NCBI GenBank assembly: GCA_016390365.1
Contig: GCA_016390365.1_3043.1
Source of the DNA: a phage
Direction: 5' to 3' (one strand)
DNA length: 64,000 bases
Of the stretch, positions 1 to 64,000 are shown in pieces. The position numbers and the translations under genes are program-made. How positions within the stretch are numbered: position 1 is the stretch's first letter; every line of letters starts with the position of its first letter. The notes beneath the pieces were generated by a model that worked only from the letters and a program-made list of their open reading frames with translations, was not told the origin of the DNA and did no database searches.

Positions 1-1
1 G

Positions 2-289
2 ATTCTTTATGCTAAAGTATCATCCATTGAAAATGGATATAAATATGATCAAGAAGCAGCTAAAGCCTTGATTGATGATTACGGCATTTTAACATGTTTT
101 GAAGTTGAAAAGGTTTACATTGACCGTTCATCTTCACAAGTTAAATTAGTGAAGGAAGACCGTAAATTTAATACAGTAAATTTTGATTTCTTTATTGAAA
201 CAGAAAAAGGTCTTCTTGAATATGATATTTTCAAGAATCCTTTGGGTCTTGAATGTATTAAATATACTTACATTAACGCAGCATGGTGA
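2..289 (+). CDS. 3' portion of a gene that starts upstream of the window; hypothetical protein
   Basis: Frame open from window edge to stop at 287-289; no in-frame ATG (track ORF begins at TTG 68). Confidence 0.4.
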   Translation: MLYAKVSSIENGYKYDQEAAKALIDDYGILTCFEVEKVYIDRSSSQVKLVKEDRKFNTVNFDFFIETEKGLLEYDIFKNPLGLECIKYTYINAAW

Positions 290-292
290 AAA

Positions 293-535
293 ATGAATAT
301 TTGTTTAGGTACTACAATTCCACAGGGTTACGTAATTGATGTCACTACCTGGGAAAATGATGGTGACAACTATAAAACTAAAACACTGTTTGGCGTAGAA
401 GAGCATGAAATCTTACAATTTCAATATCTTTTAAAGAAGTTTAAAAGTAGACATTCTAGTACTAAAGCTGAACGTTATTGTGGTAATGGCTTGTTCAGCG
501 AGCAATCGCTTTTTATTTATGGAATACTTGGTTGA
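293..535 (+). CDS. hypothetical protein, probable N-terminal part of a gene split by a frameshift
   Basis: ATG 293; stops 17 nt after a T5 run (510-514); downstream ORF continues in another frame. Confidence 0.4.
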   Translation: MNICLGTTIPQGYVIDVTTWENDGDNYKTKTLFGVEEHEILQFQYLLKKFKSRHSSTKAERYCGNGLFSEQSLFIYGILG

Positions 536-809
536 AGGACTGTTATCAGAACAACTTTATCCAGAATTCATTAAAAAGGTTTTTGATATAGAAGTTGACC
601 TTGGTAATAAATCCGAAGAAGACGAAGAACGCGTATTTGACTTATTCTTTGTGAATGGTAATAAAGTGCTTGAAGGACTTATTAATATTTTAGGTAATGC
701 TTCTGAGTATTATGATTATGATTTTTTGCGTGTAGTTGAGAGTGTTAAATACTCTTATATAGAAAAAGAAATTGTTTTGCCGACCGTTAAAATGTTTAAT
801 TTGCTTTAA
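519..809 (+). CDS. hypothetical acidic protein, probable C-terminal part of the same split gene
   Basis: ATG 519 has no Shine-Dalgarno and overlaps 293-535; removing one T at 510-514 fuses both ORFs. Confidence 0.35.
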   Translation: MEYLVEGLLSEQLYPEFIKKVFDIEVDLGNKSEEDEERVFDLFFVNGNKVLEGLINILGNASEYYDYDFLRVVESVKYSYIEKEIVLPTVKMFNLL

Positions 810-895
810 GAATTATTTGTTATTATTAACTCATACCGCACTGATTAATACCCTCTATCATCAAGGGTTCTTGTTAGAGAGCCTTTGTTAATAAT

Positions 896-968
896 TGGGA
901 ATTAGCCAAGTTGGTAAGGCATAGCACTTTGACTGCTAGATGCAAAGGTTCGAGTCCTTTATTCCCAG
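896..968 (+). tRNA. tRNA-Gln (anticodon TTG)
   Basis: Acceptor TGGGAAT/ATTCCCA, anticodon loop CTTTGAC, T-loop GGTTCGAGTCC; matches my recollection of T4 tRNA-Gln. Confidence 0.85.
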
Positions 969-969
969 C

Positions 970-1056
970 GCGAGAATGGTCAAATTGGTAAAGGCACAGC
1001 ACTTAAAATGCTGCGGAATGATTTCCTTGTGGGTTCGAGTCCCACTTCTCGCACCA
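970..1056 (+). tRNA. tRNA-Leu (anticodon TAA), long variable arm, encoded CCA
   Basis: Acceptor GCGAGAA/TTCTCGC, anticodon loop CTTAAAA, T-loop GGTTCGAGTCC, 3' ACCA. Confidence 0.85.
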
Positions 1057-1061
1057 AATTT

Positions 1062-1135
<74 letters not shown>

Positions 1136-1145
1136 ATTTAATTTA

Positions 1146-1219
1146 CTCCGTGTAGCTCAGTTTGGTAGAGCGTCTGCTTTGGGAGCAGAATGTCGTAGGT
1201 TCAAATCCTGCCGCGGAGA
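1146..1219 (+). tRNA. tRNA-Pro (anticodon TGG)
   Basis: Acceptor CTCCGTG/CGCGGAG, anticodon stem TCTGC/GCAGA with loop TTTGGGA, T-loop TTCAAAT. Confidence 0.85.
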
Positions 1220-1221
1220 CT

Positions 1222-1311
1222 GGAGGCGTGGCAGAGTGGTTTAATGCACCGGTCTTGAAAACCGGCAGTCGCTCCGGCGACTCATAGGTTCAAATCCTAT
1301 CGCCTCCGCCA
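1222..1311 (+). tRNA. tRNA-Ser (anticodon TGA), long variable arm, encoded CCA
   Basis: Acceptor GGAGGCG/CGCCTCC, anticodon stem CCGGT/ACCGG with loop CTTGAAA, T-loop GGTTCAAATCC. Confidence 0.85.
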
Positions 1312-1316
1312 GTTTT

Positions 1317-1328
1317 GCTGATTTAGCT
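1317..1328 (+). pseudogene. tRNA 5' remnant (acceptor strand plus start of D-arm only)
   Basis: GCTGATTTAGCT looks like a canonical tRNA 5' end (as I recall T4 tRNA-Thr) but no D-loop, anticodon or 3' half follows; next gene starts 30 nt later. Confidence 0.25.
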
Positions 1329-1358
1329 TGGTGTATTGAATAAGTAGAGAAATTTGTG

Positions 1359-1841
1359 ATGAAAGAAGATTATGCAAAATATATTTCTCAGCGGAATTCT
1401 GCTATACGTAGAAACATTGAATGGAATTTAACTTTTGATGAATGGCTGCATTGGTGGAAATCAACGGGAAAATATGATAAGCGTGGAAGAAAGGGTCATG
1501 AATACTGCATGTGCCGTTTCGGCGATAAAGGACCATATTCATTAAATAACATATATTGCGCAACTAATAATCAAAATACAAAAGATGCGAGACTAAATAA
1601 TAGATTTCCTCCAAAATCTAAAAATTTTAATTTTAATGGTCGAAAACACTCGGCACAGTCCTTAGAAAAAATTTCTAAAAATAATGCAAGTACCTTAAGC
1701 CAAGATGAGATAACTAGACGATTAAAAATATTAGAAAATTTTAATATGGATGAACGAGGTTTTATTAAAAATTATGCAAACGCTATAAATGTTAGCCATA
1801 CTCAAGCTAGAAAGTTTTTAAATAAATATTACATAAAATAA
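1359..1841 (+). CDS. hypothetical basic protein embedded in the tRNA cluster; weak resemblance to degenerate homing-endonuclease-like proteins
   Basis: ATG 1359 (track start is GTG 1356); 160 aa, Lys/Asn-rich; sits where a tRNA would be expected. Confidence 0.5.
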   Translation: MKEDYAKYISQRNSAIRRNIEWNLTFDEWLHWWKSTGKYDKRGRKGHEYCMCRFGDKGPYSLNNIYCATNNQNTKDARLNNRFPPKSKNFNFNGRKHSAQSLEKISKNNASTLSQDEITRRLKILENFNMDERGFIKNYANAINVSHTQARKFLNKYYIK

Positions 1842-1849
1842 GAAAATTT

Positions 1850-1924
1850 GGCCCTGTAGCTGGAAGGTTCAAGCAAGCGACTCATAATCGCCAGATGGTG
1901 GTTCAATTCCACCCAGGGCCACCA
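1850..1924 (+). tRNA. tRNA with CAT anticodon (Met or lysidine-Ile)
   Basis: Acceptor GGCCCTG/CAGGGCC, anticodon loop CTCATAA, T-loop GGTTCAATTCC, encoded CCA. Confidence 0.8.
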
Positions 1925-1930
1925 AATTAA

Positions 1931-2017
1931 GGGGAGTTATCCCGTAGAGGTAGCGGTGTGGACTGTAAATTCATTGTCATTGCGACTCGGGTGGTTCGAC
2001 TCCACCACTCCCCACCA
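1931..2017 (+). tRNA. tRNA-Tyr (anticodon GTA), long variable arm
   Basis: Acceptor GGGGAGT/ACTCCCC, anticodon loop CTGTAAA on a stem with two G-U pairs, T-stem GGTGG/CCACC; D-arm atypical. Confidence 0.6.
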
Positions 2018-2021
2018 ATTT

Positions 2022-2096
2022 GGATGTGTAGCTCAATGGCAGAGCGATCGCCTGTTAAGCGATTGGTTATAGGTTCGAATCCTATCACGTCCGCCA
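2022..2096 (+). tRNA. tRNA-Asn (anticodon GTT)
   Basis: Acceptor GGATGTG/CACGTCC, anticodon stem ATCGC/GCGAT with loop CTGTTAA, T-loop GGTTCGAATCC, encoded CCA. Confidence 0.8.
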
Positions 2097-2100
2097 AATC

Positions 2101-2176
2101 CGAGGCATAGCTCAGAAGGAAGAGCAAGGACCTTCTAAGTCCTGGGTCGTAGGTTCGATCCCTACTGCCTCGACCA
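2101..2176 (+). tRNA. tRNA-Arg (anticodon TCT)
   Basis: Acceptor CGAGGCA/TGCCTCG, anticodon stem AGGAC/GTCCT with loop CTTCTAA, T-loop GGTTCGATCCC, encoded CCA. Confidence 0.85.
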
Positions 2177-2490
2177 GACAAGAAGCCGGGTCGCTACCGG
2201 CAAGTCGTCGGACTGATGTTCCCTGAGTAAGGAATTGCGTTAATAATCTTTGCGTTTATTGATGCCCTCTTACATCACAGCAGAAACGGCGCACCGAATT
2301 ATCGATTCGAGGAAATATCTTTGCCGTAAGCCGAGTAGCGTTTTTGACGGAACGTTCGGATATGGTCGAGATATGGCTTTTTAAAAATATTGAGTAGCGT
2401 CAACTGCTTAATAACCGGGTTCGAATCCCGGCGTTTCGTACAAACACTTGCCTTAGCAGGTGGAACCCCGACAAGGTTGCCGCAAGGCTT
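2177..2490 (+). ncRNA. putative stable structured RNA region downstream of tRNA-Arg
   Basis: No credible ORF on the + strand; tRNA-like T-arm CCGGGTTCGAATCCCGG at about 2414-2430; ends at a strong terminator; position matches the small stable RNAs of T4 as I recall. Confidence 0.35.
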
Positions 2491-2518
2491 AGCCCCGACC
2501 GAAAGGTTGGGGCTTTTT
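2491..2518 (+). terminator. intrinsic terminator (10-bp stem, GAAA loop, T5)
   Basis: AGCCCCGACC-GAAA-GGTTGGGGCT then TTTTT. Confidence 0.7.
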
Positions 2519-2520
2519 AG

Positions 2521-2528
2521 TATAAATA
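2521..2528 (+). promoter_or_regulatory. late promoter TATAAATA
   Basis: Exact TATAAATA 37 nt upstream of ATG 2565. Confidence 0.5.
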
Positions 2529-2564
2529 AGTATATTAAAACCACGAATTAAAACAGGAAATAAG

Positions 2565-3041
2565 ATGAAATCATATGCTCAATTTTTAAATGAAGCGGTG
2601 TTAAATGAAGCATCTAGCACTGAAATTCAAGCTGTTGCAAAAGCTGCCATTGCCGCGGGTAAATATTCCTATAAAGATGCTTCCGATGAATCACGATTCC
2701 AATTTGCTCGTGATATGAAAGCCGAAGGATTTACAGGGAATGCAGTTAGTATGGCTTGGAAAAGTTTAGTTGCTACTGGAGCTGCTTTTGCAAAGGCTTC
2801 AGGTAAACCTGCTCCTAAGGCTGATCCTAAAGCAGCACAAGAAAAAAAAAATATTGCTAAAGGAATTATCTCTAGGTATGAAGCAATTCTTAAAGAACTT
2901 TTGATAATCAAAACTGAAGGCCAAAAGCTAGCTCGTGCTTATAGTTTCAAAGATAACCCACATGTTCACTCTCTTGAATATGTTGAAGACATCCAAAAAA
3001 TTATTAAAGACCGCATTTGGTCTGCTAAACAAATCAAATAA
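2565..3041 (+). CDS. internal-protein-like protein with capsid-targeting-like N-terminus
   Basis: N-terminus MKSYAQFLNEA resembles the T4 IP targeting sequence MKTYQEFIAEA; Ala/Lys-rich; late promoter upstream; AGGA RBS. Confidence 0.55.
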   Translation: MKSYAQFLNEAVLNEASSTEIQAVAKAAIAAGKYSYKDASDESRFQFARDMKAEGFTGNAVSMAWKSLVATGAAFAKASGKPAPKADPKAAQEKKNIAKGIISRYEAILKELLIIKTEGQKLARAYSFKDNPHVHSLEYVEDIQKIIKDRIWSAKQIK

Positions 3042-3048
3042 CATTCTT

Positions 3049-3076
3049 AGCCCCAGCCGAAAGGTTGGGGCTTTTT
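3049..3076 (+). terminator. intrinsic terminator, near-copy of 2491-2518
   Basis: AGCCCCAGCC-GAAA-GGTTGGGGCT then TTTTT. Confidence 0.7.
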
Positions 3077-3194
3077 GGTATCTAGGCCTTTCCGGGCCTC
3101 TCTGGGCATCATTTAGTTTATACCCTTTATAATATATTATCCTACCTTTTAATTGTCCCTCCTGACCCTAGAATTCCCTAAAACTTTTTAAAAA

Positions 3195-3264
3195 ATTTTT
3201 TCACAAAACTGTTTACATCCCTGTTCTTCCATGGTACTATACAACTATCAACTACTGATACAGA
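3195..3264 (+). promoter_or_regulatory. early promoter cassette (promoter-stem-loop type), copy 1
   Basis: -35 GTTTAC 3211-3216, 18 nt spacer, -10 TACTAT 3235-3240; 70 nt identical to 44641-44710. Confidence 0.6.
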
Positions 3265-3283
3265 AAACAATTTGGAGAATGAA

Positions 3284-3547
3284 ATGGATAATTACGGCGA
3301 ACTGTTCAACTTCTTTATGAAATGTGTTTCAGAAGATTTCGGTCGTACAGTGAATGATATTAAAGTTATCGGTCCTGATCATCCGATGTTTGAAACTTAC
3401 GCAGTAATGGGTAATGAAGACGGTCAGTGGTATACTGTAAAGGTTGTGATTAACATGTTCACGGCAGAAGGTTATGTTAAACTGTCTTCTAAAGTTTACC
3501 ATGATAACGACGAAATCGCAGAAGAATATTTCAATAATATGAAATAA
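3284..3547 (+). CDS. hypothetical protein
   Basis: ATG 3284 after GGAG RBS (track start is TTG 3272). Confidence 0.55.
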   Translation: MDNYGELFNFFMKCVSEDFGRTVNDIKVIGPDHPMFETYAVMGNEDGQWYTVKVVINMFTAEGYVKLSSKVYHDNDEIAEEYFNNMK

Positions 3548-3616
3548 TTGTGTACAAACACCAAGGACGGTGTTATTATAGACTTATCAAAAACAAATAC
3601 AGAAACGGAGAAATAA

Positions 3617-3793
3617 ATGACTACTTTAATTATTTGGTTCGACGAAAATGAAGAAACATACTGCGTGAACATTGGCGAAAGCCCAATGCCAGAATTTGAA
3701 TCTTCAGATAAAAACTCGGTTGTATCTTGGGCTGAAGGTTATAAAGCAGCAAAAGGCGATGTTGAAATAGTTTACAAACTATCCGGAGTATAA
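3617..3793 (+). CDS. hypothetical small acidic protein (58 aa)
   Basis: ATG 3617 with GGAG RBS 6 nt upstream; below the track size cutoff. Confidence 0.45.
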   Translation: MTTLIIWFDENEETYCVNIGESPMPEFESSDKNSVVSWAEGYKAAKGDVEIVYKLSGV

Positions 3794-3836
3794 TACTCTC
3801 GTGGATTTTAAATCTTAATTAACCTAAGGAAATACT

Positions 3837-4430
3837 ATGAACACACTGAAGAAAATTGTTGAGTTTATTCGCACTAAACTTGGTTCTGCTATGGCTAAAA
3901 ATCTATCTGTTGAAGAGCAGTATACCGCTGCGGCAGCAAAACTACTTGATAAGATTAAAGACCTAAAAACTGCTTCCGTTAAATCTATTAATGAAGAAAA
4001 ACGTATTCGTGAACTTATTGTCGAAAAGAATCGACAAGCCGAATCAAAAGAGCGCGAAATTCGCAAGCTTCTTTCCGAAGGTCAAGATGTAACAATGCAT
4101 GCTAAACTCGGTTTACTATATCGTCGAACAGCTGAGCAGTTGACTACTAAGGCTGACGGTTATGCTGAAATGCGAATTGAAATCGCCAAGAAAGTAGTTG
4201 AGTTAGATGATGCTCGTCAAGAACTTGCGGTTAAATTGGAATATATCCGTGAAACTCGTGCAGCAAATGCCCTTGGAATTAGTACTGCCGATGATGTAGT
4301 TGAAATTGCAGCACTGACTAAGGTTGATATTGAAGATACCCTTGCTCGAGTTGAAACCTTTAACGGTAATATTTCTGGGGTTGAAACTACCTCTGCCGAT
4401 GTTCAGGAATACATTAATTCTCTGAAATAA
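3837..4430 (+). CDS. hypothetical coiled-coil protein
   Basis: AGGA RBS; heptad-rich Lys/Glu/Ala sequence. Confidence 0.55.
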
Positions 4431-4471
4431 TGATAAGGGGCTTCGGCCCCTTATACTTGGAGTAAATAGGA

Positions 4472-5086
4472 ATGAAAATGAAAATGCAAAGTGATTTCAA
4501 TTCAATGTTTGAAGAGTTCCAAAGACAGGTTGATGTTCCAGACCAATTACTAAATGCTCTTAAACGCATGGCAGAAGGACGTAATTATTATTGGGGGTCT
4601 TCATATGAAACTGATGAAAGCCTTTCCGGAAGATTTTCTAGAGGTAAAAAGTCTTTAATACGTCCTGGAATACTCATTAACAGTATTGAATCAATTCATT
4701 CATTGACGTGTGATTTTGATGTTGAATTTACTGATTTCATTTCTCCTGAATGGACGGTTTGTTATTTAAACGACGATTATGATTATCTTGGCGTTTATAG
4801 TTTAAGTGATGCATGGTTTAAACGTAATTTACAAAAATCAAATTTATTTTATATTGATACTACGGTAAAATTTCAGGGAAAGAAATATTTCTTTACTCTT
4901 ATAGTTGACTCTGAAACAAAATATGAAAATAAGCGTATTCTTAGTAAAAAGAATATCTTAACTATTGTTGATGATCTTTTTGATAAATTCGTAGAAAATC
5001 CCAATTTTGAAAGCGATTTATTATTAGAAAAATTTGTTAAGGAATGTAGAGAATATGTCAAAGCCATCACTATACCTTCCAAGTAA
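4472..5086 (+). CDS. hypothetical protein
   Basis: ATG 4472 with GGAG RBS; C-terminus encoded by the junction element shared with the next three genes. Confidence 0.55.
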   Translation: MKMKMQSDFNSMFEEFQRQVDVPDQLLNALKRMAEGRNYYWGSSYETDESLSGRFSRGKKSLIRPGILINSIESIHSLTCDFDVEFTDFISPEWTVCYLNDDYDYLGVYSLSDAWFKRNLQKSNLFYIDTTVKFQGKKYFFTLIVDSETKYENKRILSKKNILTIVDDLFDKFVENPNFESDLLLEKFVKECREYVKAITIPSK

Positions 5087-5447
5087 ACCTGTGAAGTATG
5101 AACCAAAGCGTCAGCTAATTTCTACTGATGTATTAGTAGGTCCTGTGACAGCTGTATCATTTATAATCCTAATGATTATTGGAATAGTTATAGATGTTAC
5201 TACTGATATTGAATCAGACGCAGTATTTCTGTTAGTATTAATTCTTCCATTAGTAGTTCCATTTTTATTAGTACCTGTAAATTGGGTAGGATACTGGTAT
5301 CAAGGAAGACACTATCGTAAACGCGTACGCGAATGGAAAGCTCAGTGTAAAAAGATTAAAAAGGAACATCAGCTTAAACTTGCTGCGTATGAATTTAATG
5401 AAATTATGAAATTTGTTAAGGAATCACGATGCAAAAGCCAAAACTAA
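5055..5447 (+). CDS. small membrane protein, paralog 1 of 3
   Basis: ATG 5055 (track start is TTG 5034); hydrophobic helices; C-terminal FVKESRCK motif. Confidence 0.5.
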   Translation: MSKPSLYLPSKPVKYEPKRQLISTDVLVGPVTAVSFIILMIIGIVIDVTTDIESDAVFLLVLILPLVVPFLLVPVNWVGYWYQGRHYRKRVREWKAQCKKIKKEHQLKLAAYEFNEIMKFVKESRCKSQN

Positions 5448-5791
5448 ATAAAGTCAAATATTCGTTTCCAGAGGCACTATTAATTCTTGTCATATCAGCA
5501 TTTGCAGCTCTTGCAGGTAGTCTTATTGGATTAATGATTGACTGTCTTATTTTAAACATCGACGGCACAGTAAATATAACAGAAGTTTGGAGTGAGCTTT
5601 GTTATACTAAAATTATTTCATTGTTTTCATTCTTTGGTATCATTTTATATTTTCATTATGATAATTTTAAAATAAATTGGCAAAGAAAAAAGGATTACAA
5701 AATACAATTAAAAGAATATAATAACTACATGTCTTATATTGAAAAAGAATCAATGGAAGAGTTTGTGAGTGATTGCAGGAAAATTAAATGA
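5429..5791 (+). CDS. small membrane protein, paralog 2 of 3
   Basis: AGGA RBS; two hydrophobic helices; C-terminal FVSDCRKIK. Confidence 0.5.
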   Translation: MQKPKLNKVKYSFPEALLILVISAFAALAGSLIGLMIDCLILNIDGTVNITEVWSELCYTKIISLFSFFGIILYFHYDNFKINWQRKKDYKIQLKEYNNYMSYIEKESMEEFVSDCRKIK

Positions 5792-6276
5792 TTTTAAAAA
5801 CTCGCTGGTATGATTTAGATGATGGAGATGATGGCATTCCAGTTGATAGAGTTGATTGGAATGGCTGTTCCGAAGATATGAAAAATTTGTTGATTAGGGA
5901 GTTTAGAATGGGATATCAAGCAGTTAAGCCATCTACTGTAACAGACGATAAATTCGTTTGTATTCAAAACGGTCGTGCTAAGTTAACGAACGCTGAATGG
6001 TTTACGGATAAGAATATGCTTCTGTGGTATATCATTAGTCTTCCTGCGTCATCATTCGTATTTTACTTCTTTGGAAAAAATCCAATGGACAGAATAGGAG
6101 ATTGGGCTCTTTGTACTATATTTGTTAATATTTTTACTGCAGCAATATTATCCGGAATATGGTGTGTGTTCATTGAAATGCCATGGCGGTTACGCAGACA
6201 ACAAAAGATTTTTGATGAAAAGAAATATGCTCAAAATTTAAATAACTTTATCACTGAATGCAGGAAATTAAAATGA
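5788..6276 (+). CDS. small membrane protein, paralog 3 of 3
   Basis: ATG overlaps previous stop; hydrophobic helices; C-terminal FITECRKLK. Confidence 0.5.
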   Translation: MILKTRWYDLDDGDDGIPVDRVDWNGCSEDMKNLLIREFRMGYQAVKPSTVTDDKFVCIQNGRAKLTNAEWFTDKNMLLWYIISLPASSFVFYFFGKNPMDRIGDWALCTIFVNIFTAAILSGIWCVFIEMPWRLRRQQKIFDEKKYAQNLNNFITECRKLK

Positions 6277-6713
6277 AAACATTATCAGCTGGTATTATCT
6301 TTATGACAGAAGATAAAGATTTATTTATGGGTCGGGTTACTGGTTCTCGTAAGCCTGGAATGATGGCACATCGTTGGGATATTCCAAAGGGCCGCGTAGA
6401 AAATTCTGATTTAAGCGCACTAGATGCAGCACGAAGAGAATGCTTAGAAGAGACTGGTTTTAGCAATTATAATCCAGACCTTCTAGAAGACCTAGGTGTA
6501 TTTAAATATTCTAGTAATAAAGACTTACAGTTATTTTATTATACGATTCCAGTAGAGCATGAGATGTTCAGAAATTGCTATTGTGAGTCTTATTTTGAAA
6601 ATAAAGATGGCGTTATGATTCCAGAGATGGATGCTTTTGCTCTTATTCCTCGTACTCAGTGGCAATATGTGATGGGTCCTTCACTTTACCGAATAATGAA
6701 CAACCTCTTTTAA
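6258..6713 (+). CDS. nudE: Nudix hydrolase
   Basis: Nudix box GRVENSDLSALDAARRECLEETGF; alternative start ATG 6273 has the better RBS. Confidence 0.8.
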   Translation: MQEIKMKTLSAGIIFMTEDKDLFMGRVTGSRKPGMMAHRWDIPKGRVENSDLSALDAARRECLEETGFSNYNPDLLEDLGVFKYSSNKDLQLFYYTIPVEHEMFRNCYCESYFENKDGVMIPEMDAFALIPRTQWQYVMGPSLYRIMNNLF

Positions 6714-7244
<531 letters not shown>

Positions 7245-7248
7245 AGTT

Positions 7249-7278
7249 GTTTACTTTCTCCTAGAATTGTGATAGTAT
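7249..7278 (+). promoter_or_regulatory. early promoter
   Basis: -35 GTTTAC 7249-7254, 18 nt spacer, -10 TAGTAT. Confidence 0.5.
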
Positions 7279-7303
7279 ATTCACAGTTAATTGGAGGGAT
7301 AAA

Positions 7304-7720
7304 ATGACTCGTATTAATTTGACTTTAGTATCTGAACTTGCTGATCAACATTTAATCGCAGAATACCGTGAATTGCCACGTGTTTTTGGTATAGTTCGTA
7401 AACACGTGGCAAATGGTAAACGGGTTAAAGATTTTAAAATATCTTCCGAGTTTATTTTAGGTTCTGGTCATGTCACGTTCTTTTACGATAAGTTAGAATT
7501 TTTGCGAAAGCGTCAATCAGACATTATAACGGAATGCTTAAAACGTGGGTTTAGTATAAAAGATACTGAAGTTCCTGACATCAGCGATATTCCAGCAGAA
7601 TGGAAAAATGATTATAACCCATGCAAATCGGCTATTAAATTGAGTCAACAACGACTCGATGAAAAAATTTTAATGAAGCCACACTGGTATAAATACTACG
7701 GCAAAAATATTTACATTTAA
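7304..7720 (+). CDS. denV: endonuclease V, pyrimidine-dimer DNA glycosylase
   Basis: 138 aa; N-terminus [27 protein letters not shown] as in T4 endonuclease V. Confidence 0.9.
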
Positions 7721-7729
7721 AGGAAACAC

Positions 7730-8203
7730 ATGAAAACATATCAAGAATTTATCACTGAAGCAGCTATTAATTCTCAAATTATTGCTGAATCTTTTACTGA
7801 TCTTTTGAAATTTAAAAAAGGTCAAAAAATCACTGCTGTATTAGATGATGGTACAGAAGTTGAGATGGATGTACAGGGATATAATTATGCAGTAGATGGA
7901 AAACTGTATAATAAATCTCATGCTAAATTTGATTCATTTGACGATTTTGTTAATACAGTTGAAGATGAAAAAACTCGTAGATCCATTGCAACTGGCGACG
8001 CTAAGGTTCTTATGGCACACGGTCATGAACGTATCCGCGCCAAACAGAATAAAATGGGCGAAGATAATTTTGCATTAGTTGGTTATCAATCTGGTAAACA
8101 AACTTATGGTTATCAGCGTACTGCTACCATGTATAATAAAAATGGTAAAATCGCTTTCGTGAATAGCAAAGGCTCTATTCAGTACGTCAAATCATTCAAA
8201 TAA
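7730..8203 (+). CDS. internal protein (IPII/IPIII-like) with capsid-targeting sequence
   Basis: N-terminus MKTYQEFITEA matches the T4 IP targeting sequence; 157 aa. Confidence 0.7.
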   Translation: MKTYQEFITEAAINSQIIAESFTDLLKFKKGQKITAVLDDGTEVEMDVQGYNYAVDGKLYNKSHAKFDSFDDFVNTVEDEKTRRSIATGDAKVLMAHGHERIRAKQNKMGEDNFALVGYQSGKQTYGYQRTATMYNKNGKIAFVNSKGSIQYVKSFK

Positions 8204-8356
8204 GCAAATAAGAAATATGGGAACAACCTGGACCTCATGATTCTATGAGGGATTCCCGCCAACCTGTAATAAGGTCGAGCCCAAGTGCGGTAATGGGTAA
8301 ATACAGAAATGGACAATTCATGCGCCACGGAATGGCCCAAATTTAGAGAGAATAAA

Positions 8357-8896
8357 ATGAGAACATTTTTAACTGGCCCGTATCTATCCCTGATGAATGC
8401 TTTTACACACCATTCTGATGCTAGAGTAGAAGAAATTTGTAAAAACGAATATATCCCGCCATTTGAAGAATTACTTAAACAGTACTGTACACTTCGACTA
8501 GATGGTGGACGTCAATCTGGTAAATCAACTGCGGTAACTAATTTTGCCGCTAATTGGTTGTATGATGGCGGAACAGTTATTGTTCTTTCTAATACTTCAG
8601 CTTACGCTAAAATTTCTGCAGGCCACATTAAAAAAGAATTTTCTCGTTATTCTAGTAATGATATTCGATTCCGCTTATTTACTGATTCTGTCCGTAGTTT
8701 TATCGGTAATAAAGGAAGCAAGTTCAGAGGTTTATCTCTTTCGCGAATTTTGTATATAATCGATGAGCCTGTTAAATCTCCTGATATGGATAAAATTTAC
8801 GATATTCATATTGAAACTGTGCAACACTGCTGTAATAGTAAATGTTGCATTGGTGGTATTACTCGTCCGCAGTTTTTCGTAATCGGAATGCAATGA
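8357..8896 (+). CDS. hypothetical P-loop NTPase
   Basis: Walker A GGRQSGKST and Walker B-like ILYIIDEP; ATG 8357 (track ORF begins at 8309). Confidence 0.5.
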   Translation: MRTFLTGPYLSLMNAFTHHSDARVEEICKNEYIPPFEELLKQYCTLRLDGGRQSGKSTAVTNFAANWLYDGGTVIVLSNTSAYAKISAGHIKKEFSRYSSNDIRFRLFTDSVRSFIGNKGSKFRGLSLSRILYIIDEPVKSPDMDKIYDIHIETVQHCCNSKCCIGGITRPQFFVIGMQ

Positions 8897-9222
8897 TGAC
8901 AGACACACAGCTTTTCGAATATCTTTATTTTTCGCCAAAAACTATTAAAAATAAATTGGTGAATCATTTTGAAATTTTGGCAAATAACAACGTCTTGAGC
9001 GAATTTTATCCTAAGCAATACAAATTACAAAAAGGTGTATTCAAAGGATGCAGAGTTTTGTGTACTGCTCCTAATGCAAGATTAATGAATAAAATTCCAT
9101 ATTTTACCATGGAATTTATTGATGGACCTTTTAAAGGACTAATCACCCAAAGTTTAATGGCATATGATTCTGAGCCATTTTTAATTAAAGAACAATCTTG
9201 GATAAATTTATTTTCTAATTGA
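8893..9222 (+). CDS. hypothetical protein
   Basis: ATG 8893 overlaps upstream stop. Confidence 0.5.
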   Translation: MMTDTQLFEYLYFSPKTIKNKLVNHFEILANNNVLSEFYPKQYKLQKGVFKGCRVLCTAPNARLMNKIPYFTMEFIDGPFKGLITQSLMAYDSEPFLIKEQSWINLFSN

Positions 9223-9228
9223 GGTTAT

Positions 9229-9591
9229 ATGAAAGCATATCAAATTCTTGAAGGCACACATAAAGGTACTATTTATTTTGAAGATGGTATTCAAGCACGA
9301 ATTATTGTTTCTAAAACCTTTAAAGAGGACTCTTTTGTAGACCCAGAAATTTTCTACGGTTTGCATGCCCGTGAAATTGAAATTGAGCCACAGCCTACAG
9401 TTAAAATTGAAGGTGGTCAACACCTGAACGTTAACGTTCTGCGTCGTGAAACTTTGGAAGATGCAGTTAAGCATCCGGAAAAATATCCGCAGCTGACCAT
9501 CCGTGTATCAGGTTATGCAGTTCGTTTTAACTCTCTGACTCCGGAACAGCAGCGCGACGTTATCGCTCGTACCTTTACTGAGAGTCTGTAA
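9229..9591 (+). CDS. autonomous glycyl-radical cofactor (GrcA/YfiD-like)
   Basis: C-terminal 60 aa match E. coli GrcA, including glycyl-radical motif RVSGYAVRF; that half uses host-like codons (CTG, CGT, CCG). Confidence 0.85.
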
Positions 9592-9812
9592 TGGCAAAGA
9601 TAATTATTGAAGGTTCTAAAGATGTGCTAAATGCTTTCGCAGAATGGTTTAGTAATTCAGGCGAACAGCAATTTAATGAAGCGTGGAATATGGGTGATAT
9701 TAGTGGAATTTATCCTACGACAGAAATTTCTGTTCAGGGATATGGCATTCATGAACCTATTCGTTTAGTTGAATATGATTTGGGAACGGGCGAGGAAGTC
9801 AAATATGATTGA
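9591..9812 (+). CDS. hypothetical protein
   Basis: ATG overlaps previous stop (TAATG). Confidence 0.5.
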   Translation: MAKIIIEGSKDVLNAFAEWFSNSGEQQFNEAWNMGDISGIYPTTEISVQGYGIHEPIRLVEYDLGTGEEVKYD

Positions 9813-10071
9813 AGATATTAAAGGTTATAAGCCTCACACTGAAGAGAAAATCGATAAAGTGAATGCTATCAAAGACGCTGAAGTTCGTTTAGGACTTATC
9901 TTTGACGCTTTATATGATGAATTCTGGGAAGCACTAGATAATTGTGAAGACTACGAATTCGCAAAGAATTATGCTGAAAGCCTAGATCAGTTAACTATTG
10001 CTAAAACGAAACTCAAAGAAGCTAGTATGTGGGCTTGTCGTGCTGTGTTCCAACCAGAGGAAAAATATTAA
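9802..10071 (+). CDS. hypothetical protein
   Basis: ATG 9802 after GAGGAAG RBS (track start 9769). Confidence 0.5.
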
Positions 10072-10349
10072 TGGCTCAATTAAGCGCAGGGTTTGGTTAT
10101 GAGTATTATACTGCCCCTCGTCGTGTATCTATTGCTTCTAAGAAAATTCAAAGTCTTGATGATTTCCAGGAAGTAGTCCGTAAAGCTTTCCAGGACTATG
10201 CACGTTATCTTAAAGAAGATTCACAGGACTGTCTCGAAGAAGATGAAATTGCTTACTATGAGCAGCGTCTTGAACAGCTTAAAAACTTACATGAGGTTCG
10301 TGCAGAAGTTTCAAAGTCTATGAATAAATTGATTAGATTTAAAGAATAA
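10071..10349 (+). CDS. hypothetical protein
   Basis: ATG 10071 overlaps previous stop (track start 10029). Confidence 0.5.
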
Positions 10350-10351
10350 CT

Positions 10352-10381
10352 GTTTACTTTTCCTCTTGACTGTGGTATAAT
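10352..10381 (+). promoter_or_regulatory. early promoter
   Basis: -35 GTTTAC 10352-10357, 18 nt spacer, extended -10 TGTGGTATAAT. Confidence 0.6.
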
Positions 10382-10408
10382 TTTTCTATCAGTTAAGAGG
10401 AGAATAAC

Positions 10409-10870
10409 ATGACTATCAATACAGAAGTTTTTATCCGTCGAAATAAGCTTCGTCGTCACTTTGAGTCGGAGTTTCGTCAAATTAACAATGAGATTCGTGA
10501 GGCATCAAAAGCAGCAGGAGTCTCATCGTTTCATCTAAAATATTCTCAGCATCTTCTTGATCGTGCAATTCAACGGGAGATTGATGAGACATATGTTTTT
10601 GAATTATTCCATAAAATAAAAGACCATGTTTTAGAAGTTAATGAATTCCTGAGTATGCCTCCGCGTCCTGACATTGACGAGGATTTTATTGATGGGGTTG
10701 AATATCGTCCTGGACGTTTAGAAATCACAGATGGAAATCTTTGGCTTGGATTTACAGTTTGTAAGCCTAATGAGAAGTTCAAAAACCCGTCACTTCAATG
10801 CAGGATGGCAATTATCAACAGTCGTCGTTTACCAGGAAAGGCTTCTAAAGCAGTAATTAAAACTCAATGA
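10409..10870 (+). CDS. regB: RegB-like endoribonuclease
   Basis: 153 aa; sequence and own early promoter match my recollection of T4 RegB. Confidence 0.7.
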   Translation: MTINTEVFIRRNKLRRHFESEFRQINNEIREASKAAGVSSFHLKYSQHLLDRAIQREIDETYVFELFHKIKDHVLEVNEFLSMPPRPDIDEDFIDGVEYRPGRLEITDGNLWLGFTVCKPNEKFKNPSLQCRMAIINSRRLPGKASKAVIKTQ

Positions 10871-10877
10871 GGTAAAC

Positions 10878-11423
10878 ATGAGAAAAGCACTACTCGCTGG
10901 TCTATTGGCCATTTCAATGATGGCACATAGCTCCGAGCATACTTTCAGTAATGTCCAACTCGATAACATGCGTTACGCGTATCAATTCGGGGAACAATTT
11001 TCTAAGGATGGAAAATATAAAACACACAAAAATATCCACAAGAGCGGATTAGGTCATATAATGGCTGCCATTTTATGGCAAGAAAGCTCTGGCGGAGTTA
11101 ATTTAAAATCTAAACCAAAGCATCACGCCTACGGAATGTTCCAAAATTATTTGCCTACTATGCGAGCAAGAGTTAAGGAACTTGGTTATAATATGACCGA
11201 TGCTGAAATAAAAAGAATGTTGAATAAACGGTCCAATTCAGCTTCCTGGGCGTACATTGAACTTTCTTATTGGTTAAATATACATAAGGGCGATATAAGA
11301 AAAGCAATATCCTCTTATAATTCGGGATGGAATGTTAAAGCAGGTTCTAAATATGCTTCTGAAGTCCTAGAAAAGGCTAATTACCTTAAAAATAATAAAC
11401 TTTTGGAAATAGTAAATGACTAA
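10878..11423 (+). CDS. secreted lytic-transglycosylase-like protein
   Basis: Signal peptide MRKALLAGLLAISMMAHS; SLT-like motifs WQESSGG...GMFQ and SYNSGWN. Confidence 0.5.
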   Translation: MRKALLAGLLAISMMAHSSEHTFSNVQLDNMRYAYQFGEQFSKDGKYKTHKNIHKSGLGHIMAAILWQESSGGVNLKSKPKHHAYGMFQNYLPTMRARVKELGYNMTDAEIKRMLNKRSNSASWAYIELSYWLNIHKGDIRKAISSYNSGWNVKAGSKYASEVLEKANYLKNNKLLEIVND

Positions 11424-11757
11424 AATTTTGGTTTTATGTATAGGATTAATTTCATTTTCTGCGTTAGCAGATACATCATATACTGAAATTAGAGAGTATG
11501 TAAACCGTACTGCAGCGGATTATTGCGGGAAAAATAAAGCATGCCAAGCTGAATTTGCACAGAAATTAATATATGCATATAAAGACGGAGAAAGAGATAA
11601 ATCAAGCAGATACAAAAATGATACATTGTTAAAACGATATGCTAAAAAGTGGAATACCTTAGAATGTTCAGTTGCGGAGGAAAAAGATAAAGCCGCTTGT
11701 CATTCAATGGTTGACCGTTTGGTAGATTCTTATAATCGAGGATTGAGTACTAGATGA
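11416..11757 (+). CDS. secreted Cys-containing hypothetical protein
   Basis: Signal peptide MTKILVLCIGLISFSALA; four Cys. Confidence 0.5.
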   Translation: MTKILVLCIGLISFSALADTSYTEIREYVNRTAADYCGKNKACQAEFAQKLIYAYKDGERDKSSRYKNDTLLKRYAKKWNTLECSVAEEKDKAACHSMVDRLVDSYNRGLSTR

Positions 11758-12233
11758 TTGTAAAATATATCAAGGGCGATATTGTCGCCCTATTTCTTCA
11801 AGGTAATATTATTGCGCACGGGTGCAATTGTTTTCATACTATGGGTTCAGGTGTAGCGGGTCAATTAGCCAGAGCCTATCCCAAAATTTTAGAAATAGAT
11901 AAAACCACTACTGAGTACGGTTCTCGCGATAAATTAGGCGATATGTCTATTGTTTTTAAACATAAACCTAATGGTTTTGGCATATGTTATAACTTGTATA
12001 CGCAATACGAACCAGGTCCTAATCTTGATTATGGTGCTTTAGTAAACTGCATGATAGAATTAAATCTACAGGCAGAAACCCTTTTGTTTAAACCAGTAAT
12101 TTACATTCCACGCATAGGTTGTGGTATTGCTGGCGGCGATTGGGATAAGGTTTCTAAATTAATCGACATGTTTACTCCTGATATTGATTTAATAGTGGTG
12201 GATTATGAAAGTACATTACCCACATCCGTTTGA
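11754..12233 (+). CDS. macro-domain protein, TARG1/DarG-like, putative ADP-ribosyl hydrolase
   Basis: YIKGDIV...HGCNCFHTMGSGVAGQLA and RIGCGIAGGDWDKV match macro-domain nucleotide-binding loops. Confidence 0.6.
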   Translation: MIVKYIKGDIVALFLQGNIIAHGCNCFHTMGSGVAGQLARAYPKILEIDKTTTEYGSRDKLGDMSIVFKHKPNGFGICYNLYTQYEPGPNLDYGALVNCMIELNLQAETLLFKPVIYIPRIGCGIAGGDWDKVSKLIDMFTPDIDLIVVDYESTLPTSV

Positions 12234-12417
12234 TCCTAAAAACAAAGTGGAAATTATTCGTCAATGGGAACGCATTTGCCGTACTAAATGTCCAATTAAT
12301 AGTCCACATGATGTAGATAAAGACTACATTGGAACATTCGTTGAATATACCTTTATTGATAAGAAAGGTCGTAAACAACATGTAGAAGAATATTGCTTAA
12401 AGGTTACATGGTTATGA
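12205..12417 (+). CDS. hypothetical protein
   Basis: Track ORF; overlaps the macro gene by 29 nt. Confidence 0.4.
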   Translation: MKVHYPHPFDPKNKVEIIRQWERICRTKCPINSPHDVDKDYIGTFVEYTFIDKKGRKQHVEEYCLKVTWL

Positions 12418-12620
12418 GCCAAACTAGTATTCTTAAAAATGCCCACTGTGAAAAGTGTAAGTGGCCTGTTGTTTTTGCTTTATGTAATGATGAAATGGCT
12501 TGTGATTTCGATTATTGGTGCTATTGTTCTAATAAAGGATGCATCAATCATAAAGGTGAAGGATTTTATTCAGGATTTTATCCTTATCCTGATTTCGTTA
12601 AAGAAGGTAAACCGAAATGA
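12393..12620 (+). CDS. Cys-rich putative zinc-binding small protein
   Basis: CEKCKW...C...C...CYCSNKGC pattern; start may be ATG 12414. Confidence 0.45.
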   Translation: MLKGYMVMSQTSILKNAHCEKCKWPVVFALCNDEMACDFDYWCYCSNKGCINHKGEGFYSGFYPYPDFVKEGKPK

Positions 12621-12790
12621 ATAGTTTTGAGTTACAATATGAAGTGTTACGTGAGCTTGATAATTTAATTGAACTCGCTGTCAATAAAGGTTTTGCCATT
12701 GGAATCGGTCAAAAAGATACTGGTCATTTAACTATGGAAATATTTAAGCAAAAGCGAATTATTTTAAAACTCCTGGAAATTAATATATGA
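12617..12790 (+). CDS. hypothetical small protein (57 aa)
   Basis: ATG overlaps previous stop. Confidence 0.4.
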   Translation: MNSFELQYEVLRELDNLIELAVNKGFAIGIGQKDTGHLTMEIFKQKRIILKLLEINI

Positions 12791-12972
12791 GTCTGAGTAA
12801 AGAACAAAAAGATAAATTGTTTGAGCTTATCCATGAACTTCTAGATGAGCATACAGAAGCAAACACCTTTTATGATGAATACGGCCCGCTATCTCCCGAT
12901 CAGCAAGAAGAATTTGCTGATCGGTTTGATAAGAAAGAAAACGAATTAATAGCTTATGTGAATATGCTTTAA
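12787..12972 (+). CDS. hypothetical acidic small protein
   Basis: Track ORF; ATGA overlap. Confidence 0.5.
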   Translation: MSLSKEQKDKLFELIHELLDEHTEANTFYDEYGPLSPDQQEEFADRFDKKENELIAYVNML

Positions 12973-12981
12973 GAAGGTGAT

Positions 12982-13563
12982 ATGGCGAGTTTAATTTTTA
13001 CTTACGCAGCAATGAATGCTGGAAAATCTGCTTCTCTTTTGACTGCTGCACATAATTATAAAGAACGCGGAATGGGTGTATTAGTTCTTAAGCCTGCTAT
13101 TGATACTCGTGATTCTGTCTGTGAAGTCGTTTCTCGCATTGGAATTAAGCAGGAAGCGAATATTATTACGGATGATATGGATATTTTTGAGTTCTATAAA
13201 TGGGCTGAAGCACAAAAAGATATTCATTGTGTATTTGTAGATGAAGCTCAGTTTTTAAAAACTGAACAGGTGCATCAATTAAGTCGAATTGTTGATACAT
13301 ATAATGTTCCTGTTATGGCTTATGGGCTAAGGACTGATTTCGCTGGAAAATTATTTGAAGGTTCTAAAGAACTTTTGGCGATTGCAGATAAACTTATTGA
13401 ACTAAAGGCAGTTTGTCATTGTGGTAAAAAGGCTATTATGACAGCTCGATTAATGGAAGATGGAACACCGGTTAAAGAAGGTAATCAAATCTGTATTGGT
13501 GATGAAATTTATGTTTCTTTGTGTAGAAAACATTGGAATGAATTAACTAAAAAGCTCGGTTAG
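12982..13563 (+). CDS. tk: thymidine kinase
   Basis: 193 aa; P-loop AAMNAGKS and C-terminal CxCG...C zinc motif; matches T4 Tk. Confidence 0.9.
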   Translation: MASLIFTYAAMNAGKSASLLTAAHNYKERGMGVLVLKPAIDTRDSVCEVVSRIGIKQEANIITDDMDIFEFYKWAEAQKDIHCVFVDEAQFLKTEQVHQLSRIVDTYNVPVMAYGLRTDFAGKLFEGSKELLAIADKLIELKAVCHCGKKAIMTARLMEDGTPVKEGNQICIGDEIYVSLCRKHWNELTKKLG

Positions 13564-13572
13564 TGCAAAAGT

Positions 13573-13580
13573 TATAAATA
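13573..13580 (+). promoter_or_regulatory. late promoter TATAAATA
   Basis: Exact TATAAATA 26 nt upstream of ATG 13606. Confidence 0.4.
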
Positions 13581-13605
13581 GGTTTATCTAACTAAAGGGG
13601 TATAT

Positions 13606-13818
13606 ATGCTACAATTAACTGAAAAGCAACTTCGCAATCTTACTGTTCTTCAATTAGATGAAATTCGTAGGGAAGTTGGAAATATCATTTCAGCTTTGCG
13701 TCGGGAAGTATCACTCAACCAATCTCCGGCAGACTATACTAGATTGCGAAATTTTGAAAAATACCTTGATAAAGTTAAGGCCGTGCATCGGCATAAAGTA
13801 AATACAGGACAAAAATGA
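13606..13818 (+). CDS. hypothetical protein
   Basis: Track ORF with RBS. Confidence 0.5.
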
Positions 13819-13830
13819 TAGGAGGCCTTT

Positions 13831-14124
13831 ATGGCCTTAAAAGCAACGGCACTATTTGCCATGCTAGGATTAGCGTTTGCTTTATCTCCACCAATTGAAG
13901 CGAATGTCGATCCTCATTTTGATAAATTTATGGAATCTGGTATTAGACACGTTTATATGCTTTTTGAAAATAAAAGCGTAGAATCATCTGAACAGTTCTA
14001 TAGTTTTATGCGAACGACTTATAAAAATGACCCGTGCTCTTCCGATTTTGAATGTATAGAGCGAGGCGCGGAGATGGCACAATCATACGCTAGAATTATG
14101 AACATTAAATTGGAGACTGAATGA
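13831..14124 (+). CDS. rI: lysis-inhibition protein RI (antiholin)
   Basis: 97 aa; signal-anchor N-terminus; matches my recollection of T4 RI (MALKATALFAMLGL...). Confidence 0.7.
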   Translation: MALKATALFAMLGLAFALSPPIEANVDPHFDKFMESGIRHVYMLFENKSVESSEQFYSFMRTTYKNDPCSSDFECIERGAEMAQSYARIMNIKLETE

Positions 14125-14507
14125 AATTCAGCGACTTTTCACAAAGTGGAAAACCTTCAAAGGCAGATGAATACTTAGGTTTATTAATGGCTGCACAAGC
14201 TTATTTTCATTCTGCGCATTTTGAAACTAAAAGTTATGCTAGACACAAAGCATACGATTTTATTTTCTCTGAGTTGCCAGATTTGATTGATAAATTTGGT
14301 GAGCAATATTTGGGGTATTCTGGTAGAAAATACACGCCTTCTATTCCAGATGCCAGTAAACTTCCTACCGACACAATTAGAATGATTGATCACATACTAG
14401 ACCAATCTAACAGCATTTATAAAGAAATGCCTCCAGCCATTCAAAGCACGATAGATGATATTACTGGGATGTTTTACCAGAGCAAATATCTTCTTTCCCT
14501 CGAATAA
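14121..14507 (+). CDS. hypothetical protein
   Basis: Track ORF; ATGA overlap with rI. Confidence 0.55.
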
Positions 14508-14511
14508 CATT

Positions 14512-14535
14512 AGTCTCCTTCGGGAGACTTTTTTC
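14512..14535 (+). terminator. intrinsic terminator
   Basis: AGTCTCC-TTCG-GGAGACT then T6. Confidence 0.7.
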
Positions 14536-14544
14536 ATTTTACCA

Positions 14545-14574
14545 GTTTACTTTCAATTTGAGCTGTGATACTAT
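14545..14574 (+). promoter_or_regulatory. early promoter
   Basis: -35 GTTTAC 14545-14550, 18 nt spacer, -10 TACTAT. Confidence 0.55.
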
Positions 14575-14602
14575 ACAACCATCGGATAAAGAGGAGAACA
14601 TC

Positions 14603-14791
14603 ATGAAAATTGAAGCACTCAATCAAGAAGGAAATATCTACGTCATCATTAATGGTGATTTTTTCGTCGACATGGATGAAGTTACTAGTGAAGAACTTGT
14701 AGAACTTCTTAAGAAACGTTATGATATGTGTGATGAAGCTGCAACTCATATGGCGTGTGCAATATTCTCTCTTTCATATGTGGTGGAATAA
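14603..14791 (+). CDS. small acidic protein, member of a tandem family
   Basis: ATG 14603 after GAGGAG RBS; about 60 aa. Confidence 0.5.
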
Positions 14792-14994
14792 TGATTAGAA
14801 TTGAACAAGCAGATAAAATTAAAGAATTGGTAGCTTTAATTCGCAAAGCAGATGAGGAACTTAGTGACTTTGCTTGGTTTTCGGCAGGCATTGCAAATAA
14901 AGGTATTGAAAAATTTGAAGCTAAAGTTGATAATGCTGTAGAAGCTTTAGATATGTTTCTTGATGAAATTATCGATCATAATACGAGAGTTTAA
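14791..14994 (+). CDS. small acidic protein, member of a tandem family
   Basis: ATG 14791 overlaps previous stop. Confidence 0.5.
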   Translation: MIRIEQADKIKELVALIRKADEELSDFAWFSAGIANKGIEKFEAKVDNAVEALDMFLDEIIDHNTRV

Positions 14995-14996
14995 GT

Positions 14997-15191
14997 ATGC
15001 TAACACGTGAACAGTTTGAAAAAATTATTAAATTAGCACGTGATGTTGAAATAGATTCATATCAATTAGCAGTTGAGCATTGTGAAGGATACTCATACGA
15101 TGGTATAGAAGCAGCTAAAAAGGATTTGGATAAATCCAAAGCTAAGTTAGTTCAATATCTTGAAATGATTAGGTGGAATAATGAAAACTGA
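14997..15191 (+). CDS. small acidic protein, member of a tandem family
   Basis: Track ORF. Confidence 0.5.
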   Translation: MLTREQFEKIIKLARDVEIDSYQLAVEHCEGYSYDGIEAAKKDLDKSKAKLVQYLEMIRWNNEN

Positions 15192-15354
15192 AAAGCAGAT
15201 GTTTTTAATGAAGCTAATTGAAGAATATGCTAATGCAGTTTCTGACTATGAGTATTCTGCTCGAGAAAGAGGTACAGCTTTCGCAAAGGAAGAAATGAAA
15301 ATCATGGTTGATGCTCACACAAAGCTTCAGAATTTTATTGAAAACGTCATTTAA
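15181..15354 (+). CDS. small acidic protein, member of a tandem family (57 aa)
   Basis: ATG 15181 overlaps previous gene end. Confidence 0.45.
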   Translation: MKTEKQMFLMKLIEEYANAVSDYEYSARERGTAFAKEEMKIMVDAHTKLQNFIENVI

Positions 15355-15356
15355 TG

Positions 15357-15386
15357 GTTTACAAGTTGGCAAGGTTATGATATAGT
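15357..15386 (+). promoter_or_regulatory. early promoter
   Basis: -35 GTTTAC 15357-15362, 18 nt spacer, -10 TATAGT. Confidence 0.55.
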
Positions 15387-15414
15387 AATCTTGTCAACTG
15401 CCAAGGAGAAGAGA

Positions 15415-15522
15415 ATGAAAGTTTTGTTTGTTGTGTATGTGATGATTCAATATAATTATCCTTTGTTTACCTATAATCTGGTGAATAACATTATTGATAT
15501 GATTCAGAGGAGTATGTGATGA
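15415..15522 (+). CDS. 35-aa hydrophobic peptide
   Basis: ATG 15415 six nt after AGGAG; MKVLFVVYVMIQYNYPLF...; stop overlaps next ATG. Confidence 0.35.
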
Positions 15523-15704
15523 CAAGTGAGCAGGCTTTTAAATTAAGAGAATTAATTGAAACATATAGCAAAGCTGTTCATACAGCAACAGTTATTGATG
15601 AATCAGCTTTCTCCGGACATGCTAACAAGATTAAATACAAAACTCTTATGGAAGAAGCTAAAGTAAATCTTGATTCTTATATTGAAACTTTAATTGGTAA
15701 ATAA
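15516..15704 (+). CDS. small acidic protein, member of a tandem family
   Basis: Track ORF; GAGGAG RBS. Confidence 0.5.
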   Translation: MMTSEQAFKLRELIETYSKAVHTATVIDESAFSGHANKIKYKTLMEEAKVNLDSYIETLIGK

Positions 15705-15705
15705 T

Positions 15706-16248
15706 ATGAAAGCTGTAATTGAAACAACTGATTTGTTCGGTGACCTGGTTATCGAAAAACGTGGTAATGTATACGTTCTGACGCAGGAAGACGATAGTAT
15801 TACTATTCTTCCTATGGAACTGGCTGCGATTTTATCTTATGCTCCCTCAGGAGTTACCGGTGTAACTAATATTACAGACGACCTCCAAGTTCGTTTTTAT
15901 CGTGGCCTTTACGGCGGTAATATTGAAACTGAATTTATGTGTCTTTCTATCAGCAATTGGGCAACATTCGTTGTCAAGGTGAAAGAATTCTTAGAATCTG
16001 AAACAGTCGAAACACCCGAAAAGACTAAACTTCAATGGGCTAAAGATCGCGGTGCTAACATTATTAATCCAGTAGCTGCAAATTATACTACGACTTTGGA
16101 TGTCAAGACTTCTTATGAAGATGGTGATGTCTTAACTATTCGTCAAATTGATGATTTTCGATCGTATATTGTCACATTTACCAAAGACGAAGCTATTGCG
16201 CTAAAGACTTATCTCGATTCTGTCATTCCAACTATGATTTCAAAGTGA
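15706..16248 (+). CDS. hypothetical protein, paralog pair member A
   Basis: ATG 15706; C-terminus ...AIALKTYLDSVIPTMISK resembles next gene. Confidence 0.5.
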   Translation: MKAVIETTDLFGDLVIEKRGNVYVLTQEDDSITILPMELAAILSYAPSGVTGVTNITDDLQVRFYRGLYGGNIETEFMCLSISNWATFVVKVKEFLESETVETPEKTKLQWAKDRGANIINPVAANYTTTLDVKTSYEDGDVLTIRQIDDFRSYIVTFTKDEAIALKTYLDSVIPTMISK

Positions 16249-16254
16249 GGAAAT

Positions 16255-16776
16255 ATGTTTATTTCAAGTGGAAGTGGTTTAATTCGTGTTGAATTTAAAA
16301 ATGACATCTTCCTTATTCAAGGAGATGATATTATTAAAATGAGTTATGATGAAATTAAGAAAATTTGTAATGCTCTTGAAAGTCATGGAAAAGTGAACGC
16401 TGTTATTGATATTGGTGATTTATGGGTGACACTTTATGAAGTATCCGAAGGATTTAATATTGAAGATGAAAACAACATCTTAGCTATTGATAAAAGAAGC
16501 GATTTGTTTGATGTGTTAAAAGTTTATGAACAGTCAAACGGTGGAAGAAAAGCTGTATTGATTTATCAAAAACCACATTCATGTGGAACTGCTTCAATCA
16601 TTTCAGATATTGAAGATGAAACTGATACTTATATGTGTGTTTTAAAAGCTGGTGGTGACCGTCATCCGGATTTTATTTCTATTCGTCAAAACAATGGAGA
16701 AATTTCATTATCAAAATCAGAAGCTGAAGCTATGATTAAGTATTTAACAACTGTTACACCTTCAATGAAAGGATAA
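16255..16776 (+). CDS. hypothetical protein, paralog pair member B
   Basis: C-terminus ...AEAMIKYLTTVTPSMKG resembles previous gene. Confidence 0.5.
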   Translation: MFISSGSGLIRVEFKNDIFLIQGDDIIKMSYDEIKKICNALESHGKVNAVIDIGDLWVTLYEVSEGFNIEDENNILAIDKRSDLFDVLKVYEQSNGGRKAVLIYQKPHSCGTASIISDIEDETDTYMCVLKAGGDRHPDFISIRQNNGEISLSKSEAEAMIKYLTTVTPSMKG

Positions 16777-16778
16777 TT

Positions 16779-17241
16779 ATGATTATTAATGAAAACTCTT
16801 GGCACTATAAATTATTCAAACTGTTTAACGACGAATGGAAACGACCTAAGACACTGTGTGCATACTTTTGGTCTATTGTTATCCCTACATTTTTCGTTTC
16901 TTTTTTCGGATGTACTATACTCGCAGGTCTAACTATTATCTGTGCAGAAATCATACAGAAATGGCTTATTTTTTGGTAGTTTATGGACTCTTATTCCATC
17001 AGCATTTATACTTGCCATTTTGCTTATTTTACTTATTATTGGTTCATTTGTTATTCCTGCACAACTGCATGAAAAATATAAAGATTATAAATGGAAAAAG
17101 GATTATGCTTTACATGTAGAAAATATTGATAGGGCGTATAAAGGTTTACCTCCTATTCAACCCAAGAAATCTATTATCGTCGAATTTTTAAAAGCGCGTA
17201 AAGCTAAAGTATGTCCTGTTATTGAATATAAGGCTGAATGA
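16779..17241 (+). pseudogene. membrane-protein gene split by a 1-nt frameshift in a T6 run (16969-16974)
   Basis: ORF 16779-16979 ends 5 nt after the T-run; ORF 16942-17241 has only a GTG start, no RBS and no internal Met; one fewer T gives a 153-aa protein. Confidence 0.45.
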
Positions 17242-18251
17242 TGAAAACAGTAATGAAAAGCTATTTTGGTAGTCATCTTTATGGAACTTCTACCCCAGAA
17301 TCTGATGTAGATTTTAAAGAAATCTTTGTTCCTCCTGCTCGCGATATTCTTATCGGAAATGTCAAAGAGCACATGAGTAAAAACACTAACAACACATCAT
17401 CTAAAAACACTAAAGATGATATTGACCATGAACTATACAGTCTTAAGTATTTCTTTAAATTAGCGGCAGATGGTGAAACTGTAGCGTTGGATATGCTTCA
17501 CACTCCACCTGAACTAGTGGTTAAATCTGATTTGCCTGATGTGTGGAAGTTTATTCAAGACAACCGTTCTCGTTTTTATACGACTAACATGAAATCATAT
17601 TTAGGATATGTCCGCAAGCAAGCTTCTAAATACGGTGTCAAGGGTTCTCGTTTGGCTGCATTACGTGATGTATTGAAAGTAGTTAATCAAATCCCTGAGC
17701 AATGGGTTGATTACCAAGAAGATGGTTCTATTAAGCAGCGTCGTACTAAAGTTGAAGATATTAAGCATCGTCTTCCAGAAAACGAATTCTGTGAATGGGT
17801 GTTCCATAATCATGAGAAAACAGGCCCACAAACGTTCTACACTGTGTTGGGTCGTAAATATCAGACAACTCTTTCTCTTATTGAGCTTAAGCAGTCACTG
17901 AACAAATTAGATGCTGAATACGGTGAACGTGCTCGTAAGGCCGAAGCCAACGAAGGCATTGACTGGAAAGCTCTGAGCCATGCTTGTCGTGGTGGACTTC
18001 AACTATTGGAAATTTACAAAACTGGTGACTTGGTTTATCCACTCCAAGATGCTCCATTTATTCTCGACGTGAAGTTGGGTAAGCATCCATTTAAAACAGT
18101 TCAAGAGTTTTTGGAAGATGTGGTCGATCAAGTAGAAGCAGCATCTACTGAAGCTTCTAAGAACGGTATGCAGCAAAAAGTAGACATGGGTTTCTGGGAT
18201 GACTTCCTTGAGAAGGTTTATCTTGAAAACCACCGAAGTTATTATAAATGA
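17238..18251 (+). CDS. Pol-beta-superfamily nucleotidyltransferase-fold protein with helical C-terminal domain
   Basis: Motif YFGSHLYGTSTPESDVDF at residues 9-26 fits hG[GS]x9-13Dh[DE]; 337 aa. Confidence 0.55.
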   Translation: MMKTVMKSYFGSHLYGTSTPESDVDFKEIFVPPARDILIGNVKEHMSKNTNNTSSKNTKDDIDHELYSLKYFFKLAADGETVALDMLHTPPELVVKSDLPDVWKFIQDNRSRFYTTNMKSYLGYVRKQASKYGVKGSRLAALRDVLKVVNQIPEQWVDYQEDGSIKQRRTKVEDIKHRLPENEFCEWVFHNHEKTGPQTFYTVLGRKYQTTLSLIELKQSLNKLDAEYGERARKAEANEGIDWKALSHACRGGLQLLEIYKTGDLVYPLQDAPFILDVKLGKHPFKTVQEFLEDVVDQVEAASTEASKNGMQQKVDMGFWDDFLEKVYLENHRSYYK

Positions 18252-18252
18252 T

Positions 18253-18279
18253 AGGGAGCCTTCGGGCTCCCTTTTTTTT
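18253..18279 (+). terminator. intrinsic terminator
   Basis: GGGAGCC-TTCG-GGCTCCC then T8. Confidence 0.75.
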
Positions 18280-18288
18280 ATTTCAAAA

Positions 18289-18358
18289 ATTTTTTCACAA
18301 AATTGTTTACAAGCATAAAGCTTTATGGTACTATACAACTATCAACTGATACGGATTT
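18289..18358 (+). promoter_or_regulatory. early promoter cassette, copy 3 (diverged)
   Basis: -35 GTTTAC 18305-18310, 18 nt spacer, -10 TACTAT 18329-18334; shares flanks with copy 1. Confidence 0.6.
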
Positions 18359-18368
18359 GGAGAATAAA

Positions 18369-19337
18369 ATGAAAACTGTAACTATCAATAAGGGTATTTA
18401 CTTCGGTAAAGAAATCTCTGGAACTTTTGAGCTCTTAGGCGAATGGTTCCCAGATAATGCTCCAGTAGATGCACAAGGAGATGGTAAAGTTTTTGTTGAA
18501 ATTGACGGTAAACGTCGCGGTGTTTGGGTTTACAAATCAGACATTTCATATGATGGTGTAAAAGTTGAAGAAGTTAAAGAATCGTATGAAGATATGAAAA
18601 CCCGCATTAATAAAAGATTTAATGTTATGGGAATGATGACGAATGGTATTATTAACGGAAACATTCGTTCATTAATTATCTCTGGTGCGGCAGGCATTGG
18701 TAAAACGTATTCTTTAGATAAAGCTTTAAATAAAGCAAATGATATTGGATACATTGAATATAAAAGCATTAATGGTAAAATCTCTGGTATTGGTCTTTAT
18801 GAACAGCTTTGGAATAATCGTGAAGAGAATTCTGTCCTTTTGATTGATGATGTGGATGTTTTCTCTGATATGGACATTCTTAATCTTCTGAAAGCTGCTC
18901 TGGACACCGGAGAGACCCGTAAAGTCTGCTGGAGCACTGCGTCTTCTTACTTAGAAGAAAAAGGCATTGAGCGTGAGTTTGAATTTAAAGGAACGATTGT
19001 TTTTATCACAAACGTTGACATTGACCGCGAATTAGACCGTGGTACTAAACTTGCTCCACATTTACAAGCATTAGTGTCCCGCTCAGTTTATTTGGATTTG
19101 GGTGTTCACACTAATGAAGAAATTATGGTCAGGGTTGAAGATGTTATTCTTTCAACTGACATGATGCAAAAGCGCGGTCTTTCTGATGAAGAAACTTATA
19201 AAGCATTATCATGGATGAAAGTTAATGTTAATCGTTTACGCAATGTTTCACTGCGTACTGCTCTTTATCTTGCTGACTTTATTATGACCGACAAAAACGG
19301 TTGGGAAGAAATTGCTGAGGTTACTCTTCTGAAATAA
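18369..19337 (+). CDS. AAA+ ATPase-like protein
   Basis: ATG 18369 after GGAG; Walker A GAAGIGKT, Walker B VLLIDDVD, sensor-like FITN. Confidence 0.55.
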   Translation: MKTVTINKGIYFGKEISGTFELLGEWFPDNAPVDAQGDGKVFVEIDGKRRGVWVYKSDISYDGVKVEEVKESYEDMKTRINKRFNVMGMMTNGIINGNIRSLIISGAAGIGKTYSLDKALNKANDIGYIEYKSINGKISGIGLYEQLWNNREENSVLLIDDVDVFSDMDILNLLKAALDTGETRKVCWSTASSYLEEKGIEREFEFKGTIVFITNVDIDRELDRGTKLAPHLQALVSRSVYLDLGVHTNEEIMVRVEDVILSTDMMQKRGLSDEETYKALSWMKVNVNRLRNVSLRTALYLADFIMTDKNGWEEIAEVTLLK

Positions 19338-19435
19338 TTCATAAGAGGACTTCTATGACAAAAAGGCAGTTCAGAAATAGATTATATGGACTGCCATTAA
19401 AAAGATGACTAGAATTAAACTGGTGAATGGAGGTA

Positions 19436-19741
19436 ATGATGTTATACTCAAAGGCTCGTGAAATTTACGAAACTAAAATTAAAGAAGCAGTATTTAAGTT
19501 CGCAACGACAATGCGATGGACAAATGACTGGGAGTATTCAAAAAATCATAAGAAGCCCATGGTGACAAGAAAGGCTCATATGTTAGTGTTAATAGACCGT
19601 GAGCAGATTAAAGCCCGAGAAGCCCTCCAGAATCATAAAAAGGCTGCCTTTGAATGGTTTATGGATAACACTGCTCCTGAGACTAAGAAAGCGGTAAGCG
19701 CATGGTTCAGTGGAAAAAATTGTGAAAGAAGTTTCTTTTAG
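19436..19741 (+). CDS. hypothetical basic protein
   Basis: ATG 19436/19439 just after GGAGG (track start 19427). Confidence 0.45.
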   Translation: MMLYSKAREIYETKIKEAVFKFATTMRWTNDWEYSKNHKKPMVTRKAHMLVLIDREQIKAREALQNHKKAAFEWFMDNTAPETKKAVSAWFSGKNCERSFF

Positions 19742-19743
19742 TG

Positions 19744-19773
19744 GTTTACAAGACTGTTCCTCTGTGGTACTAT
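19744..19773 (+). promoter_or_regulatory. early promoter cassette, copy 5 (partial)
   Basis: -35 GTTTAC 19744-19749, 18 nt spacer, -10 TACTAT, followed by the cassette tail CAACTATCAACTAC. Confidence 0.55.
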
Positions 19774-19801
19774 ACAACTATCAACTACGGAGGAACACAA
19801 A

Positions 19802-20329
19802 ATGAACGCTAAAGATATTTTCAACCTGGTAAATTACAACGATGGTAAATTTAAATCTGAAGCACAAAGCAAGTTCTTTAATGACATCTCAATCGGAGGT
19901 GAAATCACGGTTGATGGAGGACAAATTTACAAATCTCGTTGGAATTGGATCGTTATTATCGATGAGATTGGTATTGTAGAAATTTACAAGAATACGAATA
20001 AAAATCGTACATTACACTGGTCTCGTGATACTAACGAACAGTACAAAAAGGATAAAGCATCTAAATTATCTCGTGTAACTCAAGAAGATATTGAGTTCAT
20101 CAAGAAAGATATTTTGATGTATGATAACTTAATTGCTGAAGAGCAAGCTGTTATTGATAAATTTGACGAGATTAAAGCTTCTCGTGAAATTCCTGATTTT
20201 ATGAAAGAATCAGTAAATGAACGATACACTCTCATTTCAGAGCGTATTGAAACTTACAAAAAGCAAAGAGCTGAACGCCAGAATACTCTTCGGAAGTTTG
20301 AAGAACGGTTAAAGACGGTACTCGCATAA
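19802..20329 (+). CDS. hypothetical protein
   Basis: GGAGG RBS; track ORF. Confidence 0.55.
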   Translation: MNAKDIFNLVNYNDGKFKSEAQSKFFNDISIGGEITVDGGQIYKSRWNWIVIIDEIGIVEIYKNTNKNRTLHWSRDTNEQYKKDKASKLSRVTQEDIEFIKKDILMYDNLIAEEQAVIDKFDEIKASREIPDFMKESVNERYTLISERIETYKKQRAERQNTLRKFEERLKTVLA

Positions 20330-20384
20330 CCGCTTTATACCAAGGATGGTATAATGGTTCTAAGCCCTTTTAATTGAGATTATT

Positions 20385-20792
20385 ATGAAACAGTTGATAA
20401 TTAAAAGATTGAATTTATTGATATGTTGTTTATGTATAGTAATTGCATATGGTTATTACGCAATTAATGATTATATGCATTATAAAGATTATGATGTTAC
20501 TGTAGTTAATACCTTTACAGGAACTCAAGGAAAGGGGTCTAGTTTATCGTTTATTGCCGTATATGAACTAAATGACGGTTATAGATTTAGCGAATATATT
20601 TCACCGGAGATGTATTCTTCAATAGAAAAAGGTGATAATATTACTGTAAGTTTACGTCCTTTCGACGTAAAACAGACATTGTTTGATAATATTGTTTGGT
20701 TCTTTGGAATGGTATTAGTTCAATCTGTGTGTGGTGCTTATATAGTCTGTTCCATCTTATTCTGTATATTTAGTAAAATTGAAATTGAGTGA
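20385..20792 (+). CDS. membrane protein (N- and C-terminal hydrophobic helices)
   Basis: Track ORF; hydrophobic segments LLICCLCIVIAYGYY and VWFFGMVLVQSVCGAYIVCSILFCIF. Confidence 0.5.
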   Translation: MKQLIIKRLNLLICCLCIVIAYGYYAINDYMHYKDYDVTVVNTFTGTQGKGSSLSFIAVYELNDGYRFSEYISPEMYSSIEKGDNITVSLRPFDVKQTLFDNIVWFFGMVLVQSVCGAYIVCSILFCIFSKIEIE

Positions 20793-20799
20793 GGAAAAT

Positions 20800-21687
20800 A
20801 TGTCAGTAGTAATTAATAATGTCAATGCAGTAATTAAATCTTTAGTTAATAAAAAATTGAATGAATGGACTGTACTTCGTCGTGGAGAGCCAGATAAATT
20901 TTTTCATAGATTTAACCCAACTTTGGATTTGAATGTTATTGACAGAGATGTTCATGCTGAAATATTAGATAAGTTTAAAGTTGATATTGGGTTTGGATTA
21001 GATAAACATTTACAACGAACAAACGGGTCTGGAATGGGTTTATCTAATCGCATCATGAAAGCCCTTAATAAAATTGGAGCGTTGTCTCGTATTAATGCGA
21101 GTGAAATCCTTCGCAATTATAATAAAGGATATGACCTTTATGGTCGACTAATGCCGAAATTATCATTCGATCAAATGATTGCGGATTTGTGGGAAAATCA
21201 ACGACGATTATTAGCATTAGGCGCTCGATTAGCTAAAGGTCTAGATAAACAAATGATTTTTAAGACCAATAATACAGAAGACCTTAAATGCTTTAAATTT
21301 AGTATTCGTGGCGATGATTATTATATCAGAGCTCACTCTACAGATTATGTTAATATGGGGCATCATCTCTGTTTAGCTTTTGAAGTTTTAAAAGAAGCCG
21401 GAACATTAGAATATTCATCTGGTGCAAAATGCCCTATTGGTTCAAGTTGTATTTTAATTTATCGCCCGGATGAATCCAGTTCAACTAAATTGCCTACAAA
21501 ACCTGTACCAGTTCGTAGTAATGAAAAACATTCTGAGCAAATTGATTATTTTAATAAGCAAATTGAAGAGCTGAATATTTCTATTCAACAATATGATGAT
21601 GAAATTTTCAGACTATCTGGACTGAGTAGTAAAGCTAAATCTGAGCGTGAAAAGTTAATTAAAATTATCGATTTACTTAAATCTTAA
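20800..21687 (+). CDS. paralog-array protein 1 (C-terminal coiled coil)
   Basis: ATG 20800 after GAGGAAA; internal RLLALGARLAKG motif. Confidence 0.5.
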   Translation: MSVVINNVNAVIKSLVNKKLNEWTVLRRGEPDKFFHRFNPTLDLNVIDRDVHAEILDKFKVDIGFGLDKHLQRTNGSGMGLSNRIMKALNKIGALSRINASEILRNYNKGYDLYGRLMPKLSFDQMIADLWENQRRLLALGARLAKGLDKQMIFKTNNTEDLKCFKFSIRGDDYYIRAHSTDYVNMGHHLCLAFEVLKEAGTLEYSSGAKCPIGSSCILIYRPDESSSTKLPTKPVPVRSNEKHSEQIDYFNKQIEELNISIQQYDDEIFRLSGLSSKAKSEREKLIKIIDLLKS

Positions 21688-21695
21688 GGAACACC

Positions 21696-22718
21696 ATGAA
21701 AACTCGTTCTCAAATTGAAGATATGGTTCGTAATGCCAGCTATACTCGTGATGCTATGACATTTTTGTGCGAAAATAATTTAGACCTTGGTAAAGTTAAT
21801 TGTTCCATTCACGCCTTTAAACATCTGAACAGCAGTGAATGGGTGCGTAATTTTAATGAAGCTGGGTATATTACTCAAATGACTGCTCGTGAACAGCTCA
21901 CCGATTTCTGTAAAACTATTGATTATAAAAATCCTCTATTTGTTCAAGGTGTTGGTCAGAGTAAGGTCGATTTATCATCTGGATTTTTTAATCCAAATCA
22001 TTATCGTCTTGAATGGAGATTTATTGCTCTATTCCGTAAACAATTAAAGCAAATTTTGTCGACGGCTAGTCGATTAAAAGGCTCTGATATTAACTTAAAG
22101 AATCTGAAATTTGATGGTTATACTCTTCAGATGGAAGTAAGACCGTTAAAAGAAAATAATAGAACTGCACGAATTAGCTTTAAGCCTAATACTAAAAATT
22201 CTCTTTCAATTTGTGAATGCCTTAAATCACAGTTGACAGAAGCATTTAAGTATATGGATGTAGTTGCCGTGGTTCAGTCTAAGATTTTACCTCATTTTGA
22301 GCGAAATTGGGAACATACAACAACGTATGAACTTGATATGATCGTTTCATTTAAATACGATTTTTTGAGAAAGGACGAAGTCCCGCAAGAGAAAAAGCAG
22401 GAAGTGCAAGATATCTTAAATTTATCCAATTACTCATCAAATGATCCTAAATTTTGGATGTATAGTTCAGGTAATAAAGATACATGGAAATTCAATAAAG
22501 TGAATTTTCTTCCTATTGAAAATCCGAGTCTTAAACCTGTTGAAAAATGGCACGCGGATGCGATTGAGAAGTCCCTTAAGGCAGTAGATGATGAACTCGT
22601 TAAAGCGACCAATGAAGTGTTAGAAGCTGAAAAGATGCTAGAAAAAGCACAAGAAAAAGTCAAAAATCTCACGAAGCAACGTTCTAAACTGAACAATGCA
22701 TTAAATGCACTGAACTAG
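21696..22718 (+). CDS. paralog-array protein 2 (C-terminal coiled coil)
   Basis: Internal FRKQLKQILSTASRLKG motif; C-terminal heptads. Confidence 0.55.
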   Translation: MKTRSQIEDMVRNASYTRDAMTFLCENNLDLGKVNCSIHAFKHLNSSEWVRNFNEAGYITQMTAREQLTDFCKTIDYKNPLFVQGVGQSKVDLSSGFFNPNHYRLEWRFIALFRKQLKQILSTASRLKGSDINLKNLKFDGYTLQMEVRPLKENNRTARISFKPNTKNSLSICECLKSQLTEAFKYMDVVAVVQSKILPHFERNWEHTTTYELDMIVSFKYDFLRKDEVPQEKKQEVQDILNLSNYSSNDPKFWMYSSGNKDTWKFNKVNFLPIENPSLKPVEKWHADAIEKSLKAVDDELVKATNEVLEAEKMLEKAQEKVKNLTKQRSKLNNALNALN

Positions 22719-22747
22719 TTTACTTTACCACAAGGATGTGGTATAAT
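22718..22747 (+). promoter_or_regulatory. early promoter
   Basis: -35 GTTTAC 22718-22723, 18 nt spacer, extended -10 TGTGGTATAAT. Confidence 0.55.
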
Positions 22748-22775
22748 GTTCTTACTTTCTACTGAGGAGATTATT

Positions 22776-23777
22776 ATGACTCGTAACGAATATATCAAAT
22801 CATTCAATAGCGTTATTGATGATAAAGCTATACCGATGTTTGGTCAAAATATCGTTCTTTCTATTATCAATCAATGGCTCAATAGTGTTGATGCAAGTAT
22901 TGTTTCTTCTACTAAATTTATTCATGAAATTCGTAAAATTTCTAGCCGTGTAGATAAAGATGTTATCAAGAAAACCTTTAAAGAGTCTCGTCTTCTTTCA
23001 TATTTGGTTAATCGGGATATTCTTGGTAATTTTGGGAAAGAAATTAAACGAACTAAAGATGTAGTAGGATATAATTGGTTCGGTGATGTTAATTCTTATC
23101 ATCTCAATAATAAAGAAGACCCTGAGAATATTTTTACTCGTCGTTGGATTAGTAATTTCAGACTTTTCAAGAAGCAAATTCTAAAATCAGCTTCTAAATT
23201 ATGTTATGGCGATTATCGTCAAATTCATCCTTTGGCTTCTGATATGATTATCATAAAAGAATATGAACTTGATAAAAATAAAGTAGCTATTTTTGTGAAT
23301 TATGGATTTTTTACACCAGAAACTAACCAAAAGAACATTAATAAATTTTTCTCAATTGCTAGCACTATAACTCGTCAATTAGAGACCGCATTACTTTGTA
23401 TGGAAACAGTAGAAAATATTCATACATATCCTTTTAAGAATATATGCGGTTGGGAAGGATATAAAATTGTAGTTAGTCTTCGTGAAGTGAAATGTACTTA
23501 TTCACCTACTAGTAAAGAAATTTACCAACAAAAATGTGATGAAATTGTGAATACTCCTAAAGAAGAAACTACCCTTGAGGAACTAATGGAATGTCTTGAT
23601 GATTCACCTGAACCGGTAGAAATTCGTCCAGAAGTTATTGCACTAGAAAAAGCTTATAAAGAAGTTCTAGAAATTTCTAATAAAGCGCAGAAAGAATATG
23701 AGCAGGCTAAAAGGATTTGGGAAGAATCTGTTAATCGCCTGGATCGTCTTGAACAAGCTTTACAGTTAATTAAGTAA
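22776..23777 (+). CDS. paralog-array protein 3 (C-terminal coiled coil)
   Basis: ATG 22776 after GAGGAG (track start 22746 lies inside the promoter -10); internal FKKQILKSASKL motif. Confidence 0.55.
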   Translation: MTRNEYIKSFNSVIDDKAIPMFGQNIVLSIINQWLNSVDASIVSSTKFIHEIRKISSRVDKDVIKKTFKESRLLSYLVNRDILGNFGKEIKRTKDVVGYNWFGDVNSYHLNNKEDPENIFTRRWISNFRLFKKQILKSASKLCYGDYRQIHPLASDMIIIKEYELDKNKVAIFVNYGFFTPETNQKNINKFFSIASTITRQLETALLCMETVENIHTYPFKNICGWEGYKIVVSLREVKCTYSPTSKEIYQQKCDEIVNTPKEETTLEELMECLDDSPEPVEIRPEVIALEKAYKEVLEISNKAQKEYEQAKRIWEESVNRLDRLEQALQLIK

Positions 23778-23829
23778 TTTAAAGCCAAGGATGGCTCGGA
23801 GTATAAATCATTAACCAAGTGAGAAGAAC

Positions 23830-24759
23830 ATGAAAACTCGTAAACATTATATTGATTATTTTGACAGTCTTATTACTAAACATCGTAATTATCAGATAGG
23901 GCACAGAGCAGTAATCAATAATATTCTTCGTGATTTCCTTCAATATGTTGGCCAGGAAAATCATATCTGTAAAGATACTCAAAACGCTTATTCTCATTCG
24001 TTAGGCAATTTGCTTGAATGGTTTAAACGTTCTCGTATGTTATCTTCTACTGTAGCTCGCGATAACATTAAAAACTTTATGAAGCCGAGCTTCATTAAAT
24101 CTGAGACATCTATAACCGATTTGGTTGAATTTACTATTGTTAACGATGTTAAAAAGACTCATTTGGCTGATTGGTTATCTACCATTCCCGAAACTAAATT
24201 TGCTGATAAATTCGCTTGTCAATTCAATGACCAAGTGAATATGCTTTTTAAGCATGCTCGTAAACTATTTACCGCGGGCGATGACCGTACAAATACAGTT
24301 CATGTTAAGGATTGGGTTATTGCTGATGAAGTAACACACAAGCCAGGTGGTTCATCAGTATTAATTAATATCCAGGTTCCTTATTATTACTCACGTAATC
24401 TCGGCACCATGACAGCTAGAGAAATTAATAAGCACAACAAAATTATTCGTTCGTTGTCTTATAAACTCTGCACGATGGTGGAGATGATGGACGTAGTGGA
24501 AATGTATGACGAAACCGAAGATAATGGTTCAATGCTGTACAGTTCACGCATTCTAATTAAACTGAAGAACCCTAATACATATAAGCAAGTTGTAAAAGAA
24601 CCTAAAGCAGAAAAGGCTGATAATCTGAGTGAAGAACGCGAATATCTCAATGCTCGTTTGATTGAAGTTGAAGCCCAAATTGCAGAACACACCAAATTGT
24701 TAAAAGCTCTTAATGCAAAAGCAAATGGTTTACGTAATGCTATTGAGGTATTGAAATGA
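23830..24759 (+). CDS. paralog-array protein 4 (C-terminal coiled coil)
   Basis: N-terminus MKTRK like protein 2 (MKTRS); C-terminal heptads. Confidence 0.55.
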   Translation: MKTRKHYIDYFDSLITKHRNYQIGHRAVINNILRDFLQYVGQENHICKDTQNAYSHSLGNLLEWFKRSRMLSSTVARDNIKNFMKPSFIKSETSITDLVEFTIVNDVKKTHLADWLSTIPETKFADKFACQFNDQVNMLFKHARKLFTAGDDRTNTVHVKDWVIADEVTHKPGGSSVLINIQVPYYYSRNLGTMTAREINKHNKIIRSLSYKLCTMVEMMDVVEMYDETEDNGSMLYSSRILIKLKNPNTYKQVVKEPKAEKADNLSEEREYLNARLIEVEAQIAEHTKLLKALNAKANGLRNAIEVLK

Positions 24760-25070
24760 AAAAGCGTCTATTAGAAGACATTGCAGCTTCAAGTAATTCC
24801 AGTTTAATTAAAATTATTATGGCCGGTGAAGAAGACGATTTGGAAATGCGTGGAAAGATTCATGGTTGTGATGATTATAGCAGCCCTATTAATTGGGATT
24901 CTGTAATGGTCATGGTTGAACGCCGCGAACGTGCTTCTAAAAACGTTCCTAATTGCCCTGAATGTGGAACTGAACAGGTGCAATTGGTCCATTGGCAGAC
25001 TAGTAATCTTCGTTATAAATGTCGCCATTGTAAACACCGATTTGACCGAGAAGAAAATGACAAAGCGTAA
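24756..25070 (+). CDS. zinc-ribbon protein
   Basis: CPECG...18 aa...CRHCKH pattern. Confidence 0.5.
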
Positions 25071-25299
25071 AGAATATATGGAGGCTGCTGAAAAGGCAGT
25101 CCGTGAATTAGCAATAGCTTATTATAATGAACACGGTAAATTTCCTGATAGATACAGCGTGCTTAAATCTGCTTTAACTCGTTCATATAAAAATATGCTA
25201 TCAGAAGTAAGTGATATTATATACAAACATAAAGAACAAACAGGCCAAAGTCTTGATTACGACGAGACTTTTAAACAAGTATTAGGAATTAAGGAATAA
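25057..25299 (+). CDS. hypothetical protein
   Basis: ATG 25057 (track ORF starts at 24916). Confidence 0.45.
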
Positions 25300-25300
25300 T

Positions 25301-25564
25301 ATGTTTAAAGTATATGGTTATGATAGCAACATCCACAAATGCGTGTATTGCGATAATGCAAAACGTCTTTTGACCGTGAAGAAACAGCCGTTTGAATTTA
25401 TCAACATTATGCCGGAAAAAGGTGTTTTTGATGATGAGAAAATCGCTGAGCTTCTGACTAAACTAGGTCGTGATACTCAAATCGGCTTAACAGTGCCTCA
25501 GGTATTTGCTCCTGATGGAAGTCATATTGGTGGATTTGACCAATTGCGGGAATACTTTAAATGA
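25301..25564 (+). CDS. nrdC: phage thioredoxin/glutaredoxin
   Basis: 87 aa; CVYC active site; matches T4 NrdC as I recall. Confidence 0.85.
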   Translation: MFKVYGYDSNIHKCVYCDNAKRLLTVKKQPFEFINIMPEKGVFDDEKIAELLTKLGRDTQIGLTVPQVFAPDGSHIGGFDQLREYFK

Positions 25565-25776
25565 TGCTCGAAGGAACTGATTATATCCATGATTACCGCG
25601 GAAGCGCGGTATATGTAGGTGATGAAGTTGCAGTTTACTATGGGTATGGAACTTTAATGACAGCCAAGGTTATTCAAATTAAAAATAACCGTGCTAAACT
25701 CGAAGTTTATTATTCTAATGGCGAAAAGTCTATTTCTAAGTGGAAATACGGCGATTGCATGGTCAAACTGGGGTAA
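25561..25776 (+). CDS. hypothetical protein
   Basis: Track ORF; ATGA overlap. Confidence 0.5.
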   Translation: MMLEGTDYIHDYRGSAVYVGDEVAVYYGYGTLMTAKVIQIKNNRAKLEVYYSNGEKSISKWKYGDCMVKLG

Positions 25777-25778
25777 AT

Positions 25779-25949
25779 ATGATTTACGATATTAGTGTAT
25801 CAAGAACTCCATCAATGGTTACTATTCCAGCTGAAGAACTAGATCGTCTTCAGAAAATTGAAGAGCTTCTTTGGGAAATTGAATCTGATTTGCCATCAGG
25901 ACTAGAATCCTGGATTGATTATGAAGAACTTAATAAGCTTCGGGGTTAA
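25779..25949 (+). CDS. hypothetical small protein; may extend to 26082 across a frameshift
   Basis: ATG 25779; a +1-frame acidic ORF follows a G4 run (25942-25945) with no good start of its own. Confidence 0.4.
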   Translation: MIYDISVSRTPSMVTIPAEELDRLQKIEELLWEIESDLPSGLESWIDYEELNKLRG

Positions 25950-26071
25950 ACCCTGGTGGGCGGCTAGATGGGAAACTGTAGAGCCAGAGCCGGAAGAACC
26001 GGTTTACACTGATGAAGAAACAGTATATAATGAACCAACGATAAATGACTTAATTGATATGGAGATGGGAC

Positions 26072-26557
26072 ATGATTACAGTAGATAAGTGGTTTAGAAT
26101 TAATCGTGTTGATACAGGGCTATGTAATTACTGGCCGGAACTTAGTGCAGGTACTGTCTTTAAAGTTCGTGAACTTACAAAAGAATGTGAAGATGATATA
26201 GAGCCTGATACTGGAATTATTGAAATTGAACTTTCCGACGGAAAGATTATTAACATCTATGATAAGCCAATTACGTATTGGTGCTTGTGGAATACTGAAT
26301 CCGTTGAAAATGGCGAAATTGAAGAAGTTGTAGAGAGAACTAGCCAAGATGTTCAGAAGCCTAAAGCCGCTTTTCAAGGTGAACGTATTTCATATGCATT
26401 AGCTAAAGTGGCATTGAAAAAAGATATTGATGATTATGAAGGTAACCTGATGCAAGCTGCGGCAGAATATATTGAATGGCTTGAAACACAAAATTCTTTT
26501 TCTGACCAAAAGATTCGGCAATATAAGCGATTGAATCAAATGTTTTACAATACTTGA
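26072..26557 (+). CDS. hypothetical protein, 161 aa; position and length fit T4 pin
   Basis: ATG 26072 after GGAG; placement just upstream of gene 49. Confidence 0.5.
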   Translation: MITVDKWFRINRVDTGLCNYWPELSAGTVFKVRELTKECEDDIEPDTGIIEIELSDGKIINIYDKPITYWCLWNTESVENGEIEEVVERTSQDVQKPKAAFQGERISYALAKVALKKDIDDYEGNLMQAAAEYIEWLETQNSFSDQKIRQYKRLNQMFYNT

Positions 26558-26593
26558 AAAAACTCAAAATTCTTTTTCTGACAAGGCATTTTA

Positions 26594-26770
26594 ATGAAAA
26601 CCGAATTGGTTTATACTGAAAAGTTAAATGGCGGTAAGGTTTGGAAACTTTTTATTAAAGGACATTCTACGGACCCTCATATGACCACTTGCGTAGGAAC
26701 CTATTCTCGTCCTACTAAAAAGATGATTCGACAGTATAAACGATTGCATCGAATGTTTTACAATACTTAA
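26594..26770 (+). CDS. small ORF created by local duplication (58 aa)
   Basis: C-terminal 15 aa and upstream 18 nt are near-copies of the end of 26072-26557. Confidence 0.4.
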   Translation: MKTELVYTEKLNGGKVWKLFIKGHSTDPHMTTCVGTYSRPTKKMIRQYKRLHRMFYNT

Positions 26771-26812
26771 AAATAATAAATACCCTTATCTATTTAAGGT
26801 AAGGGTTTTATT

Positions 26813-27286
26813 ATGTTATTGACTGGCAAATTATATAAAGAAGAAAAACAGAAATTTTATGATGCACAAAACGGTAAATGTTTAATTTGCCAACGAGAAC
26901 TAAATCCTGATGTTCAAGCTAATCATCTTGATCATGACCATGAATTAAATGGACCAAAAGCAGGAAAGGTACGTGGATTGCTTTGTAATCTCTGCAATGC
27001 TGCAGAAGGTCAAATGAAGCATAAATTTAATCGTTCTGGATTAAAGGGACAAGGTGTTGATTATCTTGAATGGTTAGAAAATTTACTTACTTATTTAAAA
27101 TCCGATTACACCCAAAATAATATTCACCCTAACTTTGTTGGAGATAAATCAAAGGAATTTTCTCGTTTAGGAAAAGAGGAAATGATGGCCGAGATGCTTC
27201 AAAGAGGATTTGAATATAATGAATCTGACACCAAAACACAGTTAATAGCTTCATTTAAGAAGCAGCTTAGAAAGAGTTTAAAATGA
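26813..27286 (+). CDS. 49: endonuclease VII (Holliday-junction resolvase)
   Basis: 157 aa; N-terminus MLLTGKLYKEEKQKFYDAQNGKCLICQREL... matches T4 gp49. Confidence 0.9.
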   Translation: MLLTGKLYKEEKQKFYDAQNGKCLICQRELNPDVQANHLDHDHELNGPKAGKVRGLLCNLCNAAEGQMKHKFNRSGLKGQGVDYLEWLENLLTYLKSDYTQNNIHPNFVGDKSKEFSRLGKEEMMAEMLQRGFEYNESDTKTQLIASFKKQLRKSLK

Positions 27287-29100
27287 CAATTGAAAAAGAA
27301 ATTGAAGGATTGATTCATAAAACTAATAAAGACCTTTTAAACGAGAATGCTAATAAAGATTCTCGTGTTTTTCCAACTCAACGGGACCTTATGGCTGGTA
27401 TTGTGTCTAAACACATTGCCAAAAATATGGTCCCGTCTTTTATTATGAAAGCGCATGAAAGCGGAATTATTCATTTCCATGATATTGATTATTCCCCTGC
27501 TCTCCCATTTACTAATTGCTGTTTAGTAGATTTAAAAGGAATGCTTGAAAACGGATTTAAGCTAGGTAATGCGCAGATTGAAACTCCTAAATCAATTGGC
27601 GTTGCTACTGCAATTATGGCGCAAATTACTGCGCAAGTTGCTTCCCATCAATACGGCGGAACGACTTTTGCGAATGTAGATAAAGTACTTTCTCCTTATG
27701 TTAAACGCACCTATGCAAAACATATTGAGGATGCAGAAAAATGGCAAATCGCTGATGCGTTGAATTATGCTCAATCTAAAACAGAAAAAGACGTATACGA
27801 TGCATTTCAAGCTTATGAATATGAAGTAAACACTCTCTTTAGTTCAAACGGACAAACGCCTTTTGTAACAATTACATTTGGTACGGGAACTGACTGGACT
27901 GAACGAATGATTCAGAAAGCAATTCTGAAAAATCGTATTAAAGGTCTTGGTCGTGATGGGATAACTCCTATTTTCCCTAAGCTTGTTATGTTTGTTGAAG
28001 AAGGTGTTAATCTTTATAAAGACGATCCGAACTATGATATTAAGCAGCTTGCTCTAGAGTGCGCAAGCAAAAGAATGTATCCTGATATTATTTCAGCTAA
28101 GAACAATAAAGCTATCACCGGTTCATCTATTCCTGTTTCTCCGATGGGTTGCCGTAGTTTCTTGAGCGTATGGAAAGATTCGACTGGTAATGAAATTCTT
28201 GATGGACGTAATAATCTTGGTGTTGTAACACTGAATCTTCCTCGTATCGCATTAGATTCTTATATTGGAACACAGTTCAATGAACAGAAATTTATCGAAT
28301 TGTTCAATGAGCGAATGGATTTATGTTTTGAAGCTTTGATGTGTAGAATTAGTTCATTAAAAGGAGTTAAAGCGACTGTTGCTCCTATTCTTTACCAAGA
28401 AGGTGCATTCGGGGTTCGTCTTAAACCTGATGACGACATAATTGAGTTATTTAAAAACGGTAGAAGTTCAGTGTCCCTAGGATACATTGGTATTCACGAA
28501 TTGAATATTCTTGTCGGTCGTGATATTGGACAGGAAATTTTAACTAAAATGAATGCTCGTCTTAAACAGTGGACTGAAAGAACCGGTTTTGCTTTTAGCT
28601 TGTATTCTACTCCCGCTGAAAACCTTTGTTATCGCTTCTGTAAACTTGATACTGAAAAATATGGAAGTGTAAAAGATGTTACTGATAAAGGCTGGTACAC
28701 TAATAGTTTCCATGTTTCAGTAGAAGAAAATATTACTCCGTTTGAAAAGATTTCTCGCGAAGCCCCATATCATTTCATTGCGACAGGTGGTCACATTTCT
28801 TATGTTGAACTTCCTGATATGAAAAATAACCTAAAAGGTCTTGAGGCTGTCTGGGATTATGCTGCACAACATTTAGATTATTTTGGTGTTAATATGCCAG
28901 TAGATAAATGTTTTACATGTGGAAGTACCCATGAAATGACTCCTACTGAAAACGGATTTGTTTGTTCTATTTGTGGAGAAACTGATCCTAAAAAGATGAA
29001 CACAATAAGAAGAACATGTGGTTATTTGGGAAATCCGAACGAACGCGGATTTAATCTCGGCAAAAATAAAGAAATCATGCATAGGGTTAAGCATCAATGA
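27283..29100 (+). CDS. nrdD: anaerobic ribonucleoside-triphosphate reductase
   Basis: 605 aa, uninterrupted; C-terminal glycyl-radical region and Cys cluster CFTCGSTHEM...CSICG. Confidence 0.9.
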   Translation: MTIEKEIEGLIHKTNKDLLNENANKDSRVFPTQRDLMAGIVSKHIAKNMVPSFIMKAHESGIIHFHDIDYSPALPFTNCCLVDLKGMLENGFKLGNAQIETPKSIGVATAIMAQITAQVASHQYGGTTFANVDKVLSPYVKRTYAKHIEDAEKWQIADALNYAQSKTEKDVYDAFQAYEYEVNTLFSSNGQTPFVTITFGTGTDWTERMIQKAILKNRIKGLGRDGITPIFPKLVMFVEEGVNLYKDDPNYDIKQLALECASKRMYPDIISAKNNKAITGSSIPVSPMGCRSFLSVWKDSTGNEILDGRNNLGVVTLNLPRIALDSYIGTQFNEQKFIELFNERMDLCFEALMCRISSLKGVKATVAPILYQEGAFGVRLKPDDDIIELFKNGRSSVSLGYIGIHELNILVGRDIGQEILTKMNARLKQWTERTGFAFSLYSTPAENLCYRFCKLDTEKYGSVKDVTDKGWYTNSFHVSVEENITPFEKISREAPYHFIATGGHISYVELPDMKNNLKGLEAVWDYAAQHLDYFGVNMPVDKCFTCGSTHEMTPTENGFVCSICGETDPKKMNTIRRTCGYLGNPNERGFNLGKNKEIMHRVKHQ

Positions 29101-29567
29101 ATTATGACAGAATATACCCGTGCTGCTTCGTGAATGGCCCTGGATGCAGGACCGTTCTTTTCGTTACAGGTTGTTTGCATAAATGCGAAGGGTGTTATAA
29201 TAAATCAACATGGAATGCTAGAAATGGTATTCCATTTACTGGTGAAACACTAGAACAATTAATTGAATGTTTGAATAATGATTATATAGAAGGATTAACT
29301 ATAACTGGAGGAGACCCTCTTTATCCTGATAACAGAGACGTGATTCATTGCATTGTTCAAACAGTAAAAAATCTTTATCCCAATAAAAGCATTTGGTTGT
29401 GGACAGGATATAAATTTGAAGATATTAAACAACTAGAAATGCTTAAATATGTTGATGTTATTATTGATGGGAAGTATGAGAAAAATCTTCCGACTAAAAA
29501 GCTGTGGCGAGGATCAGATAATCAGCGGCTTTGGTCAAATACCGATGGGGTGTGGAAACATGATTAA
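29097..29567 (+). CDS. nrdG: anaerobic RNR activating enzyme (radical SAM)
   Basis: 156 aa; Cys cluster near the N-terminus; ATGA overlap with nrdD. Confidence 0.85.
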   Translation: MNYDRIYPCCFVNGPGCRTVLFVTGCLHKCEGCYNKSTWNARNGIPFTGETLEQLIECLNNDYIEGLTITGGDPLYPDNRDVIHCIVQTVKNLYPNKSIWLWTGYKFEDIKQLEMLKYVDVIIDGKYEKNLPTKKLWRGSDNQRLWSNTDGVWKHD

Positions 29568-29682
29568 ATTGAATTATATTATGGATACTATAAATGATAT
29601 GATTTTTCATTTTGGTCCAGAATTTTATTCGCAATATAGTTTAGTGCTTATCAATGCTTGGTTAATTAATTAAGGGTAAAAT

Positions 29683-29898
29683 ATGTATAAATTTCGTAAA
29701 GGTTTAGCTGATTTTCTTACAACTGTAACATTCTTTCTGTTTATGGCAGTTGGAGCTATTTTCCTTATTCCTTTTATTGTTATATTTTTCGTGATCAGTT
29801 TAATTTCTCCAGAAAAGGGCTTATCTTCTAGCGAGTTCAATGAGCGTCTGGATAAAATTACTAACAAACTGAATGCTGTTCTTGATAAAAAGGCCTAA
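29683..29898 (+). CDS. small membrane protein
   Basis: Hydrophobic helix FFLFMAVGAIFLIPFIVIFFVISLI. Confidence 0.5.
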   Translation: MYKFRKGLADFLTTVTFFLFMAVGAIFLIPFIVIFFVISLISPEKGLSSSEFNERLDKITNKLNAVLDKKA

Positions 29899-29900
29899 TT

Positions 29901-30212
29901 ATGATTAGTTTTGAGCGATATGTGGTAGAGAGTTGGAAGGGTTTTGATATGTTCGGTAATGACTATTATTTCTATGAATGTAGTCTAAATCCTAGTTTTT
30001 GGGCTGGACGTGAACGAGATCTCGAAGAAATTAATGCTCGTGTCGAATTGTTAGGTGAACTGCCTACGGTTTATTTTACCTTTGATGCATCTGGATTTGT
30101 TATCCAGGTTTATTTTCCTGAAGAAAACTCTGGTGAGGATTCTGTTAATCCTCCTTATTGGGCTTACCAAGGAATTATTTCTCGTGGAACAAAACTCGAA
30201 CTTAAAGAATAA
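29901..30212 (+). CDS. hypothetical protein
   Basis: Track ORF. Confidence 0.5.
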   Translation: MISFERYVVESWKGFDMFGNDYYFYECSLNPSFWAGRERDLEEINARVELLGELPTVYFTFDASGFVIQVYFPEENSGEDSVNPPYWAYQGIISRGTKLELKE

Positions 30213-30213
30213 G

Positions 30214-30507
30214 ATTGAAGTCTATGGAATTCCAGATGAAGTAGGTCGTTGTCCTGGATGTCAATCAGTTACAAAACTTCTAAAGGAGCTCAATGCTCCT
30301 TTTACTTTCTATAAAGTTCTTACAAATAATGGTAAGATTGAGTATGATCGTCCACTGATTGTATCTCTTGCTAAACGCGCTGGATTCACATCTCTTAACA
30401 TTCGTTATCCAGTCATTTTCATCAATGATTCTAGACAAAAGAACATTAAACACTTCAAAGAAACTCTCATTTCACTTGGATATGATAGAGATATCATAGA
30501 AGACTAA
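30214..30507 (+). CDS. glutaredoxin-like (NrdH-like) protein lacking a canonical start
   Basis: IEVYGIPDEVGRCPGCQ thioredoxin-fold N-terminus begins right after the upstream TAA; the only in-frame ATGs lie far upstream in junk sequence. Confidence 0.45.
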   Translation: MEVYGIPDEVGRCPGCQSVTKLLKELNAPFTFYKVLTNNGKIEYDRPLIVSLAKRAGFTSLNIRYPVIFINDSRQKNIKHFKETLISLGYDRDIIED

Positions 30508-30605
30508 GGCGGGCCCTCTGGGCCTTTCTTTCTTACATTCTGTATATTACCATTCTAAGCTATCGTTCCCTTCTTGTCATTCCCTAAAATATTTTTCACA
30601 AAGTT

Positions 30606-30635
30606 GTTTACAACAAGTTCAAACCGTGGTATTAT
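30606..30635 (+). promoter_or_regulatory. early promoter cassette, copy 6 (diverged)
   Basis: -35 GTTTAC 30606-30611, 18 nt spacer, -10 TATTAT; upstream flank resembles copy 1. Confidence 0.5.
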
Positions 30636-30665
30636 TAACATATGAATTACCTTTGAGGAATTGAT

Positions 30666-30848
30666 ATGGTTGTGGTTGATAAAGAAATTAAAAAGGGACA
30701 ATATTATTTTATTAATGGTAATGTTGTTCGTGTTACTTACGTAAATGGTTATGATGTTTATTATCTTATACTTAAGTTACATAAACACATGATTTGTGAT
30801 CGTGCTGTATTTAGTTCAGTTGCTAAGGAAATTAAACTCCATGGGTAA
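30666..30848 (+). CDS. hypothetical protein
   Basis: GAGGAA RBS; track ORF. Confidence 0.5.
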   Translation: MVVVDKEIKKGQYYFINGNVVRVTYVNGYDVYYLILKLHKHMICDRAVFSSVAKEIKLHG

Positions 30849-31134
30849 AACGTATCGTCGTAAAGACTTGAAAGTTCGTGATTATGACTATTTCGGAAAG
30901 CGTAAAGCTCCTGATGGGGTAAGTCATAAAGATATGGTTGAAAACATTTTTCGTTCAGATAAATGGCGACGTATGCGAGGTGTTGATTCAGAGGTTAAGA
31001 ATGAATTGAATCGTCAACTGCGTGGTGAAGTAAGAAAGTTGAAAAAATCAGTTTACATTGACGATGATTTTGATTATAATACATCTCAACGAGTTGCTAA
31101 GCGCAAATCAAACGAGTGTTATCGTTACAGCTGA
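30841..31134 (+). CDS. highly basic hypothetical protein
   Basis: ATG 30841 (track start 30796); Arg/Lys-rich. Confidence 0.5.
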   Translation: MGKTYRRKDLKVRDYDYFGKRKAPDGVSHKDMVENIFRSDKWRRMRGVDSEVKNELNRQLRGEVRKLKKSVYIDDDFDYNTSQRVAKRKSNECYRYS

Positions 31135-31141
31135 GGAAAAT

Positions 31142-31273
31142 ATGAATATCAAACGAATGCTTTTTAAGCAGGGGTTATACACTTTAAATGTTACTCCAAA
31201 AGGCGATACAACTAAGTGGTCAGTAAATGACTGGATTAAATTCATTGATGAAAATGGTAATTGGGAAATTTAA
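31142..31273 (+). CDS. hypothetical small protein (43 aa)
   Basis: ATG 31142 after GAGGAAAA. Confidence 0.4.
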   Translation: MNIKRMLFKQGLYTLNVTPKGDTTKWSVNDWIKFIDENGNWEI

Positions 31274-31474
31274 ATGAATCCTGAATCTAAATTATCGCAG
31301 CGAATTGCTGAAGAACGCGCCAAATTTTTCCAGAACATGAAACACAATGGTATTGAGGATGAAGTTTTTCTAAATTGGTTCTGGAATAATAAGTATGCAG
31401 CATGCGAAGGAGCTTTGTCATTGTCAGTCGCAATGATGTATGAAGGCTGGAAGGGTGCCAAAAAGTTTAGCTAA
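31274..31474 (+). CDS. hypothetical protein
   Basis: Track ORF. Confidence 0.5.
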   Translation: MNPESKLSQRIAEERAKFFQNMKHNGIEDEVFLNWFWNNKYAACEGALSLSVAMMYEGWKGAKKFS

Positions 31475-31495
31475 GGGCTTCGGCCCCTTTTTTGG
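31473..31495 (+). terminator. intrinsic terminator
   Basis: GGGC-TTCG-GCCC hairpin then T6. Confidence 0.6.
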
Positions 31496-31528
31496 ATAAT
31501 AAAATTTTAACGTAATTGAGGATAATGT

Positions 31529-31855
31529 ATGACTATTCAAATTAAAAACGCCATTAATTCTTACGCATATGATAAAGTAGTTTCTTTGCTAGAAAAAGGC
31601 GATATTGTAACTCCTCAAATTTTGGATAAATGGGAAAAAGAGCTTCATCAGACGATGAAACAGAATGATCAGAAGATTGGACGCAATACTGTCCGTGAAT
31701 TGTTAGTTCAATATATCTTGTCAGAATTTGATGTTAAAGCTTTTGGCGTAGAATCTAAAGCTTATCAAAAACATGAAATTTCCGATAAAACTATTCGTCG
31801 CATGAAAAATCAACGCAAGAAAAAATTTGCAGACCTGAAAATTACTAAGGTATGA
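31529..31855 (+). CDS. hypothetical protein
   Basis: GAGGA RBS; track ORF. Confidence 0.55.
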   Translation: MTIQIKNAINSYAYDKVVSLLEKGDIVTPQILDKWEKELHQTMKQNDQKIGRNTVRELLVQYILSEFDVKAFGVESKAYQKHEISDKTIRRMKNQRKKKFADLKITKV

Positions 31856-32073
31856 ATATGAACGAAGCTCTTATTAACGATTTACGTCTTGCCGGATATG
31901 AAGTAAATACAAACGGCAATGGTTTAACTCAAATTGAAGGAAATGGATTCATCATTGAGTATGAATTTAGCCAATGGTGGTTATATGCCAATTACGGCGA
32001 ATTGATTGAATATGTTGACCAATTTGATTCACTAGATGCAGCTCTTGGAGCGGCTAAGTTGATGAATGTATGA
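31852..32073 (+). CDS. hypothetical protein
   Basis: Track ORF; ATGA overlap. Confidence 0.5.
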   Translation: MNMNEALINDLRLAGYEVNTNGNGLTQIEGNGFIIEYEFSQWWLYANYGELIEYVDQFDSLDAALGAAKLMNV

Positions 32074-32339
32074 AATTTATTAATATTTCTATTACTATTG
32101 AAAATTATGGCATTTTCTATGTTGACCAATACATGAAAATTTCATTTTTCCCAAATAAGACTGGTGTTGGATATTGGGAAAGTCATGTTTCTGAATTAAA
32201 TGAAAGTGAATATGTTAGCACACATGAAAAGTTTTTAGACTTTTTATATCATGCTGATTTAACTAGTCATTATATAGATATTCATGAATTTAAAAAGATG
32301 ATGGAGAAAGTGTTCCAAGCATACTGTTTACTTAGATAA
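32070..32339 (+). CDS. hypothetical protein
   Basis: Track ORF; ATGA overlap. Confidence 0.5.
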   Translation: MKFINISITIENYGIFYVDQYMKISFFPNKTGVGYWESHVSELNESEYVSTHEKFLDFLYHADLTSHYIDIHEFKKMMEKVFQAYCLLR

Positions 32340-32417
32340 CCGATATCCTCTGTGCTTTAAGATAGATCTTCAAATATTATGATATAATAGATCTATGAAT
32401 TGAGCTAAGAGGTGAAA

Positions 32418-32975
32418 ATGTCAGAAACTAAGCCTAAATATAATTACGTAAACAATAAAGAGCTTTTACAAGCTATTATTGATTGGAAAACAGAATTAGC
32501 AAATAATAAAGACCCAAATAAAGTAGTTCGTCAGAATGATACTATCGGATTAGCCATTATGCTTATTGCAGAAGGCTTATCTAAGCGTTTCAACTTTTCA
32601 GGATACACCCAGTCTTGGAAACAAGAAATGATTGCAGATGGTATAGAAGCTTCTATTAAGGGGCTTCACAATTTTGATGAAACGAAATATAAAAACCCAC
32701 ATGCATATATAACTCAAGCTTGTTTTAATGCATTCGTCCAACGTATTAAAAAAGAACGTAAGGAAGTTGCAAAGAAATATAGTTACTTCGTTCACAATGT
32801 CTATGACAGTCGTGACGACGATATGGTTGCGTTAGTAGATGAAACTTTTATTCAAGACATCTACGATAAAATGACGCATTACGAAGAATCAACCTATAGA
32901 ACACCGGGGGCTGAAAAGAAAAGTGTTGTAGACGATTCTCCTAGTTTGGATTTTTTATATGAGGCTAACGATTAA
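32418..32975 (+). CDS. 55: late-transcription sigma factor gp55
   Basis: 185 aa from ATG 32418; [32 protein letters not shown]... matches T4 gp55. Confidence 0.9.
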
Positions 32976-33177
32976 CCTCTCCGGATTCTTGGAAGAAATA
33001 CCTGAAGTTGAAGCTATTCCCTATTTACTTAAAATGTATCTCAGGGAAGTTTTAGCTCTTGACATTGATATTGATCCAGAAAATCCGTACGATACCGCTT
33101 TTAAATCTAATGGTGTAGAATTAAATTACAGGTATCATTTAACAGATGATGATTTTTATTTTATATTAGAGAAATAA
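32959..33177 (+). CDS. hypothetical protein
   Basis: Track ORF overlapping the end of gene 55. Confidence 0.45.
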
Positions 33178-33178
33178 T

Positions 33179-33496
33179 ATGACTGATAAACCCGAAATTA
33201 ATGATGAAGTGGAAAAGCTTATTTCTTCTATTGAAGAAAAGAACCGTCTTGAAGCAGAAAGAAAAGCAAATAAGTTATTGTCTAAAAACAAACGCGAACT
33301 GAATCGTCTTTATAAGCACGCTCAGATCGCAGCTGAAAATAATAATTTTGCTCAATACGAATATGCTATCAAGAAAAGTCGGGATATTCTAAAACAGCCA
33401 TATAACGATGAACTTATCAGTATTCTTTGGAAGACTACTAGATCGCAAATTGAGGATATGATTGATGCTTACACACGTAAAATTCAAGCGTCTTAA
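33179..33496 (+). CDS. hypothetical protein
   Basis: Track ORF. Confidence 0.5.
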   Translation: MTDKPEINDEVEKLISSIEEKNRLEAERKANKLLSKNKRELNRLYKHAQIAAENNNFAQYEYAIKKSRDILKQPYNDELISILWKTTRSQIEDMIDAYTRKIQAS

Positions 33497-33668
33497 AATT
33501 AATGCAGGATTTACTGAATCTTTGAATGGTCATCTTTGTGTGAAAATTTCTGAAAAAGAATACCATGATAGTTCAATTAAAGAAGTTAATCCTCCTATTG
33601 TAAGAGCAGACCCTAATATGAAAGTGTGGGTTGATTCTTATCAAGTTAAAAAATGGTGGCAGTTATGA
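33462..33668 (+). CDS. hypothetical protein
   Basis: Track ORF; 35-nt overlap with previous. Confidence 0.4.
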   Translation: MMLTHVKFKRLKINAGFTESLNGHLCVKISEKEYHDSSIKEVNPPIVRADPNMKVWVDSYQVKKWWQL

Positions 33669-33671
33669 AAG

Positions 33672-33845
33672 ATGAACATCCAGACTTCTGAAATAGATTA
33701 TAATAAAATTCGTTCCTCTAAAGAGGAAATGATGAGACGCTTTAAAGAGTCTCATGATAAAGCTAAAGCAGAAGGAACTATAACATATAAGCGCATAAAA
33801 TTTAAAAGTTCTAATGAGCCTCTGTATGGCGTATTATGTGGATAG
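33672..33845 (+). CDS. hypothetical small basic protein (57 aa)
   Basis: ATG 33672; ends at a UUCG hairpin (33842-33861). Confidence 0.35.
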   Translation: MNIQTSEIDYNKIRSSKEEMMRRFKESHDKAKAEGTITYKRIKFKSSNEPLYGVLCG

Positions 33846-33911
33846 GAGCTTCGGCTCCTATATTGCTTTATAAATTTTTGGTAAAATAAACCAAAACAAA
33901 GAGGATATTAA

Positions 33912-35114
33912 ATGAAAGTATGTATTTTTATGGCTCGAGGTCTTGAAGGTTGTGGTGTAACAAAATTCTCACTCGAGCAACGTGATTGGTTTATTAAAAA
34001 TGGTCATGAAGTGACTTTGGTTTATGCTAAAGATAAATCATTTACTCGTAATTGCGCGCATGATTATAAATCATTTTCAATTCCGGTTTTATTGGCAAAA
34101 GAATATGATAAAACACTTAAGCTGGTAAATGATTGTGATATTCTAATTATCAATTCAGTTCCTGCTACTTCGGTTGAAGAAGACACGATTAATAACTATA
34201 AAAAAATTATTGATAACATTAAACCTTCTGTTCGTGTTGTAGTTTATCAACATGACCATTCTTCTCTTTCTTTGCGTCGAAATTTGGGATTAGAAGAAAC
34301 TGTTCGTCGAGCTGATGTTATTTTTAGCCATTCTGATAATGGTGATTTTAATAAAGTTCTGATGAAAGAATGGTATCCTGAAACAGTTTCTCTGTTTGAT
34401 GATATTGAAGAAGCACCGACAGTATATAACTTTCAGCCTCCTATGGATATTGCGAAGGTTCGGTCAACCTACTGGAAAGATGTTTCTGAAATTAACATGA
34501 ATATCAACCGTTGGATTGGTCGTACGACCACATGGAAAGGTTTTTATCAGATGTTTGATTTTCATGAAAAACATCTTAAACCTGCAGGACTAAGTACTAT
34601 TATGGAAGGTCTGGAACGTTCTCCAGCGTTCATTCCTATTAAAGAAAAAGGAATTCCATACGAGTATTATCGTCTTCATCAAGTAGACCAAATTAAAATT
34701 GCTCCTAATTTGCCAACGCAAATTCTTGACCGTTATGTAAATAGCGAAATGCTTGAACGTATGAGTAAATCCGGTTTTGGTTATCAGTTGAGTAAGTTGG
34801 ATAAAAAATATCTACAACGTTCTTTAGAATATACTCATCTCGAGCTTGGTGCATGTGGAACAATTCCGGTATTTTGGAAATCTACTGGCGAAAATTTAAA
34901 ATTCCGTGTTGATAATACTCCTTTGACCTCGCATGATAGCGGTATCATTTGGTTTGATGAAAATGACATGGAATCAACATTTGAACGTATTAAAGAACTG
35001 TCATCTGACCGAACTCTTTATGACCGCGAACGCGAAAAAGCTTATGAATTTTTGTATCAGCATCAAGATTCAAGCTTCTGCTTTAAAGAACAGTTTGACA
35101 TTATTACAAAATAA
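33912..35114 (+). CDS. agt: DNA alpha-glucosyltransferase
   Basis: 400 aa; near-identical to T4 alpha-gt as I recall (FMARGLEGCGVTKFSLEQRDWFIKNGHEVTLVYAKDKSF...). Confidence 0.9.
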   Translation: MKVCIFMARGLEGCGVTKFSLEQRDWFIKNGHEVTLVYAKDKSFTRNCAHDYKSFSIPVLLAKEYDKTLKLVNDCDILIINSVPATSVEEDTINNYKKIIDNIKPSVRVVVYQHDHSSLSLRRNLGLEETVRRADVIFSHSDNGDFNKVLMKEWYPETVSLFDDIEEAPTVYNFQPPMDIAKVRSTYWKDVSEINMNINRWIGRTTTWKGFYQMFDFHEKHLKPAGLSTIMEGLERSPAFIPIKEKGIPYEYYRLHQVDQIKIAPNLPTQILDRYVNSEMLERMSKSGFGYQLSKLDKKYLQRSLEYTHLELGACGTIPVFWKSTGENLKFRVDNTPLTSHDSGIIWFDENDMESTFERIKELSSDRTLYDREREKAYEFLYQHQDSSFCFKEQFDIITK

Positions 35115-35153
35115 AGGGCTTCGGCCCTTTAGCTTTATGCGGAGTTTGATATA

Positions 35154-35294
35154 ATGATATTTCTTGGATATGTGATACTTTTTCTCGCGTTTTATCTTTT
35201 CACTAGAGCGTGTTGGATTGGATTCTTTAGCACTCCAGATGGATTTATTTCAATAATTTTATTTTGCATTTCAATGACGGTTCTTGATATATGA
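35154..35294 (+). CDS. 46-aa hydrophobic peptide
   Basis: ATG 35154 after GGAG; MIFLGYVILFLAFYLF...; stop overlaps gene 47 start. Confidence 0.35.
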   Translation: MIFLGYVILFLAFYLFTRACWIGFFSTPDGFISIILFCISMTVLDI

Positions 35295-36310
35295 AAATTT
35301 TAAATTTAGGTGATTGGCATTTAGGCGTTAAAGCCGATGATGAGTGGGTTCAATCCATTCAGTTGGATGGAATTAAACAAGCAATAGAATATTCTAAGAA
35401 AAATGGAATTACTACATGGATTCAATACGGCGATATTTTTGATGTGCGAAAAGCAATCACGCATAAAACTATGGAGTTCGCTCGTGAAATAGTTCAAATG
35501 CTTGATGATGCTGGTATTACCCTACATACTGTTGTAGGAAACCATGATATGCACTTTAAAAATACTTTAACTCCAAATGCCTCTACTGAGCTTTTGGCTA
35601 AATATCCTAATGTTAAAGTATATGATAAGCCTACTACAGTAGATTTTGACGGATGTTTAATTGATTTAATTCCTTGGATGTGTGAAGAAAATACTGGTGA
35701 AATTCTTGAACACATCAAAACTTCATCTGCTTCTTTTTGCGTTGGTCACTGGGAACTGAACGGATTTTATTTTTATAAAGGAATGAAATCTCACGGTCTT
35801 GAACCTGATTTCCTTAAGACTTATAAGGAAGTGTGGTCTGGTCACTTCCATACTATCTCTGAGGCTGCTAACGTCAGATATATTGGGACACCATGGACAC
35901 TAACTGCAGGTGACGAGAATGACCCTCGTGGGTTCTGGATGTTTGATACAGAAACAGAACGAATGGAATTTATTCCAAACAATACTACCTGGCATCGTAG
36001 AATTCATTATCCATTTAAAGGAAAAATTGACTATAAAGATTTTACAAATCTATCAGTACGTGTTATAGTAACTGAGGTAGACAAAAATCTGACGAAGTTC
36101 GAATCTGAACTAGAGAAAGTTGTGCATTCGTTACGAGTTGTGTCAAAGATTGATAACTCTGTCGAGTCAGATGACAGCGAAGAGGTTGAAGTTCAATCTC
36201 TTCAGACGTTGATGGAAGAATACATTAATGCAATTCCAGACATCACTGATTCTGACCGTGAAGCATTTATTCAATATGCAAATCAGTTATATGTAGAGGC
36301 AACACAATGA
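35291..36310 (+). CDS. 47: recombination nuclease subunit gp47 (Mre11-like)
   Basis: 339 aa; phosphoesterase motifs GDWH, GNHD. Confidence 0.9.
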   Translation: MKILNLGDWHLGVKADDEWVQSIQLDGIKQAIEYSKKNGITTWIQYGDIFDVRKAITHKTMEFAREIVQMLDDAGITLHTVVGNHDMHFKNTLTPNASTELLAKYPNVKVYDKPTTVDFDGCLIDLIPWMCEENTGEILEHIKTSSASFCVGHWELNGFYFYKGMKSHGLEPDFLKTYKEVWSGHFHTISEAANVRYIGTPWTLTAGDENDPRGFWMFDTETERMEFIPNNTTWHRRIHYPFKGKIDYKDFTNLSVRVIVTEVDKNLTKFESELEKVVHSLRVVSKIDNSVESDDSEEVEVQSLQTLMEEYINAIPDITDSDREAFIQYANQLYVEATQ

Positions 36311-36570
36311 CTTTTGATGAATTTAAAAATGTTATGATGAGTCAGCATTTTGAATGCGAAGTAAAAGATGATATTGGGCATAAAGAAATTATTGAATATT
36401 GGTTTGAACCGCTAGAGGTTGAAGATAATTGTATTAAAAAGGTTACGGTCTGCACTGACTGGGCTGTATCTTTTAACTTCAACATTTTAGATAATGACAC
36501 ACCTAAATCATTGCGAGATATGGCCGTATCTTGTATTAAGGATGCATACTGTGAAGTTTTCGACATTTGA
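36307..36570 (+). CDS. hypothetical protein
   Basis: Track ORF; ATGA overlap. Confidence 0.5.
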   Translation: MTFDEFKNVMMSQHFECEVKDDIGHKEIIEYWFEPLEVEDNCIKKVTVCTDWAVSFNFNILDNDTPKSLRDMAVSCIKDAYCEVFDI

Positions 36571-36757
36571 CATTAATGATGAATTCATAGCAAACATTGA
36601 TTATACCGAAGAAGATTCTAGATATGTTGGAATAATTTATATTACATCAAAAACAGCACAAGGCGTTGTTTGCATGGCTGAATTTGATGAATACTTTTTA
36701 GATTATAATGATATGATAGAATGGTCTAAAAGATACATTAAAAGGAATCTTTTGTGA
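36542..36757 (+). CDS. hypothetical protein
   Basis: ATG 36542 (track start 36494). Confidence 0.45.
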   Translation: MHTVKFSTFDINDEFIANIDYTEEDSRYVGIIYITSKTAQGVVCMAEFDEYFLDYNDMIEWSKRYIKRNLL

Positions 36758-38436
36758 AGAATTTTAAACTAAACCGAGTTAGGTATCAAAATATAATGTC
36801 AGTAGGTGGAAATCCTATTGACATTCAATTAGATAAGGTTCAAAAAACTCTTATTACTGGCCGAAATGGCGGTGGTAAGTCTACTATGTTAGAAGCCATC
36901 ACATTTGGGCTTTTTGGCAAGCCATTTCGTGATGTAAAGAAAGGTCAATTAATAAACAGCACAAATAAGAAAGAACTTTTAGTTGAATTGTGGATGGAAT
37001 ATGATGAGAAAAAGTACTATATCAAAAGAGGACAAAAACCAAACGTTTTCGAAATCACCGTTAACGGTACACGTCTTAATGAATCTGCCAGCAGTAAAGA
37101 TTTCCAAGCAGAATTTGAACAGCTTATCGGAATGTCATATGCCAGTTTCAAGCAGATTGTTGTTCTTGGTACAGCAGGGTATACCCCTTTCATGGGTTTG
37201 TCGACCCCTGCGCGAAGAAAGCTTGTGGAAGACCTGCTTGAGGTAGGAACATTAGCTGAAATGGATAAGCTTAATAAAGCACTAATACGTGAATTAAATT
37301 CACAAAACCAAGTGCTTGATGTTAAAAAAGATAGTATTATCCAACAAATTAAAATATATAATGATAACGTTGAACGCCAGAAAAAATTAACGGGTGACAA
37401 CCTTACTCGTCTTCAAAATATGTATGATGATTTGGCAAAAGAAGCTAGAACGCTAAAATCGGAAATAGAAGAAGCTAATGAAAGATTAGTTAATATTGTT
37501 TTAGATGAAGACCCGACTGATGCATTTAATAAAATCGGTCAAGAAGCATTTTTAATTAAATCAAAAATTGACTCGTATAATAAAGTCATTAATATGTATC
37601 ACGAAGGTGGATTATGTCCAACCTGTTTGTCACAATTAAGTTCCGGTGATAAAGTTGTTTCTAAAATTAAAGATAAAGTTTCTGAATGCACGCATTCGTT
37701 TGAACAGCTTTCAACACATCGTGATAATTTAAAAGTTCTTGTTGATGAATACCGAGATAATATTAAAACCCAGCAGTCGTTGGCAAATGATATTCGCAAT
37801 AAAAAGCAATCTCTAATCACGACGGTAGATAAAGCTAAAAAAGTTAAAGCAGCTATAGAAAAAGCATCTTCTGAGTTTATTGACCATGCTGATGAAATAG
37901 CATTGCTTCAAGAAGAACTTGATAAAATTGTTGAGACAAAAACTAATTTAGTAATGGAAAAATACCACCGAGGAATTTTGACTGATATGCTCAAAGATTC
38001 TGGTATTAAAGGTGCTATTATTAAAAAGTACATTCCATTATTTAATAAGCAGATTAACCATTATCTTAAAATAATGGAAGCGGATTATGTGTTTACATTA
38101 GATGAAGAATTTAATGAGACAATTAAATCTCGTGGTCGTGAAGATTTTAGTTATGCTTCATTTAGTGAAGGTGAAAAGGCAAGAATTGATATTGCTCTTT
38201 TATTTACTTGGCGTGATATTGCTTCTATTGTATCTGGTGTTAGTATTAGTACATTAATACTCGATGAAGTGTTTGATGGGTCATTTGACGCCGAAGGTAT
38301 TAAAGGTGTAGCTAATATTATAAATTCAATGAAAAACACTAATGTTTTTATAATTTCGCATAAAGACCATGACCCGCAAGAATATGGTCAGCATCTTCAA
38401 ATGAAGAAAGTTGGTCGATTTACTGTAATGGTTTAA
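36754..38436 (+). CDS. 46: recombination nuclease subunit gp46 (Rad50/SbcC-like)
   Basis: 560 aa; GTG start 36754 with AGGA RBS; Walker A GRNGGGKST, long coiled coil, CPTC zinc hook, Walker B LILDE. Confidence 0.9.
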   Translation: MKNFKLNRVRYQNIMSVGGNPIDIQLDKVQKTLITGRNGGGKSTMLEAITFGLFGKPFRDVKKGQLINSTNKKELLVELWMEYDEKKYYIKRGQKPNVFEITVNGTRLNESASSKDFQAEFEQLIGMSYASFKQIVVLGTAGYTPFMGLSTPARRKLVEDLLEVGTLAEMDKLNKALIRELNSQNQVLDVKKDSIIQQIKIYNDNVERQKKLTGDNLTRLQNMYDDLAKEARTLKSEIEEANERLVNIVLDEDPTDAFNKIGQEAFLIKSKIDSYNKVINMYHEGGLCPTCLSQLSSGDKVVSKIKDKVSECTHSFEQLSTHRDNLKVLVDEYRDNIKTQQSLANDIRNKKQSLITTVDKAKKVKAAIEKASSEFIDHADEIALLQEELDKIVETKTNLVMEKYHRGILTDMLKDSGIKGAIIKKYIPLFNKQINHYLKIMEADYVFTLDEEFNETIKSRGREDFSYASFSEGEKARIDIALLFTWRDIASIVSGVSISTLILDEVFDGSFDAEGIKGVANIINSMKNTNVFIISHKDHDPQEYGQHLQMKKVGRFTVMV

Positions 38437-38491
38437 TTTATAAGAGATTATGCTTTAATTTATTAGAGTATAATCTCTATGGAGGAAAAAC

Positions 38492-38680
38492 ATGGAATAT
38501 TCAACTGGACAGCATTTATTAACTTTTCCTGAAATAAAACGATATATTCTGAGAAATAATTTTTCTAATGAAGAGCATATAGTTACTGAATCTATGCTTA
38601 GGAATGCATTTAAAGCAGAATATACAAAAATAATGTCCAATAGAAATGAAGCTTGGACTGTTACTGATTATTATGACTAA
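38492..38680 (+). CDS. hypothetical protein
   Basis: GGAGG RBS; track ORF. Confidence 0.5.
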   Translation: MEYSTGQHLLTFPEIKRYILRNNFSNEEHIVTESMLRNAFKAEYTKIMSNRNEAWTVTDYYD

Positions 38681-38689
38681 AGGTGTATT

Positions 38690-39079
38690 ATGACTAAAAT
38701 TACTGTGAATTATACTGTTGATGTAAAAGATATTCAGCCAAAACACGTGCGTTCTGAATCAAATCCACAAAACCAAAATAAAATTCGTCGCGCATGGGTT
38801 TTGTCTCTTTCTGATAACGCAATGGAAGTTATTCAGAACAAAATTAAATCTGCACCTGCTCGTCATGCGTATTATGAAGCTATCGATCGTGAAGTAAGTA
38901 ATAAATGGATTGAACTAATGCGCAAACATACTACAGAATCCCTAAACGCCGGTGCTAAATTTATTATGACTTCATGCGGTGAACGTCTTGAAGATGATTA
39001 TTGCGGTAATGCAGATGAACGTCTAATTGTTGCTGCTCAAATTGTTGCGGAAACAATTGCGGCTGATTTTAATCGTTAA
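38690..39079 (+). CDS. rpbA: RNA-polymerase-binding protein RpbA-like (by position and length)
   Basis: 129 aa immediately upstream of gene 45, as in T4. Confidence 0.5.
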
Positions 39080-39134
39080 TTGCTTTATTAAATTAGTTAT
39101 AAAATTAAATCTCATTTGAATTGAAGGAAATTAC

Positions 39135-39821
39135 ATGAAACTGTCTAAAGATACTACTGCTCTGCTTAAAAATTTCGCTACTATTAACTCTGGCATTATG
39201 CTTAAATCTGGTCAATTTATTATGACTCGCGCAGTTAATGGTACAACTTATGCGGAAGCAAATATTTCCGACACCATTGATTTTGATGTAGCAATTTACG
39301 ATTTGAACGGTTTTCTCGGTATTCTGTCCCTAGTTAATGACGATGCAGAAATTTCCCAGTCAGAAGATGGAAATATTAAAATTGCTGATGCTCGTTCAAC
39401 AATTTTTTGGCCAGCAGCCGATCCGAGTACAGTAGTTGCTCCTAATAAACCAATTCCATTCCCGGTAGCATCTGTTGTTACTGAAATTAAAGCTGAAGAC
39501 CTTCAACAGCTGTTGCGTGTATCTCGTGGTCTGCAGATTGATACAATTGCTATCACAGTAAAAGAAGGTAAAATCGTAATTAACGGTTTTAATAAAGTAG
39601 AAGATTCTGCTCTTACCCGTGTTAAATATTCTTTGACTCTTGGTGATTATGATGGTGAAAATACATTTAATTTCATTATCAATATGGCAAATATGAAAAT
39701 GCAACCAGGAAATTATAAACTTCTGCTCTGGGCAAAAGGTAAACAAGGTGCTGCTAAATTTGAAGGTGAACACGCGAATTATGTAGTAGCTCTTGAAGCT
39801 GATTCTACCCACGATTTTTAA
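39135..39821 (+). CDS. 45: sliding clamp gp45
   Basis: 228 aa; MKLSKDTTALLKNFATINSGIMLKSGQF... matches T4 gp45. Confidence 0.9.
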   Translation: MKLSKDTTALLKNFATINSGIMLKSGQFIMTRAVNGTTYAEANISDTIDFDVAIYDLNGFLGILSLVNDDAEISQSEDGNIKIADARSTIFWPAADPSTVVAPNKPIPFPVASVVTEIKAEDLQQLLRVSRGLQIDTIAITVKEGKIVINGFNKVEDSALTRVKYSLTLGDYDGENTFNFIINMANMKMQPGNYKLLLWAKGKQGAAKFEGEHANYVVALEADSTHDF

Positions 39822-39870
39822 TAGAGGGCTTCGGCCCTTAAATTTACACTAAAACTTGAATGAGGAAATT

Positions 39871-40830
39871 ATGATTACCGTAAATGAAAAAGAACACATT
39901 CTTGAACAGAAATATCGTCCATCTACTATCGATGAATGTATTCTTCCTGCCTTTGATAAAGAAACCTTTAAATCTATTACAAGTAAAGGTAAGATTCCAC
40001 ATATTATTCTTCATTCTCCTTCTCCAGGAACAGGTAAAACAACTGTAGCAAAAGCATTGTGTCATGATGTAAATGCTGATATGATGTTTGTGAATGGTTC
40101 AGATTGTAAAATTGATTTCGTTCGTGGTCCTTTGACTAATTTTGCCAGCGCCGCTTCATTTGATGGTCGTCAAAAAGTAATCGTTATTGATGAATTTGAC
40201 CGTTCAGGTTTAGCAGAATCTCAGCGACATCTTCGTTCCTTTATGGAAGCTTATAGTTCAAACTGTAGTATTATTATTACTGCTAACAATATTGATGGTA
40301 TTATTAAACCACTTCAGTCACGCTGCCGAGTTATTACGTTCGGTCAACCGACCGATGAAGATAAAATTGAAATGATGAAGCAGATGATTCGTCGATTGAC
40401 TGAAATCTGTAAACATGAAGGTATTGCTATAGCTGATATGAAAGTTGTAGCAGCTTTGGTTAAAAAGAATTTTCCTGATTTTCGTAAAACTATTGGCGAG
40501 CTCGATAGTTATTCATCTAAAGGTGTTTTGGATGCTGGTATTTTATCACTGGTTACTAACGATCGTGGTGTTATTGATGATGTTCTTGAGTCTCTCAAAA
40601 ATAAAGATGTTAAACAACTCAGAGCTTTAGCACCAAAATATGCAGCCGATTATTCTTGGTTTGTTGGTAAACTTGCCGAAGAAATCTATTCACGTGTAAC
40701 TCCACAGAGCATTATTCGTATGTACGAAATTGTCGGCGAAAATAATCAGTATCATGGTATTGCAGCTAATACTGAATTGCATCTAGCTTATCTTTTCATT
40801 CAATTAGCATGCGAAATGCAGTGGAAGTGA
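39871..40830 (+). CDS. 44: clamp-loader large subunit gp44
   Basis: 319 aa from ATG 39871; Walker [14 protein letters not shown] motif. Confidence 0.9.
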
Positions 40831-40831
40831 T

Positions 40832-41395
40832 ATGAGCTTATTTGAAGATGATATTCAATTAAACAAGCATCAAGTTGCTTGGTATTCAAAAGATTGGACA
40901 GCTGTCCAATCCGCTGCTGATTCTTTTAAAGAAAAAGCTGAAAATGAATTTTTTGAAATAATTGGAGCTATTAATAATAAAACTAAATGCTCTATTGCTC
41001 AAAAAGATTATTCAAAATTCATGGTTGAAAATGCATTATCACAATTTCCAGAGTGCATGCCAGCTGTATATGCTATGAATTTAATCGGTTCTGGATTAAG
41101 TGATGAAGCTCATTTTAATTATCTAATGGCTGCAGTTCCTCGGGGTAAAAGATATGGTAAATGGGCAAAACTAGTTGAAGATTCCACCGAAGTATTGATT
41201 ATTAAGTTACTTGCTAAGCGGTATCAAGTTAATACAAATGATGCAATTAACTATAAATCAATTATTACTAAAAATGGAAAACTACCTTTAGTATTAAAAG
41301 AACTTAAAGGATTAGTCACGGATGATTTTTTGAAAGAAGTGACTAAGAACGTAAAAGAACAGAAACAGCTCAAAAAACTAGCATTGGAATGGTAA
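40832..41395 (+). CDS. 62: clamp-loader small subunit gp62
   Basis: 187 aa directly after gene 44. Confidence 0.85.
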
Positions 41396-41396
41396 A

Positions 41397-41765
41397 ATGA
41401 TTGAAATTACTCTTAAAAAACCTGAAGATTTTCTGAAAGTAAAAGAAACTTTGACTCGTATGGGAATTGCTAATAATAAAGATAAAGTTCTGTATCAGTC
41501 CTGTCATATTCTTCAGAAAAAAGGACTATACTATATCGTTCATTTTAAAGAAATGCTTCGTATGGATGGTCGCCAGGTTGAAATGACAGAAGAAGATGAA
41601 GTTCGTCGTGATTCGATTGCATGGCTGTTAGAAGATTGGGGACTGATTGAAATCGTTCCTGGTCAAAGAACTTTTATGAAAGATTTAACTAATAATTTCC
41701 GAGTTATTTCTTTTAAACAAAAACATGAATGGAAACTCGTTCCTAAATATACGATTGGTAATTAA
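41397..41765 (+). CDS. regA: translational repressor RegA
   Basis: 122 aa directly after gene 62, before gene 43. Confidence 0.85.
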   Translation: MIEITLKKPEDFLKVKETLTRMGIANNKDKVLYQSCHILQKKGLYYIVHFKEMLRMDGRQVEMTEEDEVRRDSIAWLLEDWGLIEIVPGQRTFMKDLTNNFRVISFKQKHEWKLVPKYTIGN

Positions 41766-41843
41766 GCAAGGGGCTTCGGCCCCTTAATTGGAGTATAATA
41801 TATCAAGAGCCTAATAACTCGGGCTATAAACTAAGGAATATCT

Positions 41844-44540
41844 ATGAAAGAATTTTATATCTCTATTGAAACAGTCGGAAATAACATTGTTGAACGTTAT
41901 ATTGATGAAAACGGAAAGGAACGTACTCGTGAAGTAGAATATCTTCCGACTATGTTTAGGCATTGTAAGGAAGAGTCAAAATACAAAGACATCTATGGTA
42001 AAAATTGTGCTCCTCAAAAATTTCCATCAATGAAAGATGCACGAGACTGGATGAAACGAATGGAAGACATTGGTCTCGAAGCTCTCGGTATGAACGATTT
42101 TAAACTCGCTTATATCAGTGATACATATGGTTCAGAAATTGTTTATGACCGAAAATTTGTTCGTGTAGCTAACTGTGACATTGAGGTTACTGGTGATAAA
42201 TTTCCTGACCCAATGAAAGCAGAATATGAAATTGATGCTATCACTCATTATGATTCAATTGACGATCGTTTTTACGTCTTTGATTTGTTGAATTCAATGT
42301 ACGGTTCAGTATCAAAATGGGATGCAAAGTTAGCTGCTAAGCTTGACTGTGAAGGTGGTGATGAAGTTCCTCAAGAAATTCTTGACCGAGTAATTTATAT
42401 GCCATTCGATAATGAGCGTGATATGCTCATGGAATATATCAATCTTTGGGAACAGAAACGACCTGCTATTTTTACCGGTTGGAATATTGAGGGATTTGAC
42501 GTTCCGTATATCATGAATCGCGTTAAAATGGTTCTCGGTGAACGCAGTATGAAACGTTTCTCTCCAATCGGTCGAGTAAAATCTAAACTAATTCAAAATA
42601 TGTACGGTAGCAAAGAAATTTATTCTATTGATGGCGTATCTATTCTTGATTATTTAGATTTGTACAAGAAATTCGCTTTTACTAATTTGCCGTCATTCTC
42701 TTTGGAATCAGTTGCTCAACATGAAACCAAAAAAGGTAAATTACCATACGACGGTCCTATTAATAAACTTCGTGAGACTAATCATCAACGATACATTAGT
42801 TATAACATCATTGACGTAGAATCAGTTCAAGCAATTGATAAAATTCGCGGGTTTATCGATCTAGTTTTAAGTATGTCTTATTACGCTAAAATGCCTTTTT
42901 CTGGTGTAATGAGTCCTATTAAAACCTGGGATGCTATTATTTTTAACTCATTGAAAGGTGAACATAAGGTTATTCCTCAACAAGGTTCGCACGTTAAACA
43001 GAGTTTTCCGGGTGCATTTGTGTTTGAACCTAAACCAATTGCTCGTCGATATATTATGAGTTTTGACTTGACGTCTCTATATCCTAGCATTATTCGTCAG
43101 GTTAACATTAGTCCTGAAACTATTCGTGGACAATTTAAAGTTCATCCAATTCATGAATATATCGCAGGAACAGCTCCTAAACCGAGTGATGAATATTCTT
43201 GTTCTCCGAATGGATGGATGTATGATAAGCATCAAGAAGGTATCATTCCAAAGGAAATCGCTAAAGTATTTTTCCAGCGTAAAGACTGGAAAAAGAAAAT
43301 GTTCGCTGAAGAAATGAATGCCGAAGCTATTAAAAAGATTATTATGAAAGGCGCAGGGTCTTGTTCAACTAAACCAGAAGTTGAACGATATGTTAAGTTC
43401 AGTGATGATTTCTTAAATGAACTATCGAATTATACTGAATCTGTTCTCAATAGTCTGATTGAGGAATGTGAAAAAGCAGCTACACTTGCTAATACAAATC
43501 AGCTGAACCGTAAAATTCTTATTAACAGTCTTTATGGTGCTCTTGGTAATATTCATTTCCGTTACTATGATTTGCGAAATGCTACTGCTATCACAATTTT
43601 CGGCCAAGTTGGTATTCAGTGGATTGCTCGTAAAATTAATGAATATCTGAATAAAGTATGCGGAACCAATGGCGAAGATTTCATCGCAGCAGGTGATACT
43701 GATTCGGTATATGTTTGTGTAGATAAAGTTATTGAAAAAGTTGGTCTTGACCGATTCAAAGAGCAGAACGATTTAGTTGAATTCATGAATCAGTTCGGTA
43801 AGAAAAAGATGGAACCTATGATTGATGTTGCATATCGTGAGTTATGTGATTATATGAATAACCGCGAGCATCTGATGCATATGGACCGTGAAGCTATTTC
43901 TTGCCCTCCACTTGGTTCAAAGGGCGTTGGTGGATTTTGGAAAGCGAAAAAGCGTTATGCTCTGAACGTTTATGATATGGAAGATAAGCGATTTGCTGAA
44001 CCGCATCTAAAAATCATGGGTATGGAAACTCAGCAGAGTTCAACGCCCAAAGCGGTCCAAGAAGCTCTCGAAGAAAGTATTCGTCGTATTCTTCAGGAAG
44101 GTGAAGAGTCTGTCCAAGAATATTACAAGAACTTCGAGAAAGAATATCGTCAACTCGACTATAAAGTTATTGCTGAAGTAAAAACTGCGAACGATATAGC
44201 GAAATATGATGATAAAGGTTGGCCAGGATTTAAATGTCCGTTCCATATTCGTGGTGTGCTAACTTATCGTCGAGCTGTTAGCGGTTTAGGTGTAGCTCCA
44301 ATTTTGGATGGAAATAAAGTAATGGTTCTTCCATTGCGTGAAGGAAATCCATTTGGTGACAAATGCATTGCTTGGCCGTCGGGTACAGAACTTCCAAAAG
44401 AAATTCGTTCTGACGTACTGTCTTGGATTGACTACTCAACTTTGTTCCAAAAATCGTTTGTTAAACCGCTTGCGGGCATGTGTGAATCGGCTGGTATGGA
44501 CTATGAAGAAAAAGCTTCGTTAGACTTCCTGTTTGGCTGA
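41844..44540 (+). CDS. 43: DNA polymerase gp43 (family B)
   Basis: 898 aa; exonuclease and polymerase motifs (DxE, YGDTDS-like AGDTDSVYV). Confidence 0.95.
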   Translation: MKEFYISIETVGNNIVERYIDENGKERTREVEYLPTMFRHCKEESKYKDIYGKNCAPQKFPSMKDARDWMKRMEDIGLEALGMNDFKLAYISDTYGSEIVYDRKFVRVANCDIEVTGDKFPDPMKAEYEIDAITHYDSIDDRFYVFDLLNSMYGSVSKWDAKLAAKLDCEGGDEVPQEILDRVIYMPFDNERDMLMEYINLWEQKRPAIFTGWNIEGFDVPYIMNRVKMVLGERSMKRFSPIGRVKSKLIQNMYGSKEIYSIDGVSILDYLDLYKKFAFTNLPSFSLESVAQHETKKGKLPYDGPINKLRETNHQRYISYNIIDVESVQAIDKIRGFIDLVLSMSYYAKMPFSGVMSPIKTWDAIIFNSLKGEHKVIPQQGSHVKQSFPGAFVFEPKPIARRYIMSFDLTSLYPSIIRQVNISPETIRGQFKVHPIHEYIAGTAPKPSDEYSCSPNGWMYDKHQEGIIPKEIAKVFFQRKDWKKKMFAEEMNAEAIKKIIMKGAGSCSTKPEVERYVKFSDDFLNELSNYTESVLNSLIEECEKAATLANTNQLNRKILINSLYGALGNIHFRYYDLRNATAITIFGQVGIQWIARKINEYLNKVCGTNGEDFIAAGDTDSVYVCVDKVIEKVGLDRFKEQNDLVEFMNQFGKKKMEPMIDVAYRELCDYMNNREHLMHMDREAISCPPLGSKGVGGFWKAKKRYALNVYDMEDKRFAEPHLKIMGMETQQSSTPKAVQEALEESIRRILQEGEESVQEYYKNFEKEYRQLDYKVIAEVKTANDIAKYDDKGWPGFKCPFHIRGVLTYRRAVSGLGVAPILDGNKVMVLPLREGNPFGDKCIAWPSGTELPKEIRSDVLSWIDYSTLFQKSFVKPLAGMCESAGMDYEEKASLDFLFG

Positions 44541-44552
44541 TAGAATAAATCT

Positions 44553-44575
44553 AGGGACCTCCGGGTCCCTTTTTC
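44553..44575 (+). terminator. intrinsic terminator
   Basis: AGGGACC-TCCG-GGTCCCT then T5. Confidence 0.7.
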
Positions 44576-44640
44576 ATACAAGTAATATAAATCTATACTT
44601 AGGAAAAATAGATGATTCTGGACCCTTTGGATTCATTAAA

Positions 44641-44710
44641 ATTTTTTCACAAAACTGTTTACATCCCTGTTCTTCCATGGTACTATACAACTATCAACTA
44701 CTGATACAGA
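44641..44710 (+). promoter_or_regulatory. early promoter cassette, copy 2
   Basis: 70 nt identical to 3195-3264; -35 GTTTAC 44657-44662, -10 TACTAT 44681-44686. Confidence 0.6.
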
Positions 44711-44723
44711 TTTGGAGAATAAA

Positions 44724-44960
44724 ATGAAAATTGTTATGGGATGCTTAGCAGTTTGTTTAGTTGCATTAGCAGCAGTTCCATTTGTTAGTGTTGAAAATGA
44801 TACTCAACCTGTGATTGAATCTAGCACTGTTATTCACACTAATGGTAAAATATCAGTTAAAATTGATGATAATCTTCATGCGAATACAAATGGATCTTTA
44901 GGTGTGCAAATGGGTAATACCTGCATAAGCACTACTGGAGTAATTACTACTTGCATTTGA
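44724..44960 (+). CDS. small secreted/membrane protein
   Basis: ATG 44724 (track start is TTG 44712); hydrophobic N-terminus MKIVMGCLAVCLVALAAVPF. Confidence 0.5.
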   Translation: MKIVMGCLAVCLVALAAVPFVSVENDTQPVIESSTVIHTNGKISVKIDDNLHANTNGSLGVQMGNTCISTTGVITTCI

Positions 44961-44970
44961 GGAAATTATT

Positions 44971-45351
44971 ATGAAAATCGCTATTTTGGTTATTGCATTA
45001 GGTCTTACTGGTTGTGTAGCTCAAGGACCGGTAGTAAATCAGTCTGATGTAGGAAAAATTGTAAACTGTTCAAGCAAGTTTTATAATCCTAATGTCAAGT
45101 GTTATAAAGAAGCTCCAAAACAGACAGTAGAACAAATGCAGGCGAATTTTGACGAAGCTATTCGTCCAGATGAATCTGCTCAAGCATATCGTAATTCTGA
45201 TGTAATTACACGCGAAGAAAAAATTGAAAACTACTGCGCCGAAATTTGGGCTAATTGGGCTAATAATTACCAATGGCGTACTGGTAAAAATGCTCCGATG
45301 GAGTATGTAGTGAATTCTTATAATTCATGTGTAAAAAATTTGACTAAGTGA
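44971..45351 (+). CDS. putative lipoprotein
   Basis: Lipobox-like N-terminus MKIAILVIALGLTGC. Confidence 0.55.
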   Translation: MKIAILVIALGLTGCVAQGPVVNQSDVGKIVNCSSKFYNPNVKCYKEAPKQTVEQMQANFDEAIRPDESAQAYRNSDVITREEKIENYCAEIWANWANNYQWRTGKNAPMEYVVNSYNSCVKNLTK

Positions 45352-45358
45352 GGAAAAC

Positions 45359-45610
45359 ATGGAAACTTTAGTAGCAGGTTCAATTTTTATGGTTTTAGTT
45401 TCAGGTGTGTTGGCTATTATTATATACATGCTTCCATGGTTCATCGCCTTGATGCGTGGGTCAAAATCAACAGTAGGAATCTTTTTCACGTCTTTACTGT
45501 TTAACTGGTCAATTATTGGTTGGTTTATTACATTTATTTGGTCAATTGCGGGTGAAACTAAAAAGTCTGCACAACCAAATCAGGTAATTATCATCAGAGA
45601 GAAGGAATGA
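45359..45610 (+). CDS. imm: superinfection immunity membrane protein
   Basis: 83 aa, two hydrophobic helices; located between genes 43 and 42 as in T4. Confidence 0.65.
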   Translation: METLVAGSIFMVLVSGVLAIIIYMLPWFIALMRGSKSTVGIFFTSLLFNWSIIGWFITFIWSIAGETKKSAQPNQVIIIREKE

Positions 45611-45756
45611 AAAGCAAAATTATAACAGTGTTGCTTTTAATCTTGATGATTATAATAAGTATATACTATAGTGTAACGGTTCCTCTTATGATTCCAACTA
45701 TTATTTTAGGTTGGAGCTTATTACTGTTACAAGTTAAATATGAATGTATCAATTGA
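45607..45756 (+). CDS. 49-aa membrane peptide
   Basis: ATGA overlap with imm; hydrophobic. Confidence 0.35.
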   Translation: MKSKIITVLLLILMIIISIYYSVTVPLMIPTIILGWSLLLLQVKYECIN

Positions 45757-45763
45757 GGTTTAA

Positions 45764-46504
45764 ATGATTAGTGACTCTATGACAGTTGAAGAAATCCGTC
45801 TTCATTTGGGGCTTGCATTAAAAGAAAAAGATTTCGTAGTTGATAAAACCGGTGTTAAAACTATTGAAATTATTGGCGCATCATTTGTAGCAGATGAACC
45901 GTTTATTTTTGGCGCTCTTAATGATGAATACATTCAGCGCGAACTTGAATGGTATAAATCTAAGAGCTTGTTTGTTAAAGATATTCCAGGTGAAACACCA
46001 AAGATTTGGCAGCAGGTAGCATCTTCTAAAGGCGAAATTAACTCGAATTATGGTTGGGCTATTTGGTCAGAAGATAACTATGCCCAGTATGATATGTGTT
46101 TAGCTGAACTTGGTCAAAATCCTGATTCTCGGCGTGGTATCATGATTTATACTCGTCCATCCATGCAATTTGACTACAATAAAGATGGTATGTCAGATTT
46201 CATGTGTACTAATACAGTACAGTACCTGATTCGTGATAAGAAAGTCAATGCAGTAGTAAGCATGCGCTCAAATGACGTGGTCTTCGGATTCCGTAATGAT
46301 TATGCATGGCAAAAATATGTATTAGATAAATTAGTATCTGATTTGAATGCAGGCGATTCAACTCGTCAGTATAAAGCAGGTTCTATTATATGGAATGTTG
46401 GAAGTCTTCATGTATATTCTCGTCATTTTTACTTGGTTGATCATTGGTGGAATACTGGCGAAACTCATATTGTGAAAAAAGATTATAACGGTGAGTGGAA
46501 ATGA
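45764..46504 (+). CDS. 42: dCMP hydroxymethylase
   Basis: 246 aa; thymidylate-synthase-like fold, matches T4 gp42. Confidence 0.9.
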   Translation: MISDSMTVEEIRLHLGLALKEKDFVVDKTGVKTIEIIGASFVADEPFIFGALNDEYIQRELEWYKSKSLFVKDIPGETPKIWQQVASSKGEINSNYGWAIWSEDNYAQYDMCLAELGQNPDSRRGIMIYTRPSMQFDYNKDGMSDFMCTNTVQYLIRDKKVNAVVSMRSNDVVFGFRNDYAWQKYVLDKLVSDLNAGDSTRQYKAGSIIWNVGSLHVYSRHFYLVDHWWNTGETHIVKKDYNGEWK

Positions 46505-47343
46505 TTCAATTCGTAATTCCAAGCTATCAACGTGTAGGGGCAGTTTCTGCCCTTGATATGTTTCCGACTGATTATGAACCTCATATCGTAGTACGTGAAC
46601 ATGAAGAAAAAGCTTATTATGATGCCTATGGGTCTAGAGCTAAAATTATAACTATTCCTGATGATGTAAACGGAATTGCCGGTACTCGTAAAGCAATTAC
46701 TGATATGTATGCAGGTCAACGAATCTGGATGATTGACGATGATACTACTATTCGTATGAGTTTAATGCGAAAAAGAGATGACCGTCGTTGTGTAGATAAA
46801 GTCAATCAATTGACTCGTGAACAGTTCTATGAATTGATTCAATATGTTGAGGATGCCATGGATTGCGGGTATTATCATGGCCATGCTCGTCTACCAATTT
46901 TTAAAATTACTTCATCTTGGGGTAATTATCGTGAAAATTCATATGGATTTACGAATACATGGTATGACCTCGGAAAACTTACGACAGAACAAATTGGGTA
47001 TGGAAAAATTGATTTATGCGAAGATATGTATGCATTTCTCAATTTAATTAATCAAGGTTATCCGCATTTGGCCTTGTTCAAATATCTGGTTGTATCTGGA
47101 AAAGCACAAGCTCCTGGCGGGTGTAGTTCAATTCGTAGTAATTCTAAACATAATAGAGCGCTTGAGCAAATCAATAGAGAGTTTCCAGAGCAAGCTCGTT
47201 GGAAAACTTCTAATATCGAAAAACGAAAATCGTTGGGTGAAGAAGACGAGCCATTAAAGGTTCTTCGCATGTGTGTTTCGCGCAAAGAAAAATCAGAAGC
47301 ATTTCATAAGTTTAATGCTATTCATCCGATAGCAGTTGATTAA
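46501..47343 (+). CDS. GT-A-type glycosyltransferase at the beta-gt locus (not T4 beta-gt)
   Basis: ATG 46501 overlaps gene 42 stop; DxD-type motif IWMIDDDTTI; 280 aa, unlike the 351-aa T4 beta-gt. Confidence 0.55.
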   Translation: MIQFVIPSYQRVGAVSALDMFPTDYEPHIVVREHEEKAYYDAYGSRAKIITIPDDVNGIAGTRKAITDMYAGQRIWMIDDDTTIRMSLMRKRDDRRCVDKVNQLTREQFYELIQYVEDAMDCGYYHGHARLPIFKITSSWGNYRENSYGFTNTWYDLGKLTTEQIGYGKIDLCEDMYAFLNLINQGYPHLALFKYLVVSGKAQAPGGCSSIRSNSKHNRALEQINREFPEQARWKTSNIEKRKSLGEEDEPLKVLRMCVSRKEKSEAFHKFNAIHPIAVD

Positions 47344-47420
47344 TGCCTAAATTTATTGTGTTATAATTACTCTATCTTTAACCAGTGAGGAAAATATAAT
47401 GATGCCTATGGAAAAAATGA

Positions 47421-48602
47421 ATGTCTATTGCAGATTTAAAATCCCGTTTGATTAAAGCTTCCACTTCTAAAATGACTGCTGAACTGACTACATCTAAATT
47501 CTTTAATGAAAAGGATGTAATTCGTACAAAAATTCCAATGCTTAATATTGCTATTTCTGGTGCGATTGATGGCGGCATGCAGTCTGGTTTAACTATTTTC
47601 GCAGGGCCTTCTAAACACTTTAAATCAAATATGTCTTTGACTATGGTTGCGGCGTATTTGAACAAATATCCTGACGCGGTTTGTCTATTCTATGATAGTG
47701 AATTTGGTATTACTCCAGCTTATTTGCGATCCATGGGAGTTGACCCGGAACGAGTAATTCATACGCCAATCCAGTCAGTTGAACAGCTGAAAATTGATAT
47801 GGTGAATCAGCTTGAAGCTATTGAGCGCGGTGAAAAAGTTATTGTATTCATCGACTCAATTGGTAATATGGCTTCTAAGAAAGAAACGGAAGATGCCTTG
47901 AATGAAAAATCTGTGGCAGATATGACTCGTGCTAAATCACTGAAGTCATTATTCCGTATTGTTACTCCTTACTTTAGCATTAAAAATATTCCATGTGTTG
48001 CGGTTAACCATACAATTGAAACAATTGAAATGTTTAGTAAAACCGTGATGACAGGTGGTACAGGCGTAATGTATTCGGCTGATACCGTATTCATTATCGG
48101 TAAGCGTCAGATTAAAGATGGTTCTGATCTTCAGGGGTATCAATTTGTTCTAAATGTAGAAAAATCTCGTACCGTTAAAGAAAAAAGTAAATTCTTTATT
48201 GATGTTAAATTTGACGGTGGTATCGATCCTTATTCTGGATTGTTAGATATGGCTCTAGAATTAGGATTTGTAGTAAAACCTAAAAATGGCTGGTATGCTC
48301 GTGAATTTCTTGACGAAGAAACCGGCGAGATGATTCGCGAAGAAAAATCTTGGCGTGCAAAAGATACTAACTGCACTACATTCTGGGGTCCTTTATTTAA
48401 GCATCAACCATTCCGAGATGCTATTAAACGTGCTTATCAGTTAGGTGCTATTGATAGTAATGAAATTGTTGAAGCTGAAGTCGATGAATTGATTAACTCA
48501 AAGGTTGAAAAATTTAAATCTCCAGAAAGTAAAAGTAAATCAGCTGCTGATTTAGAAACTGACCTCGAGCAGTTAAGTGATATGGAAGAATTTAATGAAT
48601 AA
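47421..48602 (+). CDS. uvsX: RecA-like recombinase UvsX
   Basis: 393 aa; near-identical to T4 UvsX through the C-terminus ...LETDLEQLSDMEEFNE. Confidence 0.95.
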   Translation: MSIADLKSRLIKASTSKMTAELTTSKFFNEKDVIRTKIPMLNIAISGAIDGGMQSGLTIFAGPSKHFKSNMSLTMVAAYLNKYPDAVCLFYDSEFGITPAYLRSMGVDPERVIHTPIQSVEQLKIDMVNQLEAIERGEKVIVFIDSIGNMASKKETEDALNEKSVADMTRAKSLKSLFRIVTPYFSIKNIPCVAVNHTIETIEMFSKTVMTGGTGVMYSADTVFIIGKRQIKDGSDLQGYQFVLNVEKSRTVKEKSKFFIDVKFDGGIDPYSGLLDMALELGFVVKPKNGWYAREFLDEETGEMIREEKSWRAKDTNCTTFWGPLFKHQPFRDAIKRAYQLGAIDSNEIVEAEVDELINSKVEKFKSPESKSKSAADLETDLEQLSDMEEFNE

Positions 48603-48939
48603 AGATGATTTAGATTTAGATCTAGAAATTATCGATGAATCCCCCTCTTCGGAGGGGGAAGAAGAAAGAAAAGAACGTCTTTTTAATGAATCTCTTAAGA
48701 TAATTAAATCCGCTATGGAAAATGTTATCCAGGAGATTGTCATTAAACTAGAAGATGGTTCTACACATATAGTGTATGTAACTAAACTGGATTGGGTTGA
48801 TGGAAAGGTTGTAATGGACTTTGCTGTTCTTGACCAAGAAAGAAAAGCTGAGTTAGCTCCTCATGTAGAAAAATGTATTACAATGCAACTACAAGATGCA
48901 TTTAATAAAAGGTCAAAGAAAAAGTTTAAATTCTTTTAA
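48595..48939 (+). CDS. gene 40-like protein (by position)
   Basis: ATG 48595 (track start is GTG 48577); lies between uvsX and 41. Confidence 0.5.
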   Translation: MNKDDLDLDLEIIDESPSSEGEEERKERLFNESLKIIKSAMENVIQEIVIKLEDGSTHIVYVTKLDWVDGKVVMDFAVLDQERKAELAPHVEKCITMQLQDAFNKRSKKKFKFF

Positions 48940-48948
48940 GGAGTAAGT

Positions 48949-50376
48949 GTGGTAGAAATTATTCTTTCTCATCTTATATTTGATCAAGCTTATTTTTCAA
49001 AAGTTTGGCCATATATGGATTCAGAATATTTTGAAAGTGGTCCAGCTAAAAATACATTCAAATTAATTAAATCTCATGTTAATGAGTACCATAGCGTTCC
49101 ATCTATTAATGCGTTAAATGTTGCATTAGAAAATAGTTCATTTACTGAAACAGAATATTCTGGTGTAAAAACACTTATTTCGAAACTAGCCGATTCTCCA
49201 GAAGACCATAGCTGGTTAGTAAAAGAAACAGAAAAATATGTTCAGCAAAGGGCGATGTTTAATGCTACGTCTAAAATAATTGAAATTCAAACTAATGCTG
49301 AGCTTCCTCCGGAAAAACGAAATAAGAAAATGCCAGATGTAGGTGCTATTCCTGACATCATGCGCCAAGCATTATCAATTTCATTTGATAGTTACGTTGG
49401 TCATGATTGGATGGATGACTACGAAGCACGTTGGCTATCTTATATGAATAAAGCTCGTAAGGTTCCATTTAGACTCAAAATTCTAAATAAAATTACTAAA
49501 GGTGGAGCTGAAACTGGAACACTGAACGTTTTAATGGCTGGTGTTAACGTCGGTAAGTCATTAGGTCTGTGTTCATTGGCAGCAGATTATTTGCAGCTCG
49601 GACATAATGTTCTTTACATTTCCATGGAAATGGCAGAAGAAGTCTGTGCTAAGCGTATTGATGCTAATATGCTTGATGTTTCTCTTGATGACATTGATGA
49701 CGGGCATATTTCTTACGCTGAGTATAAAGGAAAAATGGAAAAATGGCGCGAGAAATCTACTCTCGGTCGTTTAATAGTTAAACAGTATCCTACTGGTGGA
49801 GCAGATGCTAATACATTTCGATCGCTTTTAAACGAATTAAAGCTCAAGAAGAATTTTGTTCCAACAATCATTATTGTCGACTATCTGGGTATTTGTAAAT
49901 CTTGCCGCATTAGAGTTTACTCAGAAAATAGTTACACAACTGTTAAAGCCATTGCAGAGGAATTACGTGCTCTTGCTGTTGAAACCGAAACTGTTCTTTG
50001 GACTGCAGCACAGGTTGGTAAACAAGCTTGGGATTCTTCTGATGTTAACATGAGCGATATTGCAGAATCTGCCGGTCTTCCAGCAACAGCTGATTTTATG
50101 CTTGCGGTCATTGAAACCGAGGAGTTAGCAGCTGCTGAACAACAACTTATTAAGCAAATCAAATCACGATATGGTGATAAGAATAAATGGAATAAGTTTT
50201 TGATGGGTGTTCAAAAAGGAAATCAGAAATGGGTAGAAATTGAACAAGATTCTACTCCAACTGAAGTGATTGAGGTAGCAGGTTCACAACAGATACAAGC
50301 TGAACAGAATCGCTATCAAAGAAATGAATCGACTCGAGCTCAGTTAGATGCTTTGGCAAATGAATTAAAATTTTAG
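48949..50376 (+). CDS. 41: replicative DNA helicase gp41
   Basis: 475 aa; GTG start after AAGGAG; Walker A GVNVGKS; matches T4 gp41. Confidence 0.95.
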   Translation: MVEIILSHLIFDQAYFSKVWPYMDSEYFESGPAKNTFKLIKSHVNEYHSVPSINALNVALENSSFTETEYSGVKTLISKLADSPEDHSWLVKETEKYVQQRAMFNATSKIIEIQTNAELPPEKRNKKMPDVGAIPDIMRQALSISFDSYVGHDWMDDYEARWLSYMNKARKVPFRLKILNKITKGGAETGTLNVLMAGVNVGKSLGLCSLAADYLQLGHNVLYISMEMAEEVCAKRIDANMLDVSLDDIDDGHISYAEYKGKMEKWREKSTLGRLIVKQYPTGGADANTFRSLLNELKLKKNFVPTIIIVDYLGICKSCRIRVYSENSYTTVKAIAEELRALAVETETVLWTAAQVGKQAWDSSDVNMSDIAESAGLPATADFMLAVIETEELAAAEQQLIKQIKSRYGDKNKWNKFLMGVQKGNQKWVEIEQDSTPTEVIEVAGSQQIQAEQNRYQRNESTRAQLDALANELKF

Positions 50377-50405
50377 TTTACAAGCTGACAAGACTATGGT
50401 ATAGT
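50376..50405 (+). promoter_or_regulatory. early promoter with stem-loop around the -10
   Basis: -35 GTTTAC 50376-50381, 18 nt spacer, -10 TATAGT; inverted repeat CAAGACT/AGTCTTG flanks the -10. Confidence 0.55.
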
Positions 50406-50434
50406 AGTCTTGTTGGTTAAATGAGGAGATTGTT

Positions 50435-50617
50435 ATGGAATTGGTAAAGGTAGTTTTTATGGGGTGGTTTAAGAATGAAAGCATGTTTACTAAAGAAACC
50501 ACAATGATGAAAGATGACGTTCAATGGGCTACTACTCAATATGCTGAAGTTAATAAAGCATTAGTTAAAGCTTTCATTGATGACAAGAAAGTATGTGAAG
50601 TTGATTGCCGAGGATAA
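50435..50617 (+). CDS. dmd: Dmd, antitoxin against host RnlA/LsoA RNases
   Basis: 60 aa; MELVKVVFMGWFKNESMFTKE... matches T4 Dmd as I recall. Confidence 0.8.
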   Translation: MELVKVVFMGWFKNESMFTKETTMMKDDVQWATTQYAEVNKALVKAFIDDKKVCEVDCRG

Positions 50618-50618
50618 T

Positions 50619-50876
50619 ATGCATATTGTTTTATTTAAACCTACACCGTATAACATCAGGAAAAATACTCAATTCAAAGCACTTATTGCAGATACGTGGG
50701 AATTGGTGTTAGATATTCCACCAGAAGAAAGTCCTCCATCTGGTCGAGTGGAATTTATTAAGTTTGCTGTACGTCCTACGAAGCGACAGATTCGCCAATG
50801 CAAAAGATACTTTCGTAAAATCGTCAAGCTAGAGAAACAGTTTGTAACATGTGATTACGCAGAAGTTTTAAAATAA
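50619..50876 (+). CDS. 85-aa basic protein at the T4 61.4 position
   Basis: ATG 50619 after GAGGA (track start 50577); directly follows dmd. Confidence 0.5.
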   Translation: MHIVLFKPTPYNIRKNTQFKALIADTWELVLDIPPEESPPSGRVEFIKFAVRPTKRQIRQCKRYFRKIVKLEKQFVTCDYAEVLK

Positions 50877-50936
50877 CTATTTACTTTTGTTGGAAATTGA
50901 GATATTATATAAACATAAACTACCGAGGAGATTATC

Positions 50937-51230
50937 ATGAAAAAATTTATCTTTGCTGCAATTTTTGCTTTAGCTTCTTGCGCTGCTCAACCTGCCATGG
51001 CAGGCTATGATAAAGATTTGTGCGAATGGTCTATGACTGCGGATCAGACTGAGGTTGAAACTCAAATTGAAGCAGATATTATGAATATCGTTGAGCGCGA
51101 TCGCCCCGAAATGAAAGCTGAAGTGCAAAAACAGCTTAAGTCTGGTGGTGTAATGCAGTATAATTATGTTCTGTATTGCGATAAAAACTTTAATAATAAA
51201 AATATCGTAACCGAAATCACAGGCGAATAA
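50937..51230 (+). CDS. sp: Spackle, periplasmic superinfection-exclusion protein
   Basis: 97 aa; signal peptide MKKFIFAAIFALASCAAQPAMA; matches T4 Sp as I recall. Confidence 0.8.
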   Translation: MKKFIFAAIFALASCAAQPAMAGYDKDLCEWSMTADQTEVETQIEADIMNIVERDRPEMKAEVQKQLKSGGVMQYNYVLYCDKNFNNKNIVTEITGE

Positions 51231-51231
51231 T

Positions 51232-51864
51232 ATGATTTATTATATGCACAAAAATCCACCGTTTAAATACGGTAAATTTCCTGATGCACAATGTTATAAT
51301 ATAACGCCTGATGAAAATAACCGTGGATATCTTATTGGCACAATTTTTGTAATTGTTAAAGATAACGAAATCGTTGCCTGGGCAGATTTTAAAGGTACAA
51401 CATATGATGTTAATCCGGTGCCTTTCACATATTACAATTTAATGGATTTGGCATACGATTATAATTGGTTTAATCATGATACTTTGGCTCATATTGAAGG
51501 TGTAGGATTTGATATTTCATATTCGGAATACACTTTAAGCCCTATGAGTCGAGCCCATAAAGAACCTGAATATTTTTCATTTAGGAAACGTGTAAACTTT
51601 AAACGCAGCACAGAGTATGTCGGTGGAATTTTTGTTAAAGATAATCGAATTATTCGTATTAATTATCCTTTGAGCGTTAGTCAAAAAGATATTGATGTTG
51701 ATTTAGATTTCACTGAAAATAATATTAATAATATTGCTTCTGTGTATTTTGGTATCGATCACAAAATTGTAATATGTGGATATGAATTACCGTTTGAAGA
51801 ACAGCCTAAAGTAAAAGTTTCTATTGACGATCAAATTTTTAATGCTTTTATGAATAAAGGTTAA
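51232..51864 (+). CDS. hypothetical protein (T4 61.2 position)
   Basis: Track ORF; C-terminus SIDDQIFNAFMNKG. Confidence 0.55.
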   Translation: MIYYMHKNPPFKYGKFPDAQCYNITPDENNRGYLIGTIFVIVKDNEIVAWADFKGTTYDVNPVPFTYYNLMDLAYDYNWFNHDTLAHIEGVGFDISYSEYTLSPMSRAHKEPEYFSFRKRVNFKRSTEYVGGIFVKDNRIIRINYPLSVSQKDIDVDLDFTENNINNIASVYFGIDHKIVICGYELPFEEQPKVKVSIDDQIFNAFMNKG

Positions 51865-51865
51865 T

Positions 51866-52222
51866 ATGTATAGTTCTGAATTTTCATATTTAAAAATGGA
51901 AAAAATTTCATACGATTTTATAGATGAAAAGGTTTATTACAGTTTCCATGAACCGCGTTTTAATAGTGAGGTTGGGTTTATTGTAGTAAAAGACAATTTC
52001 ATTTTAAAGATATATTCGGCATTAAAGGATTTTCACTACGAAAATATTAACCTAAAATTTGATAAAGAAAACGTTCGTAATTGTGCAGTAACAATTACAG
52101 GAAATAAAGGTGCATGTGTTATGCTATCTGATGAAATTAATGATTTGCTAAATGATGCAGAAAATATTACTGCGCCATCTATTGATGACCAAATTTTTAA
52201 TGCTTTTATGAATAGAGGTTAA
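51866..52222 (+). CDS. hypothetical protein (T4 61.1 position)
   Basis: Track ORF; C-terminus SIDDQIFNAFMNRG. Confidence 0.55.
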   Translation: MYSSEFSYLKMEKISYDFIDEKVYYSFHEPRFNSEVGFIVVKDNFILKIYSALKDFHYENINLKFDKENVRNCAVTITGNKGACVMLSDEINDLLNDAENITAPSIDDQIFNAFMNRG

Positions 52223-52223
52223 T

Positions 52224-52388
52224 ATGAAAACATATAAAGAATTTATCAAAGAAGATATGGTTGCTGGAGATTCAGGTGGTAATCCTGAAAATATCTCTAC
52301 TGGAACAGCGTCAGGCGCTGTAGTAAATAAAGGCCCTGAACAGATTTCTAAAAAGAAAAAAGAGGAATCTAAAGAAAAAGAAGAGTAA
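52224..52388 (+). CDS. 54-aa peptide with capsid-targeting-like N-terminus
   Basis: ATG 52224; MKTYKEFIKEDMVAG... resembles the IP targeting sequence MKTYQEFIAE; Lys/Glu-rich tail. Confidence 0.45.
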   Translation: MKTYKEFIKEDMVAGDSGGNPENISTGTASGAVVNKGPEQISKKKKEESKEKEE

Positions 52389-52390
52389 AA

Positions 52391-53419
52391 ATGTCATCAA
52401 TACCTTGGATTGATAATGAGTTTGCGTATCGTGCATTAGCTCATTTACCTAAATTCACACAAGTAAATAATAGTTCAACTTTTAAATTACGGTTTAGATG
52501 CCCAGTGTGTGGAGATTCAAAAACCGACCAGAATAAAGCCCGTGGATGGTATTATGGTGATAATAATGAAGGAAATATTCATTGTTATAACTGTAACTAT
52601 CATGCACCAATCGGAATATATTTAAAGGAGTTTGAACCCGATTTATATCGTGAGTATATCTTTGAAATAAGAAAAGAAAAAGGTAAAAGTCGTCCAGTAG
52701 AAAAACCTAAAGAACTTCCTAAACAACCTGAGAAGAAAATAATTAAATCTCTTCCGTCATGTGTTAGATTAGATAAACTGGCGGAAGACCATCCAATTAT
52801 AAAATATGTAAAAGCTCGTTGTATTCCAAAGGATAAATGGAAATATCTTTGGTTTACAACTGAATGGCCTAAATTAGTTAATAGTATAGCTCCAGGAACA
52901 TATAAAAAGGAAACACCTGAGCCTCGTCTTGTTATTCCAATTTATAATGCTAACGGAAAAGCTGAGTCTTTTCAAGGACGTGCATTAAAGAAAGATGCTC
53001 CTCAAAAATATATCACCATCAAAGCTTATCCTGAGGCAACAAAAATCTATGGAGTCGAACGAGTCAAAGATGGTGATGTATATGTTCTAGAAGGACCTAT
53101 AGATTCGCTTTTTATTGAAAATGGTATAGCTATTACAGGTGGTCAATTAGACCTAGAAGTTGTTCCATTTAAAGATAGACGTGTGTGGGTTTTAGATAAT
53201 GAACCTCGTCATCCTGACACTATTAAGCGAATGACTAAATTAGTTGATGCAGGAGAAAGGGTTATGTTTTGGGATAAATCTCCCTGGAAATCAAAAGATG
53301 TTAATGATATGATTAGAAAGGAAGGTGCAACCACTGAACAAATTATGGAATATATGAAAAATAATATTGCTCAGGGGTTGATGGCTAAAATGCGGTTATC
53401 TAAATATGCTAAGATTTAA
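52391..53419 (+). CDS. 61: DNA primase gp61
   Basis: 342 aa; zinc ribbon CPVCGDS...CYNC and TOPRIM-like region. Confidence 0.9.
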   Translation: MSSIPWIDNEFAYRALAHLPKFTQVNNSSTFKLRFRCPVCGDSKTDQNKARGWYYGDNNEGNIHCYNCNYHAPIGIYLKEFEPDLYREYIFEIRKEKGKSRPVEKPKELPKQPEKKIIKSLPSCVRLDKLAEDHPIIKYVKARCIPKDKWKYLWFTTEWPKLVNSIAPGTYKKETPEPRLVIPIYNANGKAESFQGRALKKDAPQKYITIKAYPEATKIYGVERVKDGDVYVLEGPIDSLFIENGIAITGGQLDLEVVPFKDRRVWVLDNEPRHPDTIKRMTKLVDAGERVMFWDKSPWKSKDVNDMIRKEGATTEQIMEYMKNNIAQGLMAKMRLSKYAKI

Positions 53420-53541
53420 ATTAACCCAACTAAAGCGAATGCTAAATCTACGAATGTATCAAGAGTAACTACTGGAATATTAATACCATGTGCAATTGCA
53501 ACAGGTGATAAAATAAAGTTCCAGAGTAAAATTCCTACCAT
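53416..53541 (-). CDS. possible 41-aa hydrophobic peptide on the minus strand
   Basis: ATG at 53541-53539 (complement), stop at 53418-53416; MVGILLWNFILSPVAIAHGINIPVVTLDTFVDLAFALVGLI; no RBS. Confidence 0.2.
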   Translation of the reverse strand: MVGILLWNFILSPVAIAHGINIPVVTLDTFVDLAFALVGLI

Positions 53542-53626
53542 AGCAGAAATAGTAAAAGCTATACGCTTTTTATTACCTTTATGGCATTAACAAGTGCCAT
53601 TAATTTTTGTACCATGTGTCCTCCTT

Positions 53627-53652
53627 ATTGCTTTATATATTTATTGTATAAT
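53627..53652 (+). promoter_or_regulatory. middle (MotA-dependent) promoter
   Basis: MotA box ATTGCTTTA 53627-53635, 11 nt spacer, -10 TATAAT 53647-53652. Confidence 0.55.
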
Positions 53653-53686
53653 TAATCTACTAACCCATGAATTGAAAGGAAAAATA

Positions 53687-54205
53687 ATGGCATACTTTAA
53701 TGAATGTTCACAACTGATTGAAGGCGCTGATAAAGCTCAAAATGAATACTGGGATATTCTCGGTGATGAAAAAGACCCGTTGCAAGTTATGCTTGATATG
53801 CAGAAATCTCTGCAGGTTCGTTTAGCTAAAGATAAACCTGAATATAACCGTCATCCTGATGATTTGGCTACTGCGGGTGAAGTTGTTGATTGGCTGCGTA
53901 ATCAGAAAGATTATATTGATGATGAATTCCGCGAACTATTGACTTCTCTTGGTGGTATGAGCAATGGTGAAAAAGATGCATCTGCTGTATGGAAGCCTTG
54001 GAAAGCTCAACATGGTGAACGACGTGAAACTCTGATTACTGATTTGTCTCCACAAGACCAGTTGGAAATTAAATTCGAAATGATTGATATTCTTCATTTC
54101 GTTCTGAACATGTTCCAAGGCCTCGGTCTTACGGCTGAAGAAATCTTTAAACTTTATTATCTGAAAAATGCTGAAAACTTCGCTCGTCAAGACCGAGGTT
54201 ATTAA
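53687..54205 (+). CDS. 56: dCTP/dCDP pyrophosphatase gp56
   Basis: ATG 53687 after AGGA (track ORF begins upstream at 53594); MAYFNECSQLIEGADKAQNEYWDILGDEKDPLQVMLDMQ... matches T4 gp56. Confidence 0.85.
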   Translation: MAYFNECSQLIEGADKAQNEYWDILGDEKDPLQVMLDMQKSLQVRLAKDKPEYNRHPDDLATAGEVVDWLRNQKDYIDDEFRELLTSLGGMSNGEKDASAVWKPWKAQHGERRETLITDLSPQDQLEIKFEMIDILHFVLNMFQGLGLTAEEIFKLYYLKNAENFARQDRGY

Positions 54206-54405
54206 TGGCTCGTTTAAATAAACGCCAGCTTAAGAAAGCCCACAAGAAACGTATTGACCAGCTATTTAAAAATTATGACAAGGAGCTCACATACGAGCTC
54301 TTATCTAATCAGCTTCGTGTAGTTGATTGGGGTGTAGAAGAAGGTCTTGATGAAATTTTTGTCAGTAAAGAAGCCTTAAAATTAATTATAGAGCATTCAA
54401 AATGA
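54205..54405 (+). CDS. hypothetical basic protein
   Basis: Track ORF; TAATG overlap. Confidence 0.5.
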   Translation: MARLNKRQLKKAHKKRIDQLFKNYDKELTYELLSNQLRVVDWGVEEGLDEIFVSKEALKLIIEHSK

Positions 54406-54575
54406 AAATATCCAAAGAAGAATTTATTAGACGACAAAAAGCTTTAATTAATTTATACGAGTGGTATGCCTATCAACTTAAAGTAGATAGCTCTAATATA
54501 AATGCTGTAATGGCTTTATATAAACAAATTCAAGATGAACACGAATTCCTGGCACAAGTTTTCATTGAAGACTGA
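54402..54575 (+). CDS. hypothetical small protein (57 aa)
   Basis: ATGA overlap; below track cutoff. Confidence 0.4.
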   Translation: MKISKEEFIRRQKALINLYEWYAYQLKVDSSNINAVMALYKQIQDEHEFLAQVFIED

Positions 54576-54583
54576 TATAAATA
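54576..54583 (+). promoter_or_regulatory. late promoter TATAAATA
   Basis: Exact TATAAATA 32 nt upstream of the soc ATG. Confidence 0.55.
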
Positions 54584-54614
54584 CACCTGTAATTAAACAA
54601 TAAAGGAGTTTATT

Positions 54615-54851
54615 ATGGGTGGTTTCGTTAACATCAAGACCTTTACTCATCCAGCAGGTGAAGGCAAAGAAGTTAAAGGTATGGAAGTTTCTGTAGCATT
54701 TGATGTATATTCAAATGAACACCGTATTGCAGATTCTCATTATCAAATCTTTCCGTCAGAAAAAGCAGCTTATTCTGATGTAGTTTCCGATGCAACAACT
54801 TGGAAAACTAAGAATGCTGCAATGTTTACGCCTACAGAAATAGGTGGTTAA
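54615..54851 (+). CDS. soc: small outer capsid protein
   Basis: 78 aa; YVNIKTF...VSVAF...HYQIFPSEKAAYS resembles T4 Soc. Confidence 0.75.
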   Translation: MGGFVNIKTFTHPAGEGKEVKGMEVSVAFDVYSNEHRIADSHYQIFPSEKAAYSDVVSDATTWKTKNAAMFTPTEIGG

Positions 54852-54857
54852 TAATTC

Positions 54858-54883
54858 AAGGACTCCTTCGGGAGTCCTTTTTT
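54858..54883 (+). terminator. intrinsic terminator
   Basis: AAGGACTCC-TTCG-GGAGTCCTT then T-run. Confidence 0.75.
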
Positions 54884-54893
54884 CATTTTACCG

Positions 54894-54923
54894 GTTTACT
54901 TTCCAAAATGAGTATGGTATAAT
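54894..54923 (+). promoter_or_regulatory. early promoter
   Basis: -35 GTTTAC 54894-54899, 18 nt spacer, extended -10 TATGGTATAAT. Confidence 0.6.
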
Positions 54924-54949
54924 AGAATTATCTTATAGAGGAGAGCACT

Positions 54950-55156
54950 ATGTTAAATCGCTGGATTAAACCAAATGAAGATTTAGATATTATCATTTCA
55001 CGGCATGTAATGAAGAAATATGAACTACAGCCATGGTCTACAGAAGTTGTTGTGCATTCATTTATGATGTACGCAGATGGTTCTGTTGAATTTAATGCAG
55101 AGATTCGATATGATTATGGCGAGAAGCAAGTTGAATTCAAAAGAGGCTTTTTGTAA
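54950..55156 (+). CDS. hypothetical protein
   Basis: GAGGAG RBS; track ORF. Confidence 0.55.
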   Translation: MLNRWIKPNEDLDIIISRHVMKKYELQPWSTEVVVHSFMMYADGSVEFNAEIRYDYGEKQVEFKRGFL

Positions 55157-55494
55157 TGTTTATCTTTAATTGGTTTAAAAGTTTCTTTACGGATTTTTTC
55201 TCTACAACTCCCGGAGAAGGTGTAGTTCCTATTTCAAATGACTACCTTCCTTTAACTGTAGTTGAATATGTTTATATGGGAGATGGAACAGTAGAAGCGG
55301 TTACTATGACTTATGAAGAAGCCCAGGAATATTATAAAAATCCTTGGCGTTGGTCAACACCTACATCATCTAATACGCAGAATACACAGCCTAGTTCTGA
55401 TTCATATGACACTAATGTTCCTGTTCATGTATGGACGGGCGATTCATGTGGAAGTTCTTGTGATTCTAGTTGTTCATCTACATCTTGTGATTGA
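55156..55494 (+). CDS. hypothetical Ser/Cys-rich protein
   Basis: Track ORF; C-terminus [16 protein letters not shown]. Confidence 0.5.
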
Positions 55495-55502
55495 GGAAAA
55501 TT

Positions 55503-55988
55503 ATGGAAGCGATTTTGTTTGAAATGTATATTAGCAGTAATAGTATGTCGTTTGCTAAAGACGTTCCAATTACCGTAGCAGTAATGATTGATAAGGGTTA
55601 TTGTGACCCAATGTATCTCGTAGAAAATTTCGTTTCAATGCCAGTTCCAGAAGATGCTGAAATAAAACTTAAAAAGATTGGTATTATTGAAACTGTACCA
55701 AATATTCCATTTAGAGCAATTGAAGCATTTACTAAATCCGAATACATTAATGTTAGCGCAGAACAATATAATGATAAGCCTTTATCTTTTTATTCGTACG
55801 ATTCACTATATAGTTGGAAAATAGATAAAGGAAATAAATTTATAATTGCAAGTGAAGATGCGTTATCATACTTTATTTCTTCTGTATGGAATAGTTTACA
55901 TCCAAATTTGCTAAAAATTCATGAATTTGATGATGCTCCTACTGTTGTTTTAGGTAAAACAAATGAAAGCTCTGAAGAAGATGCTTGA
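55503..55988 (+). CDS. hypothetical protein, 161 aa (T4 mrh position)
   Basis: ATG 55503 after GAGGAAAA. Confidence 0.5.
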
Positions 55989-56166
55989 ATGGTTCAATAG
56001 ACCAAACTCAATGTATATTGATGATGGTTGGGTTGAACAAGCAAATAAAGAAATACAGAACGAGTCAGAAGAATGGATGAAATCAATGATTAGTGCTGAG
56101 AAAGAAAAGAAATTAGAACGCTCAGCGCTTAAATTGATGAGAGACATCTATGGTGATAAATCATGA
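55963..56166 (+). CDS. hypothetical protein, 67 aa (T4 srh position)
   Basis: Track ORF; alternative start ATG 55981. Confidence 0.45.
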
Positions 56167-56327
56167 CCAAAGATATGACGTTAGAAGAGGCAAAGGCTAA
56201 AGCAAATGAAGCAATGGATTTGCTTCTTAAAATTGGCAGTAAAATGATGGAAGAAAATGAGAAATATATCCAGGAAAATAAAATTCCTGACGGTCCATTA
56301 GTAGGCAAGAGGAAATCGCATGATTGA
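56163..56327 (+). CDS. hypothetical small protein (54 aa)
   Basis: ATG 56163 overlapping previous stop. Confidence 0.4.
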
Positions 56328-56804
56328 AGTAGCAAAACATTATTCAATAGAATTTATGTCTAAAGAAGGTAAATCAGTAAATACACTTGATAAAAAATGC
56401 TCATTAATTATTCCTTTAGCAGAAAATCCGGATCTTTTAATTAAAGATATAAAAGAAAGAAAATATCCAGAAAATGTTATTCTAATTATAAAGCATACTG
56501 AAGATATTTTACAGAATACTGATTCACCGTTTTCTTCTTCTGAAGCTTTAACTATTAAAGGCTATAAAAGAGCTCATGAATATGGGGTCTTTTTGCCCTG
56601 TTTGAAGACGATAAAGTTAAATTAGCACTTAATTTAGCAGGTCAACCTTCTAAAAGTAAAACATTCATTATTGAAGATATTAAAGATATAAATGCATTTG
56701 TTAAGATGGTCTGGGCTCATTTTGATGTTGGACTACGCTGGAGAATATCTGAAGAAGAAAGAAAGATTATTGAAGCTAATCGTTATTTTGGTTTTTATCG
56801 CTAG
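56320..56804 (+). pseudogene. gene split by a 1-nt frameshift at a T5 run (56590-56594)
   Basis: ORF 56320-56625 stops 30 nt after the T-run; protein-like reading continues in another frame to TAG 56802-56804 with no start; one extra T fuses them (about 161 aa). Confidence 0.4.
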
Positions 56805-56812
56805 GAATTAAT

Positions 56813-56995
56813 ATGGATTTATTTGAGATGTTAGAAGATAATCATTCTACGAATATCCAGAATGATTCTAGTGATTATAAGAAAGAGTACCGTATAGTAT
56901 TACAGAATTATGGAATTGAAGCCCCAGATGCTCTTCTAGAAGAACTAGCTTCATACCATCTTGACCCTCCGCCTTGGGCTCCCTGGGCAAAATAA
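56813..56995 (+). CDS. hypothetical protein
   Basis: Track ORF. Confidence 0.5.
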   Translation: MDLFEMLEDNHSTNIQNDSSDYKKEYRIVLQNYGIEAPDALLEELASYHLDPPPWAPWAK

Positions 56996-57006
56996 TTCAA
57001 AAAGTT

Positions 57007-57036
57007 GTTTACTTTCCTTTCTAACGATGATATGAT
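57007..57036 (+). promoter_or_regulatory. early promoter
   Basis: -35 GTTTAC 57007-57012, 18 nt spacer, -10 TATGAT. Confidence 0.5.
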
Positions 57037-57063
57037 AGCTTCTGAAAGTATACGGAGGCTATC

Positions 57064-57675
57064 ATGATTATTAATCTTGCAGATGTTGAACAGTTATCTA
57101 TAAAAGCTGAAAGCGTTGATTTTCAATATGATATGTATAAAAAAGTCTGTGAAAAATTTACTGACTTTGAGCAATCTGTTCTTTGGCAATGTATGGAAGC
57201 TAAAAAGAATGAAGCTCTTCATAGGCAGTTGAATAAAATCATTAAAAAGCATTTAACTAAATCACCTTATCAGCTATATCGTGGTATATCAAAATCAACA
57301 GAAGAACTTATTAAAGATTTACAAGTCGGAGAAGTGTTTTCAACGAACAGGGTAGATTCATTTACTACTAGTTTGCACATAGCATGTGGTTTTTCTTATG
57401 TGTATTTCACTGAAATAATATTTCGCTTAAAAACTAATAAAGCTTTTAATTATTCTGACCATATCAGCGATATTATACTTTCTTCTCCTAATACTGAGTT
57501 TAAGTACACGTATGAAGATACTGATGGATTAGATTCAGAGCGTACTGATAACTTAATGATGATTGTGCGTGAACAAGAATGGATGATTCCAATTGGAAAG
57601 TATAGAATAACTTCATTTCAAAAGAAAAATTACACGATTCATTTGGAACATTTAAAGTTTATGATATTGAGGTAG
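57064..57675 (+). CDS. modB: ADP-ribosyltransferase, ModB-like
   Basis: 203 aa; R-S-E triad candidates YRG, SFTTS, EQEWMIP; paralog of next gene. Confidence 0.6.
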   Translation: MIINLADVEQLSIKAESVDFQYDMYKKVCEKFTDFEQSVLWQCMEAKKNEALHRQLNKIIKKHLTKSPYQLYRGISKSTEELIKDLQVGEVFSTNRVDSFTTSLHIACGFSYVYFTEIIFRLKTNKAFNYSDHISDIILSSPNTEFKYTYEDTDGLDSERTDNLMMIVREQEWMIPIGKYRITSFQKKNYTIHLEHLKFMILR

Positions 57676-57679
57676 TTGA

Positions 57680-58282
57680 ATGAAATACTCAGTAATGCAA
57701 CTAAAAGATTTTAAAATAAAATCAATGGATGCATCGGTGCGTGCTTCTATTCGTGAAGAATTACTTTCTGAAGGATTTAATTTATCTGAAATTGAACTTT
57801 TAATTCATTGTATTACCAACAAACCAGATGACCATACTTGGTTAAATGAAATAATCAAATCTCGTTTGGAACCAAACGATAAACCTCTTTGGAGAGGTGT
57901 TCCAGCTGAGACTAAGCAAGTATTAAATCAAGGAATTGATATTATTACATTTGATAAAGTAGTATCAGCTTCATATGATAAAAATATAGCTCTGCATTTT
58001 GCTTCTGGTTTAGAGTATAACACACAAGTTATTTTTGAATTCAAAGCTCCTATGGTATTCAATTTCCAGGAGTATGCTATAAAAGCTCTACGCTGTAAAG
58101 AATACAATCCAAACTTTAAGTTTCCAGATAGCCATCGTTATCGTAATATGGAATTAGTTTCAGATGAACAAGAAGTAATGATACCAGCTGGAAGTGTATT
58201 TAGAATTGCAGATAGATATGAGTACAAAAAGTATTCAACATACACTATCTATACTCTTGATTTTGAAGGATTTAATCTATAA
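57680..58282 (+). CDS. modA: ADP-ribosyltransferase, ModA-like
   Basis: 200 aa; LWRGVP, VSASYD, EQEVMIP. Confidence 0.6.
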   Translation: MKYSVMQLKDFKIKSMDASVRASIREELLSEGFNLSEIELLIHCITNKPDDHTWLNEIIKSRLEPNDKPLWRGVPAETKQVLNQGIDIITFDKVVSASYDKNIALHFASGLEYNTQVIFEFKAPMVFNFQEYAIKALRCKEYNPNFKFPDSHRYRNMELVSDEQEVMIPAGSVFRIADRYEYKKYSTYTIYTLDFEGFNL

Positions 58283-58339
58283 TGGAAGGACTTAGATTCA
58301 TTATACCATGAAAGTTTTAAAGCATTTTTACATAAAGTT

Positions 58340-58369
58340 GTTTACAAGTTAAGGTAAAAATGTTATAGT
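58340..58369 (+). promoter_or_regulatory. early promoter
   Basis: -35 GTTTAC 58340-58345, 18 nt spacer, -10 TATAGT. Confidence 0.5.
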
Positions 58370-58405
58370 ATAAGTAGTTAACCGTCCGTAAGATGTGAGA
58401 AAAAT

Positions 58406-59152
58406 ATGAAGCTGTCTAATAATCAAATTCGTAAAATTAAACGTCGTTTAGAGCATACTCAGGCATCTGCTAAAAGACGTTCTAAAGATTTTAACTTAGA
58501 CTTCAATTACATTAAGAACATTTTAGACCAAAAAGTTTGTGCTTACTCGGGAGAACCTTTTGATAATCGTATTGAAGGAGAGAAATTATCATTAGAACGT
58601 TTTGATAATAACGTTGGATACATTAAAGGGAATGTTATTGCAGTAAAGAAAAAGTATAATACATTTCGTTCTGATTATACTTTAGAAGAGCTGATTGAAA
58701 AGCGTGATTTATTTGCTTTGCGAATTGGTCGTTCATCTGCGAAAAAAGTTCATAAACTAAATTTAGATGAAAAGAAATGGGCTAAAATCAAAAAGACTTA
58801 TAATCAAATTAAAGCTATACAGAAAAAACGTGAAAACCGAATTGAACACATTTCTCGGCTTTCTAAATCAAAACAAACCTCTGACGTTAAGCTAACGATT
58901 GTAGCACTCAAAGCTCGTATTGATGGTTCTCGTATAGCAGAAGGCGCTGAAGTTGTTAAATTGAACGTTCTTCTTAAAGGCTCTGATTGGAAAACTGTGA
59001 AAAAGTTGTCAGAAGCAGAAATGCAATATGATATGTGTGATAAAATTATTCAAGGTGTAGAGCGGTATCAAAACTTGTCTTTTATTGATAAACTTAAACT
59101 GAAAAGAGGATACCCGTTAAATTGTTCAATTTTTAAACTTATCCGAGGATAA
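58406..59152 (+). CDS. basic 248-aa protein at the T4 srd position
   Basis: Track ORF; Lys/Arg-rich. Confidence 0.5.
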   Translation: MKLSNNQIRKIKRRLEHTQASAKRRSKDFNLDFNYIKNILDQKVCAYSGEPFDNRIEGEKLSLERFDNNVGYIKGNVIAVKKKYNTFRSDYTLEELIEKRDLFALRIGRSSAKKVHKLNLDEKKWAKIKKTYNQIKAIQKKRENRIEHISRLSKSKQTSDVKLTIVALKARIDGSRIAEGAEVVKLNVLLKGSDWKTVKKLSEAEMQYDMCDKIIQGVERYQNLSFIDKLKLKRGYPLNCSIFKLIRG

Positions 59153-59153
59153 T

Positions 59154-59465
59154 ATGTTTTATGTATATGCGATAGTGTATAGAGATAAAGATGGATTTAC
59201 GGCGCCAGTTCCACTTGATGAACATCGTCCTGCTGTATTTTTTGAAAGGGAGATTGCTGATAAAGTATTTACCACTCTTAAAGAGCAGTATCGACTAGCT
59301 TTAGGTATGGGAATTCCGAGATTAGTTGAGACTCCACGCAAGTTTTGGTTTAATAAAATAGAAGTTAAACATGTTAAGCCTGATGTAGACACACAAAGAT
59401 TATATCGGCGAATTTTAGATACTGGGCGTATTGTTAGTATACCAATTGCAGGGAATTTACGATGA
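59154..59465 (+). CDS. hypothetical protein
   Basis: Track ORF. Confidence 0.5.
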   Translation: MFYVYAIVYRDKDGFTAPVPLDEHRPAVFFEREIADKVFTTLKEQYRLALGMGIPRLVETPRKFWFNKIEVKHVKPDVDTQRLYRRILDTGRIVSIPIAGNLR

Positions 59466-60781
59466 CATTTGATGATTTGACTGAAGGCCAGAAAAATGCC
59501 TTTAACATCGTTATGAGGGCTATTAAAGAAAAGAAACATCATGTAACTATTAATGGACCTGCTGGTACTGGTAAGACTACTCTTACTAAGTTCATCATTG
59601 AAGCTTTAATATCTACGGGTGAAACTGGTATCATTTTGGCAGCTCCTACACATGCAGCTAAAAAGATTCTTTCAAAACTGTCGGGGAAAGAAGCAAGTAC
59701 TATTCACAGTATTCTTAAAATTAACCCAGTTACGTATGAAGAAAACGTTCTTTTTGAACAGAAGGAAGTACCAGATTTAGCTAAATGCAGGGTATTAATC
59801 TGCGACGAAGTGTCAATGTATGATAGAAAGCTATTTAAAATTCTGCTTTCAACTATCCCGCCGTGGTGTACTATAATTGGAATAGGGGATAATAAGCAGA
59901 TTAGACCTGTTGATCCAGGAGAAAACACCGCTTATATCAGTCCGTTCTTTACACATAAAGATTTTTATCAGTGTGAACTCACTGAAGTTAAACGCAGTAA
60001 TGCTCCTATTATTGATGTAGCTACTGATGTTCGTAACGGTAAGTGGATTTATGATAAAGTTGTTGACGGGCATGGAGTACGTGGATTTACTGGTGATACC
60101 GCTTTACGCGATTTTATGGTAAATTATTTTTCAATCGTAAAATCATTAGATGATTTGTTTGAAAATCGCGTAATGGCATTTACGAATAAATCTGTTGACA
60201 AGTTAAATAGCATTATTCGTAAAAAGATTTTTGAAACTGATAAAGATTTTATTGTCGGTGAAATTATTGTAATGCAGGAACCATTAATTAAAACATATAA
60301 AATTGATGGAAAGCCTGTGTCAGAAATTATTTTTAATAATGGACAATTAGTTCGTATTATAGAAGCAGAGTATACATCGACGTTTGTTAAAGCTCGTGGT
60401 GTTCCTGGAGAATACTTAATTCGTCATTGGGATTTAACAGTAGAAACTTACGGCGATGATGAATATTATCGTGAAAAGATTAAAATAATTTCATCTGATG
60501 AAGAGCTGTATAAGTTTAACTTATTTTTAGGTAAAACGGCAGAAACATATAAAAATTGGAATAAAGGCGGAAAAGCTCCATGGAGTGATTTTTGGGATGC
60601 TAAATCACAGTTCAGTAAAGTGAAAGCACTTCCCGCATCAACATTCCACAAAGCTCAGGGCATGTCTGTAGACCGTGCTTTCATTTATACGCCTTGTATT
60701 CATTATGCAGACGCTGAACTAGCTCAGCAGCTTCTTTATGTTGGTGTTACTCGTGGTCGTTATGATGTGTTTTATGTGTGA
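59462..60781 (+). CDS. dda: Dda DNA helicase (SF1B)
   Basis: 439 aa; Walker A GPAGTGKTT, Walker B LICDEVSM; matches T4 Dda. Confidence 0.9.
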   Translation: MTFDDLTEGQKNAFNIVMRAIKEKKHHVTINGPAGTGKTTLTKFIIEALISTGETGIILAAPTHAAKKILSKLSGKEASTIHSILKINPVTYEENVLFEQKEVPDLAKCRVLICDEVSMYDRKLFKILLSTIPPWCTIIGIGDNKQIRPVDPGENTAYISPFFTHKDFYQCELTEVKRSNAPIIDVATDVRNGKWIYDKVVDGHGVRGFTGDTALRDFMVNYFSIVKSLDDLFENRVMAFTNKSVDKLNSIIRKKIFETDKDFIVGEIIVMQEPLIKTYKIDGKPVSEIIFNNGQLVRIIEAEYTSTFVKARGVPGEYLIRHWDLTVETYGDDEYYREKIKIISSDEELYKFNLFLGKTAETYKNWNKGGKAPWSDFWDAKSQFSKVKALPASTFHKAQGMSVDRAFIYTPCIHYADAELAQQLLYVGVTRGRYDVFYV

Positions 60782-60787
60782 GGATAT

Positions 60788-60979
60788 ATGATTAACATCA
60801 ATTCAAAATATTTAAATCGTCTAATAGATGGTATAAAGAAGCATACTGATAAGCAAGATAACCTCAGTGTTATGGTAACAGGAGCTGAGCTCCTTTATAA
60901 ACTTAATCTTATAAGTGATACTATACTAGCAATTAAACGAATTGAAAACAATCATATCATAGTAATACAGACACGGTAA
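60788..60979 (+). CDS. hypothetical protein
   Basis: Track ORF. Confidence 0.5.
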   Translation: MININSKYLNRLIDGIKKHTDKQDNLSVMVTGAELLYKLNLISDTILAIKRIENNHIIVIQTR

Positions 60980-61033
60980 TTACATTAGATGAAAGTGTCT
61001 GTAAGCTGCTGATTAAATTTGAGGAAGCTATTC

Positions 61034-61279
61034 GTGGAAATAACTAAAGACCAGTTTTATCTGCTTCAAGATAAAGTGAGCGAAATTTATGAAATAGCTT
61101 ATAGTAAAAATCGCAAAAACGTGAAAATTGAATCAGGCAAGTTAATGCTTCAATTGGAAGAAATTGAACGAGATTTGATTGCGTTAGAATTCTTTTGCGG
61201 TGAAGTGAAAACTGTTACAATCAATGATTATATTTTAGGCGAAATTAGCTATCTTTATAAGGCGATTATTAATGATTGA
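61034..61279 (+). CDS. hypothetical protein, paralog pair member
   Basis: GTG 61034 six nt after GAGGAAG (track start is TTG 61019); similar architecture to next gene. Confidence 0.45.
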   Translation: MEITKDQFYLLQDKVSEIYEIAYSKNRKNVKIESGKLMLQLEEIERDLIALEFFCGEVKTVTINDYILGEISYLYKAIIND

Positions 61280-61514
61280 ATTAAGTTGGTGTCAGTTTAA
61301 ATCTCTTATGACAAATGTTAAAGCTGTCATTGAGAAAAATTCTGGTCCTGAAAATATTACTATTCGCGAAAAAGCTTTAAAGATAATATACAGTCTTGAA
61401 GAGATGCAAAAAGATATTGAATCTATGGCAAAATTTATTGATGAGCCCATTAATAAAGTTTATATCCAAGATTATACTGTAGGTCAAATTCGCGATTTAG
61501 CGAGGAAAGTTTAA
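61272..61514 (+). CDS. hypothetical protein, paralog pair member
   Basis: Track ORF. Confidence 0.5.
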   Translation: MIELSWCQFKSLMTNVKAVIEKNSGPENITIREKALKIIYSLEEMQKDIESMAKFIDEPINKVYIQDYTVGQIRDLARKV

Positions 61515-62197
61515 TGTTTGATTTTATTATAGATTTTGAAACGATGGGAAGCGGTGAAAAAGCAGCTGTTATTGATTTGGCTGTAATTGCTTTTGACCCT
61601 AACCCGGAAGTTGTTGAAACATTCGATGAACTAGTTTCACGTGGCATTAAAATCAAATTTGATTTAAAAAGCCAAAAAGGACATCGTCTTTTTACTAAAA
61701 GCACTATCGAATGGTGGAAAAATCAGTCTCCTGAAGCTCGAAAAAATATTGCACCATCTGATGAAGATGTAAGCACTATCGATGGTATTGCAAAATTTAA
61801 TGATTACATCAATGCGCATAATATCGATCCTTGGAAATCTCAAGGCTGGTGCCGTGGAATGTCGTTTGATTTTCCAATTTTAGTCGATCTCATTCGTGAT
61901 ATTCAACGTCTTAATGGTGTTTCTGAGAATGAGCTTGACACATTTAAGTTAGAACCGTGTAAATTCTGGAATCAGCGTGATATTCGTACCAGAATTGAAG
62001 CACTTCTGCTTGTTCGTGATATGACCACATGTCCTCTTCCAAAGGGAACTTTAGATGGATTCGTTGCACATGATTCTATTCATGACTGTGCAAAAGACAT
62101 CCTGATGATGAAGTATGCTTTGCGCTATGCTATGGGTCTTGAAGACGCTCCATCAGAGGAAGAGTGCGATCCTCTATCTCTTCCAACAAAACGATAA
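61514..62197 (+). CDS. dexA: exonuclease A (DnaQ-like 3'-5' exonuclease)
   Basis: 227 aa; N-terminal DFET exonuclease motif; matches T4 DexA. Confidence 0.85.
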   Translation: MFDFIIDFETMGSGEKAAVIDLAVIAFDPNPEVVETFDELVSRGIKIKFDLKSQKGHRLFTKSTIEWWKNQSPEARKNIAPSDEDVSTIDGIAKFNDYINAHNIDPWKSQGWCRGMSFDFPILVDLIRDIQRLNGVSENELDTFKLEPCKFWNQRDIRTRIEALLLVRDMTTCPLPKGTLDGFVAHDSIHDCAKDILMMKYALRYAMGLEDAPSEEECDPLSLPTKR

Positions 62198-62203
62198 AAA
62201 GTT

Positions 62204-62233
62204 GTTTACTTCCTCGGTTAGTTGTGGTATTAT
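62204..62233 (+). promoter_or_regulatory. early promoter
   Basis: -35 GTTTAC 62204-62209, 18 nt spacer, -10 TATTAT. Confidence 0.55.
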
Positions 62234-62260
62234 AACACCATAGCTACTGAGGATAATAAA

Positions 62261-62614
62261 ATGAAAATTTATCGTGTTGAATCATCGTTTAGCGCATTAA
62301 ATGATGATAGTGGTATAATGAAAATTAGGAAAGAGTTATGCGTCCAATCGACTCCTTATCGTGGATTTGATTCTATGAAAACTCGAACTTGGTTAAAATT
62401 TTGTGGTATTAATTCATCATCATTTCATCATCATAGCGATAATTATGAAAGTCATGAAAGTATTCCTATTCCACACGATGATAAGTTATTAGTTGAAAAT
62501 GCTAATGATGCTATTAAAACTAAATGGAATAAAGATTATTTACGAATTGAAAATTATATTCCATTGTGGTTTATTGCATTATATCTTTTGCTTTCGCTAC
62601 TGAATATGATATGA
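62261..62614 (+). CDS. hypothetical protein with C-terminal hydrophobic helix
   Basis: ATG 62261 after GAGGA (track start 62222). Confidence 0.5.
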   Translation: MKIYRVESSFSALNDDSGIMKIRKELCVQSTPYRGFDSMKTRTWLKFCGINSSSFHHHSDNYESHESIPIPHDDKLLVENANDAIKTKWNKDYLRIENYIPLWFIALYLLLSLLNMI

Positions 62615-62772
62615 TGAGATGGTTCACCCGAGAAGAGCGTGAAGACTTAAAAGATCGTGGAATGTACACTGCGATTTATGAAGTGCCAGATGACCAAGTT
62701 ATCATTGGTGGGCATCAAGTAATGTTCCGTAAATCCCATGCTGAACTTGTAGATTTTATTGAAATGAGATAA
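62611..62772 (+). CDS. hypothetical small protein
   Basis: ATG 62611 overlapping previous stop (track start 62566). Confidence 0.4.
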   Translation: MMRWFTREEREDLKDRGMYTAIYEVPDDQVIIGGHQVMFRKSHAELVDFIEMR

Positions 62773-62774
62773 TT

Positions 62775-63317
62775 ATGAAATTTAATTATAATCCTGAATA
62801 CACACCGAATCCTGTAGATAAACCGTTTGATATGGATATAGCAAGCATGTACGGCACTCTTGTTAAACCATTAGAAATTAAGGAAACATTTATGACTGCT
62901 CGGACCATCGAAACTGGCAAAACCTACAAACTGGTTGAAACTGAAATTAAAACTACTGAACTAGATTTGGGTTATAAAGCATTGACTAGTGTTTTTGGTG
63001 AAGGCGAGTTTGTGGTTAAAAGTTTTTCAAAAAGTAATTGGCATGATAAGAATAAAGCTTATGTGATTCGAGCACATCGCTTAGATAATGATGAAGTAAT
63101 TAAAACTATAGTCTTTGAAGCAGAGCTTATCCTCTTCCAAGAAGTTGATCCTACTGACCTTTTGACTCGTGCAGTTGCTATCAAGACTCCATTCATTTGC
63201 GTCTGCGGTTGGGTAACAGACCAATGGATTGAAGATGGTGTTGAACTCCTGAACGTTGTTCATGCAGGTGATTTTAGCGTAGTACCTCGTAGTGCAGTGG
63301 TAGCTATTTTGAATTAA
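62775..63317 (+). CDS. hypothetical protein, paralog pair member
   Basis: C-terminal region ...WVTDQWIEDGVELLNVVHAGDFSVVP resembles next gene. Confidence 0.55.
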   Translation: MKFNYNPEYTPNPVDKPFDMDIASMYGTLVKPLEIKETFMTARTIETGKTYKLVETEIKTTELDLGYKALTSVFGEGEFVVKSFSKSNWHDKNKAYVIRAHRLDNDEVIKTIVFEAELILFQEVDPTDLLTRAVAIKTPFICVCGWVTDQWIEDGVELLNVVHAGDFSVVPRSAVVAILN

Positions 63318-63319
63318 TA

Positions 63320-63349
63320 GTTTACAAACTCTTGGGACCAGAGTATAAT
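63320..63349 (+). promoter_or_regulatory. early promoter with stem-loop around the -10
   Basis: -35 GTTTAC 63320-63325, 18 nt spacer, -10 TATAAT 63344-63349; GGACCA/TGGTCC inverted repeat. Confidence 0.6.
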
Positions 63350-63393
63350 GGTCCTGTGGAGTATAAAATCTTTTTAACAAGTGAGAGATAATT

Positions 63394-63885
63394 ATGAATA
63401 TTAATATCGGTGAAATTGCTCGTGTATCTGATAAATCCCGTTCTAAAGCAGCAGGAAAATTGGTCGAAGTTGTAAGCATTCAGCTTAAACACGGTGTTAA
63501 AGATGAAGATTCTGAAGTAAAAGTACGTATCATTGCTAAAGATGGAATGTCTAAGCCCCAGTTTGGTTATGTTCGATGGAAATTTCTTGAGCCTGCGTTT
63601 TTGAAAGCTGTTCCTGCTAAAGGAATTGAAACGATTGATACTTCGCATGTAGGTGTAGACTTTAAGTGGAAACTTGGTCAAGCTATCAAGTTCATTGCTC
63701 CTTATGAGTTTGAATTTACCGAAGGTGGACAACCACTTCCTCGGCGTACTCGCGCTATGTGTGCATACATTACTGATCAATGGGTAGAAGATGGCGTTAA
63801 GTTATACAACGCGGTATTTTTAGGAACATACAAAGTCATTCCTGAAAGTTGGATTAAACACTATAGCAAAGCTCGCTATGCATAA
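63394..63885 (+). CDS. hypothetical protein, paralog pair member (T4 motB position)
   Basis: 163 aa; ...YITDQWVEDGVKLYNAVFLGTYKVIP. Confidence 0.55.
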   Translation: MNINIGEIARVSDKSRSKAAGKLVEVVSIQLKHGVKDEDSEVKVRIIAKDGMSKPQFGYVRWKFLEPAFLKAVPAKGIETIDTSHVGVDFKWKLGQAIKFIAPYEFEFTEGGQPLPRRTRAMCAYITDQWVEDGVKLYNAVFLGTYKVIPESWIKHYSKARYA

Positions 63886-63890
63886 AGTTT

Positions 63891-63958
63891 AAAATTTTTT
63901 CATAAAACTATATACATCAGTAGTTGATTATGGTACTATATCAATATCAACTACTGAT
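63891..63958 (+). promoter_or_regulatory. early promoter cassette, copy 4, with intact 13-bp inverted repeat
   Basis: ATCAGTAGTTGAT 63916-63928 and ATCAACTACTGAT 63946-63958 flank -10 TACTAT 63934-63939; -35 degenerate. Confidence 0.5.
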
Positions 63959-63982
63959 ATAGAAAATAATTTGGAGAATAAA

Positions 63983-64000
63983 ATGGAAAATTTGCCAAAG
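63983..64000 (+). CDS. start of a gene truncated by the window end
   Basis: ATG 63983 after GGAG; MENLPK... Confidence 0.4.

Follow-up and report, generated by a model that had tools for sequence, protein, structure and literature searches.

The 73-nt sequence that occurs twice, 41 kb apart, in the window (the whole 64-kb stretch of phage DNA analyzed here) belongs to a family of six elements. These elements are very probably paralogous T4-type early-gene expression cassettes held at fixed orthologous intergenic positions in Tequatrovirus, and the identity of the two copies at the e.8 and gene 43/imm.1 sites probably results from a 3-nt patch. We give this reading, made from the sequence, a probability of about 0.85. 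It builds on the observed anatomy of the copies, their orthology to T4 sites, the distribution of alleles among relatives and the match to the RegB consensus. The biology of such cassettes is already known from T4 early promoters and from the concept of promoter-early stem-loops (PeSLs) as applied to T4/PST. Little is added to current knowledge by identifying both again in another T4-like genome, and the new points are small: allele-level evidence for patch exchange between sites 41 kb apart, and the exclusive coincidence in the window of these cassettes with the optimal RegB site. The analysis also supplies a correct regulatory annotation for six intergenic sites.

The repeat family and its T4 counterparts

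The window comes from a Tequatrovirus (T4-like phage), with its strand running in the sense of early transcription. From ~72.9 kb to 6.5 kb of T4 it is collinear with the minus strand, which is the early direction, and it is 92–98% identical to hundreds of T4-like coliphage genomes, with no identical genome in the database; an earlier note on this DNA, made from the letters alone, had rightly pointed to T4-type phages. Eight tRNA genes on the + strand (896–2173; Rfam) match the T4 tRNA region, with a different tRNA complement.

Self-comparison of the window shows that positions 3192–3264 and 44638–44710 are identical at 73/73 nt. The self-alignment thereby confirms the 70-nt identity claimed in the earlier note for two loci 41 kb apart and extends it to 73 nt. 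This unit is the longest exact direct repeat of the 64-kb window. The runner-up, found with one copy randomized, has 25 nt, and the longest exact repeats in 20 dinucleotide-preserving shuffles of the window have 15–19 nt. The identity ends upstream where locus-specific sequence begins and downstream at a 7-nt indel, AAAACAA being present in the e.8 copy. Past the indel, the e.8 and 43/imm.1 copies are alike again through TTTGGAGAAT(G/A)AAATG.

The repeat search groups six copies, starting at 3192, 18286, 19725, 30587, 44638 and 63891. Ungapped identity to the reference copy is 71% for 18286–18358, 70% for 19725–19797, 63% for 30587–30659 and 78% for 63891–63963, so the diverged copies proposed earlier are real (63–78%). 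In an 80-nt fixed register, the e.8, nrdC.10, nrdC.8, 43/imm.1 and motB/cef copies share a mean pairwise identity of 69%, compared with 46% for the remaining pairs among 16 early promoters, including the pairs that involve the copy at 30587. T4 counterparts exist for all six copies at the same gene junctions. The features are as follows.

3192–3264, + strand: copy 1, e.8 site (T4 ~70696, upstream of e.8), exact 73-nt repeat
3049–3072 and 3085–3098, + strand: hairpins upstream of copy 1, the former intrinsic-terminator-like and followed by a T run; neither lies within the repeat
3192–3210, + strand: A/T-rich UP-like tract of copy 1
3211–3216, + strand: -35 GTTTAC of copy 1 (TTTACA at 3212–3217)
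3232–3234, + strand: TGG of copy 1, followed by the -10 TACTAT at 3235–3240
From 3241, + strand: CA-rich leader of copy 1, its remainder with the 7-nt insertion AAAACAA from 3265
3274–3277, + strand: Shine-Dalgarno (SD) GGAG of copy 1; GGAGAATGAAA, one mismatch to the RegB consensus
3284–3547, + strand: ORF orthologous to e.8, 87 aa
44638–44710, + strand: copy 2, gene 43/imm.1 intergenic site (T4 ~27080, between gene 43 and imm.1), exact 73-nt repeat
44553–44570, + strand: terminator-like hairpin after gene 43, AGGGACCTCCGGGTCCCT plus T run
44657–44662, + strand: -35 GTTTAC of copy 2; -10 TACTAT at 44681–44686
Spacer of copy 2, + strand: e.8-type patch ATCCCTG
44714–44724, + strand: SD and optimal RegB/S1 site of copy 2, GGAGAATAAAA
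44724–44960, + strand: 78-aa ORF after copy 2, absent from T4; imm.1 starts at 44971
18254–18371, + strand: copy 3, nrdC.10 site (copy start 18286; T4 ~55384, upstream of nrdC.10), with a terminator hairpin at 18254–18271 plus T run, the A/T tract adjoining
18305–18310, + strand: -35 of copy 3; -10 at 18329–18334; leader with a 3-nt deletion
18359–18369, + strand: GGAGAATAAAA of copy 3; ATG at 18369, ORF to 19337 (322 aa)
19725–19804, + strand: copy 4, nrdC.8 site (T4 ~53943, upstream of nrdC.8), within the 3' end of the nrdC.9 coding region and without an upstream terminator
19744–19749, + strand: -35 of copy 4; -10 at 19768–19773; ATG at 19802
19755–19768 with 19784–19797, + strand: 14-bp hairpin of copy 4, spanning the -10; the spacer pairs with the SD GGAGGAAC
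30587–30668, + strand: copy 5, 55.6 site (T4 ~41706, upstream of 55.6), sharing only the UP/-35/TGn/-10 block; family leader absent
30606–30611, + strand: -35 of copy 5; -10 TATTAT at 30630–30635; ATG at 30666 (60 aa)
30508–30524, + strand: terminator-like hairpin upstream of copy 5
63891–63985, + strand: copy 6, motB/cef intergenic site (T4 ~6640, between motB and cef), degenerate -35 ATATAC at 63910–63915; -10 at 63934–63939
63916–63928 with 63946–63958, + strand: perfect 13-bp inverted repeat of copy 6, flanking the -10
63973–63983, + strand: GGAGAATAAAA of copy 6, after an e.8-like leader; ATG at 63983

The ORFs that follow the copies are mutually unrelated and encode 87 aa (e.8), 322 aa (nrdC.10), 175 aa (nrdC.8) and 60 aa (55.6). 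The 43/imm.1 copy precedes the 78-aa ORF that T4 lacks, and the motB/cef copy precedes a mini-ORF before cef, which has 11 codons in T4 and extends past the window end here. The description of each downstream frame as a small non-conserved ORF is therefore not upheld, since the e.8, nrdC.10, nrdC.8 and 55.6 ORFs are orthologous to T4 genes and only some of them are small (60–322 aa). The 78-aa ORF has a signal-peptide-like N-terminus and is present in most relatives read. In the GenBank record of phage fPS-90, the sites orthologous to the e.8 and 43/imm.1 copies are annotated as 'predicted early promoter', with terminators before them.

Promoter, leader and Shine-Dalgarno sequence

The copies share a common plan, which consists of an A/T tract, TTTACA, a 17-nt spacer ending in TGG, TACTAT, a leader and an SD sequence. 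An independent consensus scan called the TTTACA-17-TACTAT promoter, TG included, in each of the two identical copies and placed terminators ahead of both. The boxes of T4-type early promoters (GTTTAC/TTTACA, ~17-nt spacer, TGn, TAnnnT) are complete in five of the six copies, and AAAATTTTTTCACAAAACT or a near variant lies ahead of the -35 in five copies, the nrdC.8 copy carrying GAAGTTTCTTTTAGTG. The GTTTAC that had been reported for every copy is found in five but is ATATAC in the copy at 63891, in T4 likewise. The 18-nt spacer of that description was counted from GTTTAC; by sigma-70 convention the promoter is TTTACA-17 nt-TACTAT with TG before the -10.

GGAG or GAGG and then ATG follow 34–51 nt past the -10 in all six copies, and the CA-rich leader ACAACTATCAACTACTGATAC is common to five. 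The CAACTATCAACTAC tail, also ascribed earlier to every copy, is lacking in the copy at 30587 and has lost 3 nt in the copy at 18286. Leaders folded from the predicted start gave dG values of -1 to -3 kcal/mol with z of at least -0.3, no better than shuffles. In Rfam at the gathering threshold, the only matches were the eight tRNAs at 896–2173, with none at any cassette. A structured RNA element in the leader was rejected on these two results.

T4 early promoters (P_E) have reportedly been compiled by Liebig & Rüger in 1989, Wilkens & Rüger in 1996 and Miller et al. in 2003. The cassettes resemble them in the A/T-rich UP-like tract, GTTTAC/TTTACA, 17-nt spacer, TGn and TAYTAT -10, and also in lying on the early (counter-clockwise) strand, ahead of early genes and at orthologous T4 positions. 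They differ from P_E in nothing essential, forming a sub-family that also has a common transcribed leader and SD; the motB/cef member departs in its degenerate -35. T4 early promoters have been reviewed by Hinton in 2010 as 'uber' UP/-35/TGn/-10 promoters with additional consensus regions (PMC2988021). The cassettes fit this reviewed picture exactly, in every sequence feature, and are predicted to be active promoters. The activity of the copy at 63891 is uncertain because of its degenerate -35. A search of the papers available found no transcription-start data (Cappable-seq, RNA-seq) for these T4 sites.

The exact sequence GGAGAATAAAA occurs at 18359, 44714 and 63973 (three copies), where it doubles as the SD. 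The pattern GGAGRAYARAA has three matches in 64 kb against 0.29 expected, and all three are in family copies. Experiments have defined GGAGAAUAAAA as the optimal site for T4 RegB/S1 (PMC1702504; PMC3014915). The cassettes thus resemble the RegB/S1 targets of Durand et al. 2006 (PMC1702504) in having the exact optimal 11-mer GGAGAAUAAAA as SD in three copies, together with an unstructured leader. Two other copies deviate from the optimal site. The e.8 copy, with GGAGAATGAAA, has one mismatch, and the nrdC.8 copy carries GGAGGAAC, an SD that is moderately cleaved in T4 (PMC1702504; PMC3014915). We infer that RegB would cleave at the cassette SDs of this phage.

A cassette would then consist of three modules. 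The first would be a very strong sigma-70 early promoter that captures host RNA polymerase right after infection, the second a short, open CA-rich 5' leader (ACAACTATCAACTACTGATAC), and the third an SD within GGAGAATAAAA, followed by ATG, that also serves as an optimal target of the RegB/S1 endoribonuclease. Together, the promoter, the open leader and the SD/RegB site would give the downstream gene strong expression at once and inactivation within minutes. That the optimal RegB site coincides in the window only with this cassette family agrees with such a 'burst then shut-off' scheme of immediate-early expression.

Spacer alleles and probable exchange between copies

To describe the alleles, ~15 genomes were read base by base, and the wider census consists of BLAST identities. 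Copies were read in T4, Solly, Sf21, Paracelsus, fPS-90, BW-1, wV7, KIT03, teqsoen, KMB26 and several IMG/VR contigs. A scan of IMG/VR with a 30-nt leader pattern returned only 8 loci, and the census was therefore taken from GenBank phage records.

In every phage examined, the e.8 and 43/imm.1 copies are the closest paralogs. They differ at 5 of 73 positions in T4 and are identical at 68–70 of 73 in other phages. Over the 65-nt core (TTCAC to ACAGA), T4 and Paracelsus each show 5 differences between the two copies, fPS-90 shows 3, and the window shows none. The e.8 spacer reads ATC[CT][CT]TG in all 10 genomes. The 43/imm.1 spacer, on the other hand, has two forms. It is AAGA[AC]TG in T4, Solly, Sf21, Paracelsus, fPS-90 and two IMG/VR contigs, and ATCCCTG, the minority allele, in the window, BW-1, wV7, KIT03, teqsoen and KMB26. 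Among 362 full-length records, nine (from seven phages) lie within two mismatches of the 94-nt allele of the window by BLAST; the subsequent records begin at 96.8% identity (three mismatches), and fPS-90, the one among them that was read, carries the AAGA type. RB69, looked at as an outgroup for the spacer alleles, has a different gene arrangement at the 43/imm.1 locus.

Within the 73-nt unit, fPS-90 differs from the window only in a 3-nt block, AGA versus TCC; a 180-nt comparison adds two further differences, both outside the unit. The exact 73-nt identity in the window thus depends on the 3-nt patch of e.8 type in its 43/imm.1 spacer. The other block, AAGACTGTTC, matches the spacer of the nrdC.8 copy, so a paralogous donor is possible regardless of which allele came first. 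Paracelsus provides a second case: its nrdC.10 leader has gained TAC and a G>A change, both of the e.8 and 43/imm.1 type. The similarity of the copies would reflect common origin plus strong functional constraint, and the copies, at least ~50 bp long, may act as substrates for the phage recombination system, with short patches exchanged between them. The 3-nt patch is best explained by such an ectopic short-patch exchange between cassettes, its recombinational origin and its direction both being putative.

The earlier note had suggested a recent gene conversion. The conversion is partly supported by the match of the 3-nt patch to the e.8 paralog, but it need not be recent. The e.8-type allele occurs at 43/imm.1 on several different flank backgrounds in at least five sequenced phages, so nothing marks the event as recent or as confined to this phage. 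The e.8-type 43/imm.1 allele may instead be a long-standing polymorphism that normal allelic recombination has spread, rather than the product of a recent ectopic event.

Purifying selection alone, keeping both promoters at one optimum with no DNA exchange between the loci, is an unlikely explanation. In its favor, the 30 nt TGGTACTATACAACTATCAACTACTGATAC are nearly invariant across the e.8 and 43/imm.1 loci in the genomes read, a sign of strong constraint. The exceptions are the 43/imm.1 copies of Solly and Sf21 (TAATAC), most nrdC.10 copies, which are without TAC, and the nrdC.8 copies, which run straight into GGAGG. The positions that differ, however, lie in the spacer between -35 and -10, which has no consensus. 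The spacer moreover changes as a 3-nt block (TCC versus AGA) with each state matching a paralog (e.8 or nrdC.8), and both 43/imm.1 alleles persist in the population. In the Paracelsus nrdC.10 leader, an indel and a substitution occur together, and both match paralogs. These patterns argue against selection alone.

Autonomously mobile elements now transposing or homing between sites are a very improbable source of the family. PeSLs have been called 'mobile regulatory cassettes', and mini-circles have been detected in RB49/phi1 (PMC2839356). The same promoter-leader also precedes an unrelated gene (MSKVTY...) in the IMG/VR T4-like contigs 2938479101_000013 and 2974742932_000001, which have an nrdC.10-type upstream part and a different spacer and match the window over only ~100 nt. 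These contigs show that the family has additional members elsewhere in the genomes of T4-like phages. In T4 and in all the relatives read, however, the six copies of the window occupy identical gene junctions, and it is the neighboring ORFs that vary, not the cassette position. In the course of reading these stretches, neither terminal inverted repeats nor target duplications nor an enzyme encoded by the element came to notice. Transposon-like mobility was rejected on the orthologous positions of all copies.

An assembly or consensus artefact, in which reads of one promoter polished the other, is less probable still and was rejected: the exact 94-nt allele is in no database phage (best match 98.9%), but the same e.8-type spacer is found at 43/imm.1 in the independently sequenced BW-1, wV7, KIT03 and teqsoen (one extra C>T each), KMB26 carries the identical 18-nt spacer, and ordinary reads are longer than 73 nt, with locus-specific flanks.

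Stem-loops and rearrangements around the cassettes

PeSLs were defined by Arbiol et al. 2010 (PMC2839356), and the concept was explicitly extended to T4/PST by Comeau, Arbiol & Krisch 2014 (PMC4122927). The PeSL consensus is TTTACW-N17-TAYWAT plus SD and ATG (PMC4122927; PMC2839356). The cassettes resemble PeSLs in combining an A/T-rich region, an early promoter, an SD and ATG, with stem-loops upstream or across the -10. They are also intergenic, in plastic regions beside variable ORFs, with indel junctions at their edges. They differ in that the stem-loops of the identical pair are 87–139 nt before the -35, unrepeated and unrelated in sequence, and in that the nrdC.8 copy is within coding sequence and has no terminator. 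Further, neighboring PeSLs have been shown to recombine, whereas the identical pair is 41 kb apart with essential genes between. On these sequence features, the cassettes would be classed as PeSLs, the stem-loop feature applying loosely to the identical pair.

Terminator-like hairpins lie upstream of four copies, adjoining the cassette at nrdC.10. Those at the 55.6, 43/imm.1 and e.8 sites end 81–139 nt ahead of the -35 hexamer, are unrelated in sequence and lie outside the repeat. The stem of the hairpin at 44553–44570 ends 87 nt before the -35 hexamer of copy 2, and its orthologous site is an annotated terminator in fPS-90. Within the identical 73-nt unit, folding found no significant hairpin and the spacer/leader complementarity is at control level. 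The stem-loop that the earlier note placed in the cassette is thus absent from the unit itself, and the upstream terminators differ in sequence.

Two copies do have inverted repeats across the -10 (nrdC.8, z = -3.7; motB/cef, z = -4.8). Stem-loops of this position are known in kind, because Arbiol et al. already list PeSL subclasses with a stem-loop between or across the promoter boxes (PMC2839356). Complementarity between spacer and leader extends over the 15 early promoters of the window, with a mean dG of -12.0 kcal/mol versus -8.0 kcal/mol in cross-promoter controls, and 0 of 20,000 permutations reached the observed mean. Seven of the 15 have a spacer strongly complementary to leader or SD sequence downstream of the -10, with duplex dG of -16 to -23 kcal/mol; these promoters have -35 hexamers starting at 7249, 10352, 15357, 19744, 50376, 62204 and 63910. 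Mismatched promoter pairs give -6 to -10 kcal/mol, and the identical pair gives about -8, as in controls.

In T4 genes e, soc, 49 and I-TevI, the ribosome binding site is hidden by a hairpin in long transcripts, and an internal promoter yields a translatable short transcript. The complementarity in 7 of 15 early promoters resembles these hairpins, but the T4 genes use late promoters whereas those here are early, and the identical pair lacks the complementarity. With such complementarity, read-through RNA could hide the SD, and RNA begun at its own promoter could not.

Indel junctions between this phage and T4 lie at cassette 3' edges, at 44737/44971 and at 7293. A 247-nt indel relative to T4, containing the 78-aa ORF, starts at the ATG of copy 2, with the 8-nt repeat ATGAAAAT at 44724 and 44971 as its flanks. 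Upstream of copy 1 there is a ~520-bp insertion relative to T4 with a duplicated terminator on both sides. The bounding terminator hairpins (2488–2523 and 3046–3081) are 92% identical, and the ~520-bp segment, absent from T4, holds a 158-aa ORF at 2565–3041 that starts with MKSYAQFLNE. A similar N-terminus is found in the ORFs at 7730 (MKTYQEFITE) and 52224 (MKTYKEFIKE), and we take these sequences to resemble the capsid-targeting sequence of T4 internal proteins. The junction left by the loss of ipIII and ipII is ~10 nt past the -10 of the promoter at 7249. At 7220–7330 the ipIII promoter of T4 is joined to the leader and start codon of denV; the phage lacks both ipIII and ipII, and an internal-protein-like ORF (MKTYQEFITEA..., 157 aa) lies after denV at 7730–8203. 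These indels at cassette edges, as individual examples, fit the PeSL shuffling model (PMC2839356, PMC4122927). The likeness to the early-promoter cassettes of T4-type phages drawn in the earlier note is well founded, given the extension of the concept to T4/PST and the junctions at cassette edges.

In Escherichia phage vB-Eco-KMB26 (KMB26; OR539218.1, 26648–27041), the promoter core at 43/imm.1 has undergone a 45-nt tandem duplication. The duplicated core is AACTGTTTACATCCCTGTTCTTCCATGGTACTATACAACTATCAAC twice, with the same e.8-type spacer as in the window. The TCC/AGA patch, the Paracelsus nrdC.10 leader and the KMB26 duplication together offer a worked example of short-patch exchange plus slippage in natural populations.

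Direct repeats permit deletion, duplication or circle excision of the DNA between them, and not inversion. The two identical copies are direct repeats, so the 41-kb inversion once envisaged for them cannot occur. The deletion, also envisaged, would not give a viable phage. The intervening 41 kb corresponds to T4 27.1–70.7 kb and holds orthologs of 43, regA, 62, 44, 45, 46, 47, 55, nrdD, 49, tk, regB, denV and e, and its removal would take out essential replication genes. The 73-nt perfect direct repeat and the 60–80% repeat family are nevertheless potential substrates for ectopic recombination. They are relevant to phage engineering, to genome-stability assessment of therapeutic T4-like phages, and to primer or assembly design.

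A broader proposal is tentative, and we consider it possible rather than probable. The early-promoter cassettes of T-even phages may form a concerted-evolution network, in which short patches (3 to a few tens of nt) are swapped ectopically across tens of kb, often enough to homogenize modules and to make new promoter alleles. In addition, the spacer-SD complementarity in about half of the early promoters may tie translation to RNA from a gene's own promoter and not to read-through RNA. To our knowledge, neither cassette patch exchange nor spacer-SD complementarity has been quantified across the hundreds of available Tequatrovirus genomes.

Other repeats were observed in the window. A second near-identical promoter pair, at 14528–14554 and 54877–54903, shares 26 of 27 nt, CTTTTTTCATTTTACC(A/G)GTTTACTTTC. 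Each of these promoters is preceded by a terminator ending in CGGGAG(A/T)C plus a T run, and the pair, 65% identical over 80 nt, forms a separate early-promoter sub-family. Two local direct repeats were also found, one of 49 nt with 94% identity (51820–51868 and 52178–52226, spacing 358 nt) and one of 63 nt with 81% identity (26512–26574 and 26725–26787, spacing 213 nt). Their arrangement suggests small tandem duplications of ORF ends or starts.

Follow-up and report, generated by a model that had tools for sequence, protein, structure and literature searches.

A shared C-terminal peptide motif as a probable start signal and loss joint in the overlapping e.5-e.2 gene array of T4-like phages

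A short C-terminal motif, F-[VI]-x-[ED]-[CS]-R, is common to four consecutive genes of a T4-like phage, as a preliminary description of this DNA had claimed from its letters alone. The genes are orthologous to T4 e.5, e.4, e.3 and e.2, the motif lies 3-11 codons before each stop, and the DNA encoding it overlaps the ribosome-binding site and start of whichever gene follows. The best explanation, which as a whole we hold to be probable, is that these genes form an old packed array in which a selected C-terminal motif doubles as a start signal and as a joint for gene loss, and in which, as we infer, the motif acts as a docking tip. The genes themselves are known in T4; neither the function of T4 e.2-e.5 nor the shared C-terminal motif is described in the records or full-text literature searched.

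The source phage of the window (by which we mean the whole stretch of 64,000 nucleotides analysed here) is a Tequatrovirus, and the region of the array shares 98% DNA identity with Shigella phage Sf21. It is co-linear with T4 (NC_000866) from e.6 through denV, the gene order and strand between e.6 and nudE-e-denV matching both NC_000866 and OK076929. Each of the four proteins matched a PHROG profile over its whole length, with E values of 3e-110 for e.5 (phrog_2607), 2e-69 for e.4 (phrog_2604), 2e-57 for e.3 (phrog_2330) and 3e-76 for e.2 (phrog_2203), and amino-acid identity to T4 was 82-96% across e.5, e.4 and e.3, with e.5 at 96%. The four genes are thus direct orthologues, in the same order, of T4 msp4-msp7 (record L13089; hypothetical or predicted membrane proteins), with the difference that e.2 is frameshifted in T4 and intact in the window. 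For e.5, the true start may be 4478 instead of 4472, which would give a protein of 202 aa beginning MKMQSDF, in line with the T4 annotation. Pfam, NCBIfam and PADLOC gave no significant match for e.5, e.4, e.3, e.2 or e.6, nor did Pfam match any of ten related proteins from other genera, and the locus exposed many annotation errors in public records.

As listed in Table 1, the genes are packed in an operon-like manner, successive overlaps being 32, 19, 4 and 4 nt: the last 32 nt of e.5 are shared, in a different frame, with e.4, the ATG of e.3 (5429) begins within the arginine codon of the second motif copy, and the third and fourth copies run into ATGA stop/start overlaps with e.2 and nudE, respectively. 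The stem-loop between e.6 and e.5 is the upstream boundary of the e.5-to-nudE unit; a terminator scan scored this hairpin, but on the minus strand, and T4 record L13089 annotates its equivalent. The same record annotates promoters only ahead of e.8-e.6, which places the block downstream of them, and none inside msp4-msp8. Scanning positions 3000-7400 of the window, we found 20 promoter-like sites against 17.9 in shuffled sequences, that is, no excess, and no terminator-like hairpin inside the array, while upstream of e.6 a T4-like -35 element is present with the wrong spacing to TATAAT.

Table 1. Features of the e.6-nudE region (positions in the window)
Feature	Position	Strand	Evidence or remark
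e.6 orthologue, 197 aa	3837..4430	+	phrog_1203, E 1e-87; 99% amino-acid identity to T4 e.6
G+C-rich stem-loop GGGGCTTCGGCCCC between e.6 and e.5	4433..4454	+	sequence; terminator scan
e.5 orthologue, 204 aa, soluble, ending ...LEKFVKECREYVKAITIPSK before the stop	4472..5086	+	phrog_2607; hydropathy
Motif copy 1, L-E-K-F-V-K-E-C-R	5024..5050	+	holds 16-mer repeat (5030-5045) and AAGGAA for e.4
e.4 orthologue, 130 aa, two transmembrane segments (28-46, 57-75), ending ...IMKFVKESRCKSQN before the stop	5055..5447	+	phrog_2604; hydropathy
Motif copy 2, I-M-K-F-V-K-E-S-R	5403..5429	+	holds 16-mer repeat (5409-5424)
e.3 orthologue, 120 aa, ending ...MEEFVSDCRKIK before the stop	5429..5791	+	phrog_2330; AlphaFold2
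Motif copy 3 and junction, M-E-E-F-V-S-D-C-R-K-I-K-stop	5753..5791	+	left arm of 30-nt repeat (5762-5791)
e.2 orthologue, 162 aa, intact, ending ...LNNFITECRKLK before the stop	5788..6276	+	phrog_2203; hydropathy
Motif copy 4 and junction, L-N-N-F-I-T-E-C-R-K-L-K-stop	6238..6276	+	right arm of 30-nt repeat (6247-6276)
nudE, Nudix hydrolase, downstream array boundary	6273..6713	+	Pfam NUDIX, E 1e-13; T4 annotation

The motif is specific for these gene ends. A six-frame translation of the 64-kb window contains F[VI]x[ED][CS]R five times, four of them at gene ends, as against 0.37 +/- 0.65 occurrences in base shuffles, and with a nine-residue weight matrix the four genes score 20-28 bits, whereas no other site of the window exceeds 12 bits. 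A scan of about 134 kb of T4 located the motif in e.5, e.4 and e.3 and in what remains of e.2, and nowhere else. Downstream of e.6 in 10 Straboviridae genera we collected 31 genes with the C-terminal motif (core F-I-x-x-C-R), a survey that outside Tequatrovirus carries some ascertainment bias because the pattern was derived from the data; the genera named among these instances are Tequatro-, Mosig-, Dhaka-, Jiaoda-, Karam-, Teguna-, Biquarta-, Pseudoteven- and Ceceduovirus. At least ten genera of T4-like phages keep the motif at this locus, with one to six motif-bearing genes each, and the gene following e.6 bears it in all ten genera examined. In one related locus (L017), a motif-like match upstream of e.6 is explained by an ordinary gene end and ribosome-binding site read in the wrong frame, the unrelated gene there ending ...TGCAGGAAAACAAAATTTAAATG and giving 'CRK' out of frame.

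Several features of the 31 instances bear on the level at which the motif is maintained. Phenylalanine is retained in 29/31, isoleucine or valine in 31/31, cysteine in 25/31 and arginine in 26/31, and where cysteine is replaced, it is solely by I, V, M or S. The consensus reads hydrophobic-(E/N)-x-F-I-x-(E/Y)-C-R, whose positions -3, 0, +1 and +4 correspond to an i, i+3, i+4, i+7 hydrophobic face. The codons vary: TTT 18 and TTC 11 times for phenylalanine, TGT 11 and TGC 14 times for cysteine, and AGA 9, CGT 6, CGA 5, AGG 5 and CGC 1 times for arginine. Outside the motif, the proteins have diverged to 20% identity or less. Since synonymous codons vary and the motif is kept despite divergence elsewhere, the main constraint lies on the protein and not on the DNA. 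The use of five arginine, both cysteine and both phenylalanine codons thus runs against the earlier description of the repeat as primarily a DNA element, and the motif is, as judged from these substitution patterns, a peptide under selection at the amino-acid level. A point against the favoured reading is that, among e.3 orthologues, conservation of the motif region does not clearly exceed that of the remaining cytoplasmic helix.

The junction DNA carries more than the motif. An exact 16-mer, AAATTTGTTAAGGAAT, begins at both 5030 and 5409, and the 30-mers at 5762 and 6247 agree in 24/30 positions; dinucleotide shuffling yielded no exact 16-mer in 300 trials (maximum 15) and reached a 24/30 repeat in 2 of 100, while 15 repeat families of 12-30 nt are present within 1.95 kb. 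The ATG of the next gene lies -2 to +9 nt from the end of the arginine codon, and inside the motif there is a Shine-Dalgarno-like AAGGAA (K-E codons) or AGGAAA (R-K codons). For example, AAGGAA in the first copy serves e.4, with its ATG at 5055, and TGCAGGAAA in the third is a Shine-Dalgarno-like sequence. Both the repeats and the ATG positions confirm the preliminary view that the junctions are repeats overlapping the next gene's ribosome-binding site and start. In part, the identity of the junction DNA arises from codon bias and the Shine-Dalgarno requirement. The motif is not always a ribosome-binding site, the exceptions being Dhakavirus orf131, RB43 and Aeromonas phages, in which it lies 7-25 residues before the stop. 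No Rfam match was found at the junctions. Compared over 27 nt, orthologous junctions are identical at 21/27 and 20/27 positions versus 19/27 for paralogous ones. The Tequatrovirus e.5 and e.4 endings (KFVKE) are closer to each other than to their Mosigvirus versions, as are the e.3 and e.2 tails (CRKIK and CRKLK), and these likenesses hint at occasional gene conversion between Tequatrovirus junctions, although orthologous junctions are still the closer ones.

Comparison of related genomes revealed how cassettes leave the array. About 10% of Tequatrovirus records are without e.2. The gene is missing from T2, PP01, CE1, ZN18 and about 50 others, and the e.3/nudE junction in these phages consists of the left half of the e.3/e.2 junction and the right half of the e.2/nudE junction, with the crossover site within the 9-nt TGCAGGAAA. 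Since T4 e.2 is a frameshifted pseudogene (102 aa plus remnant) and the gene is missing from this fraction of records, e.2 appears dispensable. Similarly, Dhakavirus JS98, compared with a related locus (L015), is without the e.4-like cassette found in IMG/VR relatives and again has a hybrid junction, formed by a crossover in the 7-nt GAGGTTC. As reconstructed from these genomes, natural exact removal of a cassette between junctions is shown in at least two genera. Breaks outside the junctions were also found: UFV11 carries an in-frame e.4::e.2 chimera whose breakpoint lies inside the first transmembrane segment, and P0064 has an e.4 variant without both transmembrane segments. The proposal that this is an array expandable by unequal crossing-over therefore stands only in part. 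The cassette number does vary from 1 to 6 and two exact losses were identified, but no recent duplication or cassette gain was seen among the compared relatives, only losses, and crossovers within 5-9 nt of identity amount to short-homology deletion, not to classical unequal crossing-over. Because 5-9 nt suffices and breakpoints also occur elsewhere, as in UFV11, the junction is a favoured and not a dedicated breakpoint.

Deletions in the classical T4 rII and e-gene studies reportedly have their end points in 5-10 nt direct repeats, and the 9-nt and 7-nt crossovers described above fit this behaviour. Unlike in other T4 short-repeat deletions, the window repeats stand at equivalent points of successive genes, and consequently recombination between them cleanly removes a single gene and leaves a hybrid junction that is functional.

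Hydropathy analysis bore out that three of the four proteins have two membrane helices, with two transmembrane segments each in e.4, e.3 and e.2 (peaks of 1.7-3.0) and none in e.5. The loops DVTTDIESDA and NIDGTVNITEVWSE contain no K or R, and positive charges flank the N- and C-terminal sides of the hairpins. Thus, e.4, e.3 and e.2 are predicted to be inner-membrane hairpins with both ends cytoplasmic. The AlphaFold2 model of e.3 (pLDDT 85) agrees with two transmembrane segments, the first transmembrane helix spanning residues 16-42 and the second being an unbroken helix, 58-119, that continues into the motif. In e.2, about 75 aa of soluble N-terminal domain precede the two segments. In the e.5 model, with a pLDDT of only 58, a C-terminal helix (180-196) holds the motif. 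Foldseek found no meaningful match of the e.5 model in the PDB (best E 0.013, TM 0.17), and among viral structures the e.3 model matched solely uncharacterised T4-like hairpin proteins.

Kinship among the cassettes is uneven. We found 21% identity between e.3 and e.4 (BLASTP E 0.003 over 111 aa; E 0.0017 for e.3 against the e.4-family PHROG profile), and with hhalign Dhakavirus orf130 matched e.3 (98%) and e.4 (89%) over its full length, so by similarity beyond the motif these three are, at the level of sequence, tandem paralogues, and ancient ones. In all pairs besides orf130 with e.3 or e.4, the hhalign match was confined to the last 10-33 residues, and full-length kinship of all four window genes is absent, e.5 and e.2 matching the others only over this stretch. 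133c resembles the e.2 family (E 0.0036), and PHROG cross-matches connect the e.5-position proteins across genera. The rates of change differ as well: dN/dS versus T4 is 0.47 for e.3 and 0.50 for e.4 as against 0.02 for e.6, and 0.02-0.10 over e.6, e.5 and nudE. Changes in e.3 and e.4 are concentrated in the first transmembrane helix and loop, 19 of the 23 changes in e.4 falling within residues 1-76. An exhaustive profile search with e.3 plus e.4 against 1.84 billion representatives returned 8 clusters only, therefore nothing else in these two proteins is recognisably conserved; a word-indexed homologue search reached only close Tequatrovirus relatives, and a related-locus search with e.3 orthologues gave 14 loci.

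By tblastn, e.6, the constant neighbour of the array, has matches in 1100 phage records, and it showed no significant match to known families. A relation to PspA/Vipp1 (IM30, ESCRT-III-like) was considered and rejected, as there was no Pfam match, hhalign against E. coli PspA gave a probability of 0.2%, and a PDB profile search listed Vipp1 only at E 1.7-3.1. On the basis of synteny and guilt by association, we propose e.6 as a candidate partner of the motif.

Other explanations of the shared ending have to be weighed against this evidence. That the similarity is due to chance might be argued from the post hoc definition of the pattern and from the AT-rich sequence, which inflates short repeats and could account for the 15 families in 1.95 kb; four consecutive matching gene ends against 0.37 occurrences expected in 64 kb, the weight-matrix scores, the T4 scan, the dinucleotide shuffles of the repeats and the recurrence at the same locus in ten genera refute it and leave it a negligible probability. 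A serious alternative, even if we think it unlikely, is that the genes are simply an old tandem family of the usual kind within a hyperplastic region, whose inherited ending is held in place mainly by the overlap with the next ribosome-binding site and start and has neither a peptide function of its own nor a special part in recombination. It would suit the full-length homology of e.3, e.4 and orf130, the resemblance of 133c to e.2, the quality of AAGGAA and AGGAAA within the motif as Shine-Dalgarno sequences, the short-homology deletions found elsewhere (UFV11, P0064) and the known plasticity of T4-type genomes (PMC2839356). Under such a scheme, however, one would not expect F, I, C and R to persist while the Shine-Dalgarno codons differ from member to member (K-E, E-E, R-K) and sometimes lie outside the motif; the F and I codons belong to no ribosome-binding site, and the motif is kept where no other similarity is detectable, in some genera up to 25 residues before the stop. 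Distinctly unlikely, in our judgement, is that selection acts on an element of the DNA or RNA, either a recombination joint or a translational-coupling signal comparable to integron attC sites or PeSL cassettes, with the peptide as its by-product. The exact 16-mer and the 24/30 repeat at equivalent gene ends, the two clean losses with hybrid junctions, the ATGA overlaps and the likeness of paralogous Tequatrovirus endings, with its hint of gene conversion, all point that way, but between genera the junction nucleotides have low identity while the amino acids are kept, and orthologous junctions are closer than paralogous ones. Moreover, there is no promoter-plus-stem-loop per cassette, no Rfam match and no recombinase nearby, and the homology is just 5-9 nt.

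In T4-type genomes, modules are also shuffled by way of PeSL (promoter-early stem-loop) cassettes (Arbiol et al. 2010, PMC2839356; Comeau et al. 2014, PMC4122927), and there, too, repeated short boundary sequences in hyperplastic regions let whole small genes leave or enter with their neighbours undamaged. They are, however, non-coding promoter-plus-terminator units between genes, whereas the window repeat is coding sequence plus ribosome-binding site within one operon, the genes overlap, and the sole stem-loop lies upstream of e.5 instead of each cassette having an early promoter and a stem-loop. In contrast to integron attC sites, the junctions are coding sequence with 5-9 nt of microhomology, and none of the six proteins of the e.6-nudE stretch that were scanned gave an integrase-like match. 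A further parallel is offered by the T-even internal protein (IP) genes and their polymorphic loci (Repoila et al. 1994, as cited in PMC2839356), where otherwise unrelated proteins at a variable T4 locus have one short terminal peptide in common, encoded by a conserved stretch usable as a recombination point for gene swaps. Another idea is that the motif is a processing or targeting signal akin to the T4 capsid targeting sequence (MKTYQEFIAE), by which the e.x proteins would be trimmed or recruited at the membrane by the head-assembly machinery. E-F-I-(A/T)-E is common to both, internal-protein-like ORFs of the window begin MKTYQEFITEA (7730) and MKSYAQFLNEA (2565), and in the T4 motif scan the seventh-ranking site is the N-terminus of ipII; the cleavage consensus of the gp21 prohead protease is I-x-E. 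The weak local resemblance (EFIxE) is not significant, since the capsid targeting sequence scores at most 8 bits versus 20-28 for the family. It is also N-terminal, cleaved by the prohead protease and capsid-targeting, whereas the window motif is C-terminal, sits on membrane and soluble proteins and does not have the form of the M-K-x-Y-x-x-F-(I/L)-x-E leader; C-R is without counterpart, and the glutamate at +3 is Y, D, S, Q or another residue in many members. Furthermore, T4 head assembly is late, and the block lies downstream of the promoters ahead of e.8-e.6, which are early promoters. We therefore reject this link as very improbable.

Returning to the reading that we favour, e.5-e.4-e.3-e.2 is an old, tightly packed array of overlapping frames between e.6 and nudE, in which an amphipathic-helix motif sits either on a soluble domain (e.5) or at the predicted cytoplasmic end of a membrane hairpin (e.4, e.3, e.2). 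The codons of the motif also carry a Shine-Dalgarno-like sequence and lie within about 10 nt of the next start. With one short sequence repeated from gene end to gene end, short-homology recombination between two junctions takes out exactly one cassette, and the genes on either side stay in frame and translatable. From conservation, helix geometry and synteny we infer that the motif is the tip of a cytoplasmic docking helix linking the variable anchors and e.5 to a common partner, for which e.6 would be the most obvious choice, or to one another; in the membrane hairpins, this docking helix would stand at the tip of a long stalk on fast-evolving anchors. Given how fast the first transmembrane helix and the loop predicted to be periplasmic evolve, the proteins probably work at the cell envelope, and their role there would be an accessory one depending on the host or on competing phages. 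T4 Imm, Sp and Ac are small early inner-membrane proteins acting at the envelope, and the e.x membrane proteins resemble them in being small and membrane-bound and, putatively, early and dispensable in the laboratory. As to the superinfection exclusion or lysis timing raised in the preliminary description, no sequence similarity to Imm, Sp, rI, holins or PADLOC models was found in the libraries searched, and the likeness is one of functional analogy only.

A bolder version, which we put forward as a long shot, is that F-I-x-x-C-R is a portable docking tag coupling a conserved cytoplasmic hub, most plausibly e.6, to interchangeable, fast-evolving anchors and soluble domains. Since the next gene has its ribosome-binding site and start within the codons of the tag, modules could also be lost, fused or swapped in frame at this joint. 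If true, this would make the locus a protein-level cassette system for envelope-directed functions (counter-defence or the exclusion of competing phages) that T4-like phages of enterobacteria and of Aeromonas have both conserved. T4 e.2-e.6 were sequenced decades ago and stand without an assigned function, and a tag of 6-9 residues provides a handle for finding a common partner; with it, a role might be found for a block of hypothetical genes that over a thousand phage genomes carry, those of therapeutic Tequatrovirus and Mosigvirus strains among them. In addition, the locus shows by natural example how an overlapping protein motif, ribosome-binding site and start codon create preferred in-frame breakpoints, at which accessory genes may be dropped or fused without harm to their neighbours, a mechanism that complements the non-coding PeSL cassettes.

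About 500 Tequatrovirus genomes match the region, whose DNA is 98% identical to that of Shigella phage Sf21. Its genes stand in the T4 order, namely the tRNA cluster, e.8-like, e.6, e.5, e.4, e.3, e.2, nudE, e and denV, so that the finding concerns T4 genes e.5 to e.2. These are already known T4 open reading frames; an old GenBank entry names them msp4-msp7, and no promoter is annotated within the block. The e.5 start of the window reads ATGAAA ATGAAA ATG (4472-4486; MKMKMQ) versus MKMQ in T4; the two differ at the start codon by a 6-nt tandem repeat, and three in-frame starts are possible. An odd tRNA-like ARAGORN call with a two-base anticodon, lacking Rfam confirmation, may be the counterpart of the small stable RNAs (rnaC/rnaD) adjoining the T4 tRNA genes. 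Two ORFs have leaders that look like the capsid-targeting, internal-protein type, and ipII and ipIII of T4 are missing between e and denV in the window phage.

Coordinates of the genes under study and of associated features (window positions unless a related phage locus, L number, is named)
Feature	Location	Remark
tRNA cluster	896-2441	Gln, Leu, Gly, Pro, Ser, Met, Tyr, Asn, Arg
tRNA-like call	2347-2441	
ORF with internal-protein-like leader	2565-3041	starts MKSYAQFLNEA
e.6	3837-4430	
e.5	4472/4478-5086	ends LEKFVKECREYVKAITIPSK
e.4	5055-5447	ends IMKFVKESRCKSQN
e.3	5429-5791	ends MEEFVSDCRKIK
e.2	5788-6276	ends LNNFITECRKLK
nudE	6273-6713	
lysozyme e	6750-7244	
denV	7304-7720	
ORF with internal-protein-like leader	7730-8203	starts MKTYQEFITEA
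T4 e.2	L001, NC_000866 67,491-67,960	compare window 5788-6276
In-frame e.4::e.2 chimera replacing e.4, e.3, e.2	L024:2501-2821	phage UFV11
KP1 gene 111	L029:7886-8194	ends ...LELFIAKCRAK-stop
Unannotated motif ORFs, myPSH1140	L030:5656-6321; 6825-7220	
Unannotated motif ORF, phiR1-RT	L031:5964-6218	
Second tag family	L007:2076-2870; L008:2647-3889; L030:6299-6825; L031:6559-7300	
228-aa protein	L007:4798-5484; L008:6222-6908; L034:3247-3933	ends ...VYLEFPMEGW

The pattern F[VI]x[ED][CS]R had five matches in the six frames of 64 kb, four of which are the four consecutive gene ends, versus 0.37 in shuffled sequence. With a weight matrix the four gene ends scored 20-28 bits and all other window sites at most 12 bits, and on about 134 kb of T4 the motif genes were likewise set apart. 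The junctions, where one gene ends and the next begins, also resemble each other at the DNA level: an exact 16-mer is common to the e.5 and e.4 ends (0 of 300 dinucleotide shuffles reached such a match), and a 24/30 repeat is common to the e.3 and e.2 ends (reached by 2 of 100 shuffles). The motif codons form a Shine-Dalgarno-like AAGGAA or AGGAAA, the distance from the Arg codon to the next gene's ATG is within about 10 nt, and two hydrophobic segments each were found in e.4, e.3 and e.2, with none in e.5. These results bear out the preliminary description, which had proposed a common ending for four successive genes, junction DNA doubling as the ribosome-binding region and start of the next gene, and two-helix membrane proteins as three of the four products. 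We conclude that the finding is real, and that the motif is not a product of chance and has a deep evolutionary history.

Mosigvirus JS09 carries five motif genes, e.5 (FIMECRE..), e.4 (FVKEIRC..), e.3 (FIKECRK), an extra hairpin protein ORF133c (FIKECRGK) and e.2 (FITECRNLR), whose products show 31-58% overall identity to the window proteins, and the Dhakavirus JS98/MX01 endings are FIAECREY.. (orf131), FIKECKS (orf130) and FIEECRK (e.2). Using the conserved e.6 gene as an anchor for further genera, we located motif genes downstream of it in Klebsiella phage KP1 (five), Enterobacter phage myPSH1140 (six, two of them unannotated), Yersinia phage phiR1-RT (three), Aeromonas phage AS-zj (two, with C-I replacing C-R), Aeromonas phage Asfd_1 (one) and RB43 (one). 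KP1 gene 111, which also has a motif end, is located beyond the usual e.6-to-nudE interval, with nudE on one side and the lysozyme gene on the other. Across 31 instances the Phe was retained in 29, I/V in all 31, Cys in 25 and Arg in 26, encoded by TTT/TTC for Phe, TGT/TGC for Cys and AGA, AGG, CGA, CGT or CGC for Arg; the codons that supply the Shine-Dalgarno-like sequence differ among members, and in some it lies outside the motif. Since the residues are kept with varied codons and the source of the Shine-Dalgarno-like sequence varies, the comparison argues that the motif is under selection as a peptide. The DNA repeat, and the fact that it overlaps the ribosome-binding site, follow secondarily from the close packing of genes that have a C-terminal motif.

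The locus had also been read as an expandable array, in which unequal crossing-over at the shared junction adds or removes motif-bearing genes, or cassettes. Motif-bearing genes do vary from one to six per locus, and we found three natural rearrangements. In T2, CE1, PP01, ZN18 and many others, about 50 of about 500 Tequatrovirus records as the record counts suggest, e.2 is missing and an ATGA overlap joins e.3 to nudE; the resulting junction, GAGTTTGTGAGTGATTGCAGGAAATTAAAATGAAAAC, matches the e.3/e.2 junction in its left part and the e.2/nudE junction in its right part, with the crossover in the shared TGCAGGAAA, and the absence is a loss because Mosig- and Dhakavirus carry e.2. In some relatives of Dhakavirus JS98 (L015, L017 and L021), orf131 and orf130 enclose an e.4-like cassette; JS98 is without it and has a hybrid junction with the crossover in GAGGTTCnnAATG, the ribosome-binding site and start codon, and since four genera carry e.4 this absence is likewise a loss. 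In UFV11, which no longer has e.3, residues 1-32 of e.4 continue in frame into e.2 from about its residue 88; the crossover lies at TCATT inside the first transmembrane segment. The junctions therefore act as in-frame breakpoints that cleanly remove one gene, but they are not the sole site of breakage, the crossover homology is 5-9 nt, and no recent duplication of motif genes was found among the loci compared; because of these three points the array reading is only partly supported, its variable copy number and clean losses through hybrid junctions standing and its expansion not.

T4 e.2 itself is a frameshifted pseudogene: 102 aa are encoded, and a further stretch of about 160 nt still specifies the second transmembrane segment and ...NNFITECRKLK. 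In the T4T record it appears as two parts, e.2a and e.2b, whereas the window and most Tequatrovirus genomes have an intact gene (162 aa). A 69-aa e.4 variant, P0064, has lost both transmembrane segments and kept the N-terminus and the motif-bearing cytoplasmic tail.

With regard to kinship, e.3 and e.4 show weak full-length homology (BLASTP E 0.003; PHROG cross-hit) and are bridged by Dhakavirus orf130 (hhalign 98% and 89%), the C-terminal half of e.2 resembles ORF133c, and PHROG cross-hits connect soluble e.5-position proteins across genera (KP1_117 versus the T4 e.5 family, E 1.4e-9); between these groups similarity is confined to the last 10-33 residues. When 1.84 billion representative proteins were searched exhaustively with an e.3/e.4 profile, only eight clusters were returned, all from these phages. 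It looks as if e.6 and a motif-bearing e.5-type protein are an ancient pair; the membrane cassettes are additions, found in phages of enterobacteria.

The charge distribution of e.4, e.3 and e.2 predicts that both termini are cytoplasmic and the periplasmic loop acidic. In the AlphaFold2 model of e.3 (pLDDT 85) the second transmembrane helix is part of one unbroken helix of about 60 residues that bears the motif at its tip, and a low-confidence e.5 model places the motif within the terminal helix too. Because motif positions -3, 0, +1 and +4 form one hydrophobic face and the Cys is swapped only for I, V, M or S, the sequences argue for a role in packing and against one in redox chemistry or metal binding. 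Between the window phage and T4, dN/dS was about 0.5 for e.4 and e.3 versus 0.02-0.10 for e.6, e.5 and nudE, and the e.4/e.3 replacements lie mostly in the loop and the first transmembrane helix. The e.2 gene is disrupted in T4 and missing from T2. The e.6 gene is present in 1100 phage records, with a dN/dS of 0.02, and a search for significant similarity of its product to any known family found none. A profile from seven genera aligned co-linearly with PDB entries of cyanobacterial Vipp1/IM30 over residues 7-138, at a non-significant E of ~2, and hhalign against PspA gave 0.2% probability; a Vipp1/PspA relationship is not supported.

In Mosig-, Dhaka-, Karam- and Tegunavirus the same hyperplastic interval has a second tandem family, of small soluble proteins ending G-x-W-(V/L/A)-S-S-S-x-x-C-stop or, in some, W-Y-x-S-S-C-stop, usually directly followed by TAAGGAA; the locus thus holds another conserved C-terminal tag. 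A conserved 228-aa protein, without a Pfam match, lies directly upstream of e.2 in Mosig-/Dhakavirus and of e.6 in AS-zj, and may belong to the same functional neighbourhood as the motif genes. In public records e.3 is misnamed 'sulfurtransferase' or 'DNA primase', e.6 'host specificity protein' or 'recombination endonuclease', e.4 'major capsid protein' and e.5 'phosphoserine phosphatase', and the start codon assigned to JS09 e.4 and to phiR1-RT g129 is too far downstream.

The closest conceptual parallels are the PeSL cassettes, which are non-coding and mediate modular shuffling (PMC2839356, PMC4122927), and the T-even internal proteins, which have an N-terminal capsid targeting sequence in common and are shuffled at polymorphic loci. 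Unlike in those systems, the e.5-e.2 repeat lies within a single operon and consists of a C-terminal coding motif merged with translation signals; judged by the defining test of each class, the array is neither a PeSL nor an integron cassette, and the motif is not that of a capsid-targeting substrate. The literature searched contained no description of the motif, and a prior mention, for instance in the key T4 reviews, is possible.

We propose that the e.5-e.2 products would be accessory inner-membrane proteins, probably synthesized early in infection, whose envelope-facing part may be under diversifying or relaxed selection and whose cytoplasmic tips may dock to a common partner or to one another. 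Since e.6 precedes the motif genes in 10/10 genera and evolves very slowly, it is, by association, the obvious candidate partner. We regard the e.5-e.2 block as a tandem accessory-gene family with a common terminal tag in a T4 hyperplastic region.

Follow-up and report, generated by a model that had tools for sequence, protein, structure and literature searches.

Gene vs.6 of T4-type phages as a mosaic of an old phage gene and an Escherichia coli grcA tract, with signs of repeated conversion from the host

We are confident, short of certainty, that gene vs.6 of the phage DNA analysed here codes for the glycyl-radical spare part Y06I, that the gene is a mosaic, and that its 3' tract has been converted repeatedly from the grcA gene of the host. 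The DNA is a stretch of 64,000 nucleotides (GenBank assembly GCA_016390365.1, contig GCA_016390365.1_3043.1), in the following called the window. Judged by an identical T4 protein for which the activity is reported, vs.6 and the biochemical task of its product are already on record, i.e., a T4 spare part which restores oxygen-damaged PFL. T4 Y06I has been a textbook spare-part protein since 2001, and nothing new is to be gained from the gene as such; what is of value is the pattern of its evolution.

The gene, its neighborhood and its product

Positions 9229-9591 of the plus strand are a real open reading frame, as read from the sequence and the list of open reading frames, with an ATG start, a TAA stop and a product of 120 aa. 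A Shine-Dalgarno-like GAGG on the same strand (9221-9224), read directly from the sequence, lies 4 nt 5' of the ATG and overlaps the TGA stop (9220-9222) of the vs.7-like frame directly upstream (8842-9222). At the other end the TAA (9589-9591) overlaps the ATG (9591-9593) of vs.5 (9591-9812). Promoter and terminator scans around vs.6 returned sites no commoner than in shuffled sequence. The gene order denV (7304-7720)...vs.7-vs.6-vs.5-vs.4-vs.3-regB (10409-10870) is that of T4 and of Shfl2; vs.1 is found at 10878-11423. The reading frame occupies the denV-regB interval of T4 and is, therefore, vs.6 with the product Y06I.

The window derives from a T4-type phage (Tequatrovirus). Its vs.6 protein is identical to T4 Y06I in 120 of 120 residues, and genomic position and mosaic build are shared. 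The T4 gene differs from that of the window by 8 nucleotides, all synonymous (97.8% identity over 363 nt). At the DNA level the closest phage is ECML-363 with 99.7% identity. The protein matches PHROG 1209 over its full length (residues 1-120, E = 1.2e-62). Thus reading frame, Pfam, identity with T4 and synteny all carry the assignment of 9229-9591 as vs.6/Y06I, an autonomous glycyl-radical cofactor and GrcA-like spare part.

The denV side of the neighborhood has peculiarities of its own. The denV allele of the window gives no BLASTN alignment to T4 denV at E <= 1e-20. In the window denV and vs.8 are separated by a 157-aa DUF7412 gene (7730-8203) which T4 lacks at this place, and the T4 ipII/ipIII segment upstream of denV has no BLASTN match in the window. 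This arrangement of the denV region (7304-8203) is common to the window and the environmental phage T4_ev151.

The original prediction of a glycyl-radical spare part of the GrcA/YfiD type is borne out. The Pfam profile Gly_radical (PF01228) is matched with 66.8 bits against a gathering threshold of 22.2, residues 61-101 covering profile positions 66-106. The protein aligns to residues 28-127 of YfiD, for which an NMR structure is available (PDB 6OWR), with E = 8.6e-42. Residues 61-120 are those of E. coli GrcA 68-127, which agrees with the predicted near-identity of the C-terminal 60 residues including the motif RVSGYAVRF. The radical glycine in this motif is Gly95; it aligns with G102 of GrcA and G734 of PflB. 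The C-terminus of PflB (residues 697-759) is 78% identical to the vs.6 protein over 63 aa, again including RVSGYAVRF. In contrast to the glycyl-radical domain of PflB, the vs.6 protein is free-standing, has 14 kDa and is devoid of a catalytic barrel.

A small, stand-alone protein with a PFL-type C-terminal glycyl-radical domain defines the GrcA/YfiD class; the vs.6 protein has this build, as does E. coli GrcA (YfiD) itself. The two are nevertheless distinct. The phage protein is 7 residues shorter, and within its N-terminal 59 residues identity is as low as about 37%, i.e., 14 of the 38 positions which align with YfiD 28-66. The E. coli grcA locus is situated between ung and eamB, whereas vs.6 sits in a phage operon. 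The NCBIfam GrcA equivalog TIGR04365 is matched by residues 20-120 only, with 153.3 bits under a cut-off of 170 bits (E. coli GrcA scores 234 bits); the shortfall arises because the N-terminus of the phage protein has diverged. The 5' half alone matches PHROG 1209 (E = 2.2e-15), and N-termini of this type are also present in the homologues of other Straboviridae, of T5-like phages and of Asteriusvirus.

According to the passages of PMC8683613 which treat the work of Wagner et al. (2001), YfiD and T4 Y06I obtain a glycyl radical from the PFL activase (PFL-AE) and, in a complex with O2-cleaved PFL, restore its activity. YfiD and Y06I are the only spare-part proteins known to be validated. A rescue of host PFL, which was considered from the beginning, is supported by this activity of the identical T4 protein.

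The second target considered at the beginning was the anaerobic RNR. That the vs.6 protein is a spare part for the phage NrdD, and not or not only for host PFL, we regard as very improbable. NrdD is also a glycyl-radical enzyme and is cleaved by oxygen at its radical glycine. Further, in the Aeromonas phage AsFcp_4 a vs.6 homologue (1501-1884 of locus L095) directly follows nrdD-nrdG and is itself followed by nrdC and nrdH, and in the Escherichia phage UE-S1, an Asteriusvirus, the homologue (298-657 of locus L092) is located directly downstream of nrdD. Yet BLASTP of the vs.6 protein against the NrdD of the window results in E = 2.6 with the wrong region aligned. The radical motif of NrdD is RRTCGYLG, that of the vs.6 protein IRVSGYAV. 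All phage homologues which were read have kept the PFL-type RVSGYAVRF, those adjoining nrdD included, and it is the PflB C-terminus to which the vs.6 protein is similar at the 78% level. The genes nrdD (27283-29100) and nrdG (29097-29567) are confirmed in the window, but 17.7 kb downstream of vs.6. Consequently the proposed vicinity to the anaerobic RNR genes is weak, the gene order of T4 simply being conserved, and a rescue of O2-damaged NrdD loses its footing for lack of similarity to the NrdD C-terminus. The nrdD-vs.6 cluster for anaerobic metabolism of AsFcp_4 and UE-S1 is absent in T4-type genomes. The proximity of the two genes is probably due to a common role in anaerobic life and not to a repair of NrdD.

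The host-derived tract and its borders

With a database of 5,426 complete E. coli genomes, BLASTN aligns positions 9407-9591 (nt 179-363 of the gene) to chromosomal grcA in all 5,426 of them, with 97.8% DNA identity, 4 mismatches in 185 nt and E = 4e-83. Upstream of 9407 there is no BLASTN alignment to E. coli grcA in any of these 5,426 genomes, and at the 3' side the identity stops at the stop codon. A three-way alignment places a sharp 5' junction at codon 60, which is ATT (Ile) in the phage and GTT (Val) in E. coli. A nucleotide alignment with E. coli grcA had been named initially as a check on an observation of codon usage; as it turns out, the codons understated the case.

The gene is accordingly described in three parts, all on the plus strand. 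The phage-lineage 5' part (9229-9406) comprises codons 1-59 and the first base of codon 60 and is the part without BLASTN alignment to E. coli; in the three-way alignment its similarity is weak. The host-derived tract (9407-9581) codes for residues 60-118 including the glycyl-radical loop and has the type I haplotype of chromosomal E. coli grcA; from grcA of E. coli strain 503025 it differs in 2 of 175 nt. Two synonymous changes, both C>T, are private to the window tract and are located at 9454 and 9525. The 3' edge (9582-9591), GAG AGT with G at 9582 and T at 9585, has the same states as phages without an E. coli tract. In the segment numbering used below the last 186 nt of the gene are 1-186, i.e., the window coordinate is 9405 + position. 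G177, T180 and, in Mosigvirus, A183 are also present in the Pseudotevenvirus EC-F1 and in the Klebsiella phage RCIP0002, both of which are devoid of an E. coli tract. These comparisons indicate that the 3' edge bases (GAG AGT CTA TAA) are ancestral phage bases outside of the tract. An interpretation of G177, T180 and A183 as substitutions after capture was dropped, as EC-F1 and RCIP0002 have the same bases without such a tract. Likewise, the notion that phage tracts never agree fully with E. coli was dropped after the edge bases had been left out and further E. coli haplotypes had been included in the comparison.

The predicted contrast between host-type codons in the 3' half and a phage-like 5' half is real. 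In the 3' half five of six Leu codons are CTG, compared with 7.8% in the phage background (binomial P = 1.6e-5), and CCG accounts for all three Pro codons (background 14.9%). In the 5' half Pro and Leu are encoded by CCA/CCT and TTG/CTT, the usage of an AT-rich phage which fits its own tRNA set, e.g., Leu-UAA and Pro-UGG. For GC3 the values are 0.39 (3' half) and 0.20 (5' half). Sub-windows of 61 codons average 0.245 over the window, and the 3' half belongs to the top 1.7% of them (z = 2.4). GC3 alone is set aside as a test for foreign origin since it is a moderate outlier only, codon-specific counts and nucleotide identity being far more decisive. The GC3 contrast is modest because optimal codons of E. 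coli often end in T. Nucleotide identity is the decisive evidence for a host origin of the tract.

The tRNAs of the window are clustered at 896-2441. Nine are discernible (Gln-UUG, Leu-UAA, Gly-UCC, Pro-UGG, Ser-UGA, Met/Ile-CAU, Tyr-GUA, Asn-GUU, Arg-UCU), and an odd ARAGORN call at 2347-2441 has a two-base anticodon. An Rfam scan of the window found tRNAs only. Compared with the canonical eight tRNAs of T4, Tyr and Asn are present and Thr is absent.

Which organism is the donor? Among 81 bacterial grcA genes the best match is E. coli with 97-98%, followed by a cryptic Escherichia species (96-97%) and Citrobacter/Trabulsiella (about 90%). For comparison, grcA genes of E. coli and Salmonella share only 84% over the stretch of the tract. 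Both halves of bacterial grcA have diverged to a similar extent (E. coli versus Salmonella: dS 0.98 in the 3' half, 0.91 in the 5' half). Therefore, the tract is native to bacteria and moved from host to phage. The 5' half is distantly GrcA-like and its N-terminus is common to other phages, thus vs.6 has the appearance of an old phage grcA-like gene of which the 3' part was replaced. By these alignments vs.6 is shown to be a mosaic of an old phage-lineage gene (codons 1-59 plus the last ~10 nt) and an E. coli grcA tract.

On the bacterial side, contig NZ_JBQPOM010000029.1 of 'Vagococcus sp. WN89Y' carries an enterobacterial-type grcA with 91% protein identity to that of E. coli. Vagococcus is a Firmicute label; the genome is probably contaminated or mislabelled.

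The mosaic is widespread. Using E. coli grcA as a query, the 185-nt tract is retrieved from 633 phage records at 95-99% identity and from 13 more at 90-95%. These ~646 records are of the Tequatrovirus/Mosigvirus type, and in all of them the tract starts at grcA nt 200; T4 (AF158101) and T2 are among them. A full-length gene of the host type does not occur among the phage records matched by this query. T4 has 3 mismatches to E. coli grcA, the window has 4. This separates two aspects of the original prediction of a recent or repeatedly refreshed acquisition. The comparative data fit such an acquisition in general. A recent capture specific to this phage has to be given up, considering the 3 mismatches of T4 and the ~646 records, i.e., the identity to host grcA is no higher than in other T-even phages.

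A host-like tract in a phage gene calls to mind an artefact, either host DNA which contaminates assemblies or consensus polishing with host reads. Indeed, the tract is identical to the species in which these phages are propagated, and host grcA reads would map onto vs.6. However, an in-frame chimera with a single junction is present in ~646 independent records from many laboratories, T4 AF158101 included; the tract has phage-private substitutions and phage-specific edge bases; and Klebsiella phages present the equivalent with their own host. The probability of an artefact is, in our opinion, negligible.

Other homologues present a different picture. Those of Karamvirus, Pseudotevenvirus, Krischvirus, T5-like phages, Asteriusvirus and Aeromonas phages show no host-like tract and are 71-87% identical to the sampled hosts, a sample from which grcA of the true hosts is mostly absent. 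A pattern scan of IMG/VR yielded 13 loci, six of which were matched via a pflB-like gene. In the Morganella phage vB_Mm5 the vs.6 homologue (37-690 of locus L090) is annotated with 217 aa, i.e., with an N-terminal extension of ~97 aa ahead of the usual MxxYQ... start, and a gene for an HNH endonuclease directly follows it. The extension may represent a genuine fusion or a start codon annotated wrongly.

Haplotypes, host genera and the history of the tract

When Tequatrovirus and Mosigvirus are compared, identity is 71% in vs.7, 89% in the 5' half of vs.6, 96% in its 3' half and 73% in vs.5. A comparison of T4 with a Mosigvirus-type contig from IMG/VR (L105) is even more telling: the 5' half has 18 differences in 177 positions, the tract none in 173 (Fisher P = 5e-6). 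If third codon positions only are counted, 12 of 59 and 0 of 58 differ (P = 3e-4). This indicates a tract which is younger than the split of Tequatrovirus and Mosigvirus.

Within E. coli four segregating haplotypes of the tract are distinguished, and each has its counterpart in the tract interior of phages. Type I (strain 503025) serves as the reference; it is present in the tract interior of sb2 and, each time with private changes, in the window and in ev151. Type II (SCU-124) has C105 and is found in T4, T2 and three IMG/VR contigs; in this respect T4 and the window, with type I and its 2 private changes, differ. Type III (FDAARGOS_497; 589 genomes) combines A27 and C105 and is that of Shfl2. 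Type IV (about 70 genomes) has A27, C105, A108 and T159 and reappears in PD112, with three private changes; under a uniform model the four-site coincidence would occur by chance with a probability of about 3e-6. Over 93 nt the phage collection yields 28 exact matches to type I, 329 to type II and 20 to type III. An exact type IV tract was not found in this collection; the closest phages deviate at a single position of the 93 nt. Some 20 phage alleles were inspected at every base and all others were counted by identity band. Type I is present in two phage backgrounds, that of the window and sb2 and, within the T4/T2 group, that of ev151.

A transfer in the opposite direction, with E. coli O157:H7 TR01 as a one-off recipient of phage DNA, was ruled out: with <=1 mismatch its haplotype exists in about 70 E. 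coli genomes, and it is exact in the 12 top matches, which are from varied E. coli strains. The differences among types I, II and III are single-site ones, which recurrent mutation could yield. Only type IV and the Klebsiella case are based on several linked sites.

The Klebsiella case concerns the Jiaodavirus phages Mineola, Shinkou and PKO111. Their vs.6 homologues have the gene, the length of 120 aa, the position and the two-part build in common with the window. The tract differs, however. It codes for LLDAVEH as in Klebsiella, the E. coli type being LEDAVKH. Its interior is 98.1% (Shinkou) and 96.8% (Mineola) identical to grcA of K. pneumoniae and only about 85% to that of E. coli; the median identity between different host genera over this stretch is 83%. 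The 3' junction is near segment position 160, compared with about 177 in the E. coli-type tract. The K. pneumoniae grcA used here is from a 5.37-Mb chromosome (CP125156.1) which is labelled plasmid in PLSDB, as the GTDB scan did not return this species. By alignment, the K. pneumoniae-type tract in Jiaodavirus is an independent event in another host genus.

Two observations on the databases are appended. PLSDB 'plasmid' records include whole chromosomes, 5.37 Mb from K. pneumoniae and 4.8-4.9 Mb from E. coli, a trap for plasmid statistics. In K. aerogenes NCTC10006 (200-600 of locus L119) grcA is frameshifted just ahead of the radical-glycine motif and annotated as a 324-nt CDS, either by an assembly error or as a pseudogene.

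Can a single old event account for these data? One may imagine one capture in the common ancestor of Tequatrovirus and Mosigvirus, with near-identity maintained by purifying selection, host-optimal codons included, and without any later exchange. The 5' junction at grcA nt 200 is uniform in the ~646 records and the 3' edge bases are common to most; the protein encoded by the tract is invariant (dN = 0); and type II clearly predominates in the 93-nt counts from phages. On the other hand, the synonymous sites of the tract vary freely in bacteria, as the dS of 0.98 between E. coli and Salmonella documents, and in Jiaodaviruses. The two phage genera are separated by 0-3 differences in the 173 bases of the tract but by 18-21 in the 177 bases of the 5' half, and the flanking genes are about 70% identical. 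Lastly, phages contain four E. coli haplotypes, the four-site one among them. A single ancient capture is already strained by the present data and we consider it unlikely. Taken as sequence comparisons, the genus split, the haplotypes and the Klebsiella phages favour repeated refreshing over one old capture.

A further possibility is that, after one or a few captures from the host, the tract was passed on by recombination between T-even phages which infected the same cell. T-even phages recombine readily. The tract is identical in T4 and the Mosigvirus-type contig despite diverged flanks, type I resides in two backgrounds, and the 3' edge bases are common. What this leaves unexplained are the four distinct E. 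coli haplotypes in phages and the K. pneumoniae-type tract of Jiaodavirus with its other junction; at least three or four host-to-phage events would still be needed. As a full explanation we deem it doubtful, although less so than a single ancient capture. Recombination between Tequatrovirus and Mosigvirus could reduce the number of host-to-phage events needed and be part of the spread.

We thus return to repeated conversion from the host and to its frequency. Within Tequatrovirus the synonymous divergence is 0.12 for the whole 3' half and 0.13 for the 5' half. It is about equal in both halves, therefore refreshing would be occasional and not constant, too infrequent to wipe out the variation. 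The most far-reaching formulation, that the 3' tract is continually overwritten by gene conversion from grcA of whichever cell is infected, we tend to accept, if only by a narrow balance. The case for recurrent conversion is built from comparisons of sequences, and it is from these that we infer the conversion events.

The following scenario would bring these observations together. In the infected cell host PflA, the PFL activase, would put the radical on Gly95, the mechanism reported for the identical T4 protein. The activated vs.6 protein would bind to PflB which was cut by oxygen at G734, replace the lost C-terminal fragment and restore PFL activity. The presumable benefit is that the production of acetyl-CoA, formate and ATP is maintained in a micro-oxic infected cell which is unable to induce its own grcA. 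During infection grcA fragments from the degraded host chromosome may pair with vs.6 via two stretches which are almost invariant in hosts and phages, GAAGGTGGTCAACACCTGAACGTTAACGT at the 5' end of the tract and CCGGAACAGCAGCGCGACGTTATCGC towards its 3' end. The recombination system of the phage would then convert the tract interior by homologous (homeologous) recombination or gene conversion. As there is no homology upstream of codon 60 or past the stop codon, the converted stretch could not extend any further and the edge bases would remain those of the phage. Were this event repeated, the tract would come to match recent hosts in species and even in grcA haplotype. Nucleotide identity would be a by-product of recombination, and selection would act on the protein because the domain must fit to host PflB and be recognised by host PflA.

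Significance and comparison with other phage genes

The nucleotide-level mosaic, the sharing of haplotypes with hosts and the parallel event in Klebsiella phages are not described in the literature which was searched; older key papers were outside of this search and an earlier report is possible. In a review of T4 relatives vs.6 is not mentioned. A pattern of host-to-phage gene conversion is, apparently, undescribed and of modest interest. Recombination between host and T-even phages is usually assumed to be negligible, the host DNA being destroyed. If the tract is repeatedly converted, it reports, naturally and with little sequencing effort, on recombination between a host chromosome and a virulent phage. 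Recent hosts would then be legible, as to species (E. coli versus Klebsiella) and even grcA haplotype, from a short piece of the genome of a strictly lytic phage which degrades their DNA, and the tract could mark the recent host lineage of a phage.

A practical aspect is connected with this. In 2026, grcA was proposed as a core-gene target for typing of Straboviridae coliphages by PCR/qPCR (PMC12845203). Over its 3' 185 nt the gene has 95-100% identity with the chromosome of E. coli; therefore, primers placed there would amplify host DNA.

How does vs.6 compare with other metabolic genes of lytic phages? The cyanophage genes psbA and psbD are host-like photosynthesis genes for which intragenic exchange with the host copies is reported. 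Like these, vs.6 is a metabolic gene of a lytic phage which sustains a host pathway and appears to swap patches with the host copy. Unlike psbA/psbD, only half of the vs.6 gene is host-like, the identity of this half to extant host alleles reaches 99-100%, and its carrier is a T-even phage which degrades the DNA of its host.
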